Shown: piece after piece, positions 1 to 64,000 of the stretch
Layout of the letters: every line of letters begins with the position of its first letter
Numbering within the stretch: the stretch's first letter is position 1
DNA from: Candidatus Latescibacterota bacterium
GTDB taxonomy: Bacteria > Latescibacterota > UBA2968
Assembly (NCBI GenBank): GCA_965207885.1
Contig: OZ242311.1
Span: 1,888,001 to 1,952,000, forward strand
Direction of reading: 5' to 3'
Length of the DNA stretch: 64,000 bases
Made by a program: the position numbers and the translations under genes
Notes under the pieces: generated by a model
What the model saw: the letters and a program-made list of their open reading frames with translations, nothing else
What the model was told of the DNA's origin: nothing
Database searches by the model: none

Positions 1-679
1 GCCCGCCATCCAGACTGACCTTAATTTGAAACTTTTCATCAACCAAAAACTGCTTCATCTCGTCGGTCAACAGCGTGCCATTGGTCACAATGCCAAAACC
101 AACCTGCACCCCCAGCCGCGCGCCCTGGGATTTGGCAAATGGGACAAGCTCCTGCATCAATGGAAAATTCAGAAGCGGCTCTCCGCCAAAAAAATCGATC
201 TGGCACCGCTCAAACACCTGAGCCTCGGCGATGATCCAGCGTATCGCTTGCTCGGCAACGTCCGGTTGCATCAGCATTGCCTTACCGCCATAATCCCCGC
301 CATGGGCAAAGCAATACGCGCATTGGATATTGCACGTATGGGAAACGTGCAAAGACACCTGCAAACGATCTATCTGCGAAACCCCACAGGCTGCCACCCC
401 TTCTGTCGTCGGTACATCGGATACCACAGGTAGAGCACCATCCGAAATCAAACCCACCTGAGCCAATTCTTCGATAGCCTCGGTAATTTCCTCTGCCTCG
501 TATTGATCAGCCAGAACCTGAACAACCCGATCAACAGACAAGCCCTCACAGCACGCTAAAATTGACTGGAACAGGGTATCCAATTCAAAAAACAGACCTG
601 TCTCAACCTGATAGACAATCGGCTGTTTGCGCTCTTCAGTTTGAAAAAGATGCATGTCGCATTTTTTAATGCACAGCAT
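1..679 (-). CDS. Radical SAM peptide maturase with N-terminal RRE (PqqD-like) domain, CteB/PapB-like (probably SPASM); truncated by window edge
   Basis: Not in ORF track. Manual translation from ATG 679 (RBS GAGGAG): MLCIKKCDMHLFQTEERKQPIVYQVETGLFFELD...LHVSHTCNIQCAYCFAHGGDYGG...DFFGGEPLLNF...VTNGTLL...VSLDGG; open to position 1. Confidence 0.92.
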   Translation of the reverse strand, partial: MLCIKKCDMHLFQTEERKQPIVYQVETGLFFELDTLFQSILACCEGLSVDRVVQVLADQYEAEEITEAIEELAQVGLISDGALPVVSDVPTTEGVAACGVSQIDRLQVSLHVSHTCNIQCAYCFAHGGDYGGKAMLMQPDVAEQAIRWIIAEAQVFERCQIDFFGGEPLLNFPLMQELVPFAKSQGARLGVQVGFGIVTNGTLLTDEMKQFLVDEKFQIKVSLDGG

Positions 680-702
680 AGACGCACTCCTCAGAACCGA
701 AA

Positions 703-888
703 TCACTTATCCCGATCATCAGCCTGATCAAAATCGTCCCAATCGTCATCGTCATTGGGAAAGGGGAGGGGAGGAACAGCTGTCCAAGATGGACATCCAA
801 TTTCTAAACTCGTAGTTCGATATGTCCGAATATCCCCCTCTGTATCTATAGTTCCATTGACCAGGGTCAACTTGCGTCGCGTTGCCAT
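703..888 (-). CDS. Putative RiPP precursor peptide (61 aa)
   Basis: RBS AAGGAGG; 23 bp upstream of the RRE-rSAM gene; leader RKLTLVNG resembles the KHIKILNG-type RRE-binding leader; core GCPSWTAVPPLPFP; acidic tail. Confidence 0.8.
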   Translation of the reverse strand: MATRRKLTLVNGTIDTEGDIRTYRTTSLEIGCPSWTAVPPLPFPNDDDDWDDFDQADDRDK

Positions 889-930
889 GTTATCCTCCTT
901 GTAAGAATCTAAATACCATCTGCCCTATAC

Positions 931-946
931 TGCAAAATGTGTGCCA
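931..946 (-). promoter_or_regulatory. sigma54 (-24/-12) promoter
   Basis: Minus strand reads TGGCAC-ACATT-TTGCA, matching TGGCAC-N5-TTGCW, about 40 bp upstream of the precursor start. Confidence 0.9.
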
Positions 947-961
947 AAAATCGTTCTAAAA

Positions 962-993
962 CAAAAAAGCACTTGAAAAATTCTCAAGTGCTT
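962..993 (-). terminator. Intrinsic terminator downstream of the kinase-bEBP gene
   Basis: 10-bp stem AAGCACTTGA/TCAAGTGCTT followed by a T run on the minus strand. Confidence 0.65.
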
Positions 994-1056
994 AAAAAAA
1001 CAAGGAAATAAAATTTAAGAATTACGTGTGTTGCAAATACGACATTCAGGCATAAG

Positions 1057-1173
1057 TGTATATAACAGGATACACTTACAAACGTTTATTTAACTAAAAT
1101 ACTCATAACTATCTGATTTATATAAATATTTCTAACTGTAAATAATTAGATACACTGTATATATCAGGATACA
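1057..1173. promoter_or_regulatory. Three TGTA-N10-TACA palindromic boxes (candidate bEBP upstream activator sequences)
   Basis: 1057-1074 TGTATATAACAGGATACA; 1137-1154 TGTAAATAATTAGATACA; 1156-1173 TGTATATATCAGGATACA. Confidence 0.75.
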
Positions 1174-1184
1174 TATATTCAAGT

Positions 1185-4100
1185 CTATCTCAACCCCAGA
1201 CGATTAATCTTTTTATGCAGACCAACGCGCGTCATCCCCAATTCTCTGGCAGTATGCGTAATATTGTCCTCGCATTTCGCGAGCGCGTCTCGAATCAACC
1301 GTCTCTCATACTCCTGGACATGGTCTTGTAAACGCCCCTGGAATTCGACAGAGACATCTGGTACTGTATGCCCGATGGATTCTGAAAACAAATCGGGCGT
1401 AATATCACCCTCTTCTTCTGCCAATGCAACCGCACGCCGAATCTCATTCTCCAGCTCGCGCACATTGCCCGGCCAATTGTAATTTGTGAGTGCCCTGATA
1501 GCCCCCACTGTCAGCCCCCCAACCGACTTGTTGGCATCTTCTTTCGCCCGGGTGAGCAAATGTTTGGCCAATAACGGCACATCTTCAATATATTCCCGCA
1601 AAGGCGGCATATCGATCTGAATCACACGCAACCGGTAATACAAATCTTCGCGGAACGAGCCGTTTTCAACTTCTTTTTTTAAGTCTCGATTGGTCGCTGC
1701 AATAATGCGTACATCCACTGTGCGATCCACTGTTTCTCCAACACGCCGAATCTCCCCTTCCTGCAACACCCGCAACAAACTCCTTTGCAATTGCGGTGGG
1801 GCATCGGCGATTTCATCCAAAAAAACCGTCCCTCCATTGGCAGCCTCAAAAATCCCCTTATGATCTTCAGTCGCGCCAGTAAACGCCCCTTTTTTATGCC
1901 CAAACAACTCACTCTGCAACAACTCTGGTGAGAGTGTAGCACAATTTTGCGACAAAAACCGCTGGTCTTTGCGCGTACTATTGTAGTGTATGGCACGCGC
2001 AGCCAATTCTTTGCCCGTACCTGTTTCGCCTTGCACAAGCACGGAAACATCGCTCTTTGCAGCGCGTTCTATAAGTTGATAGATCGCCTGCATCGCATCG
2101 CTTTGTCCGAACATATCGCCAAGTTGATGCCGCCTTTCGACCTCTTGCTGCAAATATTGTGCTTTCTCTTCCAATTGTTCGTACATCCTCGCATTGACCA
2201 GCGCCATCCCCACCAGATTCGCAAATGCCTGCAAAAACGTCTGATCTGCTTCAGAAAATGCATTGCCAATGCCGCGATGATCCACATACAGAGCACCCAT
2301 CACACCCTCGTTCAGATGGAATACGGGCACAGACAATACAGATCGAATGTGGTAGTCTATCACGCTCTGGTAGCGATTGAGCCTTTCATCTATTTGGGCG
2401 TCCATACTCAAAACGGGTTCATTTGTTTCAATAACCCGACGAATAATACCCCGACTCAGTGCTTCTGCATCATCTGCTTCTACATTGTAGTAGCGCACGG
2501 CATCGACTGCAAAGCCTCGCGGAGTCTCATTTTTAATTGCAACAAGCACGCGCTCTGCTGAATAAACAGCCAACAAATTACCCAAAGTCCGGTCCAATAA
2601 TACTTTGACATCGCGTTCTGTGGTCAACTCCCGGCTCACATCGTAGAGCAAGCGCCAGCGATCAACAGATAAACTTTCAGAACTGGATGCGGCATTCTCG
2701 CCGCGAGAAGATTCACGCAATTGATTTAATAACACCCGTGTTTTCTCCAGAAAATAAGACATTTCCATTTCTTTAAACGCCTGTTTTGCCGCTTCGAGAT
2801 GTGCTTGCGCTTTTGGTACATCACCGCGCTGGAGATAAAACTCTCCAGCCATCAGCAATGCACGCGCCCAGTGATCGCCTTTGGACTCTCTTCGGCATTC
2901 AATCGCCTGCTCAAAAGCCTCTTCAGCCTCAGCTATCCGTCCTGCCTGAGCGAAAGCCGCACCAACACCGCAATACACCAGGGGCAATATGCCCGTGTAC
3001 ATACCCGATGTTTGCTGCGTACCTTCGCTGGCTCTTTCTGCCCATTCAAGTGCTTCTTCTGTATCTCCCATTCTCACAGCAGCCGTTGCTGCAATCGCAT
3101 AAGCGCGATAAATATAATCTTTGCGCGGTGTTTCCAAGAATCGCTCTGCTGAGGTCTCGACATATTCCAATGCCCCGGCAAAATCACCGCATTCCAGTGC
3201 CATTTCTCCCAGCCATAAAAAATTTACTGCCTCCCAGTACACAAACCCTCGCTTCTGCCACTCACCAATGACTTCATGGCAAACGGCTTCCGCACGATCA
3301 CGTTCACCCAGATAAAAATAAACTCTTTGAAGTAAATTGAGTACCCAAGTGCGCTGGTGCTCAAGTCCCTGTTGCTGAGATGTTTTTACAGTAGCTTCCA
3401 TACGTGCTTTGGCTGTCTTAAATTGAAATCCTATTAATGCAACCAAACCTTCTCGCCCCTGTATAAAAGCGTCCTTTTGTGGATCTTCCAGCACACGACG
3501 TTTCTCTATTTCCCGGCGCATATACGCAATCGCTTCCTCGTGCCGCCCAGACACATCGCACAAATAAGCCAAACTGCTTAATGCTTGAATTTCTCCGTCG
3601 AAATCACCGAGTTCCCGATAAAGCCGCAATGCCTCCAGCATATATTTTTCTGCTATTTCCCCATGTTGAAGTACGCTGTGAATACTACCTTCAGTCCACA
3701 AAATACGTGCCTTTAAATCATACCGATCATCGGGCAATAACGCCTTTGCCTCGTCTAAAAGTTTTAGTGCCCTATTGTGCTGACCACAATTGCGCAGCGC
3801 ATCTGCATAATCGCACAAAAATTCGACCGCATCTGCCTGTGATTTAAAAGCGTCATCCATCTGTTGCACAACTTCAAACCGTCTCAATGCCTGGCGATAA
3901 GCGTGTTTTGCCAATGCTTTTTTGCCCGATAGGCGCATATAATTCACAGCCTTATTTTGTTCTCCCGCCGCTACAAAATGATCTGCCAATGCTTCTGTCA
4001 ATTCTTCTGCATCTTCCGACTCTTCCAGAGCATTGCCAATTTCTCGATGTAACAGACGCCGCCGCACATCTTGCATGCGATCATAAATTGCCCGTCGATA

Positions 4101-5984
4101 CAAACCCTGTGAAAAACGATATCGCTCTTCATCGCCATAAGTAATTAACAGCCCTTCTGCAATCAGGTCTTCGAGCACATCCAACAACTCCAACTCATCA
4201 CCGAGCCAGATAGAAGCCAATAATTCCAAAGAAAAATCATTTAAAAAAACACACGCGTATTCCATTACCTGACGTTGCACCGCAGGAAGGGCAGTTATGC
4301 GCCTGTACAAAACCTCTGAAATATCATCGGACAACAAAGTTTCGGGAAATTCTCCCCACTGCCAATCGCCGTACACATTCTGCCAAACCACATCGGCATG
4401 CACCAGTGTCCTCACGGCCTCCACGACAAACAGGGGTTGCCCACCCGTTTCCCTGAACAGGGTTTGCAAGGCATCCGGCGGAATGGATCGCTCCCCCAAC
4501 ATCGACGCCGATAGATACCCCACCTCTTCTCGCGGTAGATCTTTCAACTGAATCCGGATCGCTTCAGAAAATTCATTGCTGTGTATAAAATTCTCAATTT
4601 CCTTTGGAATAGATTCCCTATTGGACCCTTGACAGGTCAGGCATAACAAAAATGGACACGGGTCTGGATCGCGCAACACATACTGCAAAAATTCCAGGGT
4701 CAATTCATCAAGCCATTGAATATCTTCCAAACACAACACAATGGGCTGTTTCTGCCGCAGGCGTTTTAATGACTGCAACCAGCGATCCATAACAGAAAAC
4801 TTGTCCGTCTCTAATGAATCGGGCACTCTCCCCACCAAATCCGTCGTCTTTACCCGCTGAAAAGCATCGATCAACGCACCGTATATTTGTCCACCCTCTT
4901 CCCGCCCTGCCCCTTTCAAACAAAGAAAATCGTGGATCAAAGCGTCACCCAATAATTCTTCAGCCAGTCTCGATTTGCCCACCCCTGCCTCACCCGAGAT
5001 CAAAACCACGCGCTGCTCGCCAGCTTGTACATCCCGCAACATCGCACGCAACGTCTTCATCTCGGATTCGCGCCCGACAAATTGCGGCCGCATCACTTTT
5101 CTATGCACATCGCGCTGCTCGTCATCCGGTAGCACAAACCCCGATGATGCCACACCATTTAACGCCTGCACCAGTTCTTCTGCCGACTGATAACGATCAA
5201 CAGGCTCCTTTGCCAGCAACTTCAGCACAATTTGTTGCGTCTGGGCCGGAACCTCGACATGGGCTTCAGCCATTGATGGCGGTGACTCTCGAATATGCTT
5301 CAAAATAACGGACACCGGGTTTTGTCCAGAAAAGGGCGGTGCGCCCGTGAGCATCTCATATAAAATCACGCCCAATGAATACAAATCTGACCGATGATCC
5401 ACCCATAACCCCTTACCCTGCTCTGGCGACATATACTCGGCGGTACCAATCGTCGCGCCCGTATGCGTAATGGAGGCACTATGCAGATGTCTAAATTTAG
5501 CCAACCCCAGATCCAGAATGGTAGTATCAATTCCCTCTTCAGTTTCCAAAACCATAATATTGGATGGCTTGAGATCGCGATGCACCGCACCCTGCGCGTG
5601 GACATAAGCCACCCCCTCGGCAATTTGTTGCATCAGAGCAAAAAAGGACGAAGCTCGGAATTGTCCCAACAATACGCGATCGGCTATTATTTTTTCCAAC
5701 GTCTTTCCGGGCAAATATTCCATCGTAAAATAGGGACGCTCCTCGGCAAAGCCCCAGGTGTATGTGCGCACCAGGCGCGGGTGCTCAAATCTGTTCAACA
5801 CCTGAAACTCTCTGTGAAAACGTCGATGCACAGACTTCTGATCCACCATCGTATTCAAAATTTTGAGCGCGCACTCCCGGTCTTGCTCCAGGTCTAACAC
5901 CCGATAAACTTCTCCCATGCCCCCGGTTCCCAGGTGCGCCTGGATTTGATACCTTTTGTCGAGAATGGTGTCGATTTTAAACAT
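1185..5984 (-). CDS. Ser/Thr kinase - AAA/STAND ATPase - TPR - GAF - sigma54 activator - Fis HTH fusion
   Basis: Kinase GTGGMG, ALK, HRDLKPSN, DLG, YMSPEQ; GEAGVGKS + LEDIQW; TPR-like helices; GAF (IRSVLSVP, GALYVD); GETGTGKE, GAFTGA, FLDEI, WPGNVREL; C-terminal HTH. Confidence 0.93.
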   Translation of the reverse strand: MFKIDTILDKRYQIQAHLGTGGMGEVYRVLDLEQDRECALKILNTMVDQKSVHRRFHREFQVLNRFEHPRLVRTYTWGFAEERPYFTMEYLPGKTLEKIIADRVLLGQFRASSFFALMQQIAEGVAYVHAQGAVHRDLKPSNIMVLETEEGIDTTILDLGLAKFRHLHSASITHTGATIGTAEYMSPEQGKGLWVDHRSDLYSLGVILYEMLTGAPPFSGQNPVSVILKHIRESPPSMAEAHVEVPAQTQQIVLKLLAKEPVDRYQSAEELVQALNGVASSGFVLPDDEQRDVHRKVMRPQFVGRESEMKTLRAMLRDVQAGEQRVVLISGEAGVGKSRLAEELLGDALIHDFLCLKGAGREEGGQIYGALIDAFQRVKTTDLVGRVPDSLETDKFSVMDRWLQSLKRLRQKQPIVLCLEDIQWLDELTLEFLQYVLRDPDPCPFLLCLTCQGSNRESIPKEIENFIHSNEFSEAIRIQLKDLPREEVGYLSASMLGERSIPPDALQTLFRETGGQPLFVVEAVRTLVHADVVWQNVYGDWQWGEFPETLLSDDISEVLYRRITALPAVQRQVMEYACVFLNDFSLELLASIWLGDELELLDVLEDLIAEGLLITYGDEERYRFSQGLYRRAIYDRMQDVRRRLLHREIGNALEESEDAEELTEALADHFVAAGEQNKAVNYMRLSGKKALAKHAYRQALRRFEVVQQMDDAFKSQADAVEFLCDYADALRNCGQHNRALKLLDEAKALLPDDRYDLKARILWTEGSIHSVLQHGEIAEKYMLEALRLYRELGDFDGEIQALSSLAYLCDVSGRHEEAIAYMRREIEKRRVLEDPQKDAFIQGREGLVALIGFQFKTAKARMEATVKTSQQQGLEHQRTWVLNLLQRVYFYLGERDRAEAVCHEVIGEWQKRGFVYWEAVNFLWLGEMALECGDFAGALEYVETSAERFLETPRKDYIYRAYAIAATAAVRMGDTEEALEWAERASEGTQQTSGMYTGILPLVYCGVGAAFAQAGRIAEAEEAFEQAIECRRESKGDHWARALLMAGEFYLQRGDVPKAQAHLEAAKQAFKEMEMSYFLEKTRVLLNQLRESSRGENAASSSESLSVDRWRLLYDVSRELTTERDVKVLLDRTLGNLLAVYSAERVLVAIKNETPRGFAVDAVRYYNVEADDAEALSRGIIRRVIETNEPVLSMDAQIDERLNRYQSVIDYHIRSVLSVPVFHLNEGVMGALYVDHRGIGNAFSEADQTFLQAFANLVGMALVNARMYEQLEEKAQYLQQEVERRHQLGDMFGQSDAMQAIYQLIERAAKSDVSVLVQGETGTGKELAARAIHYNSTRKDQRFLSQNCATLSPELLQSELFGHKKGAFTGATEDHKGIFEAANGGTVFLDEIADAPPQLQRSLLRVLQEGEIRRVGETVDRTVDVRIIAATNRDLKKEVENGSFREDLYYRLRVIQIDMPPLREYIEDVPLLAKHLLTRAKEDANKSVGGLTVGAIRALTNYNWPGNVRELENEIRRAVALAEEEGDITPDLFSESIGHTVPDVSVEFQGRLQDHVQEYERRLIRDALAKCEDNITHTARELGMTRVGLHKKINRLGLR

Positions 5985-6109
5985 GACCTCTTCTACTTTC
6001 TTCAGATCAACAGGTTCGACGATGTAACTACGGGGCAGTCATTCGCAACCCCGTTTCCAAAGTGATATTCGAATGGGCATAATATCAATTACTTAATTAA
6101 CAGTATATT

Positions 6110-6157
6110 ATAATAAGAGCGATATATCGTCCTAATATACAATATATCGCCCTTATT
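6110..6157. promoter_or_regulatory. Inverted repeat upstream of the kinase-bEBP gene
   Basis: AATAAGAGCGATATAT ... ATATATCGCCCTTATT in an AT-rich intergenic region. Confidence 0.35.
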
Positions 6158-6221
6158 AGAGAGAACAAGTCTATTTTTAATTAAAATAGCCGAACCGGTT
6201 ATCCAGCAATCATTATATTTT

Positions 6222-7226
6222 TCAATGCATCAAATTCATGATTTTTCCAACCTTTTTTGCGACACGGGGCGCAGTTAGCTCTGTTGTATTTTTCAGACCC
6301 ATCAAAAAACGGCGGGCAGAGTCATCAAACGACAGGCGATGCTGCGCAACATGTGTTTCCAGCATATCCAGATCGCGCAACACCTCGTCCTGTAGCGCAG
6401 GAAGGGGCATCATCCACAAACGCCTCAACAGCGTCTTCATAATCAAAATCGGGTCATGCGGATCTTGAGCCAAACGACTGTAAAAAGCCTCCAGGGGCAA
6501 TTCCCAATACAACTTCTGCACAATAAGCCCCAGATATTCCCGGTTCTTCCTGGCAATATCGCTCGCAGAAAAGCGATCAGACGCCGAACCTCTATCACCC
6601 TCATGCATGCGACATCGAAGCGTGGGTTGTTTGATAATCCCTATCTTAAACCCGGCGCGTATCATGCGAATCCACATATCGTAATCTTGCCCGCGAATCA
6701 AACGCTCGTCAAAACAGCCGACCCTGTCATAACACGACCGATGGGCAACCACAGTTGGACTACACAATTCAAACCGCCCGAACAAATACATCACCATATC
6801 GCCTATAGGCGGCATCCTCGCTTCAAAAGACCGCACGGGCACATCGCTTCTCTCTCCCTCTATAAATTCATAACCCGTATAGACAAACTTCAAATCCGGA
6901 TCTTCTGCAAACTGCGCCGCGTGCAACTCGAGCTTATTCGGCAACCCGATATCATCATCGTCCAAAATCCAAACATACTCCCCCGTCAAGTATTTCAGAC
7001 CCATATTCACAGCAGACGCCTTCCCACCATTTGCCTTTTCCATATAGCGAATCCGATCTCCAAACCGCCTGATCACCTCTGCCGTATCATCCGTAGAACC
7101 ATCGTTCACCACAATGAGTTCAAAACCCTGATACGTCTGTTTCAAAACGCTCTCAACAGCCTCCGCAACATAATTTGCGCGATTATATGTTGGGATAATC
7201 ACCGAAAATTTTGGATTTTGTGTCAA
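6222..7226 (-). CDS. Glycosyltransferase family 2
   Basis: SVIIPTYN, VVNDGSTD, LDDDD, QDYDMW; probable TTG start at 7226 after AAGAGG. Confidence 0.88.
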   Translation of the reverse strand: MTQNPKFSVIIPTYNRANYVAEAVESVLKQTYQGFELIVVNDGSTDDTAEVIRRFGDRIRYMEKANGGKASAVNMGLKYLTGEYVWILDDDDIGLPNKLELHAAQFAEDPDLKFVYTGYEFIEGERSDVPVRSFEARMPPIGDMVMYLFGRFELCSPTVVAHRSCYDRVGCFDERLIRGQDYDMWIRMIRAGFKIGIIKQPTLRCRMHEGDRGSASDRFSASDIARKNREYLGLIVQKLYWELPLEAFYSRLAQDPHDPILIMKTLLRRLWMMPLPALQDEVLRDLDMLETHVAQHRLSFDDSARRFLMGLKNTTELTAPRVAKKVGKIMNLMH

Positions 7227-7251
7227 ACTACACCTCTTGAGAAAATAGAAC

Positions 7252-7282
7252 AAAAAACCACGCCTGAAGGACGTGGTTTTTA
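7252..7282. terminator. Bidirectional intrinsic terminator
   Basis: AAAAACCACG-CCTGAAGGA-CGTGGTTTTT. Confidence 0.7.
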
Positions 7283-7314
7283 TTTCGTCTAAATATGATC
7301 TTTGGAGTTACTTC

Positions 7315-8274
7315 CTAACCGGCATCCATCACTTCCCTAACACCTGCAATAATATTATCTCGGTCAGGAAAAACGTGATCTTCTAATTGAGGCGTGTACG
7401 GGATGGGCACATGGAGAGCGCAGACGCGTTTGACAGACGCTTTCATCTTTGCAAAAGTCTCTGCATCTTCGGTCGCCACGGCGGCTATCTCGGCGGAGGC
7501 ACCCGCTGTGGGACCCGCCTCATCGGCAATGACCAGCCGCCCGGTCTTTTGCACAGACGCGCGAATAGCATCGCAATCGAGCGGAACCAATGTGCGTGGA
7601 TCCAGCACCTCGACGGAAACACCCTCTTTGTCCAGCACCTCCGCAGCCGCCAGCGCTTCGTGTACCAGCCAGGCCAGCGCGACAATCGTGACATCTGCAC
7701 CCTCGCGTTTAATATCCGCTTTGCCCAGAGGCAGGGCATAAGGCTCTTCGGGAACCTCGCCTGCAAAATCCATCAGGCGATTGGACTCAAAAGAAATAAC
7801 GGGATTATCATCCCGAATAACGGTCTTGAGAAGCCCCTTCATATCATAAGGCGTCGAAGGCAAAATCATCTTCAATCCCGCCAGATTCATAAACATCGAA
7901 TACGGACTCTGCGAGTGCTGCGCCGCAACCCTCCTGCCGCCACCGACCGACGTGCGGAAAGTAATCGGAAATTTCACCTGCCCCCCGAACATATAGTGAA
8001 TCTTGGCTGCCTGATTCACAATCTGGTCCATCGCCACAAAAGAAAACGTAACCATACTCCAGTTGATAATCGGACGGAAACCAGACCCCGCAGCGCCAAC
8101 AGCGATACCTGTAAGCGCACCTTCGGCAATGGGCGTAGCGCGCACGCGCTCAGACCCAAACTCTTTGACGAGCGCATCGGGCGCATCGGTTGACAGATGA
8201 AACGTCGTTGGATCGCGCCTCATTTCTTCTACAAGGGCTTCCATCCCGGCCTGTGCATAAGAGATTTTTCTCAT
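7315..8274 (-). CDS. 2-oxoacid/acetoin dehydrogenase E1 beta subunit
   Basis: TPIAE, DQIVNQAAK, AAQHSQ, DPRTLVPLD. Confidence 0.9.
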   Translation of the reverse strand: MRKISYAQAGMEALVEEMRRDPTTFHLSTDAPDALVKEFGSERVRATPIAEGALTGIAVGAAGSGFRPIINWSMVTFSFVAMDQIVNQAAKIHYMFGGQVKFPITFRTSVGGGRRVAAQHSQSPYSMFMNLAGLKMILPSTPYDMKGLLKTVIRDDNPVISFESNRLMDFAGEVPEEPYALPLGKADIKREGADVTIVALAWLVHEALAAAEVLDKEGVSVEVLDPRTLVPLDCDAIRASVQKTGRLVIADEAGPTAGASAEIAAVATEDAETFAKMKASVKRVCALHVPIPYTPQLEDHVFPDRDNIIAGVREVMDAG

Positions 8275-8289
8275 CGTATTATCCTCGAC

Positions 8290-9255
8290 TCACTCGGCAA
8301 AAACATCTTCGACAGCAGCTTCTAAATCTGGAAATGGACTCTCTTTGGAAAATTGGACCGCCTCCTCAATCTCCGCGAGAATTTCACCATCCATCTCTTG
8401 CCACGCCTCCTGGGTAATACAGTTCTGATCCATCAGACCCGCGACAAATCGCTCAATCGGATCTCTATTCTTCCATGCGCGGAGCTCGCTCTGCGGTCTT
8501 GGATCAGCTGCGCCAACCCTCTCCGTATGCCCCCGCCAGCGATAAGTCTTACACTCGATCAGCGAAGGACCCTCGCCCTTGCGCGCGCGGGCAACAGCCT
8601 CCTGAGCCGCGTCATAAACCGCCATCACATCATTCCCATCGACAACCACCCCCGGGATATCGTATCCCGCGGCACGCGCAGCAACATCGCTATGCGCCAG
8701 CGTACTCGCCGCCGGGGTGCTCGCCGCGTAAAGATTGTTCTCGCAAACATAGATCATAGGCAACTTCCACGCCGCAGCGATATTGATCGACTCGTGAAAC
8801 GGACCTGCATTTGACGCTCCATCGCCAAAAAACGAAACCGCAACGCGACCCTTGCCCTCGAGTTGCGCGGCCAGGCCAGCACCCGTAACAATCGGTATGC
8901 CACCTGCGACAATGCCATTAGCACCAAGCATCCCAATGCTAAAATCGGCAATATGCATCGACCCCCCTTTGCCCTTGCAATACCCCGTCTCCCGCCCATA
9001 AAGCTCAGCCATCATACGCTTCAAATCCGCGCCCTTGGCAATACAATGCCCGTGCCCCCGATGCGTACTGATAATCTGATCATCCGGATTGAGCGCGGCA
9101 CAGACACCCGTGGCAACGGCCTCCTCGCCGATATAGCAATGGACCACGCCGTAAATATCCCCCGCGCGATAATCATCAGACGCACGCTCTTCAAAGCGCC
9201 GGATCGTTTGCATAATCCGCAGCATCTCGAGTTGTTTCTCTTGTGTAAGAGCCAT
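8290..9255 (-). CDS. 2-oxoacid/acetoin dehydrogenase E1 alpha subunit
   Basis: STHRGHGH, GKGGSMH, ThDP motif GDGA...ENN, TYRWRGH; start MALTQ at 9255. Confidence 0.92.
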   Translation of the reverse strand: MALTQEKQLEMLRIMQTIRRFEERASDDYRAGDIYGVVHCYIGEEAVATGVCAALNPDDQIISTHRGHGHCIAKGADLKRMMAELYGRETGYCKGKGGSMHIADFSIGMLGANGIVAGGIPIVTGAGLAAQLEGKGRVAVSFFGDGASNAGPFHESINIAAAWKLPMIYVCENNLYAASTPAASTLAHSDVAARAAGYDIPGVVVDGNDVMAVYDAAQEAVARARKGEGPSLIECKTYRWRGHTERVGAADPRPQSELRAWKNRDPIERFVAGLMDQNCITQEAWQEMDGEILAEIEEAVQFSKESPFPDLEAAVEDVFAE

Positions 9256-9268
9256 AAGATAATCTCCA

Positions 9269-10999
9269 CTATGCTGGCCTATCACCCTTTTTAACCGGCG
9301 CTGTTCGGCTATCAACGCCCGGCAACATTTTTGACGGATCTCTCGTAACAATAACATCGATAATCGTAGGCATATCGCGATTGGCAATACCCTCGGCAAA
9401 AGCACCTTGCAATGCCCCGGGATCATCCACGCGAATACCCTGACAGCCAAGCGCACGGGCCGTATCGGCATAATCCGTCTCGCTCAAATCACTCGACTGA
9501 TAGCGCCCCGCATACATATTGTGCTGAAGCGCTTTGACATAACCCGAAGCCGCATTGTTCACAATCGCGAGCGTAAACCCAAGCTCAAGACGCCGGGCTG
9601 TCTCCAATTCACCGAGCACCATATTAAACCCCGCATCTCCCGTCAGACCAACAACGGGAGAATCACCCGCTGCGAGTTGCGCGCCCATTGTACCCGGCAA
9701 CCCATAACCGATAGAAGCAAATCCGCGGTTGGCAATATACGTGCGCCCAGACCGGGTCGAATCGTAAAGCAAACCAGTCCAATGCGCGGCAAAACCACCA
9801 TCCACAACCAGAATCCCGTCTTCGGGCATCGCGTTTTGCAACTCGCGCACCACCCGCGCCATATTGACGGGGCTCTCGTCAGAAGCATAACGCGGCTCCG
9901 CCTCGGCGCGCCAGACAGCCATCCGCTCTGAGACCTCGGCCAAATAGCCCACGCGCATCTCCTGTATCCCCACCCGGTCAGAGGACAAACACGCCTGAAG
10001 ATCGCGCAAACCCTCCGCCGCATCGCCCCAGAGTGAAACGGTAGCAGGCGTCGTGCGCCCGATTTCCTCAGCCACAATATCGAGATGAATAAAAGGCACA
10101 TCGCGCGGAATCAAATCATAGCGTTTCGTGGCAATCTCGCCCATCTTGCATCCAACAGACAGAATACAATCTGCAGACGCAATCAAATCATTGGCAATCC
10201 GCGACCAGCGCCCGAACAGCCCCACGCTGAGCGGATGAATACAGGGAATCGCACCCTTGCCACTCAGCGTTTGCGCAACTGGAATACTAAACGCCTCGGC
10301 AAAGCTCTGCAACTCGCAATACGCCCCGGAAAGATGGACACCGCCGCCAGCGAGAATAATCGGCCGCCGGGCATCGCGCAAACACGCCGCCGCGCGCGCA
10401 ACCGCATCTCGCCCCGGGCGTGAACGCTGTGCGGGAATACTCAGCGTTTCTGGATCCACAAAAAAATCCGCTCTGGGATAATCATACTCCCCATGGGCAA
10501 TATCCTCGGGAACATCCAGCACAACAGGTCCCGGCCGCCCGGACGTGGCAACAGCGTACGCGCGCCGCACAAGCTCGGGAATGCGATAGCCGCTCTCAAT
10601 CCGAATAAGCGCTTTAGCCGCTGGCGCCAGAATCTCCGTCTGACGCGCCTCCTGCGTCATATTCTTCCACGAATGCTCGCGATTGCTATTGCCCACAACA
10701 ACAATGAGCGGAACACCGGCATTCAGAGACTCCACCAGCCCCGTAACCAGATTCGTCGCCCCGGGACCCAGCGTACCATCGCATATACCGGGACGCCCAG
10801 TCACGCGCGCCCAGGCATCGGCGGCAAAAATACCACACCGCTCATCATTGATCAACGTATGCGAAAGCCCCAGTTCGCGCACCGCATCGTAAAAAGGTAG
10901 AAGCTGAAACCCCCCCATACCGAACATAGGCGCAGGATTGTGGAGGCGAAACATCTCGGCAAGAGCCTGCCCGCCATTCATGTGTACAACTGAAGACAT
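9269..10999 (-). CDS. ThDP-dependent acetolactate synthase-like enzyme
   Basis: TLGPGATN, SGRPGPVVLDVP, GDAGF...NN. Confidence 0.88.
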   Translation of the reverse strand: MSSVVHMNGGQALAEMFRLHNPAPMFGMGGFQLLPFYDAVRELGLSHTLINDERCGIFAADAWARVTGRPGICDGTLGPGATNLVTGLVESLNAGVPLIVVVGNSNREHSWKNMTQEARQTEILAPAAKALIRIESGYRIPELVRRAYAVATSGRPGPVVLDVPEDIAHGEYDYPRADFFVDPETLSIPAQRSRPGRDAVARAAACLRDARRPIILAGGGVHLSGAYCELQSFAEAFSIPVAQTLSGKGAIPCIHPLSVGLFGRWSRIANDLIASADCILSVGCKMGEIATKRYDLIPRDVPFIHLDIVAEEIGRTTPATVSLWGDAAEGLRDLQACLSSDRVGIQEMRVGYLAEVSERMAVWRAEAEPRYASDESPVNMARVVRELQNAMPEDGILVVDGGFAAHWTGLLYDSTRSGRTYIANRGFASIGYGLPGTMGAQLAAGDSPVVGLTGDAGFNMVLGELETARRLELGFTLAIVNNAASGYVKALQHNMYAGRYQSSDLSETDYADTARALGCQGIRVDDPGALQGAFAEGIANRDMPTIIDVIVTRDPSKMLPGVDSRTAPVKKGDRPA

Positions 11000-11025
11000 A
11001 AAAACTCCGTATCCAAATACATAAT

Positions 11026-11095
11026 GTAGGGGCGGTGCCCCCGTATAAAGGCACTACGGGGCAAGCTCCTGTGCCCGCCCGTTGGGTGGCGGGGT
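11026..11095. repeat. REP-like palindromic intergenic element
   Basis: GTAGGGGCG start, CCCCGTA...TACGGGG and CCCGCC...GGCGGG stems. Confidence 0.4.
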
Positions 11096-11096
11096 T

Positions 11097-11885
11097 TTAT
11101 ACCAGCCTCTCCCCAAACTCCGGAACCGTCATCCCCGCTTTAACACCGCATCTTTCCGCCTGTAAATTAACATGCGACAGAACACCGCTCTCCCATGCAG
11201 AAACCGCATCGCCAATACAAGCGGTCATAGCATCCACTGTCCCCGCGGGAATACCTGCGCGATCCAGAACCTCAAGACGCTGAACACCCGCCCGATCAAC
11301 ACCGACCCCCGCATCATTAAACACCGCGCCTCTCGCCTCTGCTGCAATACCATAATCGGGTCTGCCCGCAATCACTCCACCGTGCGATCCCGTAATAATA
11401 AACGCACCTGCATCCTCAGGCGTAACGAGCGATGCAGAATCACATGCAATCGTAAGCACAGGCACCTCTTGCAATACAGAGCGCGATTCCTCATAGTCCG
11501 GAACATCCCCTTCAAAGGGTATGCCATTACACAAAACTTCAGCCGCCTCTCGACAAGCCTGCCCCTCTTCACAGCCCAGCGCACGGGCTATCTCATTGCA
11601 AAAACTAATGCGCCCGCGCTTGAGCATATCTGCCCCATCTCCAATGCGCGCAGACGTATGTGCAATCGCAGCAGCCGCGAGTCCGAGACCTTGCAAATAA
11701 TCGAGCGACCCAATCCCCGCATTATCTTTCCCAACGCCTGCATCGTTAAAAATAACGCCCCGAAGACCTGCCAATGCTGCGAGATACCCACAATACCGCC
11801 CTCCATGGGAAGCGGCAACGAGAACCGTCCCCCGCAACTGCGAGCCGAGCTTTGTAATACTATCGGCAACCTGAACCGCGTCCAT
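11097..11885 (-). CDS. Hypothetical protein with internally duplicated domain
   Basis: DS..SHGG..FNDAGVG..IGD motifs occur twice. Confidence 0.75.
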   Translation of the reverse strand: MDAVQVADSITKLGSQLRGTVLVAASHGGRYCGYLAALAGLRGVIFNDAGVGKDNAGIGSLDYLQGLGLAAAAIAHTSARIGDGADMLKRGRISFCNEIARALGCEEGQACREAAEVLCNGIPFEGDVPDYEESRSVLQEVPVLTIACDSASLVTPEDAGAFIITGSHGGVIAGRPDYGIAAEARGAVFNDAGVGVDRAGVQRLEVLDRAGIPAGTVDAMTACIGDAVSAWESGVLSHVNLQAERCGVKAGMTVPEFGERLV

Positions 11886-11956
11886 AATAGCCTCTGAGAG
11901 AATCAGATCAACGCCGTGCAATTTATGGACAGTTATCTGCAGAAACAAGGAAATTT

Positions 11957-13420
11957 CTATCTCGGTGGAGAATACGTCTTTGCCGGGATCGCCCGATAAA
12001 TCTCGAGCTTCTCTCGATCTAATCGTTCTCTAATTCCACTCAAGTGCGTCTCGATCAAATCTCGCCGCACAGATTCCAGATCGGGATCCTCAAACACATT
12101 ATTCAGTTCATAGGGATCATTTTGACAATCGTACATCTCAACCGGCTTCTCAGACACAGATTCAACCACCAGCTTGTATCGCCCATCAAAAACCATCGTA
12201 AACCCATCGACCTCACTAAACACAGCGTCTTTGCCCTTTTGCGCGCCATCGGCATCCGGACCTGCCAACACCTGAGACACAAACGAAACCCCATCGCTAT
12301 TCTCCAAAGACTCTGCCCCTGCAACATCTAAAATCGTAGCCGTGATATTCAGGCAATCCGTCAGTCCTTCAGACGTCCACCCCGCCTGTCCCCCCGCAGG
12401 ACGCACAACCAGAGGCACCCGTACAGCCATATCGTAAAACACGCCTTTGTGGCTCAATCGATGATCCCCAGCCATCTCACCGTGATCCGAACTGTAAATA
12501 ATCCAGGTATTGTCCAACATGCCCTTTGCCTCAAGAGCTTCGATAATACCCCCAATCGCATTGTCGATCAACGTAATCTTTGCATAATAATTGATAACCA
12601 GTTGTTTCTTTTCCTCTTCGGTCATCGTTTTGGCATCGCCAGCGCGAAAGAGCGACCGCACAATATATTTGGGATACGGTTCTCTGGGCAAATCCATAAT
12701 ACCCACAGGAATATCATCCATACTGTACATATCCCGATATTCCTGTGGCGAATCAAAGGGATTGTGCGGCCCTGGAAACAGCACCTGCAGATAGAACGGC
12801 TTGTCCCCATCGTAATCGCGCACCCATTCTGCGGCCGTACGCCCGGTATAACTGTCCAGATGGCTTTCAGAAGGCAATGGACAGGGCGGATCCTCCCACG
12901 CCCGTGCCCTGCCCTCTTCCAGGCGCGTCTTTGACCTGACCACATAATCTCGATGCGTCTCCCACAAACCCAATTCTTCGAGATAATCCGAATACTGCGA
13001 TTTGTTTACCCCCGATGCGTGTGGACCGTGCATCTCTTGAATATCTACAAACCCCCAATTTTCCAATATTGCCGTCTTTTCCTGACTTTTTGTTCCACCC
13101 GTGTGCGTATATAAGTGAGTCTTGCCCACCAGGGCAGTATGATAGCCCGCATCGCGCACATTTCGCACATGACTGGGACCGTGCTGATCGGCCTCAACAA
13201 CATTCTGCCAGACACCGTGTTCCCGCACGTACTGCCCCGTCATCATCGTCGCGCGCGCAGGCATACAAATCGGCCCATTGGTATAACACTGGCTAAACAC
13301 CACCCCCTCGGACCCCAGGCGATCCAGATGTGGTGTTTTGATCACTGGATGCCCGGCGCACCCCACCGCATCACCGCGATGCTGATCCGAATATATGAAA
13401 ACAATATTGGGTTTTGACAT
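11957..13420 (-). CDS. Formylglycine-dependent sulfatase
   Basis: KPNIVFIYSDQHR, CMPAR, GKTH, SDHG. Confidence 0.93.
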   Translation of the reverse strand: MSKPNIVFIYSDQHRGDAVGCAGHPVIKTPHLDRLGSEGVVFSQCYTNGPICMPARATMMTGQYVREHGVWQNVVEADQHGPSHVRNVRDAGYHTALVGKTHLYTHTGGTKSQEKTAILENWGFVDIQEMHGPHASGVNKSQYSDYLEELGLWETHRDYVVRSKTRLEEGRARAWEDPPCPLPSESHLDSYTGRTAAEWVRDYDGDKPFYLQVLFPGPHNPFDSPQEYRDMYSMDDIPVGIMDLPREPYPKYIVRSLFRAGDAKTMTEEEKKQLVINYYAKITLIDNAIGGIIEALEAKGMLDNTWIIYSSDHGEMAGDHRLSHKGVFYDMAVRVPLVVRPAGGQAGWTSEGLTDCLNITATILDVAGAESLENSDGVSFVSQVLAGPDADGAQKGKDAVFSEVDGFTMVFDGRYKLVVESVSEKPVEMYDCQNDPYELNNVFEDPDLESVRRDLIETHLSGIRERLDREKLEIYRAIPAKTYSPPR

Positions 13421-13513
13421 ACACACCTCCAGTAAAGAACCCGGACAACTCTATCTTGCAATACTTCAATTTGTTCCTGTTGCTCTAAGGAAGATAATAC
13501 GCTATATTTTTCT

Positions 13514-13783
13514 ATGAAATTTTTAAATTGGAATCTTAATAAGAACAAGCAACTTCAAAAAGAACGCGGCATATCTTTTGAAGAAATAGCTCTTCTTATT
13601 GAAGCGGGCCACATTTTAGGTATTGAAACAAATCCAGGATATCCAAATCAGAAGATATATATACTCGAAATTAATCACTATGCAATTATAGTCCCATACG
13701 TTGAAACAGAAACAGAAATTTTTTTAAAAACAGCTTTTCCAAGTCGAAAATTTACCAAAAAATATGGACTAAAGGGGTCATAA
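13514..13783 (+). CDS. BrnT/DUF497-like toxin
   Basis: WN..KN..L.KERGISFEE...FLKTAFPSRK; overlaps the next gene (TAATG). Confidence 0.75.
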   Translation: MKFLNWNLNKNKQLQKERGISFEEIALLIEAGHILGIETNPGYPNQKIYILEINHYAIIVPYVETETEIFLKTAFPSRKFTKKYGLKGS

Positions 13784-14073
13784 TGGACAAACAAAACAAA
13801 TTTCAACCATTAGATGATGAAGAAAAAGAACTCATGGCTTCAATTGAGTCCGACACATGGGAACCGGTTTCAAATTTTGACGAAGAAAAACAAAAAGCCA
13901 TTGAAGCAGCACGTCGTACATTAGAGAAAGACAAACACATTAACTTGCGTCTTTCTGAAAAAGATTATCACCAGATACAAATACGTGCTATGCAAGAAGG
14001 CGTGTCGTATCAAACACTTATCTCAAGCATCGTTCACAAATATCTCAATGGAACGCTTGTTCCCGAAAAATAA
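13783..14073 (+). CDS. Antitoxin, RHH/CopG (BrnA-like)
   Basis: INLRLS...GVSYQTLISSIVHKY. Confidence 0.75.
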   Translation: MDKQNKFQPLDDEEKELMASIESDTWEPVSNFDEEKQKAIEAARRTLEKDKHINLRLSEKDYHQIQIRAMQEGVSYQTLISSIVHKYLNGTLVPEK

Positions 14074-14155
14074 ATAATCAGAAAATTCGCTTGACAACAT
14101 TTTTGTATCCATATAGTTTCTGCTCATACCAAGCCGTGTGTTCTTTCAAATTTGT

Positions 14156-14232
14156 GGGCGATTAGCTCAGGTGGTTAGAGTGCTTGCTTGACATGCAAGA
14201 GGTCACTGGTTCAAGTCCAGTATCGCCCACCA
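14156..14232 (+). tRNA. tRNA-Val (GAC)
   Basis: GGGCGAT acceptor stem, anticodon loop TTGACAT, TTCAAGT T-loop, CCA end; TTGACA at 14091. Confidence 0.97.
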
Positions 14233-14237
14233 TTAAA

Positions 14238-14275
14238 AACAATGGGTTACGCAAATTTATGCGCAACCCATTGTT
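14238..14275 (+). terminator. Hairpin after tRNA-Val
   Basis: AACAATGGGTT...AACCCATTGTT. Confidence 0.55.
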
Positions 14276-14318
14276 CTTTGGTGCCCATCTGAATGCAGTC
14301 TTTTGTGGTTGTAATGTG

Positions 14319-14888
14319 CTATAAAGAGTTCCTCGATTGTTGCCAATCTACATTTAAAAACGAAAACACCTCAACATCGAAAAACTCACCGGCTCTGAAA
14401 GTATGCTGCCTCAGTGTACCTTCTTTTGAAAAACCGACTTTTTCAAGGACACGCGTGGAACCATAATTCCTGGAAATCGACCTTGCTTCGATTCGATTCA
14501 ATTTGAGGTGTTCAAAACCGTATTCTATAATTGCAGCAACAGCATTTGTCATAATTCCGCAGCCCCAGTACTCTTTTGCGAGGTAGTAACCAATCTCGGC
14601 TCTTGAATGGATAGCGTCGAGATAAATATAGTGACATCGGCCAATGGCATGGTTATCCTCGGTTATAACCCAATAGATCGATTGTTTCTTTTCAAACTGT
14701 TCCATCATAAGTTCAATCCATGAGTGGACCTCTTCAAGCGTTTCTGCATGTAAGCTTGTAAATTGGGTTACCTCTTTATCAGACATAAAATGGTAGAGAG
14801 AGCGTGCGTCTTCGGGTTTTATTCCGCGCAGGTTATAAGATCCAATTGGGAAGGATGGGACTTTCGATGGAAATCGGTCTGTTTTCAT
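14319..14888 (-). CDS. GNAT acetyltransferase, RimJ/RimL family
   Basis: AEIGY.L...WG.GI, N..S.RVLEKVGF..EG.LR. Confidence 0.9.
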   Translation of the reverse strand: MKTDRFPSKVPSFPIGSYNLRGIKPEDARSLYHFMSDKEVTQFTSLHAETLEEVHSWIELMMEQFEKKQSIYWVITEDNHAIGRCHYIYLDAIHSRAEIGYYLAKEYWGCGIMTNAVAAIIEYGFEHLKLNRIEARSISRNYGSTRVLEKVGFSKEGTLRQHTFRAGEFFDVEVFSFLNVDWQQSRNSL

Positions 14889-14889
14889 A

Positions 14890-14951
14890 TTCGAAGATGG
14901 TTTCGGTGATTGGCAGCACGCATAAATTCAGTAACAACAGGCAGATTGGGA
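14890..14951. repeat. 62-bp copy of an internal piece of the DUF2442-HTH gene (18485-18546)
   Basis: Direct comparison, about 5 mismatches. Confidence 0.85.
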
Positions 14952-14958
14952 TCTGAAC

Positions 14959-15594
14959 ATGAAACGAATCGGTATTCTCGCCTACGGCTCTCTAATAGAC
15001 AATCCGGGTCCAGAACTTGGACCGAACACGGTTGCAAAAATCAAAGATGTCAATACGCCATTTATGGTTGAATTCGCCCGGAAAAGCCGAAGCCGCAATT
15101 ATGCACCCACTTTAGTTCCGGTCGCTGAGGGTGGTGCTTCTGTTAAAGGCGTTATCCTAATATTAAGAAACGGCATATCTGAAACTGAAGCTAAAAATAT
15201 GCTCTGGCGCCGGGAAACAAACTGTTTTGACACTCGAAAAATCTACCAACCCCATGCAAATCCCGGTGATAATAAGGTGTATGCAGAACCGCTGGAACAT
15301 TTCAAGGGCATCAATGTGGTTTATTACACCCGAATTGCCGCTAATATCCAGCCCTTGACACCAGCACACCTGGCAAAGCTGGCTATTCAAAGCGTCAGCT
15401 TAAAAAAGAAAGACCAGGAGCGAGATGGCATTAGCTACCTGATCAATGCAAAAGCAAACGGTATTCAAACGCCCCTCATGCCCGCATACGAACAGGAGAT
15501 TCTAAAGCGGATGAACGCAAAAAATCTCGAAGAAGCCCTGTCCTTGCAAATCAACCTGTTAAAAGAAAATGCTGCATCATCGAGAGCCAAATGA
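14959..15594 (+). CDS. Gamma-glutamylcyclotransferase (ChaC-like) protein
   Basis: ILAYGSLI, APTLVP, LWRRE, GISYL. Confidence 0.65.
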   Translation: MKRIGILAYGSLIDNPGPELGPNTVAKIKDVNTPFMVEFARKSRSRNYAPTLVPVAEGGASVKGVILILRNGISETEAKNMLWRRETNCFDTRKIYQPHANPGDNKVYAEPLEHFKGINVVYYTRIAANIQPLTPAHLAKLAIQSVSLKKKDQERDGISYLINAKANGIQTPLMPAYEQEILKRMNAKNLEEALSLQINLLKENAASSRAK

Positions 15595-15613
15595 GAGCAC
15601 GAGGAAGATCAGT
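15571..15613. repeat. 43-bp direct repeat (copy at 20118-20160)
   Basis: GCTGCATCATyGAGAGCCAAATGAGmGCrCGAGGAAGATCAGT, 3 mismatches. Confidence 0.85.
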
Positions 15614-15663
15614 GTTTAAAAACATCGCACTTACCTTCTAAGATGATAAGGAAAAAAGACAAC

Positions 15664-15942
15664 ATGCGCGACGATAAAAAAATTCCAAAATTCGACAGCT
15701 ACGAAGAAATGGCAGCGTTTTGGGATACACATAGTCTTGCCGACTATTGGGAACAGACGGAGCCTGTTGATTTCGATTTCGCGCCAGAAGCACGGCGGCA
15801 ATACCTGATAAGGGTTGACCGTGAGGTATTAGCGCGTGTGCAACGTCTTGCTCGAACACGGGGTGTAAGTATTGAGAGCCTGGTTAATTTGCTCCTTGAA
15901 CAACGCCTCCTGGAGATTGAGAACTCAACCTCAAACGTGTAA
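15664..15942 (+). CDS. CopG/BrnA-like antitoxin, no adjacent toxin
   Basis: IPKFDSYEEMAAFWDTHSLADYW + RHH C-terminus. Confidence 0.75.
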   Translation: MRDDKKIPKFDSYEEMAAFWDTHSLADYWEQTEPVDFDFAPEARRQYLIRVDREVLARVQRLARTRGVSIESLVNLLLEQRLLEIENSTSNV

Positions 15943-15962
15943 CATATATCAAACACCTCAAG

Positions 15963-15994
15963 AAGCCACTCCTAAAATTCGGAGCGGCTTTTTT
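15963..15994 (+). terminator. Intrinsic terminator
   Basis: AAGCCACTCC...GGAGCGGCTT TTTT. Confidence 0.7.
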
Positions 15995-16105
15995 GTCTTG
16001 TAGTCATTGGTTCACAAAGCTACATTTATTTGGATTTCTCAACCGTTCTATACGTTCGCTTGTTGTTCGGCTTAAAATGAAGATAACAGGAGCATCACAT
16101 ATGGC
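15995..16105 (+). repeat. 111-bp leader/RBS repeat (copy at 19183-19293)
   Basis: About 90% identical through AACAGGAG and ATGGC of two unrelated genes. Confidence 0.9.
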
Positions 16106-17498
16106 GAAACCGAATATTCTGCTCTTGATGACGGATCAACAGCGTGCAGATGCGATGGGCTGCACTGGTGGCTGGGTTGAAACGCCGAATATGGATCGGA
16201 TCGCAAATGAAGGCGTGAGGTTTTCTAATTGCGTTACGAATTCGCCTATCTGTGTACCTGCAAGGCTGAGCCTGGCTACGGGACACTACCCTCACAATAC
16301 GGGTGTGTGGAATCATCAGGACCATACCCTGGCGACCGACGCGAAAACGTGGACCCAGGTTGTCAGGTCCTGTGGGTATCGAACCAGCCTGTTCGGCAAG
16401 ACACACCTACATCCTACGTCAGGTGACTTGCGCAGCCGAGAGCACCTGCTGCACGCCTATGGGCTGGATGATGTGAATGAAATTGGGGGCCCACGGGCGT
16501 GCGCAAACTGCGTTTCTCATATGACTTCGATGTGGGAAAAAAAGGGTCTGTGGAAAAAGTACAAAGCGGACCTCGCTGAGCGTTCCAGAACCAAACGGTA
16601 CCTGGTGCGGCCCTCGGCAGTGGGGCTGGAGGACTATTACGATATATATGTAGGCCAGCAGGCCAAAGGCTATATAGAAAGCTATGTGCGCTCCGAGCCG
16701 TGGTTTTGCTGGGTGAGTTTTGGCGGACCACATATGCCTTATGACACACCTGAACCGTACGCGAGCAAGTACCACCCCGACGCCATGCCCAGTCCGGTTC
16801 CTTATCCCGGAGATGAGCGCAAGCGACCTCGGGGAACCCTGGATGATATCCTGGACAACAGGCCCACATTCGACCCTGGAGAAGAAAAGATACTACGAGC
16901 GGATTACGCCGGTAACGTGACTCTGATTGACGACCAAATCGGAGAGATCCTATTGGCGATCGAAGCACGTGGTGAGCTTGACGATACGGTGATTCTTCTG
17001 GTCTCTGATCACGGCGAAATGAACGGTGATTGTGGGATTCTGGCGAAAAGCAATTTTATGAATGGCGCCGTTCGCGTACCCCTGGTGATTCGGACCCCTG
17101 ACACCGTCGGTCGTTCGGCTGCTGGAAAGACATGCGCAAGCCATACGGAGTGGTTTGATGCGGGGCCGACACTAGCTGAACTAGCGGGAGGGGAAAACGA
17201 GTATCCCCAGTTTGCGAAATCCCTCTGCCCGATGCTTGCAGACCCCTCGATCGAACACCGGAGCGAAGCGATTTCGGAATATGGCGGAGATGTCATGCTG
17301 TTGAATCATGATTGGAAGATTGCACTCAACAAAGAAGGAGAGGCCTACCTGCTGTTTGACGTGAAGAACGACCCGAGTGAGGTGAATAACCTGGCCGGAA
17401 GAGCCGATATGGCTGACGTGGAGAATTCTCTGAAGCTGAGGATCCTGGAACGAATGATGGAGAGTCAAGTTTATACAGGGGCCAGGTTCGCGGGTTGA
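16101..17498 (+). CDS. Formylglycine-dependent sulfatase
   Basis: KPNILLLMTDQQR, CVPAR, SDHG. Confidence 0.93.
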   Translation: MAKPNILLLMTDQQRADAMGCTGGWVETPNMDRIANEGVRFSNCVTNSPICVPARLSLATGHYPHNTGVWNHQDHTLATDAKTWTQVVRSCGYRTSLFGKTHLHPTSGDLRSREHLLHAYGLDDVNEIGGPRACANCVSHMTSMWEKKGLWKKYKADLAERSRTKRYLVRPSAVGLEDYYDIYVGQQAKGYIESYVRSEPWFCWVSFGGPHMPYDTPEPYASKYHPDAMPSPVPYPGDERKRPRGTLDDILDNRPTFDPGEEKILRADYAGNVTLIDDQIGEILLAIEARGELDDTVILLVSDHGEMNGDCGILAKSNFMNGAVRVPLVIRTPDTVGRSAAGKTCASHTEWFDAGPTLAELAGGENEYPQFAKSLCPMLADPSIEHRSEAISEYGGDVMLLNHDWKIALNKEGEAYLLFDVKNDPSEVNNLAGRADMADVENSLKLRILERMMESQVYTGARFAG

Positions 17499-17544
17499 TT
17501 TTCAGGGATCACGGACCAAGGCGAAAACGAACTAATTCGTAAGA

Positions 17545-17769
17545 TCAAAATGATTCTTGGACAGGATCGCGCTTACCTTCTACAAGCGCGTCGTATTCCT
17601 CCAATTGCATACGGAGTTCATCACATTGGCTTCGCAATGCATCCTGATGAGCTTTCTGAAGTAGAGGGTGAATATTCTCATCTTTGTTTTGAGCCAACTC
17701 CGCCAAAGCGCCCTCAAACTTCCTCATCTGAGCCTTGGTGATCCGATATTGTCTCTCATTTTTGATCAT
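17545..17769 (-). CDS. Small protein resembling the N-terminal part of XRE/HigA-like regulators (HTH missing)
   Basis: MIKNERQYRITK...EEYDAL. Confidence 0.55.
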   Translation of the reverse strand: MIKNERQYRITKAQMRKFEGALAELAQNKDENIHPLLQKAHQDALRSQCDELRMQLEEYDALVEGKRDPVQESF

Positions 17770-17864
17770 ATCTGCCACCCTCTTAGTTCTATCGATAATC
17801 CCATAACACAACAATGCAGTTGTATTGAGGCGCAACCCATTTTTTTGGGGAAAATAACCTCAGG

Positions 17865-18683
17865 TTAATCTCCTTCAGAAAGTATCTCGGCAATTTTATC
17901 CAGATATGCTTTCAGGGACAAACCGTGACTTCTCGCCAGAATCCCCAGTGTATCCACCTTTGTCCGTCCTCCCTTTTCGATTCTGCGCACATGGCGTTCC
18001 GAAAGGCCTTGAATATCGGCTTGCTTAAGCCCGCACTGTTTTCGAAATGCGGCAACCGCCTCTCCGAACCGAATGTCATACATAAGCCTTTCCTGATCCT
18101 TTTTCTCCCGCCACTCATCATCTTTCAGGTAGCGAACAGCATCCAGGTCGATATGTACATCAGCCTCAGGCCAGTGAATATAACTGCCTTCGCTGGAGAG
18201 AGTAAATGAAGAACGCTGTTCTTCTGGAATACGCTTGAGTGCGGGCATTTCTTCAAAGCCAACTCTGAACAGGGTATGGTCACAGGCCACGACAAAAAGC
18301 TCATCATCAATAACCTGTGCAGTGGCAATCAGCTGATTCGGACATCCAAGACTCCAAGCCGTGAGCACGCGCTTTGGCACATCCTTATCCGAATGCACAA
18401 GAATGTTTCGGGTCATTCTCAGTTTTGCCGCATAAAGCATCTGCGGTAAAAACTGAGCATTGTCGTCTTCCCTGACAAAAAGAGTTCGAAGATGGTTTCG
18501 ATGATTGGCAGCACGCACAAATTCAGTGACAACAGGTAGATCGGGAACAGAAGTGAGCACAAAAATATCCCGAGATTTTATCCTTCCCAAGTCCGGCTTC
18601 CGAAAAACCCTGAAAGAACGCGGAATGATGTCATCGCTGAACGGGTCTTGAGCCCAGACAGTCATATCAGCAGTCTTTGACAT
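17865..18683 (-). CDS. Extended DUF2442 protein with C-terminal XRE HTH (antitoxin-like)
   Basis: G..IHWPEADVHID; GLKQ..GLSERHVRRIEKG. Confidence 0.7.
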   Translation of the reverse strand: MSKTADMTVWAQDPFSDDIIPRSFRVFRKPDLGRIKSRDIFVLTSVPDLPVVTEFVRAANHRNHLRTLFVREDDNAQFLPQMLYAAKLRMTRNILVHSDKDVPKRVLTAWSLGCPNQLIATAQVIDDELFVVACDHTLFRVGFEEMPALKRIPEEQRSSFTLSSEGSYIHWPEADVHIDLDAVRYLKDDEWREKKDQERLMYDIRFGEAVAAFRKQCGLKQADIQGLSERHVRRIEKGGRTKVDTLGILARSHGLSLKAYLDKIAEILSEGD

Positions 18684-18685
18684 GC

Positions 18686-18964
18686 TTAGCTCCTTGTATC
18701 TACTTTGACTTCCCACTCGGCATAAAGTGCGTCTCGATGTTGAAGCACCAGAGTCAAAAGCTCCCGACGCTCTTTGCCCGAAGGACCCAATCCGGTGGGA
18801 GGAAACTTCATATTGAAGACAAAATTGCTGCGTTTACATGCACGAAAAAAGACGCGGATCTCCCATTTGTCCGGTTTGCGGGCGTGAAAATGAGGGGGTT
18901 CGTGATCCGAGGAATTGAACCATAGATCCACACCTGCCATTTGAAAACAATCCAATTTGCCCAA
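18686..18964 (-). CDS. DUF4160 protein (toxin-like)
   Basis: DHEPPHFHA...L..EW; TTG start after AGGAG. Confidence 0.75.
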   Translation of the reverse strand: MGKLDCFQMAGVDLWFNSSDHEPPHFHARKPDKWEIRVFFRACKRSNFVFNMKFPPTGLGPSGKERRELLTLVLQHRDALYAEWEVKVDTRS

Positions 18965-19288
18965 AAGGCCACTCCTTTTCCTGTACCAAAGAAGATACCC
19001 AATACCGGACAATATAACAATATTATAAATACAAAAAATGTCCGATTAGATCTGGTCGTGCGATTTAATCGGCCACAATAACATTCCAGCCAACACACTT
19101 AGTCAGAACAATATATAATCCCTTTGTCCCATACCTGTTCCACCTTTTTAAGCATATACCAAGCCTGTAGTTGTGGAAATTCGTCTTGCAGCCATCGGTT
19201 CACAAAGCTACATTTATTTAGATTTTTCAACCGTTCTATACGTTCGCTTGTTGTTCGGCTTGAATTGAAGATAACAGGAGCATCAAAT

Positions 19289-20101
19289 ATGGCAGATAAT
19301 ATACCAATCGAACACCGGTTCCATTTTGACTTGAGCGGCTTTCTGATCCTTCGCAATATATTGACACCCGAAGAATGTGAAGCCACTCTGAATGTCCTAT
19401 CTGATTTAGAAAGCAGGATATACAAAGATGAATGGATGGCATCTGCACCCACTTTTGGCAGACCAAAACCACTACCAACCTGTGATAAGAGTCGAGAGTT
19501 TCAGGTCCGTTTGAATGGTCTCTTACGGCTTGATCCCGTTTTTGATCTGATGATCGCACATCCGAAAGTCGTACCTTATCTGAAGGCATTTATGGGTGAA
19601 CCACAACTCATCAACACCTGGTCGATTTCTAAATTCAAGGGAGCGCAACAGGGAGGGTGGCATCGCGGCGTGCCAACGACGGATTACAGTTATCGAAACG
19701 GCGATATTCGCTCTCGGATGCTCAATACCGTGTATTTTTTAACAGATAATGGACCCGACGACGGATGCGTGGTGGCTGTACCGGGTTCACACAAAAGCAA
19801 TTTTGATTTGAGCTGGCAGGCGTATCAGGGACTGGATCTTCCGGGTGCCGTCGCAGTAACGGGCAAGGCAGGCGATGTCTTACTCTTTTCCGAGACCGTC
19901 ATCCACAATGGACTGCCCAAGACCACAGAGCCAGTGCGATCCAATCTGTATTTCAACTACACACACGCACACTATAATGTGATGATGCGCGAGCCGCCAA
20001 ATGGATACCACAGATGTCTTCCGCCAAAGATCCGCGAACGGTTTAATGAAGCACAAAAAGAGATGACGCAGTGGATGGAATTGGCAAGATGGGATATGTA
20101 G
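19289..20101 (+). CDS. Phytanoyl-CoA dioxygenase (PhyH) family
   Basis: WHRG, VPGSHK, AGDVLLF...IHNG. Confidence 0.85.
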   Translation: MADNIPIEHRFHFDLSGFLILRNILTPEECEATLNVLSDLESRIYKDEWMASAPTFGRPKPLPTCDKSREFQVRLNGLLRLDPVFDLMIAHPKVVPYLKAFMGEPQLINTWSISKFKGAQQGGWHRGVPTTDYSYRNGDIRSRMLNTVYFLTDNGPDDGCVVAVPGSHKSNFDLSWQAYQGLDLPGAVAVTGKAGDVLLFSETVIHNGLPKTTEPVRSNLYFNYTHAHYNVMMREPPNGYHRCLPPKIRERFNEAQKEMTQWMELARWDM

Positions 20102-20155
20102 CACTGCGTTGGATAACGCTGCATCATTGAGAGCCAAATGAGCGCGCGAGGAAGA

Positions 20156-20929
20156 TCAGTTCATTTCGAGAATGCCCAATCGATCTTCACGCAAATGATT
20201 TCTCAACTCGCGATAATATCGTTCGCGAACTTCTATGCTTTTCATGTTAGCATCAATGGTATATCCTGCGGGCTTAAACACAATAAACATCACCTTCCGA
20301 GGAAGCGTGTCAATATTGATAGATGCGCCGTGGACCAGGGCCGTCGTGCAAACCGTCATCTGTCCCGCCTTTGCAAGCAAAGGAACCGGATCTGCAAAAG
20401 GCAACTCGGGAAGTTCTCGAAATGGGACTGGATTCTGAATATAAGTCCCATGCTTTTCCACATCCTCTGCAATCAAACGGTGGCTGCCGGGTCGGTACAT
20501 GAGAGGTGCCCGTTTTTCCGTCACATCGCTCAACCAGAGCAGACAACTGCAAAGCATCTGTTTGGGTGTGGCATCCAGGTCTGACAGGCTATATTTAATA
20601 TCCACATGTTCGGAAAAACTGAATATTGCGCCGGGCTGTGGATAGGAAGTGACAACAAACGCATTAAAAAAATGCACGGCATCGGCCCCCAACGTCTTTT
20701 TCGCCACAGCTTCCAAAAACGGATCCTGGATCAGATCCAGCAATTCAGACTCGATAAAATACCGTTGCCCCACACGATACTGGGGAGGTTTCCCATCTTC
20801 CGGGCCTTCAAACGGCAGCATCCGATCAAAAACCCTCGAAATGCGATCCAGCCGCGCTTTACTAAAAGGCGTATCGATAGTTACCGCCCCGACCTCTTCA
20901 AATTGTGCAATTTCAGATTCGCCAATCAC
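20156..20929 (-). CDS. PhyH family dioxygenase
   Basis: EHVD, RPGSHR, AGQ...LVHG; GTG start after GGAGG. Confidence 0.8.
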   Translation of the reverse strand: MIGESEIAQFEEVGAVTIDTPFSKARLDRISRVFDRMLPFEGPEDGKPPQYRVGQRYFIESELLDLIQDPFLEAVAKKTLGADAVHFFNAFVVTSYPQPGAIFSFSEHVDIKYSLSDLDATPKQMLCSCLLWLSDVTEKRAPLMYRPGSHRLIAEDVEKHGTYIQNPVPFRELPELPFADPVPLLAKAGQMTVCTTALVHGASINIDTLPRKVMFIVFKPAGYTIDANMKSIEVRERYYRELRNHLREDRLGILEMN

Positions 20930-20949
20930 AGCATACCTCCTATATCCTT

Positions 20950-22179
20950 CTAAGCACCCAGCCACGCATCCTCAAACACCCGACATCCGACGCCCTCCTG
21001 CCCCATGGAACTGCAGGCATAGAGTGTGATGTACTGAGATTCATTGAGAGGACCAACGGTACTGTAAGAGAAAGTCTCTGGCTCAATGACCTTATGGTGC
21101 CATGTCTGACCTTCGTCGTCACTAAAATAGATCGCACCGCGCTGGCGCTCTGTGGCGTGCTGCCGCTCGGATTCGGGCAGACCGGAGCCATTGGGAATAG
21201 AAAAGAGCAGACGCCTCCCGCCCCGGGCAAGTGTGCCGTGGCAGAGCACCCCACTGATATCGACGAGAAAGGGCCGGGACCACGTCTTGCCACAATCCGT
21301 CGATGTATGGGCAATGCGCTGCACAGGACCGGGACGCACATCCGAGAATGGAACGTGGGCTTCAAGCATACCGCGCGAATTCAGCCTGCGAACGAGCAAC
21401 AATTCCTCACCGCGGTTAATCGACACAGCAGAGGCTTCGTTGGCAAGATAATCCGTGATAAAGCCATCCACGCGCCAGGTCTCACCCTGATCATCGCTAT
21501 AAATAACGGCAGAACCAGACTGAGGATGGTTGCGAAAATAATTGGTAACGGCCTCTCCTTCGGGCACCACAGTAACAGGTCCCCCCAGAACGTACCGCCC
21601 CCGATACGGGCCTTCAGAAATCGCGTGAACCTGCCCCACCGCATTGAACATAATCAGCGTACCATCGGAATACCGGTGATTCAGAGGCGACCGGTCCCCG
21701 AGCAACGTCTCCATAGTCCAGGTATCGCCATCGTCATCCGAATCAAACCGGCAAAGAACCATGGGCGTATCGCGCCCCACGGCATCGATATCGATACCGG
21801 ACTGCTCCTGCATCTCGCCGTAATCCTTGTCGTAAATATTCTCCGTACCCCGCAAATCAACCATAGACAGAACGGACACGCGCTCACGTCCATCTCGATC
21901 AGAGAGATACGCAGACACCGCGTAGTGGGTGATCCGACCCGAAACGGCCCTCGCTGGCGACCACGTCGCGCCCCAATCGCTACTTTTGCTCGTCAGAATC
22001 ACCTTCGGATCGTCGTCGCGGCCGCCGCGCAACCTGCCCTGACAAAAGGCGATCAACACGCCATCGCGCGTGACGACATACGACGGCTGAAACGTGCGAC
22101 ACACCACCTCACCGTGCACCTCAAAACCAGGCTCAAAAGCCAGCGTCCGTTCACTCAATCCATTTTCAAGTTGCCTCAT
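20950..22179 (-). CDS. Sialidase-like (GH33/BNR) protein
   Basis: Five Asp-boxes: SSDWGATW, SDDDGDTW, SDDQGETW, STDCGKTW, SDDEGQTW. Confidence 0.85.
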   Translation of the reverse strand: MRQLENGLSERTLAFEPGFEVHGEVVCRTFQPSYVVTRDGVLIAFCQGRLRGGRDDDPKVILTSKSSDWGATWSPARAVSGRITHYAVSAYLSDRDGRERVSVLSMVDLRGTENIYDKDYGEMQEQSGIDIDAVGRDTPMVLCRFDSDDDGDTWTMETLLGDRSPLNHRYSDGTLIMFNAVGQVHAISEGPYRGRYVLGGPVTVVPEGEAVTNYFRNHPQSGSAVIYSDDQGETWRVDGFITDYLANEASAVSINRGEELLLVRRLNSRGMLEAHVPFSDVRPGPVQRIAHTSTDCGKTWSRPFLVDISGVLCHGTLARGGRRLLFSIPNGSGLPESERQHATERQRGAIYFSDDEGQTWHHKVIEPETFSYSTVGPLNESQYITLYACSSMGQEGVGCRVFEDAWLGA

Positions 22180-22209
22180 ACGGGCCTCCCATAAAAAATA
22201 GCCACCGGA

Positions 22210-24411
22210 TCACGCGATCCCCGCAAGCCAGTTCACAATAGAAGCGACCTCTTCCCCTTCGGACGCCTGTGTTTCGATCAAAAAACCCTTCTCCGCTTTC
22301 AGATTGGCATAGGTCTCAGAAGCCAGTGCGTAGTCGGCCTCAATTTTTGCGCTCTCGCAAACGTCAAGCCGTTCATCTACCGCATTGACAAGGGCCACGG
22401 GACGCGGTGCCAGAGCAGCGGATAGATGGGGCAAATCGTAGGCCGTCGTCACATTCGGCACCATATCGTAGAACCGGACGTGATAAACAGAACCTCGAAC
22501 CACATCCATATAAGAGGAAAGCCCGCGCCAGGTGCAGACAGCTATAACAGTATCGCTCAGAACCGCTGCGTGTAATGCCTGAATGCCACAGCCCCCCCGA
22601 CCTATGAGCACAACTTCCCGGCTGAGTCCGAGATGGGGCAGGGCGCGAATAGTCTGAAGCAAATCGAAAATACGCATCCCAATAAGCGTATGCCCGGTGT
22701 GTCTGGCACCGTACCCATATCCCATGCTCTCCACGCCCAGAAGCTGTGCGACAAAGCCGCCCCGCCGGTCCCGGTTGCTCCAATTCGTCGTCTGCGTCTC
22801 GCCATAACCCCGCAAATCTACCGCAACAGTCGGATGCCCTGCCTCGACCAGCAGATGGAACAGCCCACCTTCGCTGCAATTTGCAACCTTACCCCGATCA
22901 TCGGCCAGAATCACCGGCAACCGTTCTGGCACTGAGATCAGGCTCTGTCCAATGAGCATCGGCAGAAAAACCTCGGCTTCGCTCTCGATAATAGCCTGTC
23001 GGATCTGCATATTGCCGTGCATCTCAGACGCGACAACCTCGATGGACACATCCCCGTCGGGTCGTTTTATTCCCGTGCGATTCAGGACACACTCGACAAG
23101 CGTATCGCGAAACGCGCTCGCCTCGGCCACACTTTGCGCCGCCCGTTGCTTTGGCAGGGTCTCCTCTGCGCGACGAACGCAGAGATCAGTGACCCGATCC
23201 GAGTAATAACTCGTGAGGACCTGACCAGTTGGCGACACCTGAAGATCTTCATCGGAGAAAATTTCCAATTCGGGTTCACGCCAGTCCGCCTGGGGATCTC
23301 CCAGCCAGCGATTCATCCATTCCATCATCGGTTCCCGCATCTCCCGAAAATAGCCATGTTCCCGGATCGTCTCCACAAAATCCATCTTCTCGCCCTGACC
23401 AAGGGTCTCATAGACCCACCTAACTTTGTGAAAAGACATGCGCGTGTTCACAAAAACACCATCGCGCGTCTCTTTAATCAACCGATACGGCCGCGGATAC
23501 GCCAAACACATCATCGCCGCATGAGACAGGCCAGTGAGCATATCATTCGGCATGTTCTGCTCGGAATCGCCCCCGCCCCAGGTACCCACCGTCCCGACCG
23601 GAACCGCGACCTTGATGCGGGGTTCCAAAGGCGTGTACCAAAGCGTCACCGTGCCACCCCCCGAATTTCCGGTAATCCCGAGCCGCTCCGCATCGACCTC
23701 GGCGCGGCTTTCCAGATAATCCAGCATCCGGATCGCATCCCAGATACGGATAGCCATCAAATGGAGCCCGGTCAGAAGACAGATATTGCCGCATTTCATA
23801 TGTTCGGATGTGGGAGCCAGAGAAAGAGATGCCCCGGTTTTAGGATCTTCGAGATACTGGAGACGCTCACCTTGCCCAACCGGATCAAAACACAGAGCCA
23901 CATAGCCCCTCAAAGCCAGAAACTGCGCGGCACTCTGGTAAGTCTCCACAGCCTTGCCATTGGCCGTATGACCACAGGGAATCAGCACACCGGGCATTGG
24001 CGTCGGGCGATTTTTGGGCACAAACAGATTCGCAGTCACATAAAAATTGGGGCGGCTCTGACAGACGATTTTCTCAATCCTGAACTTCTCCCGTTCGATT
24101 ATACCCGTAATCTCCGGATTCAGCGGCGTTTTCTCTTCGGGCATAGGTCCCAGCGTCTCGCGATACGCTTTGAGCAACCGGGCGCGGAAGACTTCAAAAT
24201 CCTCCACAGTCTTGATCCCGGCCAGATCCACATCGTGCTGCCAGCCGTATTTGCTCTGAATGCGATCCAGATACTTATCGATCATAATGCCGGCATCGCA
24301 GTATTCCGGCATGCCGCTCAGGACACTGACGGCGAGATGATCCAGCGTGGGTTTCTCTGAAGCAGAATAGTCTTTTGAAGCCATTTTCATTCTCTGGTTT
24401 TTAGTGTCCAT
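22210..24411 (-). CDS. Acetylxylan esterase-like double alpha/beta-hydrolase
   Basis: PCGH, DPVGQGER, GNSGGG; second domain DLRGYGE lacks the nucleophile Ser (GRGGCG). Confidence 0.8.
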   Translation of the reverse strand: MDTKNQRMKMASKDYSASEKPTLDHLAVSVLSGMPEYCDAGIMIDKYLDRIQSKYGWQHDVDLAGIKTVEDFEVFRARLLKAYRETLGPMPEEKTPLNPEITGIIEREKFRIEKIVCQSRPNFYVTANLFVPKNRPTPMPGVLIPCGHTANGKAVETYQSAAQFLALRGYVALCFDPVGQGERLQYLEDPKTGASLSLAPTSEHMKCGNICLLTGLHLMAIRIWDAIRMLDYLESRAEVDAERLGITGNSGGGTVTLWYTPLEPRIKVAVPVGTVGTWGGGDSEQNMPNDMLTGLSHAAMMCLAYPRPYRLIKETRDGVFVNTRMSFHKVRWVYETLGQGEKMDFVETIREHGYFREMREPMMEWMNRWLGDPQADWREPELEIFSDEDLQVSPTGQVLTSYYSDRVTDLCVRRAEETLPKQRAAQSVAEASAFRDTLVECVLNRTGIKRPDGDVSIEVVASEMHGNMQIRQAIIESEAEVFLPMLIGQSLISVPERLPVILADDRGKVANCSEGGLFHLLVEAGHPTVAVDLRGYGETQTTNWSNRDRRGGFVAQLLGVESMGYGYGARHTGHTLIGMRIFDLLQTIRALPHLGLSREVVLIGRGGCGIQALHAAVLSDTVIAVCTWRGLSSYMDVVRGSVYHVRFYDMVPNVTTAYDLPHLSAALAPRPVALVNAVDERLDVCESAKIEADYALASETYANLKAEKGFLIETQASEGEEVASIVNWLAGIA

Positions 24412-24427
24412 CTCGACCTCATTGCAT

Positions 24428-25450
24428 TCAAACCGTGAAGAGGTATAGATCGTCGGTCGCCTGAGCACCGGCGAAAAAGACGGGCAGACCGTCACAGATC
24501 AAATCGGTCTTGCACACATCGTGGATCGTCGGGGCCCTGGGATATCCATCGCCAAAATCTCCGTAGGGAAACGCAAGCCTGTCGGTTTCGTGCAAAAGGT
24601 CGCCATCGATGTCAAAGCGGCGCACAATATTCCCGGATCCGACGATCAAGCACTCACGGTCCCGGTCGAGATAAAGTCCCGTGCAGGTCGCAGAACCAGT
24701 ACAGGGGTAATTGCCCAGGAACTCCGGGGCATCAGGATGCTCCACATTGAGAACTGTGACCGATGGATCCAGCAACCATTCCTTCCTGGGATCCTGGATC
24801 CTTGAAATACCAGTTGCTACATAGGCGCGCTTCCGGTACAGGATAATGCGGTTCGAAATGTTCATATACCACCTCGAAGGCTCACCTCCGTTGGCAAGCG
24901 TCCAGCCGCCTGGATCGGTGAAGCGTCCATCCTCAGCGTCCGGAAAAAGGCCAAGAGAGGTTTCTACCTTGCCATCTCCTCTGAATCCCGTCACGCCAAC
25001 CAGGGATCCTTCATGGCTTGCCCCATGGCAGCGGGCGAGCACATCTTCGCGCACGCCGATATCAGTCAGCTGGCCATCGTCCTCAACGCGTACAACTTTG
25101 ATGACGTTTCGCTTGCTGACGGCGAGCACCGTGTCGGCAGCCACTTCGAAATCGTTGACTTCTGGGGCAAATGCGCTGCAGTCGATGGGGACGAGATCCG
25201 CCTTCGAGAAGTGCATGCTTTCGATTCCGCGATCACTTCCCACCATCAGATATCCGTTGCAGAAGGCGACTGACTGGCAATCGGGGCGGTCCGGTAAGTC
25301 CGCAACCAGTTCAGGGCGTTCGATGTCACTCACATTCCAGAACGTGATGCGATTGCCGTATTTTGACGGTGCGGCCACCAAACCGTCTCCGAGATACGCC
25401 GCCGCATGCGGCCCACACCCCGGGTACCGCCAGTAGTTTTGTATGCGCAT
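24428..25450 (-). CDS. Hypothetical beta-propeller (LVIVD-like)
   Basis: WNVSDIERPELV, LNVEHPDAPEFLG. Confidence 0.5.
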   Translation of the reverse strand: MRIQNYWRYPGCGPHAAAYLGDGLVAAPSKYGNRITFWNVSDIERPELVADLPDRPDCQSVAFCNGYLMVGSDRGIESMHFSKADLVPIDCSAFAPEVNDFEVAADTVLAVSKRNVIKVVRVEDDGQLTDIGVREDVLARCHGASHEGSLVGVTGFRGDGKVETSLGLFPDAEDGRFTDPGGWTLANGGEPSRWYMNISNRIILYRKRAYVATGISRIQDPRKEWLLDPSVTVLNVEHPDAPEFLGNYPCTGSATCTGLYLDRDRECLIVGSGNIVRRFDIDGDLLHETDRLAFPYGDFGDGYPRAPTIHDVCKTDLICDGLPVFFAGAQATDDLYLFTV

Positions 25451-25534
25451 AGAACCCCCAGTAAAGCGCGATCGTCTCATCCAAACCTGCCACAGAAAAA
25501 GCGATCACAGTGAACGCGAAAGAAGACGCCAGCA

Positions 25535-27091
25535 TCAACGCGGCAAGTCTCTGAAGCCCGACGCCCCGGGTGCGCCGCCACCCAGATATCCCCCACTGGA
25601 CCCCAACCGGTCAGAGGTGACCCAGAAAGCGTAAAGACTGCCATTGCTAAGGCGAAACTGGAAACGCACCTCCCGGTTCGAAATCGCCGACAGATCAGTC
25701 GCTCTTCCCCAGGACACCGCCTGGCAGGTGCCATCCTCCCGAAGGGGCGTGCAGTTCTCGAAAGTGAATGGCGCGATGATTTTTCCACTTTTGTCCAGAA
25801 CCTGCACCCGGAGTTCTCCGACATCCACAACGGCATTTACAAACAGGAATTTGCCGTCAAACCGCACCGGCCTTGTCGTGAGTTCCCCAGTATCACTGTC
25901 CGCTTCCATAGCGGCAAATCCATCTCGCCGCATCATCGCCAGACCCATAGACATCGTTTCCAGCCGCGTCTCACCCTCTCCGTAGTTTCGCCCACTTACG
26001 TAAAAATAGAGCTGATCTCCCACAACGAGACAACAACCACCCGCCGACTGCACATTTCCCCAGTTCCAATTTGTTTTTCCATCTGAAATGCCCATCATCG
26101 CCTCGCGGCAGGGGCGATCCCAATGGAACCCATCCCGGCTGAATCCAAACAGCACCTCATTGATTTTGGGGCGATCCGCAGGCTGGTAACGCCAGATGCT
26201 GAACAGACCGAGCATAATGCTCTCATAGGCCACCGCATCCAGATTGTACAATTCGGGCTGAATATCGGGTGCCAACTCGTGGTGCCCGTCCAACCGGTCC
26301 GCACCGATCCACCAGGTAGGCTCCCCATTGCGCCAGGCCGCCCCCGCAACAAAATCGGAATGCTCCCGGTATCTGCGCGACCTTCTCAGAGGATTCTCCG
26401 GATACGAGGACCGGCCAGACCCCCTGATATGGTCCCGAATGCTGTAAACCCACACCTTTCGGAACGGATTGTAAAACATCGTACTGCGATCACCAGTTGT
26501 TCCAGTCCATGCTTTGAAGTCCCATTTCAGCCCATCCGGGGACAGGTAAACAGAAGCTCGCCACGGATCCCGGTGGAAAACGAACATCTTGTAGCGGGCA
26601 TCCGCACCCTCACAGTCCGGATCGGGCCAGACCGTAGATGAATCGCGGCTACCAGACAGACAAATGATATTCGTCCCCGGCATAAAATCCAGTTCCGGGC
26701 GCTCCCAGTGCATCCCATCCTCGGAAATGGCGATGCACGTCGTATTTCCCGCCCTGTACCACATCCGAAATATCTCCTCCTCGGCATCGTAGAAAATACC
26801 ATCGCTGAAAGCCATAGCAGTGGGACGACGAGAGGTAAATTCCCATCGCTTCTCGGGTTTGAGAATCGGATTTCCCGCCCAGTATTGCGGCCGGTGGAAA
26901 GTGCGCCGAAGCGTTGTGTTCTCGATCAGGAAGTCGTCGATGAATAACTGCCGTCCCAGGTCAATCGGTATCACCTCGGGAGGATTTTCCAGATAGGGCA
27001 CACGCATAGGTTCGAAAGCGAGAAGATCCTCTCGCGTGCGCCTCGGCGGCCAATCTTCAGAAAGCACAATACCATTATAGAGCGAACGCAT
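25535..27091 (-). CDS. GH32-like beta-propeller + beta-sandwich protein
   Basis: SEDGMHW, SPDGLKW, SRDGFHW, RRDGF. Confidence 0.7.
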   Translation of the reverse strand: MRSLYNGIVLSEDWPPRRTREDLLAFEPMRVPYLENPPEVIPIDLGRQLFIDDFLIENTTLRRTFHRPQYWAGNPILKPEKRWEFTSRRPTAMAFSDGIFYDAEEEIFRMWYRAGNTTCIAISEDGMHWERPELDFMPGTNIICLSGSRDSSTVWPDPDCEGADARYKMFVFHRDPWRASVYLSPDGLKWDFKAWTGTTGDRSTMFYNPFRKVWVYSIRDHIRGSGRSSYPENPLRRSRRYREHSDFVAGAAWRNGEPTWWIGADRLDGHHELAPDIQPELYNLDAVAYESIMLGLFSIWRYQPADRPKINEVLFGFSRDGFHWDRPCREAMMGISDGKTNWNWGNVQSAGGCCLVVGDQLYFYVSGRNYGEGETRLETMSMGLAMMRRDGFAAMEADSDTGELTTRPVRFDGKFLFVNAVVDVGELRVQVLDKSGKIIAPFTFENCTPLREDGTCQAVSWGRATDLSAISNREVRFQFRLSNGSLYAFWVTSDRLGSSGGYLGGGAPGASGFRDLPR

Positions 27092-27139
27092 AAAGCGGTC
27101 TCCTTTTGTAGTTGCGACGCAGGGAAAACCCAACCGATC

Positions 27140-27895
27140 CTATTGCCAGTGGCTCAAATCTCTTCCCGTGATCTCCTGCAACGCCTCAATATCCTCCTGA
27201 AAAATTTTTCGCAGTGAGTCCCGCACCTCTTCTGAGATACCCTCAGCAATAATCTGATCTTCCGGCTGCGGTGCCTCCGGCGTGGGATAGTGCGTCACCT
27301 TATTCACCCGCTGATGCAAAATGGACGGCTGGAAATCCGAATCCACTTCCAGATACTCGAAAAGCCCACGCAAAAAGCCCGCTGGATCTGCTACGAGGTC
27401 CTCATAGAACATAATTCGCAGCCGTTCGCGCGAGGCGTATTGGAACAGACGCTTGAAATGCAGACTGTAGAGACTCGGCATCACCCACAGCCCAAACAAA
27501 CCATGTCCATGAGGATCCAGCACCCGCTCGAACTCCATCCGCTGGTCCGGCTGAAACCGGCGCTTATTCATATGTACCCAGCTCAAAAACGCGCGATCAA
27601 TCGGGTTGCGCACCGTTGCGGTCAACTTCACGCCGGGAAGATCCCGGACAATCCGCGCAATTGCAGGCTCGAATACCATATAGGAATTGCTCATCTCTCC
27701 CACTGCCTTCTCCCCGCACCAATCGTCGAAATAGGCCTCCTGATACCAATCCAGACCTTTGTGGTAATCAGCCACAAAAAAGTTCACATTATCCAGATGT
27801 AATGGCACATAGACATCTGGATGCTCTTGATAGACTCTCCACAACCACGACGAAGCGCACTTGGCAGCACCGACATGTATGAAATTGGGCAACAT
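27140..27895 (-). CDS. PAPS-dependent sulfotransferase
   Basis: PNFIHVGAAKCASSW (5'PSB), RNPIDRAFLSW (3'PB), YEDL. Confidence 0.88.
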   Translation of the reverse strand: MLPNFIHVGAAKCASSWLWRVYQEHPDVYVPLHLDNVNFFVADYHKGLDWYQEAYFDDWCGEKAVGEMSNSYMVFEPAIARIVRDLPGVKLTATVRNPIDRAFLSWVHMNKRRFQPDQRMEFERVLDPHGHGLFGLWVMPSLYSLHFKRLFQYASRERLRIMFYEDLVADPAGFLRGLFEYLEVDSDFQPSILHQRVNKVTHYPTPEAPQPEDQIIAEGISEEVRDSLRKIFQEDIEALQEITGRDLSHWQ

Positions 27896-27948
27896 ATTCT
27901 CCTCCCTGTATTTCAACTGCACACACGCACATTATAACCTGAATAATC

Positions 27949-29448
27949 TTATCCAGATCCTCCATCGCGAAACCGCAGCGAATAGAGACCCACATTCTTG
28001 AGGTAGAAGCGGAGGAACACAGGCATGCCCACGAGTTCGGCCATATCCTGCTTGTTTTTCCACGTCACTTTGTGCTCGACAAGGTCAACAGCCTGTGTGG
28101 TGCAGTCGGCAAGAGTGAACCCGGGCACGGGACTCGGGGCACTGCTCTCACCGAAACGCAGCACTTCGACAGCGAATTCGGGCGGAACAATCGCCGTGGT
28201 CGGATCGCTGTTATAACCGTCGGCCACGGTCGTATTGACGATCAGTTCCGGTGCAGCAACAACCATTTCGCGGGTAAGCAGAAAGCCTCCCGTGTGCGCA
28301 CCCATCTGCGCGACGAATCGATCCTGGAGGAATTGCGCCCGGCCGATGCCCGAGACATTGTTCCTGTTGCCCTGTGCTTGGCCGTGGCGGGATCCGCGAT
28401 AGTAGATAAAATCCGTATTTCCCATGCGCACAATGCCTCCGGCCCCCGAGGTAGAACCCGAGTCAAAGGCGTCGGATCCGCCATGGGGAAGATATACAGA
28501 CCGGTCGGGCAGCATATTCCAGTGCAGGCCATCGCTGCTAAACGCCAGATGCAGATGGAAGGCCATGTGCGGCGGAGGCCCCATCATTCCGACAAAACCG
28601 ATAAAATGGCTGCCTACCCGAGAAACCACCATGTGGTCGATATCCGGATCATCTACTTCTTCCGGCCACATCACCACCCGGGGCTGGCCAAAATCATACG
28701 GCGTCTCCCCGACCATCACCGCTGTCCGGCGCTTGAAGTTGTGTTCCGTCGGTCCACCCGGCACATCCCCAACGCCAGCGGTACACACGGGCCGCCCGAA
28801 CATCAGCCAGCGCTCCCGAACAGGGTCGAACACCATGTTTTGCCATGTATCCCGCAGACCGATGAAAGCCGGGTTCGACGGGTCCTCCCGCCAGTGAATC
28901 CCATCATCCGAATAAGCCAGACACAGACATCCATAGCCCTCGGCCAGATTGTCCTTGTAAGTCATCAGAAAACGGCTCTGCTGCACGCCACCGAGGGGGT
29001 TCCACATCACGCGCACCCCCTGGGCCTTTTGCTGTCCCGTAACCACCACATTGGTCCTCTCATATTGTCCGTACGGCTTGCCCTCCAGCATCGGCTTGTC
29101 CCAGTGCACCCCGTCCAGGCTCTCGGCATAGCAGACAAAATAGGGATACCCATCCCGCTCCGCCTGCCAGTCTTTGAAGCGGAACTGGTGCATCCACGCG
29201 TTCCAATCGGTCCCGGCGTACCACATGCGGAACACGCCAGCTTCGTCGTCGTAAATCACATTTTGCTGACCCACCGAATCTTCCCACGGCCTGTCGGGCA
29301 TGAGCACGGGGTTGTGCGGATCCTTAATCGGCACATTCAGCACACGACTTACCCCCCAGAGGTCTTCCACCGTGGCATTGTCGATCAGCAATACGGTTTC
29401 CGTACCAACCTCAAGTGGCTCTCCTGCGCAGTAGGATTCCAGATTCAT
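27949..29448 (-). CDS. GH32-like beta-propeller protein (paralog of 25535-27091)
   Basis: SLDGVHW, SDDGIHW, SSDGLHW. Confidence 0.7.
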   Translation of the reverse strand: MNLESYCAGEPLEVGTETVLLIDNATVEDLWGVSRVLNVPIKDPHNPVLMPDRPWEDSVGQQNVIYDDEAGVFRMWYAGTDWNAWMHQFRFKDWQAERDGYPYFVCYAESLDGVHWDKPMLEGKPYGQYERTNVVVTGQQKAQGVRVMWNPLGGVQQSRFLMTYKDNLAEGYGCLCLAYSDDGIHWREDPSNPAFIGLRDTWQNMVFDPVRERWLMFGRPVCTAGVGDVPGGPTEHNFKRRTAVMVGETPYDFGQPRVVMWPEEVDDPDIDHMVVSRVGSHFIGFVGMMGPPPHMAFHLHLAFSSDGLHWNMLPDRSVYLPHGGSDAFDSGSTSGAGGIVRMGNTDFIYYRGSRHGQAQGNRNNVSGIGRAQFLQDRFVAQMGAHTGGFLLTREMVVAAPELIVNTTVADGYNSDPTTAIVPPEFAVEVLRFGESSAPSPVPGFTLADCTTQAVDLVEHKVTWKNKQDMAELVGMPVFLRFYLKNVGLYSLRFRDGGSG

Positions 29449-29460
29449 GTCACAACTCCT

Positions 29461-38382: not shown

Positions 38383-39810
38383 ATGGCAAATTATTGTCCC
38401 AATATTGTGCTTGTGATGTGCGACCAGATGCGCTGGGATGCTGCTGGTTTTGCGGGTAGTTCTGTTGTTCAAACGCCCCATCTGGACCGTTTATCCGAGG
38501 GTGGTGTGTGTTTTGAAAATGCCTATTGCGCTTCTCCTGTTTGTTCGCCCGCTCGGGCGAGTTGGTTGACCGGGTGCTATCCCCACGCCCACTTGCAATT
38601 GCGAAATTACGGGCCAAAACGAGGAAAAGACTGGGGGAGTTATCTGCCGCAGGACCGCGTTACGATGGGCGATGTTTTGAAACGCGCGGGATATCGCTGT
38701 GGCATGGTAGGCCCGTGGCATCTGGGCGATGACCATGCACCACAGCACGGGTTTGAGGATTTCTGGCAGACCTATCGATATCTGGACGACGAATATACAG
38801 ATCCCCTTTTCGATTATTTTGAACGCGAGGGGGTACCCAATCTCTACAGCGATAAGGATGCCGTCACGCAATACGGAAATATACTGGCTTTTACGACACT
38901 TACAGATCCGCGACAGCAGCGTACGACCTGGACGGTTGACCGCGCGATTGATTTTTTGCGCCGGCAAGAAGATGACCCGTTTTTTCTTTTTGTGAGCGTT
39001 AAGGATCCGCATCCCCTCATCGTTATCCCACCAGAATTGCTCGAGCTCTATCCGGTAGATCAAATGCCCTTGCCGGATTCTCTGCGAGATCCACTTGAGG
39101 GTAAACCGCATTTTCAAACCCGCACAAAATTTCGCATGCCCAATACAGTGATAGATCGGCAGTTCTGCGAGATGATTGCGTACTATTACGCTCTGATTAC
39201 CCATATTGACGCGCAGGTCGGGCGTCTGGTCGGCGTTCTTGAAGAACAGAATATGCGCGATAATACGATCGTAGTTTTTATGAGCGACCACGGCGAACTG
39301 CTCGGCGATCACGGTTGCACAGAAAAGTGTCTCATGTACGAGGCCTCGGTCAGAGTTCCTTGCCTGCTTTCGTGGCCGCGTGCGCTCCCAATGGGTTTGC
39401 GCGTGACGACCCCGCTTGCCGGTGTTGATTTAATGCCGACTTTGCTCGATCTGGCAGGCGAGATACTGCCCAAGAAAATCGATGGTCGTTCCGTTGCAGA
39501 TGCGATCCTGAATGGTCGGCAACCCGAACCGCAGCCCATTTTTGCAGAGATCGCCAGCCAGGAGGCCGTTTATTGGGGGTCAACAGAAAGAGAGCAGTTT
39601 GCCGCGCATGTGATGAATCTCGATGGTCGCTGGAAGTATATTCGCAATCGTTTTGATATCGACGAGTTGTACGATTTGGAGACAGATCCGGGCGAAATGC
39701 AAAATCTCGCGCAGCTTTCCAAATATCAACCGCGCATTACAGCTATGCGCCAGCAAATCGCCGAGATGATTTGCCATACGGGTCCCGGTCCTTACGATTG
39801 GTGTTTGTAA
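38383..39810 (+). CDS. Formylglycine-dependent sulfatase
   Basis: CDQMR, CSPAR, SDHG. Confidence 0.93.
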   Translation: MANYCPNIVLVMCDQMRWDAAGFAGSSVVQTPHLDRLSEGGVCFENAYCASPVCSPARASWLTGCYPHAHLQLRNYGPKRGKDWGSYLPQDRVTMGDVLKRAGYRCGMVGPWHLGDDHAPQHGFEDFWQTYRYLDDEYTDPLFDYFEREGVPNLYSDKDAVTQYGNILAFTTLTDPRQQRTTWTVDRAIDFLRRQEDDPFFLFVSVKDPHPLIVIPPELLELYPVDQMPLPDSLRDPLEGKPHFQTRTKFRMPNTVIDRQFCEMIAYYYALITHIDAQVGRLVGVLEEQNMRDNTIVVFMSDHGELLGDHGCTEKCLMYEASVRVPCLLSWPRALPMGLRVTTPLAGVDLMPTLLDLAGEILPKKIDGRSVADAILNGRQPEPQPIFAEIASQEAVYWGSTEREQFAAHVMNLDGRWKYIRNRFDIDELYDLETDPGEMQNLAQLSKYQPRITAMRQQIAEMICHTGPGPYDWCL

Positions 39811-39844
39811 GTGCAGGTAGCGCGCAAAAAGGAGAACTGACAAG

Positions 39845-40792
39845 ATGAGAGAATCAACAGGTTTTGCCCAGAAAGATCCCATTCCATTTGAGGTGTTTGC
39901 GGGTTTCGAGCGGCTTGAGAGTGTCAATCCCATTATTGCCTGCGAGCCGCCAGAGTGGGCCGCTGCAGCCCATGCATTTGTGATGGATGATACGGTTCAC
40001 TATTTGTGGGGGAGGAGAAAAGAGGGCAATTATTGGGTTTTGATGCATAGCACGGCTCCGGTGAAAGATCCGGCAAAGATCGCGCACGATCCTCGCAATC
40101 CCGTGCTTTTGCCTTCGAGCGAGGGGTTTGACGATTATACAATCGAATATCCTTTTCCGTTTTGGAATCCCGCCGATGGCAGGTTCTATGTTTATTATTT
40201 GGGACGACGACAAAAGCCGCCAAAGCAGACGGGTCTATTGGTCGGGGATGGTGATTTTGGCAAATGGACGCGCGTTTGTCAGACGCCTGTGATTGCCTCA
40301 GATACCGCGCACGAGCGACAGGGGTCGTCGCATCCCTCGGTTGTGGTTGTAGATGATACCATACATATCATTTATACGGGGGAGTCGGCAGATCCGCCGA
40401 CCTTATGCCACGCGACTGCGCCGACGAGCGACCCCGAGGCTGTTACCAAAGATCCCGCCAATCCCATTTTTAAAGGCAGTGGAGAAATGTGGGATAGTTG
40501 TGGTGTCCGGGAGGCTGAGATTTTTAAGGGTCCACAGTATTTCCATCTCTTTTACGGGGGTTCCGATGGTGAGACCTGGCGGATTGGACATGTTCGGACG
40601 CGCGATTTTTGCACCTTTGAACCCAATCCGCACAATCCAATTTTTTCGCCCTCGCCAGATCCCGATGCATGGGACTGCGATGGGATACTAACGCCTCAGG
40701 TGATTGAAATCGACAACCGCTACTACATGGTTTATGCGGGTATGAGAGGGAGGGAGTGGCAGACGGGGCTCGCGGTAATGCGATCTCTATGA
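39845..40792 (+). CDS. Five-bladed beta-propeller glycoside hydrolase-like protein
   Basis: Repeated NPV/NPIF, WD, YMVYAG motifs. Confidence 0.65.
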   Translation: MRESTGFAQKDPIPFEVFAGFERLESVNPIIACEPPEWAAAAHAFVMDDTVHYLWGRRKEGNYWVLMHSTAPVKDPAKIAHDPRNPVLLPSSEGFDDYTIEYPFPFWNPADGRFYVYYLGRRQKPPKQTGLLVGDGDFGKWTRVCQTPVIASDTAHERQGSSHPSVVVVDDTIHIIYTGESADPPTLCHATAPTSDPEAVTKDPANPIFKGSGEMWDSCGVREAEIFKGPQYFHLFYGGSDGETWRIGHVRTRDFCTFEPNPHNPIFSPSPDPDAWDCDGILTPQVIEIDNRYYMVYAGMRGREWQTGLAVMRSL

Positions 40793-40793
40793 C

Positions 40794-41897
40794 TCAGTCT
40801 TTCAGAACGCGGTTGGGCGTGTACTGGTTTGTATAGTGACGCATGTTTCCTGTGGCGTTGTTCTGTTTGATGGCGTCGGCGGGGAAGGTATGGAGAAACC
40901 AGTTGTTGTAGATTTCAGCACTTTCCTGGGGGATACCCCGAATGACTACGGCGGGTACACTGGTGGCGTGAAAGGTATTGTGGTGGATTAACATGAGATC
41001 GCCGGCGATGTGCGTATCGTCACCTCGATCTCGGCCGCCGTGCATGTCAAAGCTGTGGCTGTTGGCGTTTTCCAGAATCAGATTGTAACGAGCCTCATAG
41101 CTGGTGCCGGGCCTGCCAGTGCCTGCAATGTGGTGGCGGCACCAGTCGAACAAATTGGCTTCGATAAGGGCGTTGGACTGGTCCAGCACCACGCCGTAGC
41201 CCAGGCCATAGCGCTGGTTGTGGTGAAAGTAGTTGTGATGGATGTGGTTGTCCGTCGAGCCAGCTCGCAGGAAGATCGCGGCGTGGCTCCAGCCCCAGAG
41301 TTCGCAGTTATCGACTTCGAGGTTGGGGTATTCGGTCTGGATGGCGCGAGAGTTGGGGATGCTGTAGTAGCGCCCTTCTGCGTGGAGTTGTCTCATCTGC
41401 TCGGTGCGCCTGAGGGTGTCCGGTCCCTGGAAGCGAAGGCCAGTGATACGGACGTTGGGTCCGGCGGCGATAAAGAGAGGTATGGTTTCGAGTTGTTTGG
41501 AGTAGAGCAAGGCACCCTGGGAGCCGGGTTTGCCCCGGCCGCTGGCGAGCGTGACGCCTCCGCGTATGGCGATGTTCTGGTGTCCGGTCAGGTCGATTCT
41601 GACGGTATCTACTATATAGACTATCTGGTTGGTACCGGCGAACTCGAGGGCGTCGAGCAGTTCCATGCGGTTTGTGACCAGGTATTCGGATGGGTCAAGC
41701 AGGCGGTTGTAGCCCTCGCCGCCGCCTATGGGATTGCCGGTGGGGTTGATGTCGGCACCGAATTTGTCATCTGACAGCAGGGGTTTTTCCTGCTGATCGT
41801 TGCCGTCTGAGGAAGGATCGGGGGTGAGTGACTTTTCTTTGTCAGAACAGGCGAGTAAAAGGAGGAGTGCGGTGAGATATCTAAGCATTCCCGACAT
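40794..41897 (-). CDS. Lipoprotein with right-handed parallel beta-helix
   Basis: Lipobox LLLAC; HIHHNYFHHN, FDMHG, IHHNTF. Confidence 0.7.
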   Translation of the reverse strand: MSGMLRYLTALLLLLACSDKEKSLTPDPSSDGNDQQEKPLLSDDKFGADINPTGNPIGGGEGYNRLLDPSEYLVTNRMELLDALEFAGTNQIVYIVDTVRIDLTGHQNIAIRGGVTLASGRGKPGSQGALLYSKQLETIPLFIAAGPNVRITGLRFQGPDTLRRTEQMRQLHAEGRYYSIPNSRAIQTEYPNLEVDNCELWGWSHAAIFLRAGSTDNHIHHNYFHHNQRYGLGYGVVLDQSNALIEANLFDWCRHHIAGTGRPGTSYEARYNLILENANSHSFDMHGGRDRGDDTHIAGDLMLIHHNTFHATSVPAVVIRGIPQESAEIYNNWFLHTFPADAIKQNNATGNMRHYTNQYTPNRVLKD

Positions 41898-41965
41898 GTT
41901 AATATCCTTCTCTGAACCACTCACAACACGAAGAGAAATTTTAAGCTTAACTTTGTAATAAAATT

Positions 41966-42226
41966 CTATTGCAAAGGTGCTAATTTGCTCAATGATTCAT
42001 GATTTCGCGCTCGTCGCCACAGATTTCTCAAGTCGTTCTGATGTAATGATGCCCACTCAATTGTCAAACCCAATGCTCGTGAAGGTAGGTCGCCTGCGAT
42101 TACCGCCAATGTCTCAATATTTATCAAGGCTTCATATTCTGCATATTCCGCATGGAAATGTGGAGGAGGATGATCATTTACATGTATTCTGATAATGATT
42201 CCATAAAACCGACATATCTCAGGCAT
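41966..42226 (-). CDS. DUF4160 protein (toxin-like)
   Basis: MPEICRFYGI...DHPPPHFHA. Confidence 0.88.
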   Translation of the reverse strand: MPEICRFYGIIIRIHVNDHPPPHFHAEYAEYEALINIETLAVIAGDLPSRALGLTIEWASLHQNDLRNLWRRARNHESLSKLAPLQ

Positions 42227-42506
42227 TTACATTTTCCATCCTTAACCTGGGAAAAATATCCTCGGGCGTTTCTCCCGTAATTTCCAAATAGAGCGAATCT
42301 GCACATAGATCTATTTCATCTGTCCAGATAATAAATCTGCCGTTTTTAACTTGAAAATTTCGAAACACGCTTGCATCTTTCCAGGCCGAGAATATACCTT
42401 TTCCAACGAGATGGGATAGATCTACTTCGCCTTCAACGCCATCTGAATATTGAATCCAAATTTTATAATCAGCGCACGCTTTTGCAGATATGATTTTAAT
42501 CATCAA
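42219..42506 (-). CDS. DUF2442 protein (antitoxin-like)
   Basis: YSDGVEGEVDL...W...IDLCADSLY. Confidence 0.85.
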   Translation of the reverse strand: MMIKIISAKACADYKIWIQYSDGVEGEVDLSHLVGKGIFSAWKDASVFRNFQVKNGRFIIWTDEIDLCADSLYLEITGETPEDIFPRLRMENVNA

Positions 42507-42638
42507 TAAATCTCCTATGCCAGACTGTGATCCGTTTCAGAATGGTTTATCAACCAAAAACTACGGCAATTTAGTTGATTGATCAAGTCGAATACAAGTC
42601 CAACCAACACGGGACCATTCACGAGAAAGGAGTTCGCA

Positions 42639-43607
42639 ATGCGCGATATTGTGGTCTTTAGCGGGAACGCACATCGTCAATTGGCAGAGCATATATGCCA
42701 GTATCTGAGCGTGCCTCTTAGGCAGAGTACGATTAACCGCTTCAGTAACGATTGCATTCAGGTGCAGTTAAACGCCAATTGTCGGGAGGCTGATGTCTTC
42801 CTGATTCAACCTCTTGTGCCACCTGTCCAGGACCATCTCATGGAACTCCTGCAGATGCTGGACGCGGCGCGCGGGGCATCGGCTGCCCGTACGACGGCCG
42901 TTATTCCATATTACAGTTACGCGCGATCTGATAAAAAAGATGCGCCTCGCATTTCTATTGCAGGGAGACTGGTGGCAGATTTGATTGATACGGCAGGTGC
43001 TAATCGGGTGCTTACGATGGCCCTTCACGCGCCGCAGGTACATGGATTTTTTCGCATTCCCGTCGATCATCTCAATGCTCTCCATGTGTTGGCGAGATAT
43101 TTCCGGGGCAAAGACCTTGCGGATACGGTCGTTGTTTCGCCCGATCTTGGAGGCGCAAAGGAGGCAACGCATTTTGCCCGTCTGCTCAAGTTGCCCGTAG
43201 CTGCTGGAACCAAGCGCCGCATCAGCGATGAAAAAGTCGTGATTGATTCAATCGTTGGCGATGTAGAGGGGAAGAAGGTGATTGTTCTGGACGAAGAGAT
43301 AGCCACGGGGGGAACACTTGTGGAACTTATTGATCGCCTTCGGGAGCGCGGCGTTAATCACATCACGGTATCCTGCACACACGGACTTTTTACTGGACAG
43401 GCTCTGCCGCGTTTGGGTGCAATTGCAGAGGTGAAGGAATTGGTGACGACAGATACAGTTCCACTTTCTTCGCAGAGCCAATGTCCTCCCAATCTGACCA
43501 GTCTATCCGTGGCACCTCTCCTGGGTGAGGCAATCCGCAGGATACACCACGGGGAATCGGTTAGTAGTCTATTCACGGCTCCAGATTGGATCGTCGATAC
43601 AGAATAG
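42639..43607 (+). CDS. prs: Ribose-phosphate pyrophosphokinase
   Basis: PYYSYARSD, LHAPQ, VVSPDLGG, DEEIATGGT, THGLF. Confidence 0.88.
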   Translation: MRDIVVFSGNAHRQLAEHICQYLSVPLRQSTINRFSNDCIQVQLNANCREADVFLIQPLVPPVQDHLMELLQMLDAARGASAARTTAVIPYYSYARSDKKDAPRISIAGRLVADLIDTAGANRVLTMALHAPQVHGFFRIPVDHLNALHVLARYFRGKDLADTVVVSPDLGGAKEATHFARLLKLPVAAGTKRRISDEKVVIDSIVGDVEGKKVIVLDEEIATGGTLVELIDRLRERGVNHITVSCTHGLFTGQALPRLGAIAEVKELVTTDTVPLSSQSQCPPNLTSLSVAPLLGEAIRRIHHGESVSSLFTAPDWIVDTE

Positions 43608-43621
43608 AGGCTTTTGGGCAA

Positions 43622-43927
43622 TTAAGTCGCAGGGGTGGTATCAGTTAATGGCTCAATTTGAAGATCGCCGATCTTTTGTTGCGCGTGCCAGAGGTCGTAT
43701 TGCAGTTGCAAATTCATCCAGAAAACGGGTGTTGTCCGAAATGCTTTGCTCAACCGAATCGCCATTTCTGGACTTACTCCAGCTTTGCCATTGACAAGCT
43801 CAGAAACGGTCTTTCGCGCCACGCCAAGTGTATGGGCTACTTCTGTCACTGTCAGGTTTAGTGGGATTAAACAAAGTTCTTTCAAAATTTCACCTGGATG
43901 AGCCGGATTGTACATTTCCATAAACAT
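43622..43927 (-). CDS. higA: HigA antitoxin
   Basis: HPGEIL...[20 protein letters not shown]. Confidence 0.9.
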
Positions 43928-43932
43928 GTTCC

Positions 43933-43990
43933 TCAGTGATAGTCCACGAGATCCACATCAAATACGACGCCATCTTTAAAATAGGTTAAA
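43933..43990 (-). pseudogene. higB: 3' remnant of the HigB toxin gene
   Basis: Minus strand reads [17 protein letters not shown] just before higA. Confidence 0.7.
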
Positions 43991-43994
43991 GATA

Positions 43995-44678
43995 ATGAAA
44001 AAGAAAGCTGTTGTCTTGCTCAGTGGTGGGTTGGATTCTACTACAACTTTGGCTATTGCCACAAATCGAGGTCATGCCTGTTACGCGATCACATTTCGCT
44101 ATGGACAGCGACACGAAATCGAATTCGAATGTGCGAAAAAAATTGCCGCTCATTTTGGCGTTCGGGATCACGTTATTGCCAATATTGATTCGCGCGCTTT
44201 TGGTGGTTCGGCATTAACCGACGATATCGATGTGCCCAAAAATCGAGATGAGAGCGAAATGTCCGACGGTATCCCGGTCACTTATGTACCCGCTCGCAAT
44301 ACGATTTTTCTTTCTTACGCGCTTGCACTGGCCGAATCTCTCGATATCCGCGATATTTTTATTGGTGTCAACGCCATTGATTACAGCGGTTATCCCGATT
44401 GCCGCCCCGAATATATCGCCGCCTTTCAAGATATGGCGAATCTCGCCACTAAAGCTGGTGTTGAAGGGGATGCGTTCACGATTCACACGCCGCTTATTGA
44501 TCTGACCAAAGTCGAGATTATCAAACGCGGCGTAGAACTCGGCGTTGATTACGCTATGACCTGTACCTGTTACGATCCCGACATAGAAGGCCGCGCGTGC
44601 GGGCAGTGCGACGCCTGTCTGTTGCGCTTGCAGGGGTTTGCCCAAAATGGTATGAAAGATCCGGTGGCCTATCGGTGA
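43995..44678 (+). CDS. queC: 7-cyano-7-deazaguanine synthase
   Basis: SGGLDS, YGQRH, TYVPARN, YPDCR, CGQCDAC. Confidence 0.96.
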
Positions 44679-44779
44679 GAGGTGGTTTTTCATTGCCGCA
44701 ATGTACGCTTGCTAAATTTATGCGGATTTACGATCTTACGGGCAGTTATTGGTACATTCACCTTTAAAGAATTGTGTTT

Positions 44780-46117
44780 ATGTCTGCTCTTTCTCTCGAC
44801 CAACTCATTGCCGACTATTGCGATCAAAACGCATACTCGCAACGCCTTTTTAAACGCGCACAAGAAGTTTTGCCCGGCGGCAATACGCGCACCGGTGTTT
44901 TTGTCAATCCCTTCCCGATTTACGCGGACCAGGGTGAGGGTGTTCATATAGATGATGTCGATGGCAACCGCCGTCTCGACTTCGTCAACAACGCCACCGC
45001 CCTCATCCTCGGTCACGCCCATCCCGCTGTGAGCGATGCCCTGCGCGAACGCATCAATAGTGGCACGGCCTTTTTTGGCCCTACCCAACTCGAAATCGAA
45101 TGGGCAGAACTCCTGCGCGAGCGCGTCCCTTCCCTCGAACATCTGCGCTTTTGCAGTTCGGGGACTGAGTCTGTAGGTAATGCCTTGCGCGTTGCCCGCG
45201 CTTTTACGGGGCGTCAAAAAATTGCCAAATTTGAAGGTGCGTATCACGGTATTGACGATCCGGCTCTCATAAGCTATGTGCCACCTGTTACTCCCGACCT
45301 CGGTCCCGAAGACGCGCCTCATTCGGTGCTTTCTTCTGCCGGTCTGGCACCCGCGACTGCTGAAAATGTCCTCGTTTTGCCCTTTAACAATGCGCGCGCT
45401 TGTGAACATCTCATTCGCCAACACGCCGAAGAACTCGCCTGCGTCATTATTGATCCGCTTTCTACGGCTGCTGGTATGGCTTTGCCGGATTCCGAATTTC
45501 TCGCGCTCTTGCGCGATGTGACGCGGGAACTCGGTATTCTCCTTATTTTTGATGAAATTGTCAGTTTTCGAATGACGTCGGGCGGTACACAGGCGGCGTA
45601 CAATATTACGCCCGATTTGACCTGTCTGGCGAAGGTCATTGCTGGCGGTACCCCGGCAGGTGCTTTTGGCGGTCGCAAAGATGTGATGGCTCTGTATGAT
45701 CCCACTTCTGGTTCGCCTGCGATTCCTCAATCTGGTACGTACAATGGCAATCCGCTCGTGGCTATCGCTGGTCTTATGACTCTTAAAACAATGACTCCCG
45801 ATGCATATCGTCACATTGATTCCCTCACAGAGTACATTGCCGCTGGTCTCAAAGACGCTTTTAAGAGTGCCGATATTCCGGCGACTATTGTCACTGCTGG
45901 CTCGCTTTTTCGCATCTACTTTCTCGACTATACACCTGCCAACTATCGCCAGGCCGCACGAGATAGTGGCGAAAAACACCGCTGGCTCTATTTTTATCTT
46001 TTGAACCACGGTATTGTCATCCGTCAAGGTGGCTGCGTTTCTCTTCCCATGACGAGCAAACACGCCGATGATTTGATCAACTGCGTGCGTGAGGGATTGC
46101 GCGTTTGGCCCTATTAA
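44780..46117 (+). CDS. Class III aminotransferase, glutamate-1-semialdehyde aminomutase-like
   Basis: PGG, SGTE, FEGAYHG, FDEI..FR, AKVIAGG, SGTYNGNP. Confidence 0.85.
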   Translation: MSALSLDQLIADYCDQNAYSQRLFKRAQEVLPGGNTRTGVFVNPFPIYADQGEGVHIDDVDGNRRLDFVNNATALILGHAHPAVSDALRERINSGTAFFGPTQLEIEWAELLRERVPSLEHLRFCSSGTESVGNALRVARAFTGRQKIAKFEGAYHGIDDPALISYVPPVTPDLGPEDAPHSVLSSAGLAPATAENVLVLPFNNARACEHLIRQHAEELACVIIDPLSTAAGMALPDSEFLALLRDVTRELGILLIFDEIVSFRMTSGGTQAAYNITPDLTCLAKVIAGGTPAGAFGGRKDVMALYDPTSGSPAIPQSGTYNGNPLVAIAGLMTLKTMTPDAYRHIDSLTEYIAAGLKDAFKSADIPATIVTAGSLFRIYFLDYTPANYRQAARDSGEKHRWLYFYLLNHGIVIRQGGCVSLPMTSKHADDLINCVREGLRVWPY

Positions 46118-46128
46118 TTTCAAAATAA

Positions 46129-46851
46129 ATGTCTGTATCTATACCAGATGGCCTCGTTGTCCTTACCTTTGATGACGGTGTCAAATCGCAACATACCTTT
46201 GCCGCACCCATCTTGCGCGAATGCGGTTTCAACGCCACTTTCTATATCACCGAGGGCTTGAACTTTCTCACGGATAAAACGCGCTATCTCACCTGGGAAG
46301 AAGTGCGAGAATTACACGATCTGGGCTTTGAAATTGGGAATCACACGCGGCAACACAAAAGCGTTGCCAACCAATCAAGAGAGGAACTTTTATCCGATAT
46401 CCGCTATATTGATCGGCAATGCAACCACTACGGTATCCCGATTCCCACCACATTTTGTTATCCTGGCTACACCAATACCCCCGAAGCTGTTGATGTACTC
46501 AAAGAACGCGGTTTTACTTATGCCCGACGTGGCACTGTACCCGAATATCCTTATGATAGGGAAGGTGGTCGCGGCCCAGCCTATAATCCCGAGCAACACG
46601 ATCCGCTTCTCATTCCAACTACGGGCGCGTCGGGACCGCACTGGAACTTCGACGATTTCTTGTGGTCGCTTGATCAGGCTCAAAACAGTTGTGCCACGGT
46701 CCTCACCTTTCACGGGGTGCCCGATCTCGATCATCCATGGGTGCATACCGAACCCGCATTTTTTGAACGCTGTATGCAACATCTCACAGATAATGGACAC
46801 CGAGTAATCGCCCTGCGCGATCTCACAAACTACATCGCTATGGAGTCCTGA
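46129..46851 (+). CDS. Polysaccharide deacetylase (CE4/NodB)
   Basis: LTFDDG, EIGNHT..H, YPG. Confidence 0.88.
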   Translation: MSVSIPDGLVVLTFDDGVKSQHTFAAPILRECGFNATFYITEGLNFLTDKTRYLTWEEVRELHDLGFEIGNHTRQHKSVANQSREELLSDIRYIDRQCNHYGIPIPTTFCYPGYTNTPEAVDVLKERGFTYARRGTVPEYPYDREGGRGPAYNPEQHDPLLIPTTGASGPHWNFDDFLWSLDQAQNSCATVLTFHGVPDLDHPWVHTEPAFFERCMQHLTDNGHRVIALRDLTNYIAMES

Positions 46852-46852
46852 T

Positions 46853-47653
46853 ATGGTCGATCCTCTTCCCCTTATTGCCTACGACACGCTTGCAGATCAA
46901 ACTGAAGCTCTGTACCGCGATGGCTATGCGTATCTGCCAGGTGTATTGACGTCCGATCAAGTGGCAAAACTCCGCGACCATATGGACGCGCTCACACCGA
47001 TCTCGGAAAGTTTTGACAAAAACGGGCGCCCTGAAGATGTCGGTTTTATAAATAAACACATCAACAATGCGTTTAACCGGCACGCTCATTTTTTACAATT
47101 TCTCGACTGTCCCGGTGTGATTGAGCTCGCTGAAGCTATACACGGCGATGATTGCCACTGCATTGGTATGACCGCATGGATGACGGGTCCCGGTCGTCCC
47201 GATCAGAATCTCCATACTGACTGGCTTCCCCTGAGTCTGCCTGCAGATATACTTGAGGATTCTCGGGTGCGTATCCCCATTTTTATTACTACGGCGCATT
47301 TCTATCTCGACGATATCAGCGAAGCCCTTGGTCCTACTAATTTTATCCCAGGTAGCCATCTTTCGGGCAGAAGCCCCAATGGCGATACAACGTGGAAAGG
47401 GCAGACTGAAAAATCCATCATGTGCAATGCCGGTGATGTGGTCATTTTCCGCAGTGAGGTCTGGCATCGCGGTACGGCCAATACCAGTGATAAAACGCGT
47501 TTTTTGCTTCAAGTCCACTATGCGAAACGCATGATTACGCAAAAATATCCACCCTATCTCAACCGGTTTCAGTTCGATCCCGAGATTATTGAGCAGGCGA
47601 CGCCGCGCCAGCGCCGCCTGATGGGTGATCACAAAAGCAGTAACTACGACTGA
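46853..47653 (+). CDS. PhyH family dioxygenase
   Basis: LHTD, IPGSH, AGDVVIF...WHRG. Confidence 0.85.
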   Translation: MVDPLPLIAYDTLADQTEALYRDGYAYLPGVLTSDQVAKLRDHMDALTPISESFDKNGRPEDVGFINKHINNAFNRHAHFLQFLDCPGVIELAEAIHGDDCHCIGMTAWMTGPGRPDQNLHTDWLPLSLPADILEDSRVRIPIFITTAHFYLDDISEALGPTNFIPGSHLSGRSPNGDTTWKGQTEKSIMCNAGDVVIFRSEVWHRGTANTSDKTRFLLQVHYAKRMITQKYPPYLNRFQFDPEIIEQATPRQRRLMGDHKSSNYD

Positions 47654-47663
47654 GGAGTACACT

Positions 47664-48098
47664 GTGAGTTTCTTGATAGGATATTATCTTTGGCTAAAAG
47701 TTGTACATCTCATCGCTATCATCGGCTGGATGGTCGGCATTTTGTATTTGCCGCGGCTATTTGCCTATCACGCCGATGCCTCTGCTGATACAGATGTGGT
47801 GTTTCAACAGATGGAATACAATCTTATGCGGCTTCTGCTTATGCCCTGTATAATTGTGGTTTTTATTACGGGCATTCTTTTAATTGTTGCAACGGAGAGC
47901 CTGGCGAGCGGGTGGCTTCATACCAAAATTCTACTCGTGCTCATGCTCGCCGGTTTGCACGGCATGATGTCGCGCCAGCGCAAGAATTTTCAACGCGGCG
48001 AAAATACCAGAAGCGCGGCTTATTTTCGCACTTTTAGCCACGTTACAACGCTTATTGTGATCCTCGTTGTCGCGCTGGCTGTTTTGAAACCTTTTTAG
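47664..48098 (+). CDS. hemJ: Protoporphyrinogen oxidase HemJ
   Basis: YLWLKVVHL, LYLPRLFAYH, WLHTK, LAVLKPF. Confidence 0.85.
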   Translation: MSFLIGYYLWLKVVHLIAIIGWMVGILYLPRLFAYHADASADTDVVFQQMEYNLMRLLLMPCIIVVFITGILLIVATESLASGWLHTKILLVLMLAGLHGMMSRQRKNFQRGENTRSAAYFRTFSHVTTLIVILVVALAVLKPF

Positions 48099-48122
48099 TA
48101 TCCTTTTAAGTGGGAGTGAAGC

Positions 48123-48872
48123 ATGGCAAACGACGAATTTATGATTCCGCGACGATTGATCAATTCGGACCGGGAAGAAACACCGAGGTCCTTGCTGGAC
48201 CTGATTGAACAAGGGCCATTCGATTTGGATACGGCGGCGTGGTGGATGTCGCATGTGACGAATGGAGCATCGTGGATCGTGGGGTCGGGACCGGGCGGAA
48301 TCGGGAAATCGACGACGATGCGTTCCTTTCTGAGCGTTGTACCCAGGGACCGAGCATTTGCGATTGCGATGCCGGGGGAGATCCCGCCGCTCGCGGATCA
48401 GAAACGCTGCACGATTGCGCTCGAATTAAGCGATCATCGGCCGCCCGGCTACCTTTGGAACCAGGACCTGCGTGACTTCTTCGACCTATCGAAGGCGGGA
48501 CATCAGCTTGTGGGGAACGTCCACGCGGATACGGTGGAAGAGACGCGCGAACAGATCGTCGGGGCGTGCAGCGTTCCCGAGGAGCAGTTCCATCACATCA
48601 ATATCATTGCATTCGTCTGGCTGGAAGGTTATGAACGCGGAAACAGCCGGCGGATCAGGGATCAGACGTCGCGGCGGTTTCTCACAAGTGTGCACTACAC
48701 CGATGGTTCAGGTGCCCACGAGCAAGTCTATTCGGAAGGATCGGGACTTTCGCCCAACGCACCGAGGGATGTGGCGCACGAAGCAAAGTGCCGAACTTTT
48801 TTGGAGGAGGCGTTGGAAGAAGCGTCGCGGGATATAGATGAACTGAGAGAGCGATATCTGGCCTGGCATTAG
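48123..48872 (+). CDS. Short VirB11/PilT-like P-loop NTPase
   Basis: GPGGIGKST, ELSDH..PGYLW, NVHADT. Confidence 0.6.
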   Translation: MANDEFMIPRRLINSDREETPRSLLDLIEQGPFDLDTAAWWMSHVTNGASWIVGSGPGGIGKSTTMRSFLSVVPRDRAFAIAMPGEIPPLADQKRCTIALELSDHRPPGYLWNQDLRDFFDLSKAGHQLVGNVHADTVEETREQIVGACSVPEEQFHHINIIAFVWLEGYERGNSRRIRDQTSRRFLTSVHYTDGSGAHEQVYSEGSGLSPNAPRDVAHEAKCRTFLEEALEEASRDIDELRERYLAWH

Positions 48873-48921
48873 GATCGGTGGGTCCCCTTCGACTGGTAGC
48901 AGTCTCACAGACCTTTTTCGA

Positions 48922-50052
48922 TCAGGCTTGGATCTGATCCAGCCAGCCTTCCAGGGTGTAGCGCGGATCGCCTATTTCCTCCGGGCGGAGGCATGCCAGG
49001 TCGGTGCGGTGTATGGGCCGGATGCCGAGGTCGGGGAGGGTGGCGCCGCGCTGGTGGAGGTCGGTGCCGTAGAGTTTTTCCAGGACGATGCCATTGGCGT
49101 CGCACCAGTCGCCCGAGTTGAGGGTGGGCAGGCTCTCTTCGGGGTCGAAACCGGGGGCGCCGAGGTGGCGGTGGATCCATTTTAGGGCGACGGTGTAGCC
49201 GAAGTAGGGTCGATGCCCTCCCGCCGGTTCGAACCAGCAAGCGATGTGGCCGTCCGGGAAATTCGGAGCCGCGCAGGCCACGGCGTTCCGGGTACCTTCC
49301 CACGCGGCACTGTCTCCCTCTGTGTCGATGATGACATCGGCGTCGCCGTTGAGAATGAGGACGGCGCAGTGGGGCGCAGCCAGGGAGAGGAATTCCGGCC
49401 AGGTACAGAGGGTGCGCAGGCGCTGATTCGGGACGCGGGTGCAGAACTTGCCGGTGACTGTCATGGTGTCGCACAGCGCCCAACCGGAGACCAGGGCCAG
49501 CTTGAGGCGGGTGTCGAGGGCCAGCATCCAGGAGGCCTTGGCGCCGCCGAGGGAGTTTCCCGCCACACCGACGCGCTCCCGGTCGATGTCGTTCCGGGTA
49601 AAGAGGAAATCGATGCCCCGCATCGTGTCGAAGACGAGCTTGCCCATGATGAGCCGGCCGGCGCCATCGGCACAGGTGTGGACTTCTTCGGGGTCGTGCG
49701 CCCGGGTACCCAGGTCGCCGTAGATGTGCCGCTCTTCTTCTCCGACCGGGTCCAGAACCAGGCAGGCCAGCCCGAGTTTGGCGTAGAGTTGGGGGATGTA
49801 GGTGTACTGCCACTGGCTTTTGCTGCCGCCGTGGCCGCAGGTGATTACGATGGACGGCATGGGTGCGGTGGGGTGTGCGGGTCGATAGAGTACGGAGGGG
49901 ACGCGGGAACCGGGTTCGCTCGTCCAGATCCATTTTTCGACGACGATTCCATCCCGTTTGATCTGTCCGCGGGACTCCGGAGCCAGGTCGCAGCGGACCG
50001 TGGGGATGCCCAGAAGGTCGTGCAGAGCGCGGCGCAGGGATTCTGTCTGCAT
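48922..50052 (-). CDS. Acetylxylan esterase/dienelactone hydrolase-like alpha/beta hydrolase
   Basis: CGHGG, DPVGEEER, GNSLGG. Confidence 0.8.
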   Translation of the reverse strand: MQTESLRRALHDLLGIPTVRCDLAPESRGQIKRDGIVVEKWIWTSEPGSRVPSVLYRPAHPTAPMPSIVITCGHGGSKSQWQYTYIPQLYAKLGLACLVLDPVGEEERHIYGDLGTRAHDPEEVHTCADGAGRLIMGKLVFDTMRGIDFLFTRNDIDRERVGVAGNSLGGAKASWMLALDTRLKLALVSGWALCDTMTVTGKFCTRVPNQRLRTLCTWPEFLSLAAPHCAVLILNGDADVIIDTEGDSAAWEGTRNAVACAAPNFPDGHIACWFEPAGGHRPYFGYTVALKWIHRHLGAPGFDPEESLPTLNSGDWCDANGIVLEKLYGTDLHQRGATLPDLGIRPIHRTDLACLRPEEIGDPRYTLEGWLDQIQA

Positions 50053-50139
50053 GGGAATGTTCTTTGGAAGGGCAGCGGGATGGTAGCGTGCCGTGAGACG
50101 ATGAAGGGCCAGCCCGTAGATCGGCTCGCCCGAAAAGAA

Positions 50140-50524
50140 TGGTGGAGGCGGCGGGAATCGAACCCGCGTCCGAAAGCAGTTTGATAACGGCATCTACGTG
50201 TGTAGTCTATTCACTTAGGATCTCACATCTCGCGCCCCAACAGACAGGGTCGCTGAGATGCCAGCTCGATGGTTGGGGCTGTGGCCCACTCTCATCCGGA
50301 GGCCCTCGAGCGGAAACCCCCGCACCAGCCTGCTCTCGTCGGCGCTCTGCCCAGACCACGCAGGCAAGGTCTGAGAGAACGGACTGCGTAACGGTTAGTT
50401 AGGCAGCCATTGCGTACGTGTTATCGTCCGCAGTTGCGTTTTTTCCCAATTGTTTTACGAGGTGATTGGGTACCTCGACACGCAGCTATTATCTCCCCAC
50501 CCCCGTCGAAGCCGTGTCGCCCCC
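50140..50524 (-). ncRNA. ssrA: tmRNA; tag (A)DDNTYAMAA at 50399-50431
   Basis: 5' GGGGGCGACACGGCTTCGAC, 3' GGGTTCGATTCCCGCCGCCTCCACCA. Confidence 0.95.
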
Positions 50525-50536
50525 AGCACGTTCAAA

Positions 50537-50565
50537 AATATATCTAAGTTAATCCTTTCCGTCAA
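50537..50565 (-). promoter_or_regulatory. sigma70 promoter of ssrA
   Basis: TTGACG-N17-TATATT. Confidence 0.7.
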
Positions 50566-50574
50566 GCGGTCAGC

Positions 50575-51510
50575 CTAATTCTCCTTAAACCACTCTATTG
50601 TCTGTCGCAATCCCTGATCTGGCGTCACCTGAGGTTCCCATCCCAGGAGTTTTTTGGCCAGGGTGATATCGGGTTGTCGCATTTGGGGATCGTCGCCGAT
50701 TTGTGCATTGGGCATCAGTGCGATTTCGCTTTTGCTCTCGGTTAGTTCAATAATTTTTTTTGCCAGATCTAACATTGAGGTCTCACTCGATGGATTGCCG
50801 ATGTTTACGGGGGCGTGATAATCCGTGTGCATCAATCGATAGATCCCTTCAATCAGGTCTGAAACATAACAGATACTGCGCGTTTGACTACCATCGCCAT
50901 ATACTTTCAATGGTTCATCTGCCAGTGCCCGATTGACAAAATTGGGAATGGCCCGTCCATCGTTTTTGCGCATGCGGGGCCCATAGGTATTAAAAATCCG
51001 CACAATCCGCGTATCGACCCCGCTTTCGCGGTGATAGGCCATTGTCATGGCTTCGGCAAAGCGCTTGGCTTCGTCATAGACGCCACGCACGCCCAGTGTA
51101 TTGACATTGCCCAAATACGATTCTGGCTGCGGATGTACCAGCGGATCGCCGTAAATTTCGGATGTTGAGGCCAAAAAAAACTTCGCTTTTTTTGCACGCG
51201 CCACACCGAGTGCGTTGTACGTGCCGTGCGCGCCCACTTTCAGGATGCGAATGGGATAGCGCGAAAAATCATCGGGGCTGGCGGGGCTGGCAAAATGCAA
51301 TACATAATCCAATGGCCCTTTCACATAGATGTATTGCGTTACATCGTGTTTGATAAATGTAAAACCGTCCTGACCAAACAGGTGTGTGATATTTTTTGCG
51401 CGTCCGGTTAATAGGTTATCCATGACAATTAGTTCGTGCCCTTCATCCAGCAATCGGTCGCACAAATGCGACCCCAAAAACCCCGCGCCACCTGTTAGTA
51501 AAATACGCAT
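50575..51510 (-). CDS. UDP-glucuronate decarboxylase-like SDR
   Basis: [28 protein letters not shown]. Confidence 0.9.
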
Positions 51511-51520
51511 ATAGTTCCTG

Positions 51521-52867
51521 TTACAGTTTAAAGACGTGATCTTTCTTTCCAGATACGGCCTGCGTGGCATTGCGCGTATCGACAATACAACGCGCGTGTT
51601 TTACAATCCATTCATAATCCCAATCGCTGTGATGTGTCACAATGACCACACAATGGGCTTCTGTTAAATGTTTTTTATTTAAAGAAGTACTCTTCAAGTC
51701 CAAACTTTCTGTCTGCAAGTGATCCACAAACGGATCGCAATACGAGACCTTCGCCCCTTTCTCCTGAAGCATTTCTATAATATCCAATGCTGGTGACTCG
51801 CGAATATCGCGTACATCGGGTTTGTACGTCACGCCCAATATCAGGATGTTCGCGCCTTTCAAACACCGCTCGTATTCGTTGAGTGCGTCGGTGATTTTAT
51901 CGACCACATACCCTGGCATGCTGCGCGTCACTTCGCTGGCTAATTCGATAAAGCGCGCATTGTAATTCAAGGTCTTGAGCTTCCAGGCCAGAAAGTGCGG
52001 ATCAACCGGGATACAATGCCCGCCCAGCCCTGGACCGGGATAAAATGGCATGAATCCAAACGGCTTGGTCGCTGCGGCATCGATTACTTCCCAAACATCC
52101 ACCCCCAGGCGGTCACACATCAGGGCCACTTCATTGACAAGACCAATATTTACACTGCGAAAAGTATTTTCCAGCAACTTGGTCATTTCTGCGGCCTGGG
52201 TTGATGAGACCGGTACAACTTCGCCGATCGATTGTCGGTAAAAATACGTGCCTATTTCTGTGCAAGACGGGGTAATACCACCCACGACCTTGGGCGTGTT
52301 GGTGATGGTATAAACCCTGTTGCCCGGATCGACGCGCTCTGGGGAAAATACCAGAAAAAAATCTCGACCGACCTTCAAGCCACTTTCTTCGAGCAGGGGC
52401 AATACCAGTTCATGGGTCGTACCTGGATACGTCGTGCTCTCCAAAATCACCAGTTGTCCACGGCGCAGTCGGTCTTTGATTGCACCACATGCCTGCAAAA
52501 TAAACGAGACATCCGGATCGCGTGTTTTATTTAAGGGTGTGGGCACACATACCACGACCACATCGGCCTCATCGAGCACATCGCATTCTCGAGTTGCCGT
52601 CAATTTTCCCACAGCTTTGAGACCCGCTACTTCAAATTCCGATACACCCTGCACATCGGACTTTCCCGATTCTACCAGATCTACTTTGCGCGCCGATGTA
52701 TCGATTCCCGTGACAGAAAATCCCACCTTGCCCAATTCCACGGATAGGGTCAATCCCACATACCCCAATCCCATCACCGCTATCCGTGCTTCGTGCGATG
52801 CGATTTTTTCCTCCAGCATCTGTCTGGGGTTGGCAATTTCTCGAGGTAATCTTTCCGGTATAGCCAT
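51521..52867 (-). CDS. UDP-N-acetylhexosamine dehydrogenase (WecC/WbpA family)
   Basis: GLGYVG, ESTTYPG, PER, GGHCIP. Confidence 0.9.
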
Positions 52868-53796
52868 TATGTTATCCGCTCTGGTCCGATCATTTGAATC
52901 AATACGGCCTTTTGAATATGCATGCGATTCTCTGCTTGATCCACAGCAATGCATCGCTCGCTTGCCATGACCTCATCCGTTACTTCATATCCCTTGTGTG
53001 CAGGTAAGCAGTGCATGACATAAGCATCTGTCTTTTTGAGCAATTCGCTATTGATCTGATATGGCATGAATACTTTGGTGCGTCGCTTCTTTTCTTCTGA
53101 AAATTCTGGATTGTTAAAAAATTCCATATCAATCCACGTATCGGTATAAACAAAATCTGCATCGGCAACAGCGGCTTCCAGATCCAGCGTTTCTTCAAAC
53201 AACCCGGTTGCACGCGCTGCTTTGACCAGTTCGGGGTCTGCCGATGGCTTGTTGATCTCTGGCGTCACAGCCGTTATGCGTACGCCTGCTTTTGTGCACG
53301 CTGTCACCAGCGAATTGCACACATTGTTCCAGATGCCCACATAAACTACATGCGTTCCCGCCAACTTGCCTCGCACTTCCAGGATCGATAGCAGATCGCC
53401 CAGGGCTTGACAGGGGTGATAGCGGTCACAACATCCGTTGATCACAGGGACTTCGGAGCCGAGAGTCAGCCGCAGCAGATCTTCGTGTTTGAGCATGCGC
53501 GCCATAATCACATCGGCATATCGCGACAGGACCTGTGCTTCATCGCGCACATCGGCCAATCCAAAATTGGTGGTCATCCAGTCCAAAAATACGGCCTGAC
53601 CTCCCAATTGATGCATGCCCACTTCAAAAGATACGCGGGTGCGCGTCGATGTTTTCTGAAATAACATCGCCAAAGTTTGTCCCTTTAGCAAACCTTCATA
53701 GCGCTCGGGATTCTTTTTGATCACCAGACCCATTTCTACCGCATGCAAAATATCATCTGGCGACCACGTCTTCAGTGTCAAAAGATCCATATCCAT
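52867..53796 (-). CDS. argF: Ornithine carbamoyltransferase
   Basis: STRTR, HPCQ, HCLP, QAENR. Confidence 0.85.
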   Translation of the reverse strand: MDMDLLTLKTWSPDDILHAVEMGLVIKKNPERYEGLLKGQTLAMLFQKTSTRTRVSFEVGMHQLGGQAVFLDWMTTNFGLADVRDEAQVLSRYADVIMARMLKHEDLLRLTLGSEVPVINGCCDRYHPCQALGDLLSILEVRGKLAGTHVVYVGIWNNVCNSLVTACTKAGVRITAVTPEINKPSADPELVKAARATGLFEETLDLEAAVADADFVYTDTWIDMEFFNNPEFSEEKKRRTKVFMPYQINSELLKKTDAYVMHCLPAHKGYEVTDEVMASERCIAVDQAENRMHIQKAVLIQMIGPERIT

Positions 53797-53879
53797 TTCC
53801 TTTCTATTGAACCGCTGCTACAGCCTGTCCCTGCAGGAATCAAAGCAGGGGTTGCCAGGTCAGGGGGAGTTTCACCGAT

Positions 53880-54851
53880 TCACAATTGTTCGCGCACAAC
53901 AGATAGCAAACGCGCTTGCACTTCGTCAACAGTGCCTTTAATCTCGCATCCCGATGCGCGGATGTGACCGCCACCACCAAATTGACGGGCAATGCGATTG
54001 ACATCCACCTTTTTCCGCGACCGCAAACTCACGCGCTGTTGTCCAGGCTCCTGTTCTTTGAAAAATAGTGCGACTTCAACCCCGTCAATCGACATCGCGT
54101 GATCGACCACGCCATCCAGATCACCATTCATCGCGTGGATTTTGTGATCGACGTACAATGTGCTGATCTGTCCATTTTCGTGTAGCGTTAGATTCGACAG
54201 CGCGAATCCCAGGGTTTTCACCGTTTGGTACGTTTGATGCGAAAACATGTTCTCTGCAATCTGTTGCGGGTCAGCGCCGTGCGTAACGAGTTCTGCGGCA
54301 ACGCGGAGTGCGCGTTCTGGATGCGAATGTTTAAATAGCTTTGTGTCAAAAACAATTCCGGCATATAAACACGTTGCGATCTCAAATGTAAATCCCGAAT
54401 TACTACGACGGGCGTGCCAGTTTATGAGCAAATAGATCAATTCACTGACAGAACTGGCATCTGGATCAATCACCCGTACATCGACCTTCTCATCTGCATC
54501 TACATGGTGATCAATCACCAGCGTTTTTGTCGCAGGCCCAATCAGATCCGCGACATCCCCAATGCGTTTTTTCGATGTCGTCGTATCCACCACCACGAGG
54601 CGCGGTACTACTGGAATTGAGCGGTACACCGATTCTATGCGATCATAGCCCGGCAAGAACCGATATTTGCGATCCGGCGTCTCGTCCGCCACCACAATGC
54701 GGTGCTTCTGGTTCTGGCGCATCAACCAGTGGCTCAACCCCAATAACGCACCGAGGCCATCGCCATCGGCATTCACATGCGTTGTCAGCACGAGTTCCTC
54801 GCCTGCCAACAAAAAATTCAGAGCCGCTTGAAAGTCCATTTTTATATCCAA
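53880..54851 (-). CDS. DHH/DHHA1 phosphoesterase (NrnA-like)
   Basis: H..ADGD, IDHH, SLRS, GGGH. Confidence 0.9.
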   Translation of the reverse strand: MDIKMDFQAALNFLLAGEELVLTTHVNADGDGLGALLGLSHWLMRQNQKHRIVVADETPDRKYRFLPGYDRIESVYRSIPVVPRLVVVDTTTSKKRIGDVADLIGPATKTLVIDHHVDADEKVDVRVIDPDASSVSELIYLLINWHARRSNSGFTFEIATCLYAGIVFDTKLFKHSHPERALRVAAELVTHGADPQQIAENMFSHQTYQTVKTLGFALSNLTLHENGQISTLYVDHKIHAMNGDLDGVVDHAMSIDGVEVALFFKEQEPGQQRVSLRSRKKVDVNRIARQFGGGGHIRASGCEIKGTVDEVQARLLSVVREQL

Positions 54852-54884
54852 ATGTACATATCAATGCAAGAGGATAGCTATTCG

Positions 54885-55448
54885 TCAACGTTTTAAAATC
54901 TGCTCGTGCCGACGTTTTAGAATTTGCTGTCGCCGCTTCTGAGAACTGAGTATGGTGAACAGAATATTTCCCCGTTTGCGCGCCGCCTGCAATGCCTGGA
55001 CATCCCGCTGGTCCTGGTCTTTTAACCGGGACAAATACAGCATGCGTTGTGCCGCATCTCGTAGCGACTTTGCCGAAAACAACACTGAGAGTGTTCCCTG
55101 TCGTCCTATTTTGTATATTTCACGCGCACGTTGCGCTATATTCTGCTCGCGATTTTTGAGTTGTGACTCAGCCAGTCTAAGCAGTTGCTCAGTACGGTTG
55201 ATTTCAATCTCCAGATTATTGATTTCCTCAGTCAAATTCAGAGATGTGTCCTGAGTCTTTTCACCTGGTTGAGCCGATACTTCAGACGAGGCTTGAGGCG
55301 TTTGCAGATCACGCGCTTTTAAGCTGTCCATCGCCGCTTGCTCGGCTTTCAGGCGTGCTTCCAGAACTTTTATTGTCTGCGCACTTCCGTTGGGAGATAA
55401 TGCGAGTAGAAGAGCTATTATACACAATATGTACGCTGGTTTTTGCAC
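54885..55448 (-). CDS. EnvC-like coiled-coil protein lacking the M23 domain
   Basis: Signal peptide, coiled coil, IYKIG..LFSAKS..RMLYL; follows ftsX. Confidence 0.65.
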   Translation of the reverse strand: MQKPAYILCIIALLLALSPNGSAQTIKVLEARLKAEQAAMDSLKARDLQTPQASSEVSAQPGEKTQDTSLNLTEEINNLEIEINRTEQLLRLAESQLKNREQNIAQRAREIYKIGRQGTLSVLFSAKSLRDAAQRMLYLSRLKDQDQRDVQALQAARKRGNILFTILSSQKRRQQILKRRHEQILKR

Positions 55449-55465
55449 GCTATACCTCAACCATC

Positions 55466-56329
55466 CTACGCGATTTCTTTCAACACGTGGTTCAGGGATG
55501 CCCAACTGCCTATCGCGCCCAGTACGATGCCCAATGCCACCAGGCAGAATGACAGTTCAATCGTTGGTGTGACTGTCAAATCCGGTACGCGAACAGCCCA
55601 CCACGGTGATATATAAGCCAACATCAGGGGGGCTAAAAATCCACCGATAAAGCCCAATAGTGCCCCTCCAACCCCAAAGATCATCCACACAGTTATATTC
55701 GTTGCGCCGACCAACCGCATAATCCCAATGGCATCGCGCTGCGCGAGTACCATCAACTTGGTCGCATGGCTCACTGCAAATGCACATGCAAAACACAACA
55801 TACACCCAAGCGCGAGTCCAATGCCGGTGATTACTGTAATAAAGTGCTCTAAAGAATCCGCCCAAGCTTCTCCCACATTTACACCTTCTACAGCACTGTG
55901 ACCAGTTACAGATCTTGCAACAGTTCGAGCTCGGCGCGGCATATTCTCTCCGGGCGAGATATGTACTCTGAGCGAAGCGGGCAATGGATTGCGCGAAAGC
56001 GCATCAACCGTACCCAGGCCAAATCGTGACCGAAATTCTCTGGCCGCCTCGTCCTGATCCACATACACAATTCCGGCTACCTCGGACCTTGCTTCTAACG
56101 TGCGCCGCAATGCGAATATGCGCTGAGGTGAAATGCCATCTTTTAAGTAAATGTCTATCTCCACCCGTGCGCGCAATCGGTCAACCAGCGCGTTCCCACC
56201 CTCGATGACCTTCCAGAAGAATCCCAATACCAGCAGCGATGCCCCAATGGTCGCCACAGAAATTACACCTGCGATTCTCGTACACACAACTCCTTGCCAT
56301 GCCTCGCGCAATACCAGCGACCATTTCAT
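55466..56329 (-). CDS. ftsX: Cell division permease FtsX
   Basis: NPLPAS, IMRLVGAT, 4 TM segments. Confidence 0.85.
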   Translation of the reverse strand: MKWSLVLREAWQGVVCTRIAGVISVATIGASLLVLGFFWKVIEGGNALVDRLRARVEIDIYLKDGISPQRIFALRRTLEARSEVAGIVYVDQDEAAREFRSRFGLGTVDALSRNPLPASLRVHISPGENMPRRARTVARSVTGHSAVEGVNVGEAWADSLEHFITVITGIGLALGCMLCFACAFAVSHATKLMVLAQRDAIGIMRLVGATNITVWMIFGVGGALLGFIGGFLAPLMLAYISPWWAVRVPDLTVTPTIELSFCLVALGIVLGAIGSWASLNHVLKEIA

Positions 56330-56346
56330 TTTACTTTTCCATTTTC

Positions 56347-57012
56347 TCAATTTGTGACTTGCTCAATGATGCCATTTTCCAACTGCAATATTCGCCAGGG
56401 ATATCGGTTTTCCTGCACTGCATCACGTGTCGCTATGACTACAGCTATTCCGCGTGCATTTATCTTTTTAAAAATAGCCATCACCTGCTCTGTTGCCTCG
56501 GAATCCAAATTGGCTGTTGGTTCATCTGCCAACAAGATAAGGGGATCATTCACCAGTGCCCGCGCAATTGCCACTCGTAGCCGTTCATAACCCGACAACT
56601 CATCTGGATACACATTGCGTTTGTGCAACAAATCCACATCCGACAATATTGCCTGTGTTTTGCGCTTGATCCAGCGTCGCGAAACACCTGTTACTTCAAG
56701 CGCGAAGGCCACATTTTCATAAACTGTGCGATGGTGTAATAGTTTGAAGTCTTGAAATACCACGCCCACTTGTCGTCGCAATCGAGGGATATCCGTTTTT
56801 CGAATTTGCCGCGAGTCGTACTCTCCCACAGATACCACGCCCGAACTGGGCAATTCCGCAAATATAACCAGCCCGAGTATCGCGCGCTTTTCCGCTTCGG
56901 TCTGTCCAATCAGATAGACAAATTCGCCCTGATTGATCTCTAAATTGGCGTCGATCAATATCGGTTGTCCCTGCTGCTCGACACCCACGTTTTGTAATTT
57001 AATCACAGGCAT
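56347..57012 (-). CDS. ftsE: FtsE with degenerate ATPase motifs
   Basis: LRRQVGVVFQDFKLL, ADEPTANLD; Walker A GQTEAEKR. Confidence 0.85.
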   Translation of the reverse strand: MPVIKLQNVGVEQQGQPILIDANLEINQGEFVYLIGQTEAEKRAILGLVIFAELPSSGVVSVGEYDSRQIRKTDIPRLRRQVGVVFQDFKLLHHRTVYENVAFALEVTGVSRRWIKRKTQAILSDVDLLHKRNVYPDELSGYERLRVAIARALVNDPLILLADEPTANLDSEATEQVMAIFKKINARGIAVVIATRDAVQENRYPWRILQLENGIIEQVTN

Positions 57013-57044
57013 GATGTACGACTGCTTCAGTAGTTCCCATTGAA

Positions 57045-57788
57045 CTATTTTTTTAGAACAAAATGCACCCGGTCCGAAAATTCTGTCGGTGGTGCATACC
57101 CAAATCCACCGTATGCGCCCACTATATCAAAAGGCGATTTATCTACAATTTCTTCAATCGCCGACAAGGAATAGATGCGCTGTTGATGCACTTCTTTGAC
57201 CACTTCATCCGTGTCTTCAAAGTGAATATCAAATTTGTTGTATTGCACACCCTTCTCGTAATAGCTGTGTCGCCGATATGAAAAACCATCCCCCGAATCT
57301 TCTGACTGCATATTGCTAAAGTATTGCCTCGAATTACTCTCTGTACAGATATCGACCACAAAAATACCGTTGAAATTTACAATGCAGTGTACTTCTTCCA
57401 GAGCACGTGCGATCAGTTCGGGTGACATCAAATAGTTGATGCTATCGTACAAACACAATACTGCATCACATGGAGGCAAATCGCTCAAATCGAGCAGATT
57501 GCGATGGTAAAATGGAATGGGATAGCGCAACTTGCGCGCCTTTTCTATAGCCATATCCAGCATTTCCCGGCAACCATCCGCACCCATCACATCGAACTTC
57601 TGACGGTATAACTGAATTGCCAGACTACCCGTGCCACAGGCCAGGTCCAATACGCGGTTGGGTTTGACTTTGTGTCGTGCGAGCAATGACGACACATAAT
57701 GCGCCCAATGTACGTAATCCACGTGTCGCATCACCTGGTCGTAAATGGTCGCTAAGCGACTATAAGGTGTTGCCTCAGTAGTCGGCAT
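57045..57788 (-). CDS. Class I SAM-dependent methyltransferase
   Basis: VLDLACGTG, DSINYL. Confidence 0.9.
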   Translation of the reverse strand: MPTTEATPYSRLATIYDQVMRHVDYVHWAHYVSSLLARHKVKPNRVLDLACGTGSLAIQLYRQKFDVMGADGCREMLDMAIEKARKLRYPIPFYHRNLLDLSDLPPCDAVLCLYDSINYLMSPELIARALEEVHCIVNFNGIFVVDICTESNSRQYFSNMQSEDSGDGFSYRRHSYYEKGVQYNKFDIHFEDTDEVVKEVHQQRIYSLSAIEEIVDKSPFDIVGAYGGFGYAPPTEFSDRVHFVLKK

Positions 57789-57860
57789 AAAATGAAAAAC
57801 GGCCAGCCCGTGCCGGCCTTGACCTTTCTACTTTGCGGAGTGGTGAGGGGAGCGCGCGTC

Positions 57861-58133
57861 TCAAAAAAATTCTGGTGCCCGTGCCTCATTTCGAATAACG
57901 CGATAATATTCTGGTGCTCGTTTCCGCGACACATTGCCCCGTGGAATCGCCAATACTTCAAACTCTAACAGGCGATCGGAAAACGCAATGCGCACTCTCT
58001 GGCCGACACGCAAAACGCGACTCGCCTTGGCTTCCTGCCCATCTACTGTCACAATCCCATTGCCACACGCTCGCTTGGCCTCTGATCGACGCCGCACCAG
58101 ACAACACGTATTTAGATAGATATCTAATCTCAT
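57861..58133 (-). CDS. S4-domain RNA-binding protein (Hsp15/HslR-like)
   Basis: MRLDIYL...RRRSEAK..C..G. Confidence 0.85.
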   Translation of the reverse strand: MRLDIYLNTCCLVRRRSEAKRACGNGIVTVDGQEAKASRVLRVGQRVRIAFSDRLLEFEVLAIPRGNVSRKRAPEYYRVIRNEARAPEFF

Positions 58134-58140
58134 ACTATCC

Positions 58141-59382
58141 CTATTCCAGCCGCACATCCACATATAATTTCGCTCGCGTTTCCGCCAGTTTCTCGCGGAA
58201 TAATGCTTGCAAGCGTTCCTCTTTGGCAATTTGCTCTAATGCAGTGGCCTCGTCATTGATGCGGAATAGGTTCCAGCCGCCTTCCACTTCTACGGGCAAA
58301 CTCACATCGCCCGGCTTGAGTGCTCGCACCACCTCTGCATATTGGGGTGGAAGGTCAGTTCTGGGAAAACTTCCCAGAAATCCGCCGCGCGATGCTGTTT
58401 CTTCAAAGTCGGAATGTTCGCGCGCAAGTTCGGCAAAATCCGCCCCGTCTTTAATTTGTTGGTACAATGCCATTGCCTTTTGCTGCGAGGCTTTTTCGTC
58501 TTTTTGCAACAAAAACAAAATGTGACGCGCCCGCACCTGATCGCCCGAGATTTCCTCAACGCGAATAATGTGAAAGCCAAATTGCGATTGCACGAGGTCG
58601 CTCACTTCGCCGACTTTGAGACTAAAGGCAACGTCTTCAAATGCAGGTACCATGGTACCGCGTCCAAAAAAGCCGAGATCCCCACCTTGAGACGCGCTGC
58701 CAGGGTCTTGTGAGTATTCTTTTGCCAGTGCTGCAAAATCTTCACCTGCTCGAATGCGTTCTAAGACTGCTTCTGCCTGGGGGCGAATTTTGTCCTGTTG
58801 TTCTGTCGATGCAACAGGTTCAACAAATATATGGCTCAAAGACACGACATTCGACTCGCCGCGCCGGTATTTTTCTTGAAATTCCTTTATATCCCGGGGC
58901 GATACGCTGACCTGCTGCGCCAGTATTTCATACATACTGCGTTCCAAATACTGATTGCGAAATTGCTCCCTGAATTTATCTCGCATCTGTCGCTCGGTCA
59001 ACCCCGCTTTTTTTAATTCTTCGGCAAAAGCCGCTGTGCCAAATTGTTCCTTAAACTGGCGAACCTGCGCCCGCACCATTTCTTCCACGCGCTCGTCATC
59101 TACCTCTATGCTGTCTTCTCGCGCTCTGACCAGTAATAAGTTGCGCTGAATTTCATTTTCCAGCACCTTATTGAACATATTCTCAAGCTCTGCCTGCGGT
59201 ACGGTTCGCACATCAATTCCTCGACCGATCAATTCCATCCGCAGTTTGTTTTCCACATCGGATCGCAGCACAATTTTGTCATCTACCACTGCTATAATTT
59301 TATCCAATAAGACAGGCTGTGCACGCGCTGTGCACGCGAGCAGAAATACTCCAATCAGCAAGTTGATAAGCAGCGTTTTCAT
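58141..59382 (-). CDS. SurA-like peptidyl-prolyl isomerase chaperone
   Basis: LDKIIAVV; two parvulin domains (GGDLG, FGFHII). Confidence 0.88.
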
Positions 59383-59419
59383 GTCGATAAATTCCTTGTA
59401 TTAGTAGTCGGTTCAGTCC

Positions 59420-60277
59420 TCACTTTGCACTATTCAATTGCTTCCAATCCACTGACCATTCAATCCGTTCTTTGAGTTCGGCAAGCAATTTGGCGCGTTG
59501 CGCACGTCGGCGCTCGGTCAGGATGCGTTGCTGAATCTCGCTGCGCACATCGACCAGGTCGCGTATTGAACCCGTGTCGTTTCGATCCATTACTTCGATG
59601 ATATGGTAACCCAACTCGGTACGCGTGCGTATCCGGTGTCCCAATTTGGCATCCCAACATGCCGCCCAAAAAGAAGGGTTGACCATATCTTCGGTAAAGT
59701 ACCCCAGATCGCCACCATTTACAGCCGACTGATCGATTGAGACTTCGCGTGCTACCTGTTCAAAAAACTCGCCCTTTTGCAGCCGGTTCCACGCCCGAGT
59801 CTGTGCATTTCGGTCTGCCACAATGAGGTGCCGCACCCTGAGTTCGAGTTGATCGCGCTCGAAATCTGCACGATGTTCTTCGTAATAGGTGAGAATTTCA
59901 TCCTCTGAGACTTCGGCATCGCGTGCGTGCGTGCGTGCCATCAATTCGCTCGCCAACAGTTGCCGAACAGCGCGATCAATGCGATCTGATATTTCGGGGT
60001 CCTGGTCGAGTTGTTGTCTTATGGCTTCTCGATAGAGGAGTTCTTCCGCGATCCAATTTTCGACCAATATTTGTTTTTCTTTTGGCGAGATTGTGCCTGC
60101 AAACGGAGGGGGAATACGCCTCTCCAATGCTTCTTTGGTCAGATGGCGATTCCCCACTTGCGCCACGATGGAAACTTTTTGTGGCCTCTCGCATCCCCAC
60201 ATGCCAATCAGGCAGATTAGCAGGCCAATTTTCAAATACCGCGCTCGCTTCAAAACGCGATCTCCCATTGCGATCAT
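59420..60277 (-). CDS. PpiC/PrsA-like parvulin lipoprotein
   Basis: MWGC lipobox, GGDLGYF, GYHIIEV. Confidence 0.85.
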   Translation of the reverse strand: MIAMGDRVLKRARYLKIGLLICLIGMWGCERPQKVSIVAQVGNRHLTKEALERRIPPPFAGTISPKEKQILVENWIAEELLYREAIRQQLDQDPEISDRIDRAVRQLLASELMARTHARDAEVSEDEILTYYEEHRADFERDQLELRVRHLIVADRNAQTRAWNRLQKGEFFEQVAREVSIDQSAVNGGDLGYFTEDMVNPSFWAACWDAKLGHRIRTRTELGYHIIEVMDRNDTGSIRDLVDVRSEIQQRILTERRRAQRAKLLAELKERIEWSVDWKQLNSAK

Positions 60278-60341
60278 ATCCCCGCATGTGGCTCTAAACT
60301 ATTGGCAATAAAAAAGGTTCCAAGTAATCGAATATACGCCT

Positions 60342-63300
60342 TCAAATTAGGCTCTGCAACACATTTTTAGCCGATTCTAACCGCGATTGCGGTCCCTTTC
60401 CAATTAGTGCGACTTCGATTTTTGGCGGCTCTCCCAGGGCAAATTCCAGGGGGATTGGTGACTGTGTCACCATCCGTTCGATATCTGTTCGCATCAGGGG
60501 TTTGTCTGGCGACAGGGTCATTGTCATGGTCTGTCCGATTTGCAACTGGGACAACCTGAGTTGGCGGGCCAAAATTTTGACCTGTAAGATGTCTAATAAT
60601 GCGGACGTGGGGTCGGGCAAAGGTCCAAAGCGGTCCGCGAGTTCTTCCTCTATTGCCAGGACTTCCACTGTTCGCCTTATCTGGCCCAATCTCTGATAAA
60701 ACTGCATTTTTTGATCTGCATCTGGAATATAGTCGTCTGGAATATACGACGAGACGGACACCTGTACATCTGGCTCAATCGCAGGTTCAGTCTCATCGCC
60801 TTTAATTTGCCGCACGGCTTCGTCCAAAAGGCGCGTGTACAAATCAAATCCCACGGCTGCTATATGTCCGTGTTGTTGCGCGCCGAGCAAGTTGCCCGTG
60901 CCCCTGATTTCCATGTCTCGCATTGAAATGTGAAAACCCGATCCCAAATCCGAAAATTCTTCGATGGCGCGCAATCGCCGTACCGCTGGTTTTTTGAGTG
61001 CTTGCCACGACGGCACGAATAAATACGCATACGCTCGCTTATTCGATCGCCCCACTCGACCGCGCAATTGATACAACTGCGCCAATCCCAGGCGATCTGC
61101 CCGATTTACGATTAGCGTGTTCGCGTTGGGAATGTCCAGTCCGGATTCCACGATCATGGTCGAGACCAGAACATCGTATTTGTGCTCAAAAAAGTCCATC
61201 ATCACTTTTTCGAGTTGTCGCTCGGGCATTTGTCCATGTCCCATGCCAAAACGCACCTGCGGTAGCAAGCGCGTGAGAAAGCCCATCATCGCGTGCATGG
61301 ATTGAACCCGATTGTGGACAAAATAAATCTGTCCACCGCGATCTACTTCCCGTAAGACCGCTTCGGCAATGCGGTCTTCTTCAAAAGCCAGCACTTCGGT
61401 CTGAATTGGCAAGCGGTCTTTGGGTGGGGTTTGTATGACAGACATATCGCGTGCGCCCATCAGCGACATGTGCAGGGTGCGCGGAATAGGTGTGGCGGTA
61501 AGTGTCAACACATCTACCAGGCGTCGCATTTCTTTTAACCGCTCTTTGTGCCGCACCCCAAAGCGGTGTTCTTCGTCTATGACCAGAAGGCCGAGGGATT
61601 TGAAGTTGACATCTTTTGACAACAACCGATGCGTGCCCACCACGATATCTACGGTGCCTTTCTTCATTGCTTCGAGGGTTCGCGTCTGTTCGGCCCGCGT
61701 TCGGAAGCGGCTCAAGACCGCTACATGAACGGGAAATTCGGAAAACCGTTCGCAAAATGTGCGATAATGTTGTTGCGCCAATATGGTCGTGGGGGCGAGC
61801 ACTGCTACTTGTTTGCCATCTAAAATTGCCTTAAACGCCCCGCGAATCGCCACTTCTGTTTTGCCATATCCCACATCGCCACAAATCAAGCGGTCCATGG
61901 CAGACTGCGCTTCCATATCTTTTCGCACGGCGTCAATCGCTTCTTGTTGATCCCGGGTTTCGCGATAGGGAAACGAGGCTTCAAGTGCATTCATTTCTGA
62001 CCCGTCAGACGAAAATGCCATGCCCGGTTGCGCCTTGCGTTCGGCGTATAATGACACGAGCTCTGCCGCCATTTTGAATATGGCTTTACGCGTCTTTTCC
62101 TTTAGCCGCTCCCATGCTACTGTGCCCAATTTGCTCAATACGGGTACTACGCCATCTTGGCTTGAATATTTTTGCACCTGATCCATCTGATCCACGGGCA
62201 CAAAAACCCGATCCCCATCTCGATATCCAATGGTCAGACAATCGCTGGACATGCGGCCTATTTCAATTCGCTTCACGCCTTCAAACCGACCGATTCCGTG
62301 ATCTACGTGTACGACAAAATCGCCGCGCTGAAGTGCGGTCACGGTCTTGATGGGCTGCGCGTCTTGAAAACGTCGATACCGCCGCCTGCGATGTACGCGA
62401 CTGTAAATTTCGTGGTCGTTGATCAAAAAGACTTTGCCGGGGCGGTATGTAAATCCGGATTGTAGTGTGCCCACGTACAGGGAGACCACATCAGCACTTT
62501 CTTCCAAAATTTCTTCCAATCGCGCTTTTTGTCCATCACTTTCACACAGAATGACCACTTCATAAGCGTCCAACCAGTGCTTTCGCAAATCCTCTTTTAA
62601 CAGTTGCACATGGCCTTCGTAGTGTCGCCCACTCTGTCCACCCAAATCCACCACTTCCTCAGATGCCCCTCCCAGTGCGCGATTCAAGACCCGGGGCATG
62701 CGTTCCAATTGCCGAAGCACGGTTTCCGGTTGTCGGAGTACACACCGCGCTGGCAAGGGTTCTGTTTCCGCCCGCCGTTTTTTTTGTCGCTGTGCGATTT
62801 GCTCACACGCGTGCCAGGCGTTATCCGCGGCATTAGCGATGCCATCCGGGTCATCGAGGACGAGCCAGCATCCTTCGGGCACGTAATCCAGCAATCCCGT
62901 TCGTTCGCCATATAACACACTCAAATAGTGTTCCTGTCCTTCAAAAATGCCTTCGCGTTCCAGTAAGTTTCGCACCTCGGGCAATTCAATACCTTGATCC
63001 CGTTCTGCTATTTCCAGATTTTCCAAATAAATATCTGCCATTGTCAACGGAAGTACGCTTTCTCGACAGGGCAAAATGCGCGTTTTCTCCATTTGCTCGA
63101 TAGACCGCTGCGTGCTAAAGTCAAATGCCCGGATGGATGAAATTTCATCGCCCCAAAACTCCAGTCTGATCGGATGCGCGTTGCCAAACGAACAAATATC
63201 CAGGATGCCGCCGCGCATCCCAAATTGTCCCACACCCTCCACGGTTGTTACCCGTTCATATCCAATTTCCACCAGATGATCCGCCAGTTGTAGGGGCGAT

Positions 63301-63749
63301 GTTTCCTGTTCCAGACGAAGCGTTTTTACACTCAAGTCAAAGAGGTCTGGAGGTATCGTGTGTCCCATTAGAGCTTCGATGGGTGTGACCACAATGCCGC
63401 TGGCCTCCCGGCGTAGCTGGTCCAATGCTTCCATCCGCAAGCCCACGACATCGAGGTGCGGCGAACGCCCGTCAAAATGGGCTACATCCCAACCCGGAAA
63501 GTAGCCCACATGGTCTTCGTCTAATAGCCGCTCCAAATCATTGCGCAATAACTCGGCGCGGTCCTCATCTGCACATACGACTACCACGGGGCCAGGTACG
63601 GTTTCTTCAATCCACGCGATGGCAAATGCCGATAGCGATCCGGATCCTCCGCGCATGGTTATGACCCGCTCTCCCGATTCCAGTTTTTGCGACAAGTCCT
63701 TAAATGACGTCGAGTTTTTGATTCTGTTGTACAATCTGTCAACGGACAT
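60342..63749 (-). CDS. mfd: Transcription-repair coupling factor
   Basis: GDVGYGKT, DEEHRFG, TATPIPRT, QLRGRVGR. Confidence 0.97.
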   Translation of the reverse strand: MSVDRLYNRIKNSTSFKDLSQKLESGERVITMRGGSGSLSAFAIAWIEETVPGPVVVVCADEDRAELLRNDLERLLDEDHVGYFPGWDVAHFDGRSPHLDVVGLRMEALDQLRREASGIVVTPIEALMGHTIPPDLFDLSVKTLRLEQETSPLQLADHLVEIGYERVTTVEGVGQFGMRGGILDICSFGNAHPIRLEFWGDEISSIRAFDFSTQRSIEQMEKTRILPCRESVLPLTMADIYLENLEIAERDQGIELPEVRNLLEREGIFEGQEHYLSVLYGERTGLLDYVPEGCWLVLDDPDGIANAADNAWHACEQIAQRQKKRRAETEPLPARCVLRQPETVLRQLERMPRVLNRALGGASEEVVDLGGQSGRHYEGHVQLLKEDLRKHWLDAYEVVILCESDGQKARLEEILEESADVVSLYVGTLQSGFTYRPGKVFLINDHEIYSRVHRRRRYRRFQDAQPIKTVTALQRGDFVVHVDHGIGRFEGVKRIEIGRMSSDCLTIGYRDGDRVFVPVDQMDQVQKYSSQDGVVPVLSKLGTVAWERLKEKTRKAIFKMAAELVSLYAERKAQPGMAFSSDGSEMNALEASFPYRETRDQQEAIDAVRKDMEAQSAMDRLICGDVGYGKTEVAIRGAFKAILDGKQVAVLAPTTILAQQHYRTFCERFSEFPVHVAVLSRFRTRAEQTRTLEAMKKGTVDIVVGTHRLLSKDVNFKSLGLLVIDEEHRFGVRHKERLKEMRRLVDVLTLTATPIPRTLHMSLMGARDMSVIQTPPKDRLPIQTEVLAFEEDRIAEAVLREVDRGGQIYFVHNRVQSMHAMMGFLTRLLPQVRFGMGHGQMPERQLEKVMMDFFEHKYDVLVSTMIVESGLDIPNANTLIVNRADRLGLAQLYQLRGRVGRSNKRAYAYLFVPSWQALKKPAVRRLRAIEEFSDLGSGFHISMRDMEIRGTGNLLGAQQHGHIAAVGFDLYTRLLDEAVRQIKGDETEPAIEPDVQVSVSSYIPDDYIPDADQKMQFYQRLGQIRRTVEVLAIEEELADRFGPLPDPTSALLDILQVKILARQLRLSQLQIGQTMTMTLSPDKPLMRTDIERMVTQSPIPLEFALGEPPKIEVALIGKGPQSRLESAKNVLQSLI

Positions 63750-63780
63750 AAATTTTAACTTTTCCTCCCAAACAGTACAC

Positions 63781-63821
63781 GCCAAAAAGCTCGACACATG
63801 ATATGCGTCGAGCTTTTTGGC
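63781..63821 (-). terminator. Hairpin after tRNA-Asp
   Basis: GCCAAAAAGCTCGAC...GTCGAGCTTTTTGGC. Confidence 0.7.
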
Positions 63822-63824
63822 AAA

Positions 63825-63902
63825 TGGCGGGGTAGACGGGGCTCGAACCCGCGACCACCGGCGTGACAGGCCGGTACTCTAACCAGACTGAGCTACTACC
63901 CC
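63825..63902 (-). tRNA. tRNA-Asp (GTC)
   Basis: GGGGTAG...CCGGC-CTGTCAC-GCCGG...CTACCCCGCCA. Confidence 0.97.
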
Positions 63903-63948
63903 AAGTTCAATTATAAAAATGATCTTCAAAATTCCATGAAGGTCCGAA

Positions 63949-63977
63949 AATTTAACAAGGTGTCTTTTTGGTGTCAA
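63949..63977 (-). promoter_or_regulatory. sigma70 promoter of tRNA-Asp
   Basis: TTGACA-N17-TAAATT. Confidence 0.7.
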
Positions 63978-64000
63978 GCAAATTTAATACATCATACCCC

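What the first reader, a model, noticed from the sequence alone, without database searches (positions are those of the whole stretch)
1..5984. Candidate new system: sigma54 radical-SAM RiPP operon controlled by a kinase-STAND-TPR-GAF enhancer-binding protein
Seen in order on the minus strand: a 1599-aa kinase/ATPase/TPR/GAF/GAFTGA/HTH protein, three TGTA-N10-TACA boxes, a terminator, a consensus sigma54 promoter, a 61-aa peptide gene with a strong RBS, and an RRE-radical-SAM gene. Established: sigma54 promoters need a bEBP bound to upstream palindromes, and RRE-rSAM enzymes modify an adjacent precursor. Inference: the giant signalling protein switches on a modified peptide. It may sense the product or a host/phage ligand through its TPRs, as STAND sensors do. 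I do not know of a described RiPP class with this regulator.
Basis: partly seen in the sequence, partly recalled or inferred. Interest (0 to 1): 0.9.

Follow-up and report, generated by a model that had tools for sequence, protein, structure and literature searches.

The report
Giant sigma-54 switch driving peptide operon
A sponge-associated bacterium carries three copies of a cassette in which a 1,600-residue kinase/STAND/TPR/GAF sigma-54 activator sits beside a small one-cysteine peptide gene and the radical-SAM enzyme that probably cross-links it, and the same kind of switch drives other symbiosis-type genes elsewhere.

Summary
The module is conserved. The genome holds three paralogous copies. 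In the genus, 32 of 40 giant-activator copies lie beside the rSAM gene, 2 do not, and 6 sit at contig ends.

The enzyme is a full RRE–radical-SAM–SPASM maturase of the SCIFF/QhpD/PapB clade, but it scores below every curated family cut-off. The peptide belongs to an unannotated family of 119 clusters. It has one invariant Cys, six hypervariable residues after that Cys, and a constrained Pro-rich and acidic tail. A methyltransferase often follows. No protease or exporter is conserved.

The activator is not RiPP-specific. The same boxes–hairpin–sigma-54-promoter cassette, behind homologous giant activators, drives LRR/WD40/cohesin or TPR proteins in other loci. In the sister family 13 of 19 copies have no rSAM beside them.

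The kinase–STAND–GAF–sigma-54 fusion was found only in this phylum among the loci searched.

Verdict: a real, conserved, undescribed variant of known kinds (a ranthipeptide-like RiPP and a bEBP). The chemistry, the signal and the sigma-54 dependence are all inferred. Interest 0.6.

The parts
1..679 (-). 5' part (226 codons) of the RRE-radical SAM-SPASM peptide maturase. The whole gene is 476 aa and ends left of the window at G000:C1:1887252.
   Evidence: Pfam: Radical_SAM, Fer4_12 and SPASM. NCBIfam best hits are SCIFF maturase 264.8 bits (cut-off 425) and QhpD 262.3 (cut-off 453). CX3CX2C at 116-123 and CX2CX5CX3C at 409-422. Closest solved chain is 5wgg_A, E 3.4e-60.
703..888 (-). 61-codon precursor peptide gene. 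The leader is about residues 1-27, the only Cys is residue 32, and a Pro-rich stretch and an Asp-rich tail follow.
   Evidence: ORF with RBS. Alignment A3 of 26 homologues has invariant N11, G18, C32 and P44. 119 clusters in the 5.8-billion-protein set, none with a Pfam domain. dN/dS is 0.25 in the leader, 0.82 in the six residues after Cys and 0.13 in the tail.
932..946 (-). sigma-54 type promoter (-24 GG / -12 GC), about 45 nt upstream of the peptide start codon.
   Evidence: Same element at offset 269-280 in 18 of 18 same-genus loci. GG-N10-GC variants in the sister family.
957..993 (-). Hairpin plus T run (intrinsic-terminator-like) between the boxes and the promoter. It probably ends the activator's transcript.
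   Evidence: A hairpin plus T run with a different stem sequence holds the same position in the other families.
1057..1074 (.). Palindromic box 3 (proposed enhancer site), centred about 144 nt upstream of the predicted start.
1137..1173 (.). Palindromic boxes 2 and 1 (1137-1154 and 1156-1173).
1185..5984 (-). 1599-aa activator. Window coordinates by domain: Hanks kinase about 5166-5951, AAA_16 (STAND NTPase) about 4659-5084, helical and TPR sensor about 2715-3887, GAF about 2199-2615, sigma-54 AAA+ with GAFTGA and lid about 1368-2111, Fis-type HTH about 1200-1313.
   Evidence: More than 120 database proteins at 79-91% identity have the same Pfam set.

Best explanation
This is a self-contained sigma-54 regulatory cassette with a RiPP-like cargo.

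The 1599-aa protein is a bacterial enhancer-binding protein. Its usual small sensory domain is replaced by a Hanks kinase, a STAND (AAA_16) NTPase and a TPR sensor, placed ahead of a GAF domain.

Inferred mechanism of activation:
- A signal read by the TPR/STAND part, possibly modulated by phosphorylation and by the GAF domain, allows oligomerisation.
- The HTH dimers sit on the three palindromes just downstream of the activator's own stop codon.
- The GAFTGA AAA+ ring remodels sigma-54 holoenzyme at the promoter that lies behind the activator's terminator.

Predicted transcript: it encodes a 61-residue precursor, an RRE-rSAM-SPASM maturase and, in many copies, a class I methyltransferase.

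Inferred chemistry:
- The maturase binds the conserved leader (about residues 5-27) through its RRE.
- It most likely joins the single invariant Cys to a carbon of a downstream residue as a thioether, as in ranthipeptides and QhpC. This would close a ring that displays the hypervariable residues after the Cys.

Each genome keeps 2-3 such cassettes. They differ mainly in the TPR sensor, the HTH, the boxes and the peptide loop, so they look like insulated parallel circuits. The same switch family also drives eukaryote-like repeat-protein genes.

Shown: anatomy, conservation, synteny, family placement. Inferred: sigma-54 dependence, box binding, the signal, the thioether.
For: Anatomy.

Three paralogous loci in this genome: activators 80-81% identical, rSAMs 91-93%, peptides 66-72% over the roughly 35 N-terminal residues that tblastn aligned.

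Phyletic pattern in the genus: 15 of 20 genomes have both the rSAM and the giant activator. The same 5 lack both.

Adjacency by coordinates:
- In the genus, 32 of 40 copies are adjacent, 2 are not and 6 sit at contig ends.
- In the sister family, 6 of 19 are adjacent. Those activators are 40-42% identical and their rSAMs 49-54%.
- Adjacency also holds in a third family and in another genus (L061, L064, L065).

Promoter: conserved in 18 of 18 genus loci. rpoN is present.

Boxes:
- Both half-sites change together in all boxes of a locus, and the changes go with the HTH recognition helix.
- 6 of 6 TGCATC-type loci share one helix variant, and 3 of 3 loci with the 17-nt box share another.
- TPR (0.76) and HTH (0.77) are the least conserved domains among 14 intact copies, against 0.86-0.87 for kinase, GAF and AAA+.

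Peptide: purifying selection on leader and tail.

Complex model of enzyme plus peptide:
- Score 0.71, best of 3 controls 0.00.
- That mark was reached by 58 of 80 solved complexes and by 2 of 110 mismatched pairs. These counts hold only roughly, because my own alignments were used.
- The runs agree in at least 40% of contacts, and the partner's pLDDT is 46.
- Contacts join peptide 5-27 to enzyme 21-37, 68-75 and 88-90.

Enzyme clade: best NCBIfam hits are thioether-forming maturases, and the closest solved chain is 5wgg_A.

Weak hint: a 133-nt contig from a sponge RNA library, with 5 differences, lies across the peptide/rSAM junction at 633-765. DNA carry-over is not excluded.
Against: - No experiment bears on any step.
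- The rSAM scores below every curated equivalog cut-off, so the chemistry cannot be read from family membership.
- The peptide has one conserved Cys, and no acceptor residue is conserved across families. The acidic tail is absent in the sister family.
- No protease or exporter is conserved next to the operon. The M16 peptidases and the C39-ABC transporter near locus B occur in no other locus examined.
- The HTH-box co-variation could be simple co-inheritance of adjacent DNA, because related loci are not independent.
- The giant activator often has other cargo.
- The complex-model pass may reflect likeness to a solved maturase-leader complex. I recall that 5wgg holds one.
- The strict promoter pattern alone is not significant in this window.
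Confidence: 0.7

Rival explanations
1. The operon and the regulation are as described, but the rSAM performs a different reaction. Examples are oxidation of the Cys to formylglycine as anaerobic sulfatase maturases do, a carbon-carbon or carbon-oxygen cross-link on the aromatic or Pro-rich stretch, or epimerisation.
For: The rSAM is below all thioether-family cut-offs. It also matches anaerobic sulfatase maturase models (TIGR03942, E 6.9e-33; PDB 4k36/4k37, E 2e-15) and cyclophane and other SPASM maturases. In many genus copies the Cys is followed two residues later by Pro. From recall, this resembles the sulfatase Cys-x-Pro motif.
Against: The four best NCBIfam hits at E 1e-69 to 1e-78, plus PapB at 5e-68, are thioether-forming or closely related maturases with an N-terminal RRE, which sulfatase maturases lack. 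The Cys-x-Pro spacing is not kept in the window's own copy or in the sister family.
Confidence: 0.2
2. The modified peptide is not an exported natural product. It is an intracellular small protein, either a cofactor-like or subunit-like partner (as QhpC is for QhpD) or a feedback ligand of the activator's TPR sensor.
For: No peptidase or exporter is conserved in the loci. The C-terminal tail is under strong purifying selection, dN/dS 0.13. QhpD is one of the two best family hits. The peptide has no double-glycine site that I could see.
Against: The hypervariable loop with conserved flanks is more typical of diversified secreted RiPPs. No quinohemoprotein dehydrogenase genes were seen in the flanks. 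Export or cleavage genes could lie elsewhere in the genome.
Confidence: 0.25
3. The cassette is a conflict or defence device. The STAND-TPR part senses a phage or foreign protein, as Avs-type sensors do, and the transcriptional output (rSAM product, helicase) is the response.
For: STAND plus TPR plus kinase is a common make-up of defence sensors. PADLOC models match the kinase domain (PD-T4-6), the downstream UvrD-like helicase of type-C loci (GajB, E 3e-75) and a neighbouring 496-aa protein (PD-T7-3, E 2.5e-7). IS elements flank the loci.
Against: All PADLOC matches are to generic domains, and no defence system is complete. The rSAM is an RRE/SPASM peptide maturase with its own precursor, not a viperin-type enzyme. 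The other cargoes are secreted repeat proteins.
Confidence: 0.06
4. The adjacency is incidental. The boxes serve autoregulation or other genes, and the peptide ORF is not the enzyme's substrate.
For: Giant activators occur without the rSAM. One rSAM homologue (L027) has no activator in its flanks.
Against: The order activator-boxes-hairpin-promoter-peptide-rSAM is kept in 32 of 34 assessable genus copies and across three families. The peptide gene is under purifying selection. The complex model places the leader on the RRE.
Confidence: 0.04

Closest known systems
SCIFF/ranthipeptide maturases with their precursors (TIGR03974; PapB, NF047865; solved chain 5wgg/5why, which I recall as CteB)
   Same: Both have an N-terminal RRE, a CX3CX2C radical-SAM core and a SPASM domain with CX2CX5CX3C. 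Homology is full-length (E 1.4e-78 to TIGR03974; E 3.4e-60 to 5wgg_A). The precursor gene lies directly upstream, and the leader is modelled on the RRE.
   Different: Scores are below the family cut-offs (264.8 vs 425, 229.8 vs 340). The precursor has one invariant Cys instead of a Cys-rich core, matches no Pfam or NCBIfam model, and carries a long conserved C-terminal tail. The product is unknown.
QhpD/QhpC (quinohemoprotein amine dehydrogenase maturation, TIGR03906)
   Same: It is the second-best family hit, 262.3 bits over the full length. From recall, QhpD makes Cys-to-Asp/Glu thioethers in a small protein that is not exported as a free peptide. The genus peptides are Asp-rich downstream of the Cys.
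   Different: The score is below the cut-off of 453. No dehydrogenase subunit genes lie in the flanks. The Asp-rich tail is missing in the sister family.
GAF-domain enhancer-binding proteins (NifA, NorR, FhlA)
   Same: GAF, sigma-54 AAA+ with GAFTGA and a Fis-type HTH. NifA 387.7 bits and NorR 370.3 bits over residues about 1112-1599. Upstream palindromes and a -24/-12 promoter are present.
   Different: All scores are below the equivalog cut-offs. There are 1100 extra N-terminal residues (kinase, STAND NTPase, TPR). The target lies directly downstream of the activator's own terminator.
STAND transcription activators of biosynthetic genes: AfsR (SARP-NOD-TPR, phosphorylated by the kinase AfsK) and MalT/LAL regulators
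   Same: A P-loop NOD/AAA_16 plus a TPR sensor coupled to a DNA-binding output that turns on secondary-metabolite genes, with kinase input (PMC10936776, start of abstract as shown in the search listing; AfsK, MalT and LAL from recall). TPR_MalT gives a sub-threshold match, 34.6 bits against a cut-off of 45.
   Different: Those act on sigma-70-type holoenzyme through SARP or LuxR domains, and the kinase is a separate protein. Here the kinase is fused, and the output is a second, sigma-54-specific AAA+ ATPase.
TOMM system kinase/cyclase fusion protein (TIGR03903) beside NHLP-Burk TOMM clusters
   Same: A large Ser/Thr kinase with an ATPase-repeat body encoded next to a RiPP cluster (PMC2887384, figure-legend passage read). 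The activator matches the model at 290.1 bits in three stretches.
   Different: The score is below the cut-off of 705.75. The output here is GAF-sigma-54 AAA+-HTH and not a cyclase. The RiPP chemistry differs (rSAM, not cyclodehydratase).

Membership tests
Bacterial enhancer-binding proteins (sigma-54 activators) | AAA+ sigma-54 interaction domain with GAFTGA loop | tested here: met
   Sigma54_activat 250.7 bits at residues 1292-1457. GAFTGA at residue 1366 and Walker B at 1387.
Bacterial enhancer-binding proteins (sigma-54 activators) | C-terminal Fis-type HTH and upstream palindromic sites | tested here: met
   HTH_8 34.8 bits at 1558-1595. Three palindromes against 0.36 expected. Actual binding was not tested.
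Bacterial enhancer-binding proteins (sigma-54 activators) | Target promoter of -24 GG / -12 GC type, and rpoN in the genome | tested here: met
   (18 of 18 loci). One Sigma54_DBD gene, 196 bits.
Bacterial enhancer-binding proteins (sigma-54 activators) | Transcription depends on sigma-54 and on ATP hydrolysis by the activator | not testable with these tools
   This needs a reporter or an in-vitro transcription assay.
STAND NTPases | P-loop NTPase of the AAA_16/NACHT/NB-ARC type followed by a repeat sensor | tested here: met
   AAA_16 95.7 bits (cut-off 32.6), Walker A at 331, TPR_12 70.3 bits. nSTAND3 is just below its cut-off, 27.1 vs 27.2.
STAND NTPases | Ligand-triggered nucleotide exchange and oligomerisation | not testable with these tools
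   No assay was available.
Hanks-type Ser/Thr kinases | Gly loop, catalytic Lys, HRD, DFG-type and APE-type motifs | tested here: met
   Pkinase 166.7 bits. Gly loop at 19, Lys 41, HRD at 135, DLG at 158 and SPE at 186.
SCIFF maturase / ranthipeptide maturase (TIGR03974, NF047865) | Score above the curated equivalog cut-off | tested here: not met
   264.8 vs 425, and 229.8 vs 340.
SCIFF maturase / ranthipeptide maturase (TIGR03974, NF047865) | RRE + CX3CX2C + SPASM architecture | tested here: met
   PqqD-like RRE is sub-threshold only (17.2 vs 23.4 bits), but the alignment to TIGR03974 and to 5wgg_A starts at residues 15-21.
SCIFF maturase / ranthipeptide maturase (TIGR03974, NF047865) | Cys-rich precursor (six Cys in forty-five for SCIFF) | tested here: not met
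   One invariant Cys in 26 aligned precursors.
SCIFF maturase / ranthipeptide maturase (TIGR03974, NF047865) | Thioether between Cys sulfur and a non-alpha carbon | not testable with these tools
   This needs mass spectrometry or NMR of the product.
QhpD (TIGR03906) | Score above the cut-off and qhp dehydrogenase gene context | tested here: not met
   262.3 vs 453. The flanks hold a methyltransferase, an AraC-type HTH, unknowns and IS elements.
TOMM kinase/cyclase fusion (TIGR03903) | Score above the cut-off and a C-terminal cyclase | tested here: not met
   290.1 vs 705.75. The C-terminal third is GAF-AAA+-HTH.
RiPP biosynthetic cluster (general) | Short precursor gene next to an RRE-bearing modifying enzyme, with a conserved leader and a variable core | tested here: met
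RiPP biosynthetic cluster (general) | Leader peptidase and/or exporter in the cluster | tested here: not met
   None is conserved. The M16 and C39-ABC genes occur in 1 of 36 loci compared.

The most novel reading that the evidence does not exclude
The giant kinase-STAND-TPR-GAF activators are NLR-like host-signal receptors of sponge symbionts, fused directly to a sigma-54 motor. Each paralogue has its own sensor, its own HTH/box code and its own cargo. The cargoes are symbiosis factors. One kind is secreted eukaryote-like repeat proteins. The other, in this genus, is a thioether-cyclised peptide library whose hypervariable loop and conserved acidic aromatic tail engage a host protein. In that reading this would be a programmable, insulated family of receptor-to-promoter circuits, and a new RiPP class made for host interaction and not for killing competitors.
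Probability: 0.2. Interest if true: 0.85.

Novelty: new variant of a known kind. Interest (0 to 1): 0.6.

Why it matters
Regulator:
- It joins two oligomerising ATPases (a STAND switch and a sigma-54 AAA+ motor) and a Hanks kinase in one chain.
- I found this only in this candidate phylum among the loci searched.
- It would show how an NLR-like receptor can be wired straight to promoter melting.
- It offers a compact, orthogonal part set of sensor, HTH, box and promoter, with natural specificity variants.

Cargo:
- The precursor family is unannotated, with 119 clusters.
- Its one-Cys design and hypervariable loop point to a simple diversified macrocycle.
- The maturase lies between characterised thioether families.

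Biology:
- The same switch drives both the peptide and eukaryote-like repeat proteins.
- This links RiPP production to the gene set usually tied to sponge-symbiont recognition (PMC5735121, passages read).
- It gives a testable handle on what uncultivated symbionts sense in the host.

Tried and rejected
Checks that led nowhere or argued against an idea:
- Rfam scan of window 1-7000 at E<=1 gave no match, so the hairpin and leader are no known RNA family.
- PADLOC gave only domain-level hits, so the defence reading was kept only as a minor rival.
- I first took the M16 peptidases and the cNMP-C39-ABC transporter near locus B for the missing protease and exporter. They are separated from the operon by an IS, and none of the other 35 loci compared has them (only two weak 28% ABC matches turned up). 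I rejected them as part of the system.
70 came from other phyla at 21-30% identity, and none had a sigma-54 domain or an rSAM in its flank. Because of the cap this is 'not found in those searched', not absence.
- RNA evidence: three RNA-library runs held only about 5% of the sampled words. Laid contigs were mostly 90-95% alike, so they come from relatives. Depth cannot rank genes and DNA carry-over is possible. Stretches without cover are not interpreted.
- The strict box patterns I wrote (boxI-III) had the wrong spacing and are void.
- The sigma-70 promoter scan of 600-1300 gave 2 sites against 2.6 expected, which is uninformative.

Literature: ten searches.
- None returned a paper describing a sigma-54 or bEBP-controlled rSAM RiPP operon, a kinase-STAND-sigma-54 fusion, or this peptide family.
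- One search was poorly designed (2 of 4 terms) and proves little.
- PMC11832590 (passages read) lists ranthipeptides among sponge-MAG RiPP classes and says RiPPs are enriched in Poribacteria.

No earlier findings were seen.

Full report
OBSERVATION

- A 1599-aa ORF (1185-5984) carries Pkinase, AAA_16, TPR, GAF, Sigma54_activat, AAA_lid_14 and HTH_8 in that order.
- Its kinase motifs (Gly loop, Lys41, HRD135, DLG158, SPE186), the STAND Walker A (331), GAFTGA (1366) and Walker B (1387) are intact.
- Directly after its stop codon lie three TGTA-N10-TACA palindromes, at 1156-1173, 1137-1154 and 1057-1074.
- Next come a 12-bp-stem hairpin with a T run (967-993), TGGCAC-N5-TTGC (932-946), a strong RBS, a 61-codon ORF (703-888) and an rSAM gene that starts at 679.

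These elements are more than chance would give.
- The palindrome pattern occurs 5 times in the window against 0.36 expected, and 0 of 100 shuffles reach 5.
- It occurs 64 times in the 6.2-Mb genome, and this is the only place with two sites within 150 nt.
- The hairpin folds at -14.5 kcal/mol, z = -4.4.
- The promoter word alone is not significant, since 12 of 100 shuffles give at least one. Its weight comes from conservation, described below.
- Rfam has nothing here.

WHAT LIES LEFT OF THE WINDOW

The window is G000:C1:1888001-1952000.
- The rSAM gene is complete at 476 aa, with a SPASM domain and the CX2CX5CX3C motif.
- It is followed by a 302-aa protein without a Pfam hit above cut-off, an AraC-type HTH fragment, a 496-aa unknown and IS elements.
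- The 302-aa protein has 1461 relatives at E<=0.001 among 1.84 billion representatives, and most of them cover its first 200 residues.
- Of 10 relatives sampled from the 150 listed, 7 pass the Methyltransf_24 cut-off, 2 fall just below it and 1 has no hit.
- I therefore read it as a class I SAM methyltransferase with a C-terminal extension. This is transitive homology. Its own score, 18.8 bits, is below the cut-off.

THE ENZYME AND THE PEPTIDE

The rSAM's best NCBIfam matches are full-length:
- SCIFF maturase, 264.8 bits
- QhpD, 262.3 bits
- the Nif11-peptide rSAM, 256.4 bits
- a ScfB-related orphan, 232.8 bits
- PapB, 229.8 bits

All are below their cut-offs. The closest solved chain is 5wgg_A at E 3.4e-60 over residues 21-452. 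The enzyme is therefore an unassigned branch of the RRE-rSAM-SPASM clade whose characterised members make Cys thioethers. That last point is established knowledge, recalled.

The peptide matches no Pfam or NCBIfam model.
- An alignment of 26 homologues from four genera of three families keeps only Asn11, Gly18, Cys32 and Pro44.
- A profile search found 119 clusters in the 5.8-billion-protein collection. None has a Pfam domain, and the only name given is 'hypothetical protein'.
- Among 115 of them aligned, entropy peaks in the six residues after the Cys, while the leader, a Pro-rich stretch and an Asp-rich tail are nearly fixed.
- On 17 genus genes, mean pairwise dN/dS is 0.25 in the leader, 0.38 before the Cys, 0.82 in the six residues after the Cys and 0.13 in the Pro-rich and acidic tail.
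- The ORF is therefore a real gene, with a relaxed or diversifying loop between constrained flanks. Positive selection is not shown.

A complex model of enzyme and peptide passed.
- Score 0.71, best of 3 controls 0.00.
- The mark was reached by 58 of 80 solved complexes and by 2 of 110 mismatched pairs. These counts hold only roughly, because my own alignments were used.
- The runs agree in at least 40% of contacts, and the partner's pLDDT is 46.
- Peptide residues 5-27 lie on enzyme residues 21-37, 68-75 and 88-90, which is the RRE region, and on 341-346 and 452-476.
- A like maturase-leader complex has been solved (recalled for 5wgg), so the pass may show likeness only.

CONSERVATION OF THE MODULE

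Within this genome:
- There are three paralogous loci: A (the window), B (about 5.33 Mb) and C (about 1.38 Mb).
- Activators are 80-81% identical, rSAMs 91-93%, and peptides 66-72% identical over the roughly 35 N-terminal residues that tblastn aligned.

Within the phylum held (168 genomes):
- The rSAM (E<=1e-80) is in 25 genomes and the activator's STAND region (E<=1e-40) in 32.
- In the window's genus, 15 of 20 genomes have both, and the same five lack both.

Adjacency by coordinates, in the genus:
- Of 40 activator copies, 32 adjoin an rSAM.
- 2 do not, and one of those is a 642-aa fragment.
- 6 end at contig edges.

Adjacency in the sister family:
- Of 19 copies, 6 adjoin an rSAM and 13 do not. 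Those genomes have no rSAM at that threshold.
- I looked at 5 of the 13 directly.

Adjacency also holds in a third family (L061, L064) and in another genus (L065). One rSAM homologue (L027) has no activator in its flanks.

The regulatory elements are conserved too.
- In all 18 genus loci inspected, the promoter stands 269-280 nt into the extracted spacer.
- The sister family has TGGTAC/TGGCAT-N5-TTGC variants behind a hairpin of different sequence and the same shape.

THE BOXES AND THE HTH

Box sequence differs between paralogues, but it is the same within a locus and changes on both half-sites together.
- Four types were seen in 18 loci.
- The recognition helix of the HTH goes with the type. 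All 6 loci with the TGCATC type share one helix variant. All 3 loci with the 17-nt box share another.
- The TGTATC type has two variants (4 and 2 loci), and one of them is shared with the fourth box type.
- Among 14 intact genus activators, the TPR sensor (0.76 mean pairwise identity, 0.67 around residues 800-900) and the HTH (0.77) are the most divergent parts. Kinase (0.86), GAF (0.87) and the sigma-54 AAA+ (0.86) are the least divergent.

This fits paralogues that differ in input and in DNA address. Boxes and HTH are adjacent DNA and are inherited together, so the correlation is not independent evidence. The concerted change of both half-sites in all boxes of a locus is the better argument for a dimeric reader.

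THE REGULATOR IS NOT RiPP-SPECIFIC

Homologous giant activators with the same boxes-hairpin-promoter cassette have other genes behind them.
- In the third copy of genome G004, the downstream genes are a signal-peptide dockerin-LRR protein (510 aa), a 1509-aa multi-propeller WD40 protein and a 1204-aa cohesin-LRR protein.
- In the sister family, the cassette precedes two or three 800-865-aa TPR proteins, a 128-aa membrane protein followed by transposases, or a short sensor-less bEBP.
- In the window's own genome, an orphan cassette without an adjacent activator lies before a 253-aa and a 208-aa unknown and an 852-aa beta-helix protein with a type IX secretion sorting domain. That cassette has boxes of the TGCATC type, the hairpin and the promoter.

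LRR, WD40 and TPR proteins are the 'eukaryotic-like' repeat proteins enriched in sponge microbiomes and are proposed to mediate host recognition (PMC5735121, passages read). In this genus the link is the rule, but across the family the cargo is exchangeable.

DISTRIBUTION AND IDENTITY

- The top 120 database relatives of the activator (79-91% identity) all carry the whole domain set. The few names given are 'protein kinase' or 'sigma 54-interacting transcriptional regulator' from Candidatus Poribacteria or Gemmatimonadetes MAGs.
- Record titles of related genomes say Candidatus Latescibacterota or Gemmatimonadota. I leave the phylum name open.
- RNA and DNA runs that hold relatives are labelled sponge or coral metagenome.
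- A scan of 185,579 species' genomes with the STAND-TPR alignment kept 80 loci. 10 are from this phylum, and 9 of those have the kinase-STAND-GAF-sigma-54 set.
- The other 70 come from other phyla at 21-30% identity, without a sigma-54 domain or an rSAM in the flanks.

MECHANISM

Shown:
- the anatomy
- rpoN in the genome
- the conservation

Inferred from established bEBP and STAND biology:
- A signal at the TPR/NOD, with kinase and GAF inputs, licenses oligomerisation.
- The HTH binds the boxes centred about 144, 224 and 243 nt upstream of the predicted start.
- The AAA+ ring opens the sigma-54 closed complex.
- The hairpin ends the activator's own message, so the operon is silent without activation.

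The peptide is then bound by its leader and modified at Cys32. A thioether is the most likely chemistry. I put it at about 0.45-0.5 on its own. The methyltransferase may add a further mark.

No protease or exporter is conserved. An intracellular role therefore remains open.

NOVELTY

Both halves are variants of known kinds. The closest precedents are:
- GAF-bEBPs
- STAND activators of antibiotic genes such as AfsR (PMC10936776, start of abstract as shown in the search listing)
- the large kinase beside NHLP-Burk TOMM clusters (PMC2887384, passage read)
- SCIFF and ranthipeptide systems

None of my ten searches found the fusion, a sigma-54-controlled rSAM RiPP operon or this peptide family in print. 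Supplementary BGC tables of sponge-MAG papers were closed and may list these clusters generically.

VERDICT

This is a new variant of known kinds, of moderate to high interest.

Noticed in passing
L009:7960-8260 (G000:C1 about 5798580-5798880), minus strand: An orphan copy of the cassette: three palindromes of the TGCATC type, the same hairpin and a sigma-54 promoter. No giant activator lies next to it. Downstream are a 253-aa and a 208-aa unknown and an 852-aa beta-helix protein with FlgD_ig and a type IX secretion sorting tail. It may be driven in trans by the locus-C-type activator.
   Followed up: partly
L010:5374-10013 (G000:C1 about 215040-219680): A PAS histidine kinase and an NtrC-type response regulator are followed by the same hairpin and TGGCAC-N5-TTGC. 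Next come a 67-codon ORF, a paralogue of the 302-aa methyltransferase (83% identity) and an outer-membrane beta-barrel protein. A related small ORF interrupts the spacer of locus L042. The hairpin-promoter unit seems to move between regulators.
   Followed up: partly
L008:8847-13179 and seven other loci with TGCATC-type boxes: In 8 of 8 such loci the rSAM is followed by a 340-aa sensor-less bEBP (AAA+ and HTH only) and a 1093-aa protein. The C-terminal 600 residues of that protein are a UvrD/GajB-like helicase and its first 485 residues are unassigned. A 542-aa unknown lies upstream. This suggests a sigma-54 cascade.
   Followed up: partly
L007:2006-11233 (locus B, G000:C1 about 5325360-5334590): The methyltransferase gene is split by a frame change. 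An IS4/5-type transposase follows, then two M16 peptidases and a cNMP-binding C39-peptidase ABC transporter of the kind linked to NHLP/Nif11 peptides. None of these was found next to any other copy.
   Followed up: yes
window about 1106-1119, minus strand: An AT-rich block conserved between boxes 2 and 3. It resembles the IHF consensus as I recall it. No tool tested this.
   Followed up: no
window 703-770 (C-terminal third of the peptide): The strongly constrained Asp-rich tail with one Trp and one Phe three residues apart recalls, from memory only, acidic aromatic short linear motifs of eukaryotic adaptor-binding proteins and the acidic tip of SSB. It is absent in the sister family.
   Followed up: no
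L006:8106-9596 (G000:C1 1884106-1885596): A 496-aa protein without a Pfam hit gives a weak PADLOC match to the candidate defence gene PD-T7-3 (E 2.5e-7). IS3-type integrase genes flank the region.
   Followed up: no
L061:10401-11190 (genome G077): The peptide gene of this third-family locus reads in two frames. The leader is in one frame and the Cys-containing core is in another. The orthologue in L064 is in a single frame. This is either a frameshift or an assembly error.
   Followed up: no
window 6222-9471, minus strand: Upstream neighbours of the activator are ordinary: a family 2 glycosyltransferase and the beta and alpha subunits of a thiamine-dependent 2-oxoacid dehydrogenase E1.
   Followed up: yes

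Follow-up and report, generated by a model that had tools for sequence, protein, structure and literature searches.

Peptides with thioether bridges are sorted by the carbon that receives the cysteine sulfur, the alpha carbon in the sactipeptide class and the beta or gamma carbon in the ranthipeptide class. In the SCIFF system of Bacillota (ScfB/CteB, TIGR03974), loci are two-gene cores in which a short precursor stands directly upstream of an RRE-bearing radical-SAM/SPASM enzyme, and the precursor carries six cysteines in its C-terminal ~45 residues together with the core GGCGECQTSCQSACKTSC. PapA, the precursor handled by PapB (freyrasin), is built of repeated Cys-X3-Asp units, and its rings have that same spacing; QhpC, the partner of QhpD, carries Cys-Asp/Glu links and a Cys-Trp quinone. 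The streptococcal or enterococcal NxxcA and KgrA/enteropeptin (sactipeptide) systems stand under quorum-sensing regulators of another type than the regulator described below, and the sulfatase substrates of anSME carry the motif Cys/Ser-x-Pro/Ala-x-Arg (CxPxR). According to passages of PMC8326336, QhpD makes Cys-Asp links at C-beta and Cys-Glu links at C-gamma, SCIFF maturases resemble QhpD, SCIFFs are tabulated as quorum-sensing-related, and NxxcA is a single-Cys thioether RiPP with an Asn-x-x-Cys motif and a C-beta link. KgrA appears as a further single-Cys thioether RiPP in passages of PMC10288494, where it is also held that the function of radical-SAM enzymes cannot be read from about 30% identity. 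In published passages on the nearest families, the acceptors are Asp or Glu (QhpD, PapB), Thr (SCIFF) and Asn (NxxcA).

We analysed a window of 64,000 nucleotides (G000:C1:1888001-1952000) from a genome of Candidatus Latescibacterota, to our knowledge a candidate phylum without cultured members. Its minus strand encodes, at 703-888, a peptide of 61 residues followed by a stop codon, next to a radical-SAM/SPASM maturase gene. We propose, with a probability of about 0.6, that this peptide is a sigma-54-driven RiPP precursor on which the maturase closes one thioether macrocycle at Cys32, displaying a variable loop. The first-pass annotation had singled out the reading frame for its single cysteine and its Pro-rich and acidic stretches, and the peptide that it quoted is the exact translation.

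The peptide (all parts on the minus strand) opens with a basic leader (residues 1-31; 796-888) and continues with its sole cysteine, Cys32 (codon 793-795), 5-6 hypervariable residues, here PSWTA (778-792), an invariant VPPLPFP (757-777; VPPxPFP in the family), an acidic block, NDDDDWDDF (730-756), of which DDDDWDDF recurs across the family, and a short variable tail (706-729). A strong Shine-Dalgarno element, AAGGAGGA (893-900, minus strand), lies 4 nt ahead of the ATG, and its A/G-AGGAG core is kept in 18/18 loci. A profile made from the three copies in this genome retrieved 248 clusters at 90% identity from the protein collection (E ≤ 0.1); the best 120 of these 248 are 57-87 residues long and none has a name. 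Among these 120 aligned members, M1, L7, N11, G12, C32, P39, P42, F43 and P44 are invariant, and T3, K6, T8, L9, E17, G18, I20, V38 and P40 are at least 90% conserved, as are D47-49, W50, D51 and F53 of the acidic block. The leader consensus in the genus is MxTRRKLTLINGxI..EG.I. Many members read Cys-x-Pro and some carry a Gly-Gly-Cys junction.

One genus of Candidatus Latescibacterota holds 38 strong copies (E ≤ 1.1e-14), spread over 16 of its 21 genomes, namely the window's own genome and 15 of the 20 other members, an average of about 2.4 per genome. The 40 genomes of other genera among the 61 related genomes scanned gave no match better than E 0.02. Two further copies of the locus, at ~80% DNA identity, lie in the same genome; its three precursors are 59-62 residues long, and the other two are 70-75% identical to the window peptide. 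In a codon alignment of 18 genes, L9, I20, the cysteine, three prolines, the phenylalanine and the Asp run show no nonsynonymous pairs, with synonymous pairs at 0.2-0.66 of the same codons. Nonsynonymous change peaks in the 5-6 residues that follow the cysteine (0.38-0.84 of pairs), and a second zone covers leader columns 21-31. The maturase is far better conserved across loci (88-93% amino-acid identity) than the 18 peptides are among themselves. The precursor has no match in Pfam and none at E ≤ 1 among the NCBIfam precursor models. We conclude from the codon pattern that the reading frame is a real gene under selection at the protein level, and from the alignment that it founds an unnamed precursor family with a RiPP-type layout of conserved leader, hypervariable core and one invariant cysteine.

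The 5' part of the maturase gene occupies 2-679 on the minus strand, with a probable ATG at 677-679, 23 nt beyond the precursor stop; the gene runs past the left edge of the window, and its full length is L006:11249-12679, minus strand. We number its residues by a 469-residue translation that begins at window base 658. The enzyme carries Radical_SAM and SPASM domains and, at its N-terminus, a weak PqqD/RRE-like match (E 0.0062, 17.3 bits; Pfam cut-off 23.4). The CX3CX2C motif (C109/C113/C116) and seven SPASM cysteines (C346/364/402/405/411/415/434) are invariant in 43 aligned sequences. The weak RRE match, CX3CX2C, SPASM domain and adjacent precursor together place it among RRE-dependent radical-SAM/SPASM RiPP maturases in the broad sense. 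Its best family score, 264.9 bits, is to the SCIFF maturase TIGR03974 (cut-off 425), followed by QhpD (262.2; cut-off 453), the Nif11-type maturase (256) and PapB (229.8; cut-off 340), neither these cut-offs nor that of any other curated family being reached. Lower scores were obtained for anSME (114 bits, below its cut-off of 349) and the sactisynthase models RumMC (108) and GggB (73); cyclophane (YhhB, FxsB, AmcB), ether (DynA) and anSME models are significant at 56-114 bits. The NxxcB model is not among the listed matches. The nearest solved structure is 5WGG/5WHY (207 bits), which we take to be CteB, a SCIFF maturase. Since the top family scores all go to formers of Cys thioethers, the Cys-centred thioether suggested by the first-pass annotation stands as the best guess.

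Among 1.84 billion representatives the maturase is isolated: its best match is 59% identical, full-length relatives follow at 43% and 40% and fragmentary ones at 42-43%, and the bulk begins at about 30%. A metagenome scan for the loci of the 40-43% relatives (P0123 and P0124) returned, among the matches listed, only relatives of ~26-32% identity. Two cysteines are specific to the enzyme's clade: Cys343, in a CxGC motif, is found in 5 of 6 clade members and Cys448 in all 6, compared with 0 of 37 other relatives in each case. They could fully ligate auxiliary cluster I or alter the reaction. A complex of maturase and precursor was predicted with a median score of 0.54, the best of three controls scoring 0.00, and weakly backs the pairing. 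Of 157 solved complexes 116 reach the mark applied, as do 2 of 215 mismatched pairs, but scores of 0.60 or less include only 18 of those 157 and both passing mismatches. Contacts agreed between runs to at least 65% and the partner pLDDT was at least 48; a similar complex has already been solved, so the pass may be memory.

Precursor and maturase are paired, behind the regulator and in the order regulator, precursor, maturase, in 18/18 loci (3 in this genome and 15 in other genomes, two of them cut by contig ends), and the pairing recurs in five other genera. Across the phylum, 24 of the 168 genomes scanned, from 6 of 49 genera, carry the enzyme clade, and a scan of the genome collection with the maturase gave only three loci at 50% identity or more. 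A short ORF lies upstream of the enzyme in 10 of 11 divergent loci, the eleventh, L210 (G028), starting at a contig edge without upstream DNA. These distant precursors, whose enzymes fall to ~43% identity, share a related basic leader, a single cysteine and a Pro/aromatic-rich stretch after it. Their cores read C-x-W-P-x-F-P-x-L-P-P-P in g7, T-L-S-C-(D/Y)-P-x-(F/Y)-P in g13 and g16, T-L-S-C-D-D-G-F-Y-Y-P in g2 and S-L-S-C-S-Y-N-G-H-N-F in g6; the g7 precursor used as a query retrieved one near-identical protein only. The cysteine is the sole core residue common to all 10 distant precursors and the 120 aligned genus members. The first-pass annotation had asked whether short ORFs beside radical-SAM homologs are conserved; they are, and the cysteine is their invariant core residue, which bears out its reading of a RiPP-type precursor with a radical-SAM maturase. 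Within the window's genus the acidic stretch, which the first-pass annotation took as a possible follower or protease-recognition element, is nearly invariant, but none of the 10 distant precursors has the poly-Asp block; it is thus dispensable for the enzyme clade as a whole. The regulator gene lies upstream in all six g7 loci and in g16, g13 and g6, the g2 locus (L212) being the exception, and a -24/-12 element can be made out in four g7 loci. In genera other than the window's, another radical-SAM gene, distant in sequence (about 25% identity), stands after the maturase gene.

We compared the family with 39 genuine SCIFF precursors extracted from Bacillota loci. The first-pass annotation had likened the leader to that of SCIFF, and a short motif, (K/R)-H-(I/L/M)-(K/R)-x-(L/I/V)-N, is indeed common to SCIFFs and the distant Latescibacterota precursors. 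The strict form, H[ILMV][KR].[LIV]N, occurs in 8 of the 39 SCIFFs, in 0 of 120 members of the window's genus, in 4 of 4 precursors from g6, g16, g13 and g2 and in 0 of 6 from g7; a looser form occurs in 18 of 39, 106 of 120, 2 of 4 and 4 of 6, respectively. Comparison of whole profiles with hhalign was null (probability 0.02%, E 0.98, with a higher score for the reversed control), and we reject kinship at the profile level. The resemblance of the leaders, as a match of residues, is real at the motif level only. The SCIFF core is almost invariant in the 39 extracted precursors, whereas the Latescibacterota core is hypervariable and has one cysteine instead of six, and the window enzyme is about 30% identical to the SCIFF maturase and below its cut-off. 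The cassette of the window's genus also differs in its host phylum, its acidic tail, its clade-specific extra cysteines and its control by sigma-54 and a kinase-type activator. It shares with SCIFF the short precursor directly upstream of an RRE-bearing enzyme and, in some members, the Gly-Gly-Cys junction.

The other described systems differ in comparable ways. PapA/PapB and QhpC/QhpD belong to the same enzyme clade and set a cysteine ahead of a conserved C-terminal Asp, a documented type of acceptor. In contrast to the Cys-X3-Asp repeats of PapA, the window peptide has a single cysteine and an Asp run at least 14 residues away, the nearest Asp lying 14 residues from Cys32, and the enzyme scores 229.8 against the 340 bits of PapB. 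For QhpD the score is 262.2 against 453 bits, and no amine-dehydrogenase gene was found among the scanned neighbours. Exclusion of SCIFF and PapA by the first-pass annotation agrees with the single cysteine, the lack of an NCBIfam precursor match and the enzyme scores below both cut-offs. NxxcA and KgrA are similar in that a RiPP class can rest on one cysteine and a single thioether ring, but their precursor sequences are unrelated to the Latescibacterota peptide. Asn stands at -3 from the cysteine in none of 18 aligned genes; the residue is Glu in the window peptide (S-L-E-I-G-C) and in 15 of 18 loci. An anSME substrate is likewise not indicated, given that Arg is absent at +4, the position of Pro varies and the score is 114 against 349 bits. 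The locus is most likely a new variant within the RRE-dependent radical-SAM/SPASM thioether peptides, ranthipeptide- or sactipeptide-like and distinct from SCIFF, PapA, QhpC and NxxC. The evidence pointing to the ranthipeptide class, with sulfur bound to C-beta or C-gamma, is the clade affinity of the enzyme.

In the proposed mechanism, the kinase/STAND/TPR/GAF activator, bound to three upstream palindromes and activated by a signal, would switch on transcription from the sigma-54 promoter, and one message would yield both precursor and maturase. The basic leader would dock on the N-terminal RRE-like domain of the maturase, the radical-SAM core would take a hydrogen from the acceptor, and Cys32 would close the single thioether macrocycle. 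The ring, or a scaffold around it, would then present the 5-6 hypervariable residues after the cysteine, and the leader would be removed and the product exported. The acceptor most probably lies within the invariant C-terminal block. By analogy with the C-beta links of QhpD and PapB, the likeliest candidate is an Asp of the DDDD run, which would give a ring of 14-17 residues from Cys32, larger than the Cys-X3-Asp ring of PapA. This long spacing and the absence of the run in other genera call for caution. The Asp idea is further weakened for the clade as a whole because the distant precursors lack the poly-Asp block and carry acidic residues at variable distances from the cysteine; we found no acceptor conserved across genera. 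Our second choice is a residue of V38-P44, for which a ring of 6-12 residues would enclose exactly the hypervariable positions. W35, the Trp of CPSWT, was considered as a reactive residue and rejected: it sits in the hypervariable loop and varies among the aligned genus members, which speaks against the Trp-centred chemistry at CPSWT entertained by the first-pass annotation. The Trp that is conserved is W50, within the acidic block.

Macrocyclisation at Cys32 has to be weighed against a different radical reaction, such as a C-C or C-O cross-link (cyclophane or ether) on F43, W50, F53 or Pro39/42/44, with the cysteine serving only as a cluster ligand or recognition residue, or else epimerisation or a conversion of the cysteine through oxidation to a formylglycine-like residue, the reaction of anSME. 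The SPASM clade harbours more than one function, its cyclophane, ether and anSME models do score 56-114 bits, and the enzyme's clade has extra cysteines of its own. On the peptide side, F43 and three prolines (P39, P42 and P44) never vary and W50 is conserved to at least 90%; in the distant precursors, Trp, Phe, Tyr and Pro abound directly after the cysteine, and the frequent Cys-x-Pro resembles the CxPxR motif of sulfatases. However, the four to five top scores belong to Cys-thioether formers and come to at least double those of the cyclophane, ether and anSME models, and only the cysteine is kept in every precursor core over 43-100% enzyme identity. For an anSME-like reaction in particular, Pro stands at +1 or +2 of the cysteine, varying among members, and Arg does not follow. 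We consider a reaction of another kind unlikely.

Instead of a diffusible product, the peptide might give rise to a redox cofactor or a subunit of an enzyme, comparable to PqqA, MftA or QhpC. QhpD ranks second among the families at 262 bits, the cassette comes without transporter or protease, and the peptide has one cysteine, an Asp run and a conserved Trp, the kinds of residue that QhpC links. Such precursors are single-copy and invariant, however, whereas here there are ~2.4 copies per genome with a hypervariable core; the enzyme remains below the QhpD cut-off (262 against 453), and the scanned neighbours include no dehydrogenase subunit, amine dehydrogenase or other, and no cofactor-pathway gene. 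A cofactor role is thus very improbable. Even less credit is due to the idea that the frame is open by chance or lies in a non-coding leader of the radical-SAM operon, which we regard as practically negligible: the ORF is short, and Pfam, NCBIfam and an Atlas feature search gave no usable match, but there are 248 homologous proteins, the conserved codons change only synonymously, the Shine-Dalgarno element is strong and conserved, and equivalent ORFs exist in five other genera.

The thioether precursor that we favour is preceded by a gene for a regulator of 1599 residues (1185-5984, minus strand). Pfam assigns to it a protein kinase domain (Pkinase, 1e-49), a STAND-type AAA_16 domain, TPR and GAF domains, a sigma-54 AAA+ domain (Sigma54_activat, 7e-75) and a Fis-type HTH (HTH_8). 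Its gene ends in an intrinsic terminator at 957-993 on the minus strand (stem 967-993, then a T-run), which is conserved and lies just upstream of a sigma-54 (-24/-12) promoter, TGGCACacattTTGCA (931-946, minus strand). This is the only perfect match in the 64-kb window, in which 0.06 would be expected by chance, and GGCAC-N5-TTGC is invariant across 18/18 aligned regions upstream of the precursor. A scan of the region for sigma-70 promoters remained at background, with 6 found versus 6.7 expected. Regulator and precursor are separated by 300 nt that align well among loci and contain a proximal palindrome of the type GTGTATCC-N4-ATATACAC (1053-1076), about 110-130 nt upstream of the promoter, and two more overlapping copies, recognised in the upstream alignment, at 1133-1156 and 1152-1175 (span 1133-1175). 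The genome encodes rpoN (424 bits, over the cut-off). With a GG-N10-GC promoter, three palindromes, an adjacent AAA+ activator with an HTH, and rpoN all present, the precursor operon reads as sigma-54-dependent and the regulator as its cognate enhancer-binding protein.

The recognition helix TRAGLQKK pairs with GTGCAT palindromes in 9/9 loci, and TRVGLHKK or xR(I/A)SLYRK pairs with GTGTAT palindromes in 8/8, a perfect covariation of half-site type and helix over 17/17 loci that are related and not independent. Because the kind of palindrome tracks the recognition helix without exception, the regulator is tied to the precursor promoter. The three regulators of this genome are 81-83% identical overall, three-way identity being lowest just ahead of the HTH (0.40) and in two TPR windows (0.48-0.52). 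Co-diversification of the regulator with the peptide loop is suggested by this divergence, too weakly to be claimed.

The scanned neighbourhoods of the cassettes hold a methyltransferase-like protein, an AraC-type regulator and proteins without a family assignment; no conserved protease or exporter gene was found in them. A weakly Methyltransf_24-like protein (E 0.003, below the cut-off) follows the maturase in 2 of the 3 cassettes of this genome and in one cassette each of 10 of the 20 other genomes of the genus. We considered it as a fourth core gene and discarded that idea: it is missing from other cassettes and a solo copy exists, so it is accessory. Contigs assembled from three RNA libraries, all of one study and labelled sponge metagenome, resemble parts of 1-792 at a likeness of 88% or more, mostly 90-95%, and hence come from relatives. 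Two of them span 633-765, over the junction of precursor and maturase, and give a weak hint of expression; such contigs cannot prove a transcript and may derive from DNA. No RNA-library contig matched 793-1188 at 88% or more, an absence that carries no weight.

Clusters labelled 'ranthipeptide' are listed for sponge-associated Latescibacterota MAGs in passages of two antiSMASH surveys (PMC12993501, PMC11832590), which give the class label and no description of a precursor, single cysteine, loop, multiple cassettes or regulator. These calls are probably the same clusters as the present cassette or related ones. Our searches returned no literature on a precursor family with a single cysteine and a loop, in multiple cassettes under a sigma-54/kinase regulator. 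They likewise returned none joining 'ranthipeptide' and 'sigma-54', none on an enhancer-binding protein with a protein kinase domain and TPR, and, by titles and abstract openings, nothing on this system under Latescibacter, radical SAM and RiPP. No characterised natural product from Latescibacterota was found in the literature searched.

We favour a role in signalling or antagonism, with diversifying pressure on the peptide, over a cofactor, because the core is hypervariable, each genome holds 2-3 cassettes, and every cassette has its own sensor-regulator and DNA-site variant. A bolder and rather doubtful extension is that each cassette forms a private circuit, in which the modified peptide, with a 5-6-residue loop that varies from one cassette and strain to another, is sensed, directly or indirectly, by the kinase/STAND/TPR/GAF half of its own activator, closing an autoregulatory loop on an orthogonal channel. 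The distinct DNA sites and helices would then mark pherotype-like channels in sponge-associated Latescibacterota. TPR clamps bind acidic C-terminal peptides, and the genus-specific acidic C-terminus DDDDWDDF would be a handle bound by the TPR module.

The family supplies an undescribed type of precursor for a maturase placed between known thioether-forming families. The chemistry itself may be new: an enzyme whose auxiliary cluster is fully ligated might close a very large Cys-Asp ring, or join the cysteine to Pro, Val or Phe by a thioether. The 248 natural variants of the family, with a fixed cysteine and a short hypervariable loop in a rigid Pro-rich and acidic frame, are a ready test of the enzyme's tolerance and of the acceptor, and there is practical interest in such enzymes as tools to macrocyclise peptides. 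For the biology of these bacteria, the locus couples a RiPP to a giant kinase-plus-sigma-54 activator whose DNA-site and helix variants look orthogonal. Should the peptide indeed act on its own regulator, the circuit would represent a novel form of peptide signalling among symbionts.

Comparison of the loci that carry these cassettes (L006 to L024) revealed that the regulator and the palindromic upstream sites, which in the window occupy positions 1053–1175, come in two matched variants. Regulators whose HTH recognition helix, within residues about 1570–1599, is of the A..Q type are paired with GTGCAT palindromes, and those with a V..H (or S.Y) helix are paired with GTGTAT. Helix type matched palindrome type in 17 of 17 loci, which suggests that the regulator/site pairs of paralogous cassettes are orthogonal.

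The terminator, the promoter and one activator site recur, at 77% identity, elsewhere in the window's genome, in locus L004 (contig 1, 5797123–5800326; match at about 1501–1704 of the locus). This copy is directed at a 253-amino-acid protein with a signal-peptide-like N-terminus (L004 538–1299, − strand), which may be an additional target of the cassette regulators.

The genes that follow the maturase differ between cassettes. Of the three cassettes in the window's genome, two have a Methyltransf_24-like gene in this place (L006:10192–11100 and L007:7644–8351, both − strand); 10 of the 20 other genomes of the genus likewise have one cassette with this gene. The encoded protein, of about 300 amino acids, matches Methyltransf_24 weakly (E = 0.003) and has an LEFGGGPSS motif. 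The third copy in the window's genome (L005:1954–2847, +) is solo; in front of it are a response-regulator activator of the NtrC type and a stretch that resembles the terminator/promoter region. In the third cassette of this genome, two other genes come after the maturase (L008:8376–12708, +): the first encodes a stand-alone sigma-54 activator of 340 amino acids without a sensor domain, and the second a 1093-amino-acid protein in which a TIGR00375-family domain is fused to a UvrD/PcrA-type helicase. Judged from the look of their translations only, putative insertion-sequence transposase genes (L006:6498–7690, +; L006:3301–4026, −; L007:6669–7539, −) lie a few kilobases beyond two of this genome's three cassettes, on the downstream side, consistent with the variation in downstream gene content between cassettes. 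Elsewhere in the window, an ORF of 489 amino acids (11957–13426, −) appeared sulfatase-like when its translation was inspected by eye.

Disruption or mis-assembly may affect some cassette copies. In genome G058 (L209), the precursor is spread over two reading frames, with the leader in one and the Cys core in another; the maturase match of G021 (L212) is likewise split over two frames, and one precursor copy of G006 (contig 1, 3979729–3979890) contains a TAG.

Outside the window's genus, the cassettes encode a second radical-SAM enzyme directly downstream (5524–7005, +, in L030/L189; likewise in L208, L210 and L212), with a PqqD-like N-terminus and about 25% identity to the first. Given this additional enzyme, the peptides of those cassettes may receive two modifications.
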